DNA from: an uncultured Gammaproteobacteria bacterium
Lineage (GTDB): Bacteria; Patescibacteriota; Microgenomatia; Daviesbacterales; UBA10151
DNA length: 16,580 nt
Direction of reading: 5' to 3'
Assembly (NCBI GenBank): GCA_964522265.1
Contig: CAZFVS010000003.1
Coordinates: 855 to 17,434 of the forward strand
The position numbers were made by a program, and so were the translations under genes. The notes below the pieces were generated by a model. The model had not been told where the DNA came from and did not search any database. It saw only the letters and a list, made by a program, of their open reading frames with translations. Shown in pieces: positions 1 to 16,580 of the stretch (positions are counted from its first letter, which is position 1; the number at the start of each line of letters is the position of its first letter).

Positions 1-1427
1 GGAGCCTTTTTTAACTGATTTTTTAACACTTTAAGTGCGATACTGTCCGTTTTTTCCAGATCAAGAGGATCTGAAGATGTACAAACCCATCTGAACGGAC
101 CAAAACCATAGTCAAAACACATCGGCCCCATAATATCCTGGACATATGAGGGGTATTTAAACGTACCGTCAGGTTTAAAAATATCTGCGCCTGCCCTTCC
201 CGCTTCCAGTAAAAAAGCATTGCCATAATCCCAAAAATACATCCCCTTTTGAACCATTTTACTTACTGCAGCTGCATGTCTTTTCAGCGACAGGTAAACC
301 TCTCTTTTAAAAACTGCCGGCTCATCAGAGATCATTTTACTAGCCTGACTAAAAGATAATCCGACCGGATAGTATCCTCCTGAAAATGGATTGTGCAGTG
401 ACGTTTGGTCTGATCCAAGTTCTACTTTAACATTATCCGCAACCAACTTTTCCCAAAGGTCAACAATATTACCTGAATAGGCAAGAGAGACTGCTTCCTT
501 CCCTTCCCTGGCTTTAGAAATTCTGTATATTAGTTGATCCAGATCTGTATAAACCTCATCCACCCACCCTTGAGAATATCTCTTTTCAACGGCTTTTGGA
601 TTAACCTCTGCAATCACACCAACCGCCCCTGCAATAACAGCTGCTTTAGCCTGAGCCCCTGACATCCCTCCCAAACCCGAGGAAACAAAGACTCTGCCTG
701 ATAAATTTTCCAAACCCATTCTTCTGCCGGCATTCAAAACCGTGATTGTCGTTCCGTGTACTACTCCTTGCGATCCTATATACATAAATGATCCTGCCGT
801 CATCTGTCCATATTGAGTTACCCCCAAAGCATTGAACCTCTCCCAATCATCGGGTTTGGAATAGTTGGGCACCATCATCCCGTTTGTTATTATCAGCCTG
901 GGGGCATCTTTACCGGAGGGAAAAAGACCTAAGGGATGGCCTGAATACAAAACTAAGCTCTGATCATCACCCATCTTAGCCAGATATTGCATAGTCAAAA
1001 GATACTGCGCCCAGTTTTGGAAAGCCGCCCCATTTCCTCCATAAGTGATCAACTCGTCCGGATGCTGTGCAACAGCCCTATCCAGGTTATTGCTGATCAT
1101 CAGCATTATGGCTGCTGCAGATTTTGACTGATGGGGGAATTCATTGATGCTTCTTGCTGTAATCTCATAGTCAGGCTTAAATCTGTACATATAAATCCGG
1201 CCGTAATCTTTCAACTCTTCGGCAAATTCCTCTGCTAAAATTTCGTGGGATTTTTGGGGGAAGTAACGGAGTGCATTTTTTACAGCCAGCTTTTTTTCCT
1301 CCGCTGATAAAATATCCTGGCGTTTTGGAGTGTGGTTGATATTTTTATCATATGGTTTTTTGCGAGGTAGTTGATCCGGAATACCCTCAAGAATCTTTAT
1401 TTGGAATTCAGAAATTGCTTTTTCCAT
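1..1427 (-). CDS. hutU: Urocanate hydratase (urocanase), long-form type. The N-terminal 475 codons are present and the 3' end runs off the window.
   Basis: This gene is absent from the supplied ORF track because it has no stop inside the window. Hand translation of the minus strand from ATG 1427-1425 is stop-free down to position 1. It reads MEKAISEFQIKILEGIPDQLPRKKPYD..NALRYFPQ..RIYMYRFKP..ITYGGNGAAFQNWAQY..TQYGQMTAGSFMYIGSQGVVHGT..GLGGMSGAQAKAA..GSDQTSLHNP..WDYGNAFLLEA..DIMGPMCFDYGFGPFRWVCTS, which are urocanase signature blocks. The start abuts the hutH stop (TAAATG). Confidence 0.92.
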   Translation of the reverse strand, partial: MEKAISEFQIKILEGIPDQLPRKKPYDKNINHTPKRQDILSAEEKKLAVKNALRYFPQKSHEILAEEFAEELKDYGRIYMYRFKPDYEITARSINEFPHQSKSAAAIMLMISNNLDRAVAQHPDELITYGGNGAAFQNWAQYLLTMQYLAKMGDDQSLVLYSGHPLGLFPSGKDAPRLIITNGMMVPNYSKPDDWERFNALGVTQYGQMTAGSFMYIGSQGVVHGTTITVLNAGRRMGLENLSGRVFVSSGLGGMSGAQAKAAVIAGAVGVIAEVNPKAVEKRYSQGWVDEVYTDLDQLIYRISKAREGKEAVSLAYSGNIVDLWEKLVADNVKVELGSDQTSLHNPFSGGYYPVGLSFSQASKMISDEPAVFKREVYLSLKRHAAAVSKMVQKGMYFWDYGNAFLLEAGRAGADIFKPDGTFKYPSYVQDIMGPMCFDYGFGPFRWVCTSSDPLDLEKTDSIALKVLKNQLKKA

Positions 1428-2915
1428 TTACAACTTTCTGCTGTCTATCAACTCAACTATCTTACTGATGTATGGTGTATACTCCTGATCATGATCAAAA
1501 AAAGGTACTGTCTTTCTGATTTGATTGTAAACCTTTGACGTACCTGGAGCCAGATTATAGCCTTCTTTGAGGCGGAAGTCGACTGCCTGGCAGACTGATA
1601 AAAGCTCTATCGCCAGAACAAATTTAACATTTCCCACCACCTCAAGTGTTTTCCTGGCAGAAATCGTCCCCATAGACACAATATCTTCGATATTGGCCGA
1701 TGTTGGGATAGAATCAACAACAGCCGGGTGGGCAAGTATCTTATTTTCAGAAACCAGGGCTGCGGTTGTATATTGCAAGATCATCAGTCCGGAATTTAAC
1801 CCCGGATTTTTTGCCAGGAATGGAGGTAAACCGTAGTTGTGATCCGGATCAAGGATTGCACATATCCTTCTGTCAGCTATGTTCGCCAACTCACAAACAG
1901 CTATCCGCAGTGTATCCATTGCCAAAGACACTGCTTCCCCATGAAAGTTGCCGCAGGAGATAATTTCAACATCCTGACCTTTAGAAAAGATTAACGGGTT
2001 GTCTGTCACAGAGTTTACTTCAATATTGACAACATCTTTGACATATTCTATTGCATCCCTGACCGCTCCATGGATCTGCGGCATACATCTGATTGAATAC
2101 TGGTCCTGGATCCGGGCCTGATCCGGCATGGTGCTGCCTAAAAGAAGCTTCCTCAACCTCTGGGCAACCAGCAGTTGGCCTTGAGCAGGTTTTATCCGAT
2201 GCACCCTACTGTCAAAAGCTGCATGTGTTGCACGCAGTGCCTCGGCACACAGTGCACCTGAAAAATCAGCGATATCTGCAAGATATGCTGCATCAGAAAG
2301 TGCAAAAATGGCAACGGCTGTCATGGTTGCGGTGTTGTTAATCAAAGCCAGACCCTCTTTTGCTTCAATTTTTACAGCCGGAATATCGGCCTGCTTCATC
2401 GCCTCATATCCGGAAATCTTGACACCATCAAAATATGCCTCACCCTCCCCCATGGCGACAAGTACAATATGTGCAGAGGGGTTGAGATCGCCGCTTGAAC
2501 CAACAGACCCTTTTTCCGGCACAACCGGAATAACTCCTTGATTAATCATCCGCATAAGAGTTTCCACTATCACCGGACGGACCCCGGAATATCCCTTGGA
2601 TAAGTTATTAATTATCAAAAGCATGATCGCCCTGACAATATTTTGGGGAAAAGGGTTACCCACCCCTGCAGCATGTGAGCGGATCAGGTTTTCCTGAAGA
2701 GTTAAGATATCCTCAAAGTTGATGTTTTTGGTTTTTAATGCACCAAACCCTGTGTTAATGCCATATACAGCACTCTTTTGGCCCAGTATCTTCTTTATTT
2801 TTTCTCTTTGCTTCCTTATCCGTTTTAATATTTTGGGGTCAACCGATATTTTCTCATCCCTTGTTATGCTCTTATAAATATCCTGGTAGCTAATCTGTCT
2901 GCTGGAGATGTTCAC
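1428..2915 (-). CDS. hutH: Histidine ammonia-lyase (MIO-dependent aromatic amino acid lyase family)
   Basis: The 495-aa ORF carries YGINTGFG, the MIO region GSVGSSGDLNPSAH, NNTATMTA, QDQYSIRC and GNFHGE, all typical of HAL. The GTG start overlaps the hutI stop (GTGA), and the gene sits between hutI and hutU. Confidence 0.93.
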   Translation of the reverse strand: MNISSRQISYQDIYKSITRDEKISVDPKILKRIRKQREKIKKILGQKSAVYGINTGFGALKTKNINFEDILTLQENLIRSHAAGVGNPFPQNIVRAIMLLIINNLSKGYSGVRPVIVETLMRMINQGVIPVVPEKGSVGSSGDLNPSAHIVLVAMGEGEAYFDGVKISGYEAMKQADIPAVKIEAKEGLALINNTATMTAVAIFALSDAAYLADIADFSGALCAEALRATHAAFDSRVHRIKPAQGQLLVAQRLRKLLLGSTMPDQARIQDQYSIRCMPQIHGAVRDAIEYVKDVVNIEVNSVTDNPLIFSKGQDVEIISCGNFHGEAVSLAMDTLRIAVCELANIADRRICAILDPDHNYGLPPFLAKNPGLNSGLMILQYTTAALVSENKILAHPAVVDSIPTSANIEDIVSMGTISARKTLEVVGNVKFVLAIELLSVCQAVDFRLKEGYNLAPGTSKVYNQIRKTVPFFDHDQEYTPYISKIVELIDSRKL

Positions 2916-4132
2916 TGAATAATTTTCCCATTTTTTACCACAATCTTATTGGGACTGAGACCGATACCGTAGGAAAGTTCTGCAGGACTTGAGATATCCC
3001 AAACTACAAAATCAGCTTTTTTCCCAACCTCAACAGTTCCAATCGCAGATCCCAACCCCAATGCTTTGGCACCATTGGCAGTAACACCCAAAAGCGCATC
3101 TTCCGGAGTAAACTTCCATAAAACACAGGCCATATTCATAACCGCAAGCAGTGAATTAATGGGTGAGGTACCGGGGTTTAAATCTGTGGATATTGCTACA
3201 GGGACTTTGTAATTTTTGAGCAACTCCAAAGGCGGTTTTTGGGTTTCGTTTAAATAGTATGAAGCCCCAGGCAAAAGCACTGCGGTTGTACCGGATTTCG
3301 CAATTGCCCTAACACCATCTTCTTCCAGATATTCCAGATGGTCAACCGAAAGAGCGCTATATCTTGATGCAAGAACCGCCCCTTTTTGATCACTGAGCTG
3401 CTCCGTATGAAGTTTAACAGGAAACCCAAATTTTTTGGCTTTTGAAAAAAGTTTTTCTACCTGGCTAGCGTTAAACGCAATACTTTCACAAAATGCATCA
3501 ACCGTATCAGCCAGCCCCTCTTTTTTTATCTCCAGCAGGACCTCATCACATAAAAAATTTATATATTCATCCGCCTGACCCTTGTATTCAGGCGGAATGG
3601 CATGTGCGCCAAGATAGGTCCTCTGGATTGTGGCGTAAGAATCTTTTTGCAGACGCGTAGCCACCCTGAGCATTTTTAACTCTGTTTCCATATCCAATCC
3701 GTAACCTGATTTTATCTCGATGGTAGTCACCCCTTCTTGGAGAAACCGGACCAGTCTCTCTTTAGCTCTCAGAAAAAGCTCATTTTCATCTGTTTCCCTG
3801 GTTGCTTGAACTGTTGAATTAATACCTCCGCCCATTTTAGAGATCTGGGCATAAGTCATCCCTTTCTGGCGCATCTCAAACTCCCCAACCCTCGATCCGC
3901 CGAATATTAAATGGGTATGGCAATCAATAAGCCCCGGTGTTATCCAAAAATTATTACCCTTGTGGATTTTCTTGACTGAGCTTAAATCTCTTTTCGTCAA
4001 GTCTTTTTGTCTGCCGACCCATGAAATTTTCTCCCCGGAAACACCAATGGCACCTTCGGATATAACACCATAATTTTCTCCTGACATAGTTGCAATATTT
4101 ACATCCAGCCAAAGCTCATCAAAAACTTCCAT
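2912..4132 (-). CDS. hutI: Imidazolonepropionase (amidohydrolase superfamily)
   Basis: The 406-aa ORF has the metal-binding DCHTHLIFGG motif, GYGL, VKLHTEQL, SVDHLE and STDLNPGTSP. It has an ATG start and lies in hut operon context. Confidence 0.93.
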   Translation of the reverse strand: MEVFDELWLDVNIATMSGENYGVISEGAIGVSGEKISWVGRQKDLTKRDLSSVKKIHKGNNFWITPGLIDCHTHLIFGGSRVGEFEMRQKGMTYAQISKMGGGINSTVQATRETDENELFLRAKERLVRFLQEGVTTIEIKSGYGLDMETELKMLRVATRLQKDSYATIQRTYLGAHAIPPEYKGQADEYINFLCDEVLLEIKKEGLADTVDAFCESIAFNASQVEKLFSKAKKFGFPVKLHTEQLSDQKGAVLASRYSALSVDHLEYLEEDGVRAIAKSGTTAVLLPGASYYLNETQKPPLELLKNYKVPVAISTDLNPGTSPINSLLAVMNMACVLWKFTPEDALLGVTANGAKALGLGSAIGTVEVGKKADFVVWDISSPAELSYGIGLSPNKIVVKNGKIIQ

Positions 4133-5078
4133 AAAATTTGTAATTTCTTAAAAAATAGGCTGTTGAAAGTGCGGCGAGACGGGCAGTTATGCCATCCCGG
4201 TCGAGGTTGGGCGCCAGTTCGGCAATGCCAAACCCTATGACTTTTCCAGACTTTGCAAACATCTTCAGGTATCTATTAACCTGGGCGGGTGTCAAACCGA
4301 AGGGAGATGGTGCGCTTACGCCCGGGGCAAAATTTTGCGCGTAAACGTCAAGGCAGACAGTCAGGTAAATGAATTTTTGGCCCGAAATAAACTCTTCCGC
4401 ACTGGCAAGGGCATATGCATCTTCCGCAAGAATATATTTTGTGCCGAGTCTCTCCGCTTCGGAAAAAAGATAGGGCGTATTCCCTTCAGGCTGGATGCCT
4501 ATACAAAGGTAGTCAAATGACAGGTTTTTTTCTTTGCAGTAATCAGCAATTTGCCTGAAAGATGTGCCTGACGTCCCTTTGCCGAATTCAGGGGGCCGCA
4601 GGTCAAAGTGGGCATCGATATTGACAATCCCGATCTCTTTAAAATTTTGTGCAAGGCCCTGGTACTGTCCCCATGCCAATTCGTGACCTCCTCCCAATAT
4701 TACAGATACTGAATTTTTGGATATAACCTCCCTCACGATTCTTGCCAACTCCTTTTGTGAACATTCCAAATCCTTATCCTTCACTGTTACTGTACCCAAA
4801 TCATAGATTTTATGATCTAAAGACCCATGGTATGCTAAGGGCGCCAATCGTTTCCTGATTTCGTTTGGTCCCTTTGAAGCACCAAGCCTCCCCAAATTGC
4901 GCCTCACACCCTCATCAGATGCAAAACCGATCAGCGAAAAACTTCCTCCATCTATATCTAAACCTTTTGAGAGGTCTTTACAAATCACATTTTTGAAATA
5001 CCTGTCAAAGCTGCCACCGTCATCCCGTCCTTTCCAAAAACTTGCTGATGCGCTCTGGTACAGTTCTTTAGGATTCAT
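4119..5078 (-). CDS. hutG: Formimidoylglutamase (arginase/ureohydrolase family)
   Basis: Arginase-fold motifs are present: GFASDEGVRRNLGR, ILGGGHELAWG, NIDAHFDLR, SGTSFRQI and CLDVYAQNFAPGVSAP. The track ORF extends to a TTG at 5099. I call the ATG at 5078 (MNPKELYQ...) because a TATAAT box sits 9 nt upstream of it. The alternative end is 5099. Confidence 0.88.
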   Translation of the reverse strand: MNPKELYQSASASFWKGRDDGGSFDRYFKNVICKDLSKGLDIDGGSFSLIGFASDEGVRRNLGRLGASKGPNEIRKRLAPLAYHGSLDHKIYDLGTVTVKDKDLECSQKELARIVREVISKNSVSVILGGGHELAWGQYQGLAQNFKEIGIVNIDAHFDLRPPEFGKGTSGTSFRQIADYCKEKNLSFDYLCIGIQPEGNTPYLFSEAERLGTKYILAEDAYALASAEEFISGQKFIYLTVCLDVYAQNFAPGVSAPSPFGLTPAQVNRYLKMFAKSGKVIGFGIAELAPNLDRDGITARLAALSTAYFLRNYKFYGSF

Positions 5079-5087
5079 TCTGGAGGT

Positions 5088-5093
5088 ATTATA
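5088..5093 (-). promoter_or_regulatory. Candidate -10 box (TATAAT) for the hut operon, 9 nt upstream of the hutG ATG
   Basis: The minus strand reads TTGGTATATAAT-ACCTCCAGA-ATG. No SD lies between the box and the start. A weak -35-like TTTAAA sits 16 nt upstream. Confidence 0.35.
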
Positions 5094-5101
5094 TACCAAT
5101 C

Positions 5102-5110
5102 TGCTAATAT
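5102..5110 (+). promoter_or_regulatory. Candidate extended -10 (TGcTAATAT), 6 nt upstream of the small-ORF ATG at 5117
   Basis: The plus strand reads TGCTAATAT-TTAAAT-ATG. This geometry predicts a leaderless transcript beginning at the A of the ATG. Confidence 0.3.
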
Positions 5111-5116
5111 TTAAAT

Positions 5117-5284
5117 ATGCCCTCTAAAACCTTAGTTTATTTGGGAATGACCATAGGATCAATTATAGGCGGGTATGCACCAATGATCTTTGGCGCAGAG
5201 GTTTTTTCTTTTTGGTCAATAATCGGAAGTGCAATTGGCGCTATATTGGGAATATATGCAGGTTATAAATTATCAGATTTTTAA
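5117..5284 (+). CDS. Small (55 aa) two-helix glycine-zipper membrane protein, not in the ORF track
   Basis: Hand translation gives MPSKTLVYLGMTIGSIIGGYAPMIFGAEVFSFWSIIGSAIGAILGIYAGYKLSDF, ending at a TAA stop. It has two hydrophobic segments with GxxxG-like spacing. It fills an otherwise unexplained gap in a very compact locus. Confidence 0.5.
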   Translation: MPSKTLVYLGMTIGSIIGGYAPMIFGAEVFSFWSIIGSAIGAILGIYAGYKLSDF

Positions 5285-5385
5285 CCTTTCTGGTGCTTAA
5301 AAAATTCCACCTGCCTCAATCTTTTTAACGCTTCCTTTCTTGTTTTATATGGTCCACCATACCCCAATTTCCTTTTAACTATCAT
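5281..5385 (-). CDS. Small (34 aa) highly basic ORF, 3 nt downstream of the gltX stop, not in the ORF track
   Basis: Hand translation gives MIVKRKLGYGGPYKTRKEALKRLRQVEFFKHQKG, with 11 K/R in 34 residues. The ATG at 5385 follows the gltX TAA by 3 nt, so translational coupling is possible. There is no SD and I recognise no homology. Confidence 0.3.
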   Translation of the reverse strand: MIVKRKLGYGGPYKTRKEALKRLRQVEFFKHQKG

Positions 5386-5388
5386 TTT

Positions 5389-6759
5389 TTACTCTGAGGC
5401 GATCTGCTCTGTAAGTTTGGGCAGATCCTGATAAGACCTCGCAACATATTCAATTCTCCGCAGTGTCTCATCTTCTCCTAAAATCTGTATACATTCAAAA
5501 AGCGGCGGGGTAACCAGCTGCCCGGAAATAGCTGCCCTGATTAGTTGGAACATATCACCGGCAGAAATTTTTAACTCCCCTGCCAACCCCCTAAAAGTTT
5601 TTTCAAACTCTTTAGCTTTCCAAGGTTTTCCCATTCCCTGCATCTTTTCTATTATCCTATCCAACACTTTTTGTATATCCCCCTCAATTTTTAATTTTTC
5701 AAAAACTGATTTATCATACTCCGGTTTTTCCCAAAGAAAATCAGTTAGCGGGATAAAATCTGATAACTTTTTTATCCTCTCTTGTACCAGTGGAGCTGCT
5801 TTATCAAGATCGTCAACAGTCGGACGGTCTTTTTTGGTTAATGTTCCTAAAGAAAGATTCTCCAAATATTGTTTAATTAGAAATTTTAAATTAGAAATTG
5901 ATAATTTTCTTATATATTCACCGTTCATCCATTCCAATTTTTGGGGATCAAAATAAACCGAAGCCTGGTTAAAATCCTTCAAATCAAAAACCTTTATCAT
6001 CTCCTCCAAAGAAAAAATCTCTTTCCTCTCAGGATTCGACCAGCCCAAAAGCGCGAGGAAGTTAATAACCACCTGGTTTAAATATCCTTCTTTTTTATAA
6101 TCCAAGGCGGATTTTGCGCCATGCCGCTTGGAAAGCTTAGACCGATCCGACCCAACCAAAAGCGGCAGGTGGGCAAACTGGGGAGGCGTCCAATTAAACG
6201 CTTTATAAAGCTGTAAATATTTTGGCATTGAAGAAATATATTCATTGCCGCGGATTACATGAGAAATTTGCATTAAATGGTCGTCAATTACATTTGCGAA
6301 GTTATAGGTGGGGAAGCCATCCGATTTTAAAATTACAAAATCATCATGGATGGAATTTTCGATTGTAATATCCTTATCCCCTACCAAATCGTGATAGGTT
6401 GTTTGGCCCTCTTTATGAATCTTAAACCGGATTGCCCCGTCGCTTTCATATGCCAAATCCTTTCCAATTAACTCATCTGCATACTTTTTATAAATCTCCC
6501 GCCTTTCGGATTGGACATATGGACCAAAATCTCCGCCTTTACCAGGCCCCTCATCATATTCAAAACCCAACCACTCCAACGTTTCATTTATTTGGTCTAC
6601 CGATTCCGGCACAAACCTGGCGCGGTCAGTATCCTCAAGCCGCAGGATAAATTTCCCGTTATGTTTTTTAGCAAACACATAATTAAACAACGCTTGCCAG
6701 GCAGTACCGATATGGGGCGATCCAGTGGGCGATGGTGCCATCCTAACTCTAACTTGCAT
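5389..6759 (-). CDS. gltX: Glutamyl-tRNA synthetase (class I)
   Basis: The protein starts MQVRVRMAPSPTGSPHIGT (HIGH-type motif) and has RLEDTD and a KLSKR (KMSKS-type) motif. The track ORF begins at a TTG at 6837, which would overlap the divergent gene by 32 nt. I call the ATG at 6759 because it aligns with the canonical GluRS N-terminus. Confidence 0.93.
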   Translation of the reverse strand: MQVRVRMAPSPTGSPHIGTAWQALFNYVFAKKHNGKFILRLEDTDRARFVPESVDQINETLEWLGFEYDEGPGKGGDFGPYVQSERREIYKKYADELIGKDLAYESDGAIRFKIHKEGQTTYHDLVGDKDITIENSIHDDFVILKSDGFPTYNFANVIDDHLMQISHVIRGNEYISSMPKYLQLYKAFNWTPPQFAHLPLLVGSDRSKLSKRHGAKSALDYKKEGYLNQVVINFLALLGWSNPERKEIFSLEEMIKVFDLKDFNQASVYFDPQKLEWMNGEYIRKLSISNLKFLIKQYLENLSLGTLTKKDRPTVDDLDKAAPLVQERIKKLSDFIPLTDFLWEKPEYDKSVFEKLKIEGDIQKVLDRIIEKMQGMGKPWKAKEFEKTFRGLAGELKISAGDMFQLIRAAISGQLVTPPLFECIQILGEDETLRRIEYVARSYQDLPKLTEQIASE

Positions 6760-6769
6760 AGTATGAGAT

Positions 6770-6777
6770 AGTATAAT
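6770..6777. promoter_or_regulatory. Overlapping opposite-strand -10-like boxes in the 46-bp gltX / 6806-ORF divergent spacer
   Basis: The minus strand has TATACT (6775..6770), 10 nt before the gltX ATG. The plus strand has TATAAT (6772-6777), 28 nt before the ATG at 6806. Neither has a convincing -35. Confidence 0.3.
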
Positions 6778-6805
6778 ATAACTAGCTGCTGCTTGCAAAA
6801 CATCT

Positions 6806-7822
6806 ATGACACTCACAGAAACAGCCTCTTTTACCAAAAAACTGCTTGTATTTTCTGTGGTTTTCCTGGTAATTTTAATTATTGGAGGTTTCGGTTACCA
6901 AGCCTTCCGCAAATACCAGCAATCCAAAATCCCGCCAATTGAGGAAAAACCTGATGTCAAATGGGGCATCTTACCCAAACCCAACCTACCGGTTTCCAGT
7001 GTTGCTTCCTCAAGCTACTCTTATACTCTTGATACAACCACAGGCTCTGTACCTAAGGATCTTCCTAAACTTATCAAGGTTTATTTTATCCCTAAGCTTG
7101 GCACAACTCTGCTTTCTGCTGACAAAGCTAAGGATTTAGCCTCAAGTTTTAAATTCACAAATGGCCCTCAAATGCTTTCTGAAACAAAATACCGCTTCTC
7201 TGATGATACCGGAGGAGAATTTACTGTTGATCTAAGCAGCGGGAACTTTAAATATAAACGGGTTTTAGCAACAGACAGCGCCTCGCTGCAGGATGAATTT
7301 ATTGCCGATGACTCTAATATAAGCACTGACTTTAAGAATTTTTTAAATGGCAAAGATCTGCTAAAAGATCAGTTGCGGGATGGGCGCAGTAAAGTTTTGT
7401 ATGACCGGTTTCCACAAAAAGAAAGCCTTACCGCCACGATATCTCTTTGGCAGGAAGATATCGACAACCTTGAGATCATCACAGATAAATTTACCACCGG
7501 GCTTATCAAGGGGGTCGTGACCAAATTTAAAGATGAGCTGCAAAAATTTTTGGAATTGGATTTTACTTTTTGGCAAATTGACAAAAGTAATTTTTCAACT
7601 TACCCGATAAAAACCGCTGATGTTGCTTTCGACGAACTTCAAACAGGCCAATCTGCCGTAGTACTTGAACCTTTAAAACCCCAGGTTTCTATCACTAAAG
7701 TATCCCTTGCCTACCTTTTGTCAGAGAATTATCCGCAATACCTGCAACCTGTTTATCTGTTTGAAGGCGACCATTTTACTGCCATGCTGCCGGCCATAAT
7801 TGATACATACCTGCAAAAATGA
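6806..7822 (+). CDS. Uncharacterised membrane-anchored (single N-terminal TM) protein, probably extracytoplasmic
   Basis: The 338-aa ORF has an ATG start and a hydrophobic helix LLVFSVVFLVILIIGGFGY near the N-terminus. The rest is hydrophilic with no motif I can assign. It is convergent with the DD-carboxypeptidase gene, with only 3 nt between the stop codons. Confidence 0.75.
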   Translation: MTLTETASFTKKLLVFSVVFLVILIIGGFGYQAFRKYQQSKIPPIEEKPDVKWGILPKPNLPVSSVASSSYSYTLDTTTGSVPKDLPKLIKVYFIPKLGTTLLSADKAKDLASSFKFTNGPQMLSETKYRFSDDTGGEFTVDLSSGNFKYKRVLATDSASLQDEFIADDSNISTDFKNFLNGKDLLKDQLRDGRSKVLYDRFPQKESLTATISLWQEDIDNLEIITDKFTTGLIKGVVTKFKDELQKFLELDFTFWQIDKSNFSTYPIKTADVAFDELQTGQSAVVLEPLKPQVSITKVSLAYLLSENYPQYLQPVYLFEGDHFTAMLPAIIDTYLQK

Positions 7823-7825
7823 AAC

Positions 7826-8794
7826 TTACTGCACTCTCCATTCAAAATTGCTATACACCCAGTCAATCAGTCTCTTTGTTTCGCCGAACCGATCCTGGCT
7901 GGACAACACAACTGTCAATATTTTGTGCCCATTTTTTTCAGCAAGCCCTACAAAATTTTCTCCTGCCTTTTCGGTAAACCCGGTTTTAATCCCTAAAATA
8001 CCTTCTTCTGATAAAAGCTTGTTCAAATTTTTAAGGTGGTGCACTTTTGTCTTATCAAAAGCCAGGATTGAAGTCTCTTTGGTAGCCACTATTTTGGACA
8101 GGTACGGATCGAGTGCCGCAGCTTTGGAAAATACAGCCAGATCATACGCAGAGGAATAGTGCTTTTCGGAGTCAAAACCGGCCGGGTTTTGGAAATGGCT
8201 GTCTGCCAAATTCAGTTGTTTGACCTTTTCATTCATTTTATCCACAAAAACATCTATCCCCCCGGGGTAATTTAATGCAATTGTATAAGCCGCATCATTA
8301 CCCGAATTCAAAAGCATTCCGTAAAGCAGGCTTCTGAAAGTGAGTTTCTCGTCTTTGCTTACACCCATACTCGACCCGCCGACAATCGCCTGTACAGGAA
8401 CTGTCAGGATCTCTCCCGGCTTAAAATATTCTTGAGCGATCAGTGCCGATACAATTTTGGTGGTAGAGGCCGGGGGCAGGCGGTTGTGGATATTTTTTCC
8501 AAAAAGAACCTGTCCTGAATCTAAATCCTGGGCTAAAACTGCCTGGGCACTAAATTCAGGCTGTGGAATATTTTTATTTTCAATCGAAATTGTCGGTGTT
8601 ACCGCAACTTCAACCTGCTGTTTGGAAAATACAGGCTTTACCTGTGGTTGGTTGCCTAAAAAAGCCACCTTGCTTTCTGCCAGTTCAACAATTTTTGGAG
8701 TCTCAATTAAAAATAATGCAGCTGCTGCAAAAAACAGAATGCTGGAAAAGATAAAGCTATACTGCTTGAAACGACTTGCAAGTTTAGCGGGCAT
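7826..8794 (-). CDS. D-alanyl-D-alanine carboxypeptidase (serine peptidase S11, low-MW PBP) with an N-terminal membrane anchor
   Basis: All three PBP motifs are present in order: SxxK (ASTTK), SxN (NSGND) and KTG (GIKTGFT). The N-terminal helix is FIFSSILFFAAAALFLI. The start overlaps the aspS 3' end by 11 nt. Confidence 0.88.
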   Translation of the reverse strand: MPAKLASRFKQYSFIFSSILFFAAAALFLIETPKIVELAESKVAFLGNQPQVKPVFSKQQVEVAVTPTISIENKNIPQPEFSAQAVLAQDLDSGQVLFGKNIHNRLPPASTTKIVSALIAQEYFKPGEILTVPVQAIVGGSSMGVSKDEKLTFRSLLYGMLLNSGNDAAYTIALNYPGGIDVFVDKMNEKVKQLNLADSHFQNPAGFDSEKHYSSAYDLAVFSKAAALDPYLSKIVATKETSILAFDKTKVHHLKNLNKLLSEEGILGIKTGFTEKAGENFVGLAEKNGHKILTVVLSSQDRFGETKRLIDWVYSNFEWRVQ

Positions 8795-10184
8795 GAAATA
8801 GAGTGATTCCTAACTCTTTTAATTGCTCATCGCTTGCCTGGGATGGTGCATCCATCACTGCTGTCTGACCCGAAGAAGTAGCCGGGAAAGCCATAACTTC
8901 CCTAACGCTTGGTTCACCTAAAAGTGCCATTAGAAACCTATCGATCCCGGGTGCAATTCCTCCATGCGGCGGCACTCCAAATTTAAAAGCTGTTAACATA
9001 TGGTTGAATTGTTTTTTTTGTTCCTGCGAAAAACCGATCAGCTCAAAGATTTTTTCCTGAATTTCAGCTTGATGAATTCTAATACTTCCTCCTCCAACTT
9101 CAAAACCATTTAAAACTAAATCATGCTGTAATCCTCTGACTTCCCCTGGATCAGAATCTAAAAGCGGAATATCATCCGGGTGTGGAGCTGTAAACATATG
9201 ACGTGAGGGTGCAAATTTAGCACTACCGGTACCATGGTAAAAATCCTCTTTAGATTGCTGTGTAAACAGGGGAAAATCTATTGTCCAAGCGAAAGCCAAT
9301 TCGTCCGAATTATTTTTGTCTTTTCTCAAATCAGGTTTATCAGTGCCATATTTTGCCATAGCTTCTTTGTGGGCGATTCTGGGCCAGGAGGATTGCATGA
9401 TATGTTTTTCCGGAAATAGTTTACCCACCATCTCTGTAAACATCTTTTCAATAATCTGCAAAATATCTTCCTGGGTGACAAAAGACATCTCTAAATCCAA
9501 TTGGGTAAATTCACCATAAGCTCTATCTGCTCTGGGATCCTCATCTCTAAAACATTTGGCGATCTGAAAATATCTTTCAAAACCCGCTATCATTAACATT
9601 TGTTTATATTGCTGAGGAGATTGAGGTAAGGCATAGAATTTACCTTTTTGCAGCCTGGAAGGGACTATAAAATCCCTGGCTCCTTCAGGCGTAGTTTTTG
9701 TCAGTATTGGTGTTTCAATCTCCACAAAGTCCTCTCCGATTAAATAATTTCTAATAAAACCGGTCATCCGAGAACGTATCTGTAAATTTCGAGCCATCCT
9801 GGGTCGGCGTAAATCTAAATAGCGGTATTTTAAGCGGATTGATTCTTCAATATCATAGCCATCAGTATCTATGGGTAAAGGCAGGGTTTGAGCTTTGGAT
9901 ACAACAGTTAAATGCTTAATCTGCATCTCAATTGTGCCGGTTGAGAGCTTAACATTAATCATTTTGTCCCCTCTTTTAACTATCCCCCCAATAACCTCCA
10001 CTACATCTTCTACACCCAAATCCCCAATTTGTCCACCAGCAGCAACAGCTTGAATAATTCCAGTTCTATCTCTAATATCCAAAAATACAATTTTCCCATG
10101 GTCACGCCTCACAGCCACCCAACCATTGATTTTTACCTCTTCTCCTATTTTATTGTTGCAATCTAAAACCAGTGTTCTCTGCAT
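8784..10184 (-). CDS. aspS: Aspartyl-tRNA synthetase, bacterial-type catalytic core without the GAD insertion domain
   Basis: The 466-aa ORF has an N-terminal OB fold, a class II motif 2 (FRDEDPRADRAYGEFTQLDLEMSF), GGGSIRIH, and motif 3 (GGIAPGIDRFLMAL). Confidence 0.93.
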   Translation of the reverse strand: MQRTLVLDCNNKIGEEVKINGWVAVRRDHGKIVFLDIRDRTGIIQAVAAGGQIGDLGVEDVVEVIGGIVKRGDKMINVKLSTGTIEMQIKHLTVVSKAQTLPLPIDTDGYDIEESIRLKYRYLDLRRPRMARNLQIRSRMTGFIRNYLIGEDFVEIETPILTKTTPEGARDFIVPSRLQKGKFYALPQSPQQYKQMLMIAGFERYFQIAKCFRDEDPRADRAYGEFTQLDLEMSFVTQEDILQIIEKMFTEMVGKLFPEKHIMQSSWPRIAHKEAMAKYGTDKPDLRKDKNNSDELAFAWTIDFPLFTQQSKEDFYHGTGSAKFAPSRHMFTAPHPDDIPLLDSDPGEVRGLQHDLVLNGFEVGGGSIRIHQAEIQEKIFELIGFSQEQKKQFNHMLTAFKFGVPPHGGIAPGIDRFLMALLGEPSVREVMAFPATSSGQTAVMDAPSQASDEQLKELGITLFHAR

Positions 10185-10224
10185 AAATTTTTTACTTAAT
10201 AGATATTAACAGCTTCAATCCTCC

Positions 10225-10253
10225 TTGACAAGGTTTTAAAAAAACCTTATAAT
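10225..10253 (+). promoter_or_regulatory. Perfect consensus sigma70-type promoter: TTGACA, a 17-nt spacer, then TATAAT
   Basis: TTGACA lies at 10225-10230 and TATAAT at 10248-10253, with a spacer of exactly 17 nt. The nearest downstream ATG (10263) is 9 nt after the -10 box. Confidence 0.65.
10230..10248. promoter_or_regulatory. 19-bp palindrome AAGGTTTT-AAA-AAAACCTT filling the promoter spacer (candidate operator)
   Basis: The 8-bp arms are perfectly complementary around a 3-nt centre. The palindrome spans from the last base of the -35 to the first base of the -10. It lies upstream of the predicted TSS, so it is a DNA element rather than an RNA element. Confidence 0.35.
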
Positions 10254-10262
10254 ATTTTTAAT

Positions 10263-10367
10263 ATGCCGCGCACCCAAACCTTGGATCTGAAAAATTTAGG
10301 TATTTTGATTACCAATCTTCTGTTGGTGCTCTTTATGGGAGCATTCTGGGGAGGTCTTTTTAGGTAA
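10263..10367 (+). CDS. 34-codon Leu-rich hydrophobic leader ORF (candidate leader peptide or small membrane peptide)
   Basis: Translation gives MPRTQTLDLKNLGILITNLLLVLFMGAFWGGLFR with a TAA stop, including 9 Leu. There is no SD, and the ATG lies 2-3 nt from the predicted TSS. The last codons contain attenuator segment 1 (GGGAGGTCT, 10349-10357). Confidence 0.35.
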   Translation: MPRTQTLDLKNLGILITNLLLVLFMGAFWGGLFR

Positions 10368-10391
10368 AGCTGCCTAAAAACCGCAGGAATT

Positions 10392-10420
10392 AGACCTCCC
10401 GAATAAAGGGAGGTTTTTTT
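10392..10420 (+). terminator. Intrinsic-terminator-like hairpin plus T7 run, immediately upstream of rel. The 3' arm is the rel SD.
   Basis: ACCTCCC (10394-10400) pairs with GGGAGGT (10408-10414) across the loop GAATAAA. The stem is extendable by G.U and A-U pairs and is followed by T-run 10414-10420. The 5' arm can alternatively pair 9/9 with 10349-10357. Confidence 0.55.
10408..10413 (+). promoter_or_regulatory. Shine-Dalgarno GGGAGG, 7 nt upstream of the rel ATG
   Basis: This is the only strong SD I could find in front of any gene in the window. It is sequestered in the hairpin described above. Confidence 0.6.
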
Positions 10421-11881
10421 ATGTTGAACAGTTTTAAAAACCCATTAATTGTCAGGGCCATTCGTTTTAATGTGCTAAGTTTGGCTGGCAAAAAACGTTA
10501 TTCAGGTGAGCAGTTTAGCGACCATTGTTTAAAAGTCGCCCAAATTCTGGAAAAATTCAGAGTCACCGATCCCATAACCTTAGCTGTTGCTGTTTTGCAT
10601 CACACCCTTTCTGATAGTGCTGCAACACTTTCAGATATTGAGAAAGAGTTTGGTGGTGAAATTGCTTCAATGTTAAAAACCCTTGATAGACTGAGGGTTA
10701 TTAAACTTTCAGAAACTTCCCAGGAAGAGTTCGCTGAAAATCTCAGGATGATGTTTCTAACTCTTGCTCAAGATTTGCGGATTGTTTTGATAAAACTTGC
10801 AGACATTTACGATAACCTTCAGACCTTAAAGTATCTACCCGAGAAAAAAAGGATAGAAGTATCAAGAGAAACTCTTGAAATTTTCGCCCCCCTCTGCGGG
10901 CGTTTAGGGATAGGGGAGATGAAAGGACAGATGCAGGATTTGGCATTTGAATATCTTTATCCTGATGATTACAAAACAACAAAAAGCATATTTAAAACAA
11001 ACTTGAGAAAACTTGACCGGACTCTGCTTAAAATCAAAGCTCAGCTAAAACTTGCTCTGGAAAAAGAAAAAATAGATTATAAACTTGAAAGCCGCACCAA
11101 ACATATCTATTCTCTTTTTACAAAATTTAAACGTCCGGAGATTAATTTTGATACCGGCAAAATTTATGACTTAATAGCTTTTAGGATAATCGTTCAAAAT
11201 ACCGAAGATTGTTATAAAGTTTTGGGATTAATCCATAAATTATGGCGGCCAATGCCGGATAGTGTCCGGGACTTTATTGCACGCCCTAAATTGAATGGAT
11301 ACCAATCTATCCATACCACAGTCTTGGGCCCTGACGACAAACCTTTTGAGATCCAAATCAGGACAAGTGAAATGCATGAAGAGGCTGAATTTGGAGTTGC
11401 AGCACATTGGCACTACGCAGAATCAAAAAGTTCCGGGACATCTGACAACCAGGCGGAAAAAGGCTTCAGTGTACCGGATGATAAGTTAAAATGGGTAAGC
11501 AGTCTGAGCCAGTGGCAGCAGGAGATCGCAGACAATGAGCACAGCTTTCTTTCAGATGAGGAATTTTTAAAATCTATCAAAACGGACTTTTTTGGGGAGA
11601 GGATCTATGTATTCACACCAAAAGGAGATGTAATAGATCTGCCTTTTGGAGCAACACCAATTGATTTCGCATACAAGCTTCATACTAAATTAGGGGATTT
11701 AGCTCTTGGTGCAAAAATTAACGGCAAACTTGCTTCACTCAACACCTCATTAAAAAACAGTAATGTTTGTGAGATTATTATATCCAAGGATAAAAATAAA
11801 AAACCAAGCCGGGACTGGTTAAAATTTGTAGTAACATCTGCTGCGAGAAGACAGATCAAAAAAGCACATCTTTTACTTTAA
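10421..11881 (+). CDS. rel: RelA/SpoT homologue ((p)ppGpp synthetase) with HD-like, SYNTH and TGS domains only. It is C-terminally short and its HD motif is degenerate.
   Basis: Synthetase motifs are present: SRTKHIYSLFTKFKR, DLIAFRIIV, NGYQSIHTTV and EIQIRTSEMHEEAEFGVAAHWHY. The TGS domain reads RIYVFTPKGDVIDLPFGATPIDFAYKLHT..GAKINGK. The HD region reads LHHTLSDS where Rel enzymes have LHDvvEDT. The protein ends about 25 aa after the TGS domain. Confidence 0.9.
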   Translation: MLNSFKNPLIVRAIRFNVLSLAGKKRYSGEQFSDHCLKVAQILEKFRVTDPITLAVAVLHHTLSDSAATLSDIEKEFGGEIASMLKTLDRLRVIKLSETSQEEFAENLRMMFLTLAQDLRIVLIKLADIYDNLQTLKYLPEKKRIEVSRETLEIFAPLCGRLGIGEMKGQMQDLAFEYLYPDDYKTTKSIFKTNLRKLDRTLLKIKAQLKLALEKEKIDYKLESRTKHIYSLFTKFKRPEINFDTGKIYDLIAFRIIVQNTEDCYKVLGLIHKLWRPMPDSVRDFIARPKLNGYQSIHTTVLGPDDKPFEIQIRTSEMHEEAEFGVAAHWHYAESKSSGTSDNQAEKGFSVPDDKLKWVSSLSQWQQEIADNEHSFLSDEEFLKSIKTDFFGERIYVFTPKGDVIDLPFGATPIDFAYKLHTKLGDLALGAKINGKLASLNTSLKNSNVCEIIISKDKNKKPSRDWLKFVVTSAARRQIKKAHLLL

Positions 11882-13439
11882 GCTGCAAGGTTTCTCTACC
11901 GTTAAATTTATTAATCTCCGGATAATATGCCAGGCGAACGAGTTGCCCGGATGAAATTGTTCTTTCCAACTCCCCCATCCCAAATGCGATTGCATCTATT
12001 CCGTCTGCTTTAAATTTTAAGTGTTTGCCATCACCAACTGTCCTTACATCAGAAACTTTCATATTCAAGCAGCACAAAAGCGGTCGGGGGTTTCCCAATC
12101 CGAAAGGCTCCATTCTGTCAATTTCTAAAACCAGTTTTTCCGTTAACTGGTTTGAGTTAATTTGCGCTTCTATTTCAAGAATGTGCTCAAACTTAGGGTA
12201 ACCATCCATGATATTTTCCAGTCTTTCACGAAAAATTGGAATATTTTCATTGATCAGTGAAAACCCTGCAGCACCGGCATGCCCTCCGACATCAATCAGC
12301 AGATCTTTACACTGCCTAATCACCTCGATAATATTAATCCCTTTTATCGACCTGGCAGAACCTTTTGCATGGGTTTCACCAACAGATATAGCAATTGCAG
12401 GAGTGTAATATTGCTCACAAACCCTCCCCGCCACCAAACCGATAATCCCCGGAATCCATTCTTTGCTATCTAAAACATAAATTTTTTTATGACTGTTGCC
12501 CTTTATCAGAATCTTTGCACCATCTACTGCTTCCACGGTTATTTTTTGACGCTCACTATTTGCATCACAAAGAAGCCTGGCAAGTTTTTTTGCCCGACTG
12601 GAATCTTTTGTACAAAGCAGTCTTAACGCATCAATTGCGTGTTCCAGTCTGCCGATGGCATTTAGTCTCGGTCCGATAATATGGCCAATCTCATAAGAGC
12701 CTATCTTTGCAATGTCTATCCCTGCTAATGCAGAAAGCTCCAAAAATCCCAAGTTTTGGGTTTTTCTCAAAACTTTCAAACCCTCCGCAACAAACCCCCG
12801 GCCCAAACCAACCAGGGGTAAAAGATCCGTTACGGTCGCAGTTGCCACAAACTGCAGTAGTTCTTTTGATAGACTCTCACTAATCAGCCCCCGAACTACA
12901 CACCAAGCCACTGCTGCCCCACACATTTTAGTCGAATGGACAATTGCAAAAGCATCAGGTTTTTCATCAAGGGGTAGGTGGTGATCGGTTATAATCAGAT
13001 CCAAACCTAACTCTTTGGCAAACTTAGCTTGCTCCAGCGCCACAATGCCGTTATCAACAGTTACTACAACAGCAGCCCCGCTGTCTCTTACAAACTCCAA
13101 ACCAAGCTTTGATAAACCATAACCTTCTTTTTTTTTTTTTTTAATGTACGGCACTATCTTTGCACCCAAAAAAGATAAGGCTTTGTATAAGATCGCAGAA
13201 GCACAAATCCCATCAACGTCGTAGTCTCCATAAACAACAATCTGCTCATTATTTTCAATAGCTTTTTGGATTCTTTTTTGGGCTATCGGGATTCCGGGAA
13301 TCCGAAGATCGTTTTCGAAAGCTGCAAGCGACGGATTAAAAAATTCCTCTTTTTCTTTTTTAGTTTTTATCCCGCGGTTGGCAAGAAGCTGGGCAGTTAA
13401 GTCTTCTGATACCTTAGGCAATATTTTCCATTCCGGCAT
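11856..13439 (-). CDS. recJ: Single-stranded-DNA-specific exonuclease RecJ (DHH/DHHA1 family)
   Basis: DHH-family motifs are present: YGDYDVDG, VVTVDNG, IITDHHLP and GGHAGAAGFS. The track ORF starts at a TTG at 13472. I call the ATG at 13439 (MPEWKIL...) because an extended -10 lies 12 nt upstream and inside the TTG extension. Confidence 0.9.
   Translation of the reverse strand: MPEWKILPKVSEDLTAQLLANRGIKTKKEKEEFFNPSLAAFENDLRIPGIPIAQKRIQKAIENNEQIVVYGDYDVDGICASAILYKALSFLGAKIVPYIKKKKKEGYGLSKLGLEFVRDSGAAVVVTVDNGIVALEQAKFAKELGLDLIITDHHLPLDEKPDAFAIVHSTKMCGAAVAWCVVRGLISESLSKELLQFVATATVTDLLPLVGLGRGFVAEGLKVLRKTQNLGFLELSALAGIDIAKIGSYEIGHIIGPRLNAIGRLEHAIDALRLLCTKDSSRAKKLARLLCDANSERQKITVEAVDGAKILIKGNSHKKIYVLDSKEWIPGIIGLVAGRVCEQYYTPAIAISVGETHAKGSARSIKGINIIEVIRQCKDLLIDVGGHAGAAGFSLINENIPIFRERLENIMDGYPKFEHILEIEAQINSNQLTEKLVLEIDRMEPFGLGNPRPLLCCLNMKVSDVRTVGDGKHLKFKADGIDAIAFGMGELERTISSGQLVRLAYYPEINKFNGRETLQLKVKDVLF
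13128..13142 (-). repeat. A15 homopolymer on the coding strand (T15 on plus) inside recJ, encoding KKKKK
   Basis: I counted this directly. The plus strand has 15 consecutive T at 13128-13142, corresponding to recJ codons 111-115 (track numbering), AAA x5. It sits just before the conserved EGYGL block. Confidence 0.95.
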
Positions 13440-13451
13440 AATATGGGAGAA

Positions 13452-13480
13452 ATTGTAACACAAGAAAGGCAAGCAATGAA
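13452..13480 (-). promoter_or_regulatory. Candidate recJ promoter: TTCATT, a 17-nt spacer, then the extended -10 TGtTACAAT
   Basis: The minus strand reads TGTTACAAT (13460..13452), followed by TTCTCCCATATT and then the ATG at 13439. The -35-like TTCATT lies at 13480..13475. Confidence 0.4.
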
Positions 13481-13496
13481 AATAATTTCATATATC

Positions 13497-13525
13497 TTGC
13501 CTCAGTCAACCCTGTGGCGTACAAT
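13497..13525 (+). promoter_or_regulatory. Candidate cca promoter: TTGCCT, a 17-nt spacer, TACAAT, then 6 nt to the ATG (leaderless geometry)
   Basis: TTGCCT lies at 13497-13502 and TACAAT at 13520-13525, with the ATG at 13532. The +7 position from the -10 box falls on the A of the ATG. Confidence 0.45.
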
Positions 13526-13531
13526 CTAAAC

Positions 13532-14893
13532 ATGGATTTTAAATTACCTAAGGAAGTATTAAATATTCTAGATAAATTTAAAAAAGCCGATTATCAAATT
13601 TATATTGTCGGCGGGGCGATCCGTGATCTGTTGATGAAAAAAGAGGTAAAAGATTGGGATTTTACCACTGATGCAAAACCGGAGGAGATCTTAAAGATTT
13701 TTCCGGAAGGAGTTTACGGAAATAGATTTGGAACTGTAATCATCCCAGAAAAAAATATTAATTACGATAAAGACCGAGATCAATCACTTTTTGAGATAAC
13801 TACAATGCGCAAAGAAGGAAATTATCGAGATTATCGGCATCCAACTAATGTTGGCTGGACTGATAAAATCGAGGAGGATCTGACAAGGCGGGATTTCACT
13901 ATTAATGCAATCGCCCTAGAGGCTCCGACCCTTAAAATTGTTGATCTTTTCAATGGGCAAAAGGACATAAAAAATAAACTTATAAAAGCTGTTGGAAATC
14001 CTAATCTGAGGTTTGAAGAAGATGCACTGCGGCTCATGCGTGCTATTAGATTTTCAACCCAGCTTGGTTTTGATATTGAAGAAAAAACATTCGCGGCAAT
14101 AAAACAAAACGCAAACCTGATTAAAGAAATTGCCTGGGAAAGAATTAGAGATGAACTTTTCAAAATATTGGCAACTGAAAATTCATATGATGGCATTTTA
14201 AAACTCAGGGAAGCAGGAATATTACAAATTATTCTGCCGGAACTTGAAAAATGTTTCGGTATTATACAGGAAGGACCGAAACATGACAGAATTTATGATA
14301 TAGGCGAACACTGCCTGCTCACCTTAAAACATTGTCCATCTGCCGATCCTCTGGTCAGGTTTGCCGCACTCTTACATGATATCGGCAAACCCGATACTAT
14401 CAAAACCCGTGAGGAGAATGTCACTTTCTATAACCACGAGGTTGTCGGGGGCAGGTTGGTTTTAGATATCGCTGAAAGATTTAACCTTTCAAAAAAACAG
14501 ATCGATAAAATCTACCAGTTAGTACGCTGGCATATGTTTTCTGTTTCAGAAAATCAGACAGATAGCGCTATCCGAAGATTCATTAAAAATATCGGCATTG
14601 AAAACATTGATGATATGATCAACCTCCGTATCGGCGACCGGCTGGGAGGAGGAACAAAAACAGCAGTTTCCTGGAGGATGGCAAAATTCCGGGAAAGAAT
14701 CAATCAGGTTTTACAAAAACCTTTTGCATTATCTGATCTTAAAGTTAACGGCTCAGATGTAATGAATATTTTAAATTTAAAACCAGGGCCTAAAGTTGGT
14801 GAAATTTTACAAAAACTTTTTACAGAAGTCCTGGAGGATTCTGCAAAAAACAAACGGGAATATCTTTTGGAAAAGATTAAATCCTTGGGTTAA
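13532..14893 (+). CDS. cca: CCA-adding enzyme (class II tRNA nucleotidyltransferase) with a C-terminal HD domain
   Basis: Motifs present are GGAIRDLL, DWDFTT, RRDFTINA and EDALRLMRAIRF, plus the HD domain signature LLHDIGKP. The track ORF begins at a GTG at 13514. I call the ATG at 13532 (MDFKLPKEV...) from the promoter geometry. Confidence 0.9.
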   Translation: MDFKLPKEVLNILDKFKKADYQIYIVGGAIRDLLMKKEVKDWDFTTDAKPEEILKIFPEGVYGNRFGTVIIPEKNINYDKDRDQSLFEITTMRKEGNYRDYRHPTNVGWTDKIEEDLTRRDFTINAIALEAPTLKIVDLFNGQKDIKNKLIKAVGNPNLRFEEDALRLMRAIRFSTQLGFDIEEKTFAAIKQNANLIKEIAWERIRDELFKILATENSYDGILKLREAGILQIILPELEKCFGIIQEGPKHDRIYDIGEHCLLTLKHCPSADPLVRFAALLHDIGKPDTIKTREENVTFYNHEVVGGRLVLDIAERFNLSKKQIDKIYQLVRWHMFSVSENQTDSAIRRFIKNIGIENIDDMINLRIGDRLGGGTKTAVSWRMAKFRERINQVLQKPFALSDLKVNGSDVMNILNLKPGPKVGEILQKLFTEVLEDSAKNKREYLLEKIKSLG

Positions 14894-16536
14894 GTTAGCG
14901 ATGAATTATCTGGATGTTTATTCAGTTTGAGGATAAAAGTCAGTTTGTTGGGGTTTGTTTCAATTTTAGAGCTGAAAGAGATACTCAGCTGGTCTATTAT
15001 CGACTTGGCTATAAACCCTTCAAGCCCGCTGCCCAATCTTAGATTTGTCTTATTGGCTAAATTTCCATAATACTGCACAAATAGTTCTTTCAATTCTTCT
15101 TGCGATAAAATAGACGATAATGCTGTAATAGAGATGTCTATACCGGTATTAAATACCAAACCCAAAGATAGTTTAACAGTACGGTCTTTTTGTGCCGATG
15201 CCAGTAAAATTGCCAAATCGAGTAACTTTTTAATCAGAACATCAAACCATTTGCTATTTACCCCAACCATAAAGGGCGATATTACCTGGGCAGCCAAATT
15301 TGAATTCTCCTCTCTCAAATTTATATACGAGGATTCCCCTGCTCCACTATCGGACAACAAAAGCTCTAAATTAACACCCAAACTTCTGGCTAAATCCTGT
15401 TTGTACAAAACCACTCTTTTGCATAGAAGTACAACATCCTCAAAATCATTTTCCTGTTTGATCGGATGGTCTTCCAACTCTTGCGCTATTAATAAGTCAG
15501 CTGCACCTTCTTTTATTAATTCAATCTCTGCCCCAATTCCAACCATATTAATTTTTTCCAGATTTTTTTTAAGGTTTTGGATTAACATATTTTGCCGGGT
15601 ATGTGCTAATTCCAGATCAGAGTGAAGCTTCTTTTGGTAATCGGTTTTCGGGTCTTTGATGACAAAAACTAACTGCCTAACTCTGCGGTCTGGTCCGGTT
15701 ATTGGTTCAACCTCCACCGCAACCTGCCTGGGACTGTTTTTGCCAGTAAAGTAAAAACCACTTATTATCCGGCTGTTATTATCACTCAATACACTTTTAA
15801 TAGATAAGGAGTTAATATTTGCTGGTGCATTATATTTGTCTATCAAAGCAACTCTATCCAGAAAATTTTTATTTATGAATTCACTGCCCGATAAACCGGT
15901 TGCGCTTTCGAAAGCATCGTTTGCTGCAATAATTTTTAAATTTTGGTCGGTAATAACTACTATCTCATTCAAACTTGTCAAAATCGATTTTTCGCGCAGT
16001 ACCCTTAAGTTTAAGCTTTCACCCAGTAATTTTGATAATTTATCCTTTAAATGATATGTCTTCATCAAAGTTTGCGCCAGCGGAATAACTACGATAAATG
16101 AGACAAAATATAACACTGCCGAACCAGGGTCTTCTTTAAAAACTACGTATAATTTTGGGTCTAAAATAATATTTGTAACTAAAATCGCAAGTGAAAAAAC
16201 CAGGAATATAATCGCTGCCCGGACTTCTAATAGAAAACTTGCCCCCAGCGTATAAAAATGCAGTAAAATTAAAAGCGGGCTATACAAACCACCCGAGGAA
16301 ATAACTAAAATTTGGACGAAAGACGAACTCAGCAAGAGTAAAGTAAAACGGGCCAGCATTTTTATTGCTTGATTGGGTTGTTGAGAAAGTAAAAACCGAT
16401 ATGAAAGCAGTAAAATGATTAGAACCCCCAAAATAATCTGCTGCAGGGTTACTATTGGGATTTTATAGTACACTAAAACCAGCGTAAAGACCGATGATAA
16501 TAAAAAACCTAAAATTTCTAAGAAAGTTAAAATCAT
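14890..16536 (-). CDS. Multi-TM (about 6 helices) PAS-domain sensor histidine-kinase-like protein with degenerate catalytic motifs
   Basis: The N-terminus has a hydrophobic helix bundle containing SSGGLYSPLL. A PAS-like block follows (IVVITDQNLKIIAANDAFESATGLSGSEFINKNF). Then comes a DHp-like region with a candidate His (KLHSDLE) and a C-terminal HATPase-like region (ELFVQYYG, LGSGLEGFIAKSII). The N-box and G1-box positions read KLLDLA and ITALSS. Confidence 0.7.
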   Translation of the reverse strand: MILTFLEILGFLLSSVFTLVLVYYKIPIVTLQQIILGVLIILLLSYRFLLSQQPNQAIKMLARFTLLLLSSSFVQILVISSGGLYSPLLILLHFYTLGASFLLEVRAAIIFLVFSLAILVTNIILDPKLYVVFKEDPGSAVLYFVSFIVVIPLAQTLMKTYHLKDKLSKLLGESLNLRVLREKSILTSLNEIVVITDQNLKIIAANDAFESATGLSGSEFINKNFLDRVALIDKYNAPANINSLSIKSVLSDNNSRIISGFYFTGKNSPRQVAVEVEPITGPDRRVRQLVFVIKDPKTDYQKKLHSDLELAHTRQNMLIQNLKKNLEKINMVGIGAEIELIKEGAADLLIAQELEDHPIKQENDFEDVVLLCKRVVLYKQDLARSLGVNLELLLSDSGAGESSYINLREENSNLAAQVISPFMVGVNSKWFDVLIKKLLDLAILLASAQKDRTVKLSLGLVFNTGIDISITALSSILSQEELKELFVQYYGNLANKTNLRLGSGLEGFIAKSIIDQLSISFSSKIETNPNKLTFILKLNKHPDNSSLT

Positions 16537-16580
16537 GTTATCAGTGTCCTAATTTTTCTTCCCAAAACGATAATAGTGCC

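Follow-up and report, generated by a model that had tools for sequence, protein, structure and literature searches.

A rel gene in the genome of an uncultured Daviesbacteria-like bacterium (CPR) follows directly upon a promoter, a short open reading frame and a terminator-like hairpin, and the question this raises is whether the leader region is an attenuator read by the translating ribosome and, if so, whether it arose for the control of rel. The region lies in a stretch of 16,580 nucleotides, the whole of which was analyzed and is called here the window; a first-pass annotation of the window had inferred trp/leu-style translation-coupled attenuation of rel. With moderate confidence, and on in silico grounds only, our analysis favors transcription attenuation by a ribosome on a leader peptide whose ORF is near-leaderless, in a unit that belongs to a family of paralogous cassettes in Daviesbacteria. 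The mode of control inferred by the first-pass annotation is supported in silico, with no experimental data, and the picture around it is changed: the cassette is generic and pre-dates its association with rel.

Promoter, leader frame and RNA segments upstream of rel

The anatomy of the region was computed, and all of its features are on the + strand. The cassette promoter consists of a -35 hexamer, TTGACA (10225..10230), and a -10 hexamer, TATAAT (10248..10253), at a spacing of 17 nt, and is the sole 12/12 promoter match in the 16.6-kb window. The motif CTTGACAAG at the -35 is conserved among the cassettes of the same type (type A, see below), and its complement, TTGTCA, is the -35 of the divergent AspRS promoter. 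The leader ORF (10263..10367) starts at an ATG (10263) located 9 nt past the -10 without a Shine-Dalgarno (SD) sequence, and runs for 34 codons to a TAA stop (10365-10367); its translation, MPRTQTLDLKNLGILITNLLLVLFMGAFWGGLFR, contains nine Leu, two Ile and one Val. Transcription is predicted to start near A10260/A10261, a position which is inferred, and this would leave a 5' UTR of 2-3 nt and a near-leaderless message. Translation of the leader is likewise inferred, with indirect support only: the spacing of the ATG from the -10, and the synonymous changes that distinguish the window from L001, the one other locus with the cassette ahead of rel, where a two-base TTG to CTA change and a TTG to TTA change keep Leu at both positions.

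Within and beyond the leader frame, four segments can be arranged in mutually exclusive pairings. The first, seg0 (ATCTTCT, 10315..10321), is a CU-rich partner of seg1 found in the RNAalifold consensus of seven type A copies, and is predicted by the model to be an anti-antiterminator equivalent to segment 1 of trp; the helix between seg0 and seg1 encloses an inner hairpin, P1 (GGTGCTCTT/GGGAGCATT, 10325..10345). Seg1 (GGGAGGTCT, 10349..10357) lies within the last leader codons and can pair either with seg0 or with seg2, the latter pairing forming the antiterminator; a mutant version of it, GGGAGCTCT, has been named for compensatory testing. The leader stop follows seg1 by 7 nt and falls at the start of the loop of a middle hairpin (TTTTTAGG-TAAAGCTG-CCTAAAAA, 10358..10380), which is conserved in 7/7 type A copies, with one compensatory change from G-C to A-U in L167. 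Seg2 (AGACCTCCC, 10392..10400) is both the seg1 partner and the 5' arm of the terminator, and seg3 (GGGAGGTTT, 10408..10416) serves as the 3' terminator arm and also as the SD of rel, with GGAGG placed 7 nt before the rel ATG. A run of seven T (10414..10420) completes the intrinsic terminator.

Seg1 and seg2 pair at 9/9 positions, and exact occurrences of the 9-mer on both strands of the window are restricted to these two; seg3 is one of just three matches to it in the window with a single mismatch. The hairpin AGACCTCCC-GAATAAA-GGGAGGTTT with its U-run (9-bp stem, 7-nt loop, U7; hairpin energy -14.4 kcal/mol) is the top-ranked terminator-like site of the window. No SD of the GGAGG type was found within 30 nt of the listed start of the other ten large ORFs of the window, nor was there a + strand promoter match between 10253 and 10421 that could provide an alternative promoter for rel. 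Folding of the leader region is better than that of shuffled versions (z = -2.44). A search of the window against Rfam, at the gathering threshold and again at E of 10 or less, identified no family; the best sub-threshold match, Phe_leader (RF01859; 20.4 bits against a cut-off of 55, E = 0.43), is driven mostly by the terminator. A riboswitch, a T-box and the known leader families (Leu_leader, Trp_leader and others) were rejected, there being no match to an Rfam aptamer or family.

The features that the first-pass annotation had read from these letters were all upheld at the coordinates it gave, with minor corrections: the perfect TTGACA-17-TATAAT promoter followed 9 nt later by an SD-less 34-codon ORF with nine Leu, at the coordinates given above; the 9/9 complementarity of 10349-10357 with 10392-10400 and the alternative pairing of the latter with GGGAGGT; the double role of GGGAGG as terminator arm and rel SD, the only strong SD in the window; and the absence of a promoter between the hairpin and rel. 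A run of seven T after GGGAGGT needs a minor correction, in that there are seven U in total (10414-10420) and the T of GGGAGGT is among them. The proposed three-segment attenuator held in part, as seg0 brings the segments to four and there is a further hairpin at 10358-10380.

A family of paralogous cassettes

At least 13 paralogous cassettes were found in Daviesbacteria genomes, from about eight contigs. They share a scaffold with a near-consensus promoter, an SD-less ATG that opens a frame of 20-34 codons, a seg0 rich in C and U, and GGGAGG as seg1, with the stop just past seg1. Seg2 (CCTCCC), seg3 (GGGAGG) and a U-run come next, and in most cases they are followed by an ATG. The leader ATG is found 6-11 nt after the -10, without an SD, in at least 12 of the 13 (the transcription start sites are predicted, not mapped). 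This architecture was also sought without regard to sequence, over both strands of 2.08 Mb from about 170 loci. The criteria were a promoter, an ATG lying 4-12 nt downstream of the -10, a reading frame 12-45 codons long, and a terminator no more than 90 nt past the stop. The scan gave 12 hits, all of them cassettes of this family and all in Daviesbacteria; the cassette pattern had no match in viral contigs. Genome contigs searched with Rel yielded a single close locus, L001, and a metagenome search with AspRS for the intergenic region recovered three close relatives only, none of which had a usable upstream region.

The leaders fall into three classes with mutually exclusive compositions: Leu/Ile/Val-rich (type A, including that of the window), Phe/Tyr-rich (type B) and Met-rich (type C). 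Leu accounts for 8-12 of 30-33 residues in six of the seven type A copies, Phe/Tyr/Trp for 5-6 of 19-25 residues in type B, and Met for 4/19 and 4/21 residues in type C (p about 5e-4). A type B leader with the run FYFWFIF precedes a gene for DAHP synthase (TIGR01361; 287 bits, cut-off 268), and both Met-rich leaders (n = 2) precede SAM_HAT_C, SAM-hydrolase-like, genes. For these sister cassettes, the link between the amino acid and the downstream gene, although inferred from sequence, is clear; for the cassette of the window, the link of rel to amino-acid starvation is plausible, though indirect. The other type A cassettes are found upstream of unrelated orphan small ORFs, for which no connection to Leu, Ile or Val is apparent. 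Types B and C have shorter antiterminators, of 6-9 bp. The family is apparently undescribed, and its sequences suggest a set of interchangeable amino-acid-sensing units.

Conservation was then computed across the cassettes. Relatives keep the promoter, the leader reading frame, the position of the stop and all of the segments, and both frame and stop position survive indels. In L083, GGGAGG lies in a different codon phase and the C-terminus is frameshifted, yet the same TAA in the hairpin loop ends the frame; selection therefore appears to act on the end point of translation rather than on the sequence of the peptide.

The computed pairing of seg1 with seg2 is also maintained, with 89.7% of positions paired across cassettes and four of the nine pairs changed on both sides (TCT/AGA, CC/GG and TG/CA are examples). 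Its covariation score of 0.242, against 0.153 for shuffled data, was reached in 1 of 500 shuffles, and controls in which the segments were slid gave at most 0.073; a permutation test of complementarity within versus across cassettes gave p about 0.001-0.002. In L167, a C in seg2 pairs with a G of seg1 and cannot pair with seg3. The terminator helix, seg2:seg3, is 97.4% paired across cassettes. The first-pass annotation had stated that its proposal would fail if related genomes showed no conservation or covariation of the segments, or if the leader frame were broken in relatives; both checks were run, and the segments are conserved, seg1:seg2 covaries and the frame is kept.

Some caution is needed with these figures. 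In half of the rows of whole-leader MAFFT alignments seg2 is displaced by one column, and pairs were for this reason counted on gapless seg1|seg2|seg3 blocks; because the core motifs serve as anchors for these blocks, the alignment is biased toward structure. RNAalifold on the unfitted MAFFT alignment recovered the terminator as well as seg0:seg1 and the inner hairpin. The sample is small (13 cassettes) and many of its members are related by descent, so that the shuffle statistics imply more independence than there is. In addition, the cores of all four segments resemble SD or anti-SD sequences (CCTCC/GGAGG), so that some cross-pairing is automatic.

This last point is part of a rival explanation, which we consider unlikely: that the leader ORF simply encodes a small peptide, hydrophobic or membrane-bound, under a strong promoter and terminator of its own, that rel landed behind it after an inversion and is expressed by leakage through the terminator, and that the seg1:seg2 complementarity is a by-product of two hairpins built on one SD/anti-SD motif. 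In its favor, the type A peptide resembles a transmembrane segment and ends in GG(L/A)FR in 5/7 copies, type A copies stand upstream of unrelated orphan genes, the cassette is fixed in position beside AspRS, and the CCTCC/GGAGG cores are common to all stems. Against it, the leader peptide has no match in Pfam or NCBIfam, and phmmer found no family among 1.84 billion representatives, the sole hit being a 3413-aa protein with no aligned stretch, which is likely to be spurious. Further, the C-terminus of L083 is frameshifted with its stop kept, the sister cassettes encode Met-rich or Phe/Tyr-rich peptides that are not hydrophobic and are matched to the downstream enzymes, and the complementarity reaches past the common core and covaries.

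A second rival takes the unit of about 160 nt from promoter to terminator to be mainly an sRNA gene, or a riboregulator that binds a ligand or protein, working independently of translation; CCUCCC or GGGAGG might pair in trans with SD regions or with the 3' end of 16S. A strong promoter and a strong terminator do surround a structured RNA with conserved hairpins and the z-score reported above, and in other bacteria the terminated RNA of an attenuator, rnTrpL, acts in trans (PMC6614838). Set against this are the failure of any Rfam family to reach threshold, with Phe_leader at 20.4 of 55 bits the best, and the preservation, despite very different sequences, of an ATG near the -10 and of an open frame ending just past seg1. 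A non-coding RNA would have no need of a conserved ATG and frame, which weakens this reading to the point that we regard it as very unlikely.

Ribosome position and choice of structure

The attenuator model requires that the position of a ribosome decide between the alternative structures, and the effect of a masked footprint on folding was computed on transcripts cut before seg3. On these truncated RNAs the probability of seg1:seg2 is 0.8-1.0, and it falls to 0 with the A-site within about the last nine codons or with the ribosome at the stop; in either case the minimum free energy (MFE) structure keeps the terminator. Seg1 remains free when the stall occurs anywhere in the first ~25 codons. 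The first-pass annotation had argued that a ribosome finishing the leader would occlude segment 1 and favor the 2:3 pairing, and that one stalled upstream would free segment 1; the footprint folding reproduces both effects, the second on truncated RNA. The class-specific cluster of residues ends at the occlusion boundary in 13/13 cassettes. In the window, codons 15-24 read L-I-T-N-L-L-L-V-L-F, and the run ends where a stalled ribosome would begin to cover seg1.

Folding of the full-length leader gives a different picture. Comparison of the two conformers, a check suggested by the first-pass annotation, shows the terminator conformer of the window to be the more stable at full length (-50.3 versus -45.8 kcal/mol). 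Stalling a ribosome at the Leu codons does not change the MFE of the full-length leader, which is still the terminator conformer, so that the attenuator model has to rely on the kinetics of folding during transcription. An equilibrium comparison of forced conformers for each ribosome position at full length was uninformative, with the terminator mostly favored, and was set aside for truncated folding. Seg1:seg2 also forms on truncated RNA in the absence of any ribosome; what seg0 contributes, and what becomes of a leader that is not translated, are unresolved.

From these observations the following sequence of events can be proposed. Transcription would begin about 2-3 nt before the leader AUG, and seg0:seg1 and the inner hairpin would form as polymerase advances, the U-tract that follows being a possible pause site. 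A ribosome keeping pace as far as the TAA at 10365 would place its footprint on seg1, allowing seg2:seg3 and U7 to stop transcription at ~10420, with the rel SD buried in any transcript that escapes termination. A ribosome lagging or stalled in the first ~25 codons would leave seg1 free for the 9-bp seg1:seg2 helix (-22.8 kcal/mol for the region from seg1 to seg2); as this helix would form before seg3 is made, polymerase would read into rel with seg3 free as SD. Slow translation would thus raise Rel, through read-through together with a free SD. The trigger would probably be a shortage of Leu or branched-chain aminoacyl-tRNA. The efficiency of termination, the amino acid sensed, the response to aminoacyl-tRNA and the physiological outcome are all inferences from sequence alone; to our knowledge, neither leaderless initiation nor intrinsic termination has been shown in CPR bacteria. 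Specificity for Leu is a plausible reading, but it is confounded by the general hydrophobicity of the peptide, as the enrichment could reflect a membrane peptide.

A variant of the main model, which remains possible, accepts a genuine attenuator but one not specific to any amino acid, sensing general translation capacity or the coupling of transcription to translation, for instance the availability of ribosomes or a slow-down of any origin. On this view type A would be rich in Leu, Ile and Val only incidentally, a CU-rich seg0 and U-rich sequence forcing codons for Leu, Phe and Ile; CTN and TTN codons follow automatically from the CU-rich seg0. A stall at any of the first ~25 codons suffices to free seg1, the targets of type A have no branched-chain amino-acid link, and the Leu enrichment in the window leader is only moderate (9/33, p = 0.008). 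The evidence against is that the enrichments of the three classes are mutually exclusive, with the enriched residues clustered just upstream of the occlusion boundary, that the TTG to CTA and TTG to TTA differences between the window and L001 keep Leu, and that the leader of L155 has 12/33 Leu, including LLGLLLL. The amino-acid-specific attenuator can also be put more boldly, as modular ribosome-sensing cassettes of CPR bacteria, diversified from one SD/anti-SD-based scaffold, which read Leu/Ile/Val, Phe/Tyr or Met ahead of accessory genes, a Leu-type cassette having captured rel in one lineage so that stalling induces Rel; we consider this wider reading possible but less likely than not.

Inferred capture of rel and relation to known attenuators

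The rel gene (10421..11881) encodes a truncated long RSH protein of 486 aa with HD_4, RelA_SpoT and TGS; it is without the C-terminal ribosome-sensing domains, and its hydrolase motifs are degenerate. An LHH..SD motif raises the possibility that it has synthetase activity only. The start codon of rel (10421) corresponds to the AUG that is conserved after the U-run among the cassettes. Synteny, which was computed, shows that in most relatives rel is located behind recJ and the cassette drives orphan small ORFs, while the cassette keeps a fixed position beside AspRS. Only the window and one other MAG, that of L001, have the cassette ahead of rel, and rel is inverted in both. In L001, a 57-codon ORF with its own SD intervenes between cassette and rel, and only in the window is seg3 the SD of rel. 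We infer from synteny that the cassette is older than its link with rel and that an inversion put rel behind it in the window and L001; the comparison of the two further suggests that a later deletion in the window joined rel directly to the SD and AUG of the cassette itself, making the capture recent. The possibility that the attenuator evolved for rel was rejected, as the closest rel orthologues (67-71% identity) are without the cassette.

The attenuators of enterobacteria, trpL, leuL, ilvL (ilvGMEDA), pheL and hisL, have a short leader ORF with a cluster of codons for the amino acid sensed. The cassettes share with them four segments whose pairings (anti-antiterminator, antiterminator, terminator) are mutually exclusive, a stop codon positioned for a ribosome completing the leader to block the antiterminator, and an intrinsic terminator immediately ahead of the first gene under control; among the peptides, type A resembles that of ilvL (hydrophobic, Leu/Ile/Val-rich, about 32 aa) and type B that of pheL, with its F..FTF runs. 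Unlike the enterobacterial systems, the cassettes have leader ORFs without an SD that start 2-5 nt from the predicted transcription start, stems all built from SD/anti-SD-like GGGAGG/CCTCCC, a terminator 3' arm that is the SD of the next ORF with the AUG directly after the U-run, and a leader stop that lies beyond segment "2" (seg1), not in the interval that separates segments 1 and 2. The target in the window is rel and not a biosynthetic operon, the host is a CPR bacterium, and there is no similarity at the level of sequence or covariance model.

Leaderless leader-peptide attenuators are established elsewhere (PMC4007540; 10.1101/834739), and we compared those of Deinococcus deserti, mycobacteria (the Cys "ribulon") and ilvBNC of Corynebacterium glutamicum (PMC4007540; 10.1101/834739; PMC11857589). 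The likeness lies in a leader enriched in one amino acid, in control of downstream genes by ribosome stalling (for the cassettes, as proposed), and in several independent loci per genome on one principle. The mycobacterial Cys sORFs exert translational control by unmasking a downstream ribosome-binding site, whereas the cassettes combine a terminator and U-run with masking of the SD. The cassettes differ also in being clear paralogues, with one scaffold and swapped sensor peptides, in their targets (rel, a SAM-hydrolase-like gene and orphan small ORFs) and in their phylum, Patescibacteria/CPR. Dual-acting platforms with an SD in the 3' arm of a terminator exist in some riboswitches and attenuators; in the window, too, one hairpin would both terminate transcription and sequester the downstream SD, but unlike in riboswitches the sensor would be the translating ribosome and not a ligand aptamer, of which Rfam detected none.

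In the full-text literature searched, we found no attenuators or leader peptides described as regulators in CPR/Patescibacteria, and no leader-peptide attenuator before rel or relA, the latter in agreement with the first-pass annotation. Gene regulation in CPR/Patescibacteria is almost unexplored. If the wider reading given above is true, leader-peptide attenuators would be described here for the first time in the Candidate Phyla Radiation, among them a Met-sensing leader controlling the release of Met from SAM. The proposed model would add a Met-reading leader, ahead of a SAM-hydrolase-like gene, to the known set, and would also provide a sequence signature for small sensor ORFs missed by gene callers in CPR genomes. 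If that model holds, bacteria with minimal genomes would be reusing one of the cheapest known sensors, the translating ribosome, in the form of a cassette, to which one lineage would have rewired its stringent-response enzyme. In the wider reading this would constitute a previously unknown route from amino-acid starvation to (p)ppGpp, by way of the transcription and translation of Rel; the model would offer a testable hypothesis for how a Rel truncated after TGS may be coupled to amino-acid supply.

The cassette upstream of rel

The cassette in front of rel is likely to function as a classical-type leader-peptide attenuator; the case is computational, and the transcription start, leader translation, termination efficiency and amino-acid specificity are inferred. 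The sole 12/12 promoter match in a scan of the window (TTGACA at 10225-10230, a 17-nt spacer and TATAAT at 10248-10253, plus strand like the whole cassette) is followed by a leader ORF without a Shine-Dalgarno sequence (SD), MPRTQTLDLKNLGILITNLLLVLFMGAFWGGLFR, of 34 codons with 9 Leu, from ATG at 10263 to a stop at 10365-10367. Segment 1 (seg1, GGGAGGTCT, 10349-10357) and seg2 (AGACCTCCC, 10392-10400) are exact complements, and the 9-mer has just two exact occurrences on both strands of the 16.6-kb window; seg3 (GGGAGGTTT, 10408-10416) is a one-mismatch copy of it. Among terminator-like sites in the window, the one made up of the seg2/seg3 hairpin and U7 ranks highest, and directly behind it comes the rel ATG at 10421. 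The first-pass annotation had listed this promoter, leader, three-segment hairpin system and SD-bearing last arm, and all are present at these positions. Its statement that no promoter separates hairpin from rel also held, the window scan giving no plus-strand match between the leader promoter and rel, as did the uniqueness of the rel SD for the other ten large ORFs, whose listed starts all lack a GGAGG-type SD within 30 nt. Its list of segments was incomplete: folding adds the CU-rich seg0 (ATCTTCT, 10315-10321), whose helix with seg1 encloses an inner hairpin (10325-10345), and a stop-codon hairpin (10358-10380) whose loop opens with the leader stop. Shuffled versions of the leader fold less strongly than the leader itself (z = -2.44).

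The terminator hairpin has an energy of -14.4 kcal/mol, the region from seg1 to seg2 including the middle hairpin -22.8 kcal/mol, and seg0:seg1 with the inner hairpin -15.7 kcal/mol. The full-length terminator (-50.3 kcal/mol) and antiterminator (-45.8 kcal/mol) conformers are close, and equilibrium favours the terminator, also when a stalled ribosome occupies the Leu codons; the attenuation decision must therefore be kinetic, as in classical attenuators, and seg1 is able to pair with seg2 before seg3 has been transcribed. Since truncated RNA prefers seg1:seg2 with no ribosome present, an untranslated leader may either read through or be trapped by the earlier-formed seg0:seg1.

A family of cassettes with different leader peptides

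Pattern scans of the retrieved loci identified at least 13 cassettes in about 8 Daviesbacteria contigs, the number being bounded by the extent of locus retrieval. All have a TTGACA-type promoter; an SD-less ATG 6-11 nt after the -10; a 20-34-codon ORF running through a CU-rich seg0 and a GGGAGG seg1 to a stop 4-21 nt further on; and, after a spacer, a seg2 consisting of a purine-rich extension plus CCTCC(C/T), a 4-7-nt loop, GGGAGG as seg3 and U6-8. In L083, a relative's locus with rel in the ancestral orientation, the cassette is still at the same AspRS-adjoining spot, in the order promoter, 31-codon ORF, seg0, seg1 (GGGAGGCC), stop-codon hairpin, seg2 (GGCCTCCC), seg3 and U7, after which an ATG begins an orphan 55-aa ORF. 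A sequence-agnostic scan of all ~170 retrieved loci (2.08 Mb, both strands) for a promoter with an ATG 4-12 nt downstream of its -10, followed by a 12-45-codon ORF and, <=90 nt past the stop, a terminator of any kind, returned 12 matches, every one a known cassette from Daviesbacteria; the architecture is thus not a chance product of AT-rich DNA.

An ATG or GTG lies <=2 nt from the U-run in 9/13 cassettes. It serves either as the direct start of the regulated gene (window rel; the 55-aa ORF of L083) or as the start of a 4-8-codon mini-ORF that runs up to, or ends beside, the following gene's SD and ATG; in the relatives' loci these encode MFEF (L001 2790-2805), MFERRC (L152 7321-7295), MAKERRC (L154 6602-6575), MQKGGD (L082 4591-4570) and MVKI (L167 9602-9588), each followed by a stop. 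The mini-ORFs might link target translation to seg3 exposure through termination-reinitiation coupling.

The leader peptides form three classes with mutually exclusive residue enrichments. Type A (7 copies, 31-34 aa, Leu/Ile/Val-rich) includes the window copy, MSKIAVLNTKRLEALLGLLLLSTLLGAYLGGLFR and MAFRETIKSNSIIINLLIVVVLLIGVTLGGAF; Leu accounts for 8-12 of 30-33 residues in 6/7 copies and for 9/33 in the window leader (p = 0.008). Type B (4 copies, 20-26 aa, Phe/Tyr-rich; e.g., MQVQKVYFYFSFTFQKEGGL, MICQPTFYFWFIFTSSKGRLVDVLRM) has Phe/Tyr/Trp at 5-6 of 19-25 positions (p = 0.004-0.02), and type C (2 copies, 20-22 aa, Met-rich; MTKMSKLFMMQMASWEEVYS, MKFLNLMSMMLQMQTSKGGRSL) has Met at 4/19 and 4/21 (p ~5e-4). 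The aromatic-rich leader of L154, MICQPTFYFWFIFTSSKGRLVDVLRM, with its FYFWFIF run (6830-6969, plus strand), lies upstream of a DAHP synthase gene (6997-7782; TIGR01361, 287 bits vs a cut-off of 268), a logic like pheL or aroG control, but in a CPR genome. A type A cassette on the opposite strand adjoins it back to back.

Both Met-rich leaders (MTKMSKLFMMQMASWEEVYS and MKFLNLMSMMLQMQTSKGGRSL; L082 5648-5538 and L152 8416-8299; minus strand) are directly upstream of genes for orthologous, SAM hydrolase-like proteins, 63% identical to each other, with a SAM hydroxide adenosyltransferase C-terminal domain (SAM_HAT_C) above the Pfam cut-off; the ATG of that gene is 5-6 nt beyond the U-run and seg3 is its sole SD (n=2). 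Enzymes of the SAM hydroxide adenosyltransferase family split SAM into adenosine and methionine. Type C could be a Met-sensing leader-peptide attenuator governing Met release from SAM. The type A targets besides rel are unrelated orphan small ORFs, and it is here that the case for amino-acid-specific sensing by the window copy is weakest; a non-specific translation-coupling sensor is a possible and serious variant of the main model.

In Daviesbacteria, rel and AspRS are separated by a hypervariable island: orphan small ORFs on a single strand, with one to three cassettes among them (L152 6425-9244; L167 6462-10570; L083 3937-4530; L155 6430-6894). Some genomes lack it entirely (L157, 87 nt). 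At a contig end adjoining AspRS (L086 1-112, minus strand), TTGACA-17-TATAAT is followed by ATGTCAAAGGCT..., like the start of the type A leader of L155 (MSK...); this is likely a further type A copy truncated by the contig end.

Reading frame, covariation and ribosome position

The first-pass annotation had proposed leader-frame conservation and segment covariation in relatives as checks, and both were run. The frame is open in every cassette copy. In L083 the GGGAGG core is in a different codon phase (R-E-A vs G-G-L) and a compensating 1-nt difference downstream returns the frame to the same hairpin-loop TAA, which suggests selection on the end of translation rather than on the peptide C-terminus. 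Synonymous changes that retain Leu (TTG to CTA and TTG to TTA) distinguish the window leader from that of L001. Strict retention of the 5'-proximal ATG and frame argues against a translation-independent sRNA or riboregulator, which we consider unlikely; a second, trans-acting role of the terminated RNA or peptide is not excluded.

Outside the GGGAGG/CCTCCC core, the seg1/seg2 extensions covary (TCT/AGA in the window, L001, L152 and L155; CC/GG in L083; TG/CA in L167), and the C of L167 seg2 pairs with a G in seg1 but is unable to pair with the U in seg3. Complementarity is greater within than across cassettes (permutation, p ~0.001-0.002). In a gapless block alignment of 13 copies, seg1:seg2 is 89.7% paired, with 4/9 pairs changed on both sides and a covariation score of 0.242 vs 0.153 when shuffled, the observed score being reached in 1/500 shuffles (slid controls <=0.073); the terminator helix is 97.4% paired across cassettes. 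RNAalifold on an unfitted MAFFT alignment of type A copies independently predicted seg0:seg1, the inner hairpin and the terminator. The sample behind the covariation is small, many copies share a common origin, and the core motifs served as anchors for the block alignment.

When transcripts cut just before seg3 were folded, P(seg1:seg2) was 0.8-1.0 in most cassettes and fell to 0 when the A-site was on the stop codon or in roughly the final 9 codons before it. In 13/13 cassettes this ribosome-occlusion boundary is exactly where the cluster of class-specific residues ends. For type A, a small-membrane-peptide gene with its own terminator is possible, but does not account for a stop position that tolerates frameshifts, for sister cassettes that are not hydrophobic, or for the covariation.

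History of the rel association and proposed mechanism

The window flanks encode GluRS, a 338-aa ORF without a Pfam match, D-Ala-D-Ala carboxypeptidase and AspRS (divergent from the leader promoter), with recJ (convergent) and then the CCA-adding enzyme downstream of rel. Rel (486 aa; HD_4, RelA_SpoT, TGS) has its closest homologues, at 57-72% identity, in Candidatus Daviesbacteria MAGs (Microgenomates, CPR). The protein (10421-11881, plus strand) ends after TGS, without the ZFD/RRM-ACT region, and its hydrolase motifs are degenerate (LHHTLSDS vs LHDVVEDT in B. subtilis Rel), the HH being present also in L001 and L083; we infer from these sequences, in the absence of activity data, that it is likely a synthetase-only enzyme.

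Nearly all retrieved Daviesbacteria loci read CCA(-) recJ(+) rel(+), variable small ORFs(-), AspRS(+), carboxypeptidase(+), 337-aa ORF(-), GluRS(+), with rel directly abutting recJ; two close relatives have rel behind a different gene. Among retrieved loci, only the window and L001 (Rel 72% identical) have rel inverted, downstream of the AspRS-adjoining element. Behind the L001 terminator come a 4-codon mini-ORF and then a 57-codon ORF with its own SD, whose stop overlaps the rel ATG (ATGA); the 5' end of window rel (ATGTTGAACAGTTTTAAAA) aligns with the mini-ORF region, and beyond it with L001 rel from ~codon 8. We infer an inversion common to both and a later window deletion that fused rel to the cassette SD and AUG. 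The cassette thus predates its association with rel, and the trp/leu-style attenuation proposed in the first-pass annotation is supported in silico, but for a cassette older than the rel link.

The convergent rel and recJ frames overlap by 26 nt (11856-11881), which fits a recent inversion of rel relative to the ancestral recJ-rel operon. Window AspRS (8784-10184, minus strand) is bacterial-type (NF001750, 594 bits) and, being matched in two stretches, lacks the insertion domain; the relatives' syntenic AspRS is archaeal-type non-discriminating (NF003483). Despite this difference, the window and L001 proteins are highly alike over their N-terminal ~50 residues, and in-place replacement or a chimera is conceivable. 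Within 10203-10253, the divergent AspRS (minus strand; TTGTCA, 17-nt spacer, TAATAT) and cassette promoters use one near-palindromic -35 region, CTTGACAAG, and the motif TTGACAAG is kept in type A copies adjoining AspRS. Apart from rel, the window's large ORFs (11 starts) have no GGAGG-like SD within 30 nt of the listed start, and the AspRS UTR is apparently ~11 nt; genes behind cassettes in relatives, unlike these ORFs, are preceded by strong AGGAGGTG SDs. Core genes here may normally be initiated without an SD.

The window cassette meets every in-silico-testable structural criterion of the classical trp/leu/ilv/phe attenuators and belongs to no Rfam leader family. Leaderless sensor ORFs are known in Deinococcus deserti (PMC4007540), mycobacteria (10.1101/834739) and Corynebacterium (PMC11857589). 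Full-text searches, of incomplete coverage and hence absence of evidence only, turned up no publication describing regulation by attenuators or leader peptides in CPR/Patescibacteria, nor one with a leader-peptide attenuator ahead of rel/relA. New relative to known systems are the phylum (CPR), the paralogous cassette family with swapped sensor peptides on one SD/anti-SD scaffold, the fusion of the terminator 3' arm with an SD and immediate AUG, the Met-reading leader (Met sensing being inferred) and rel as target.

In the proposed mechanism, transcription would start 2-3 nt upstream of the AUG, and the near-leaderless 5' end would be loaded with a 70S ribosome. A U-tract (GGGAGGTCTTTTT) after the seg0:seg1 hairpin may pause polymerase until the ribosome arrives. 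A ribosome keeping pace would reach the TAA and cover seg1, and the terminator would form, ending transcription at ~10420 and burying the SD in any escaped transcript. A ribosome delayed in codons 1-25, which include the run L-I-T-N-L-L-L-V-L-F (codons 15-24), would leave seg1 free to capture seg2; polymerase would then read into rel, with seg3 exposed as its SD. The net effect would be that slow translation, probably through a shortage of Leu or branched-chain aminoacyl-tRNA, yields more Rel.
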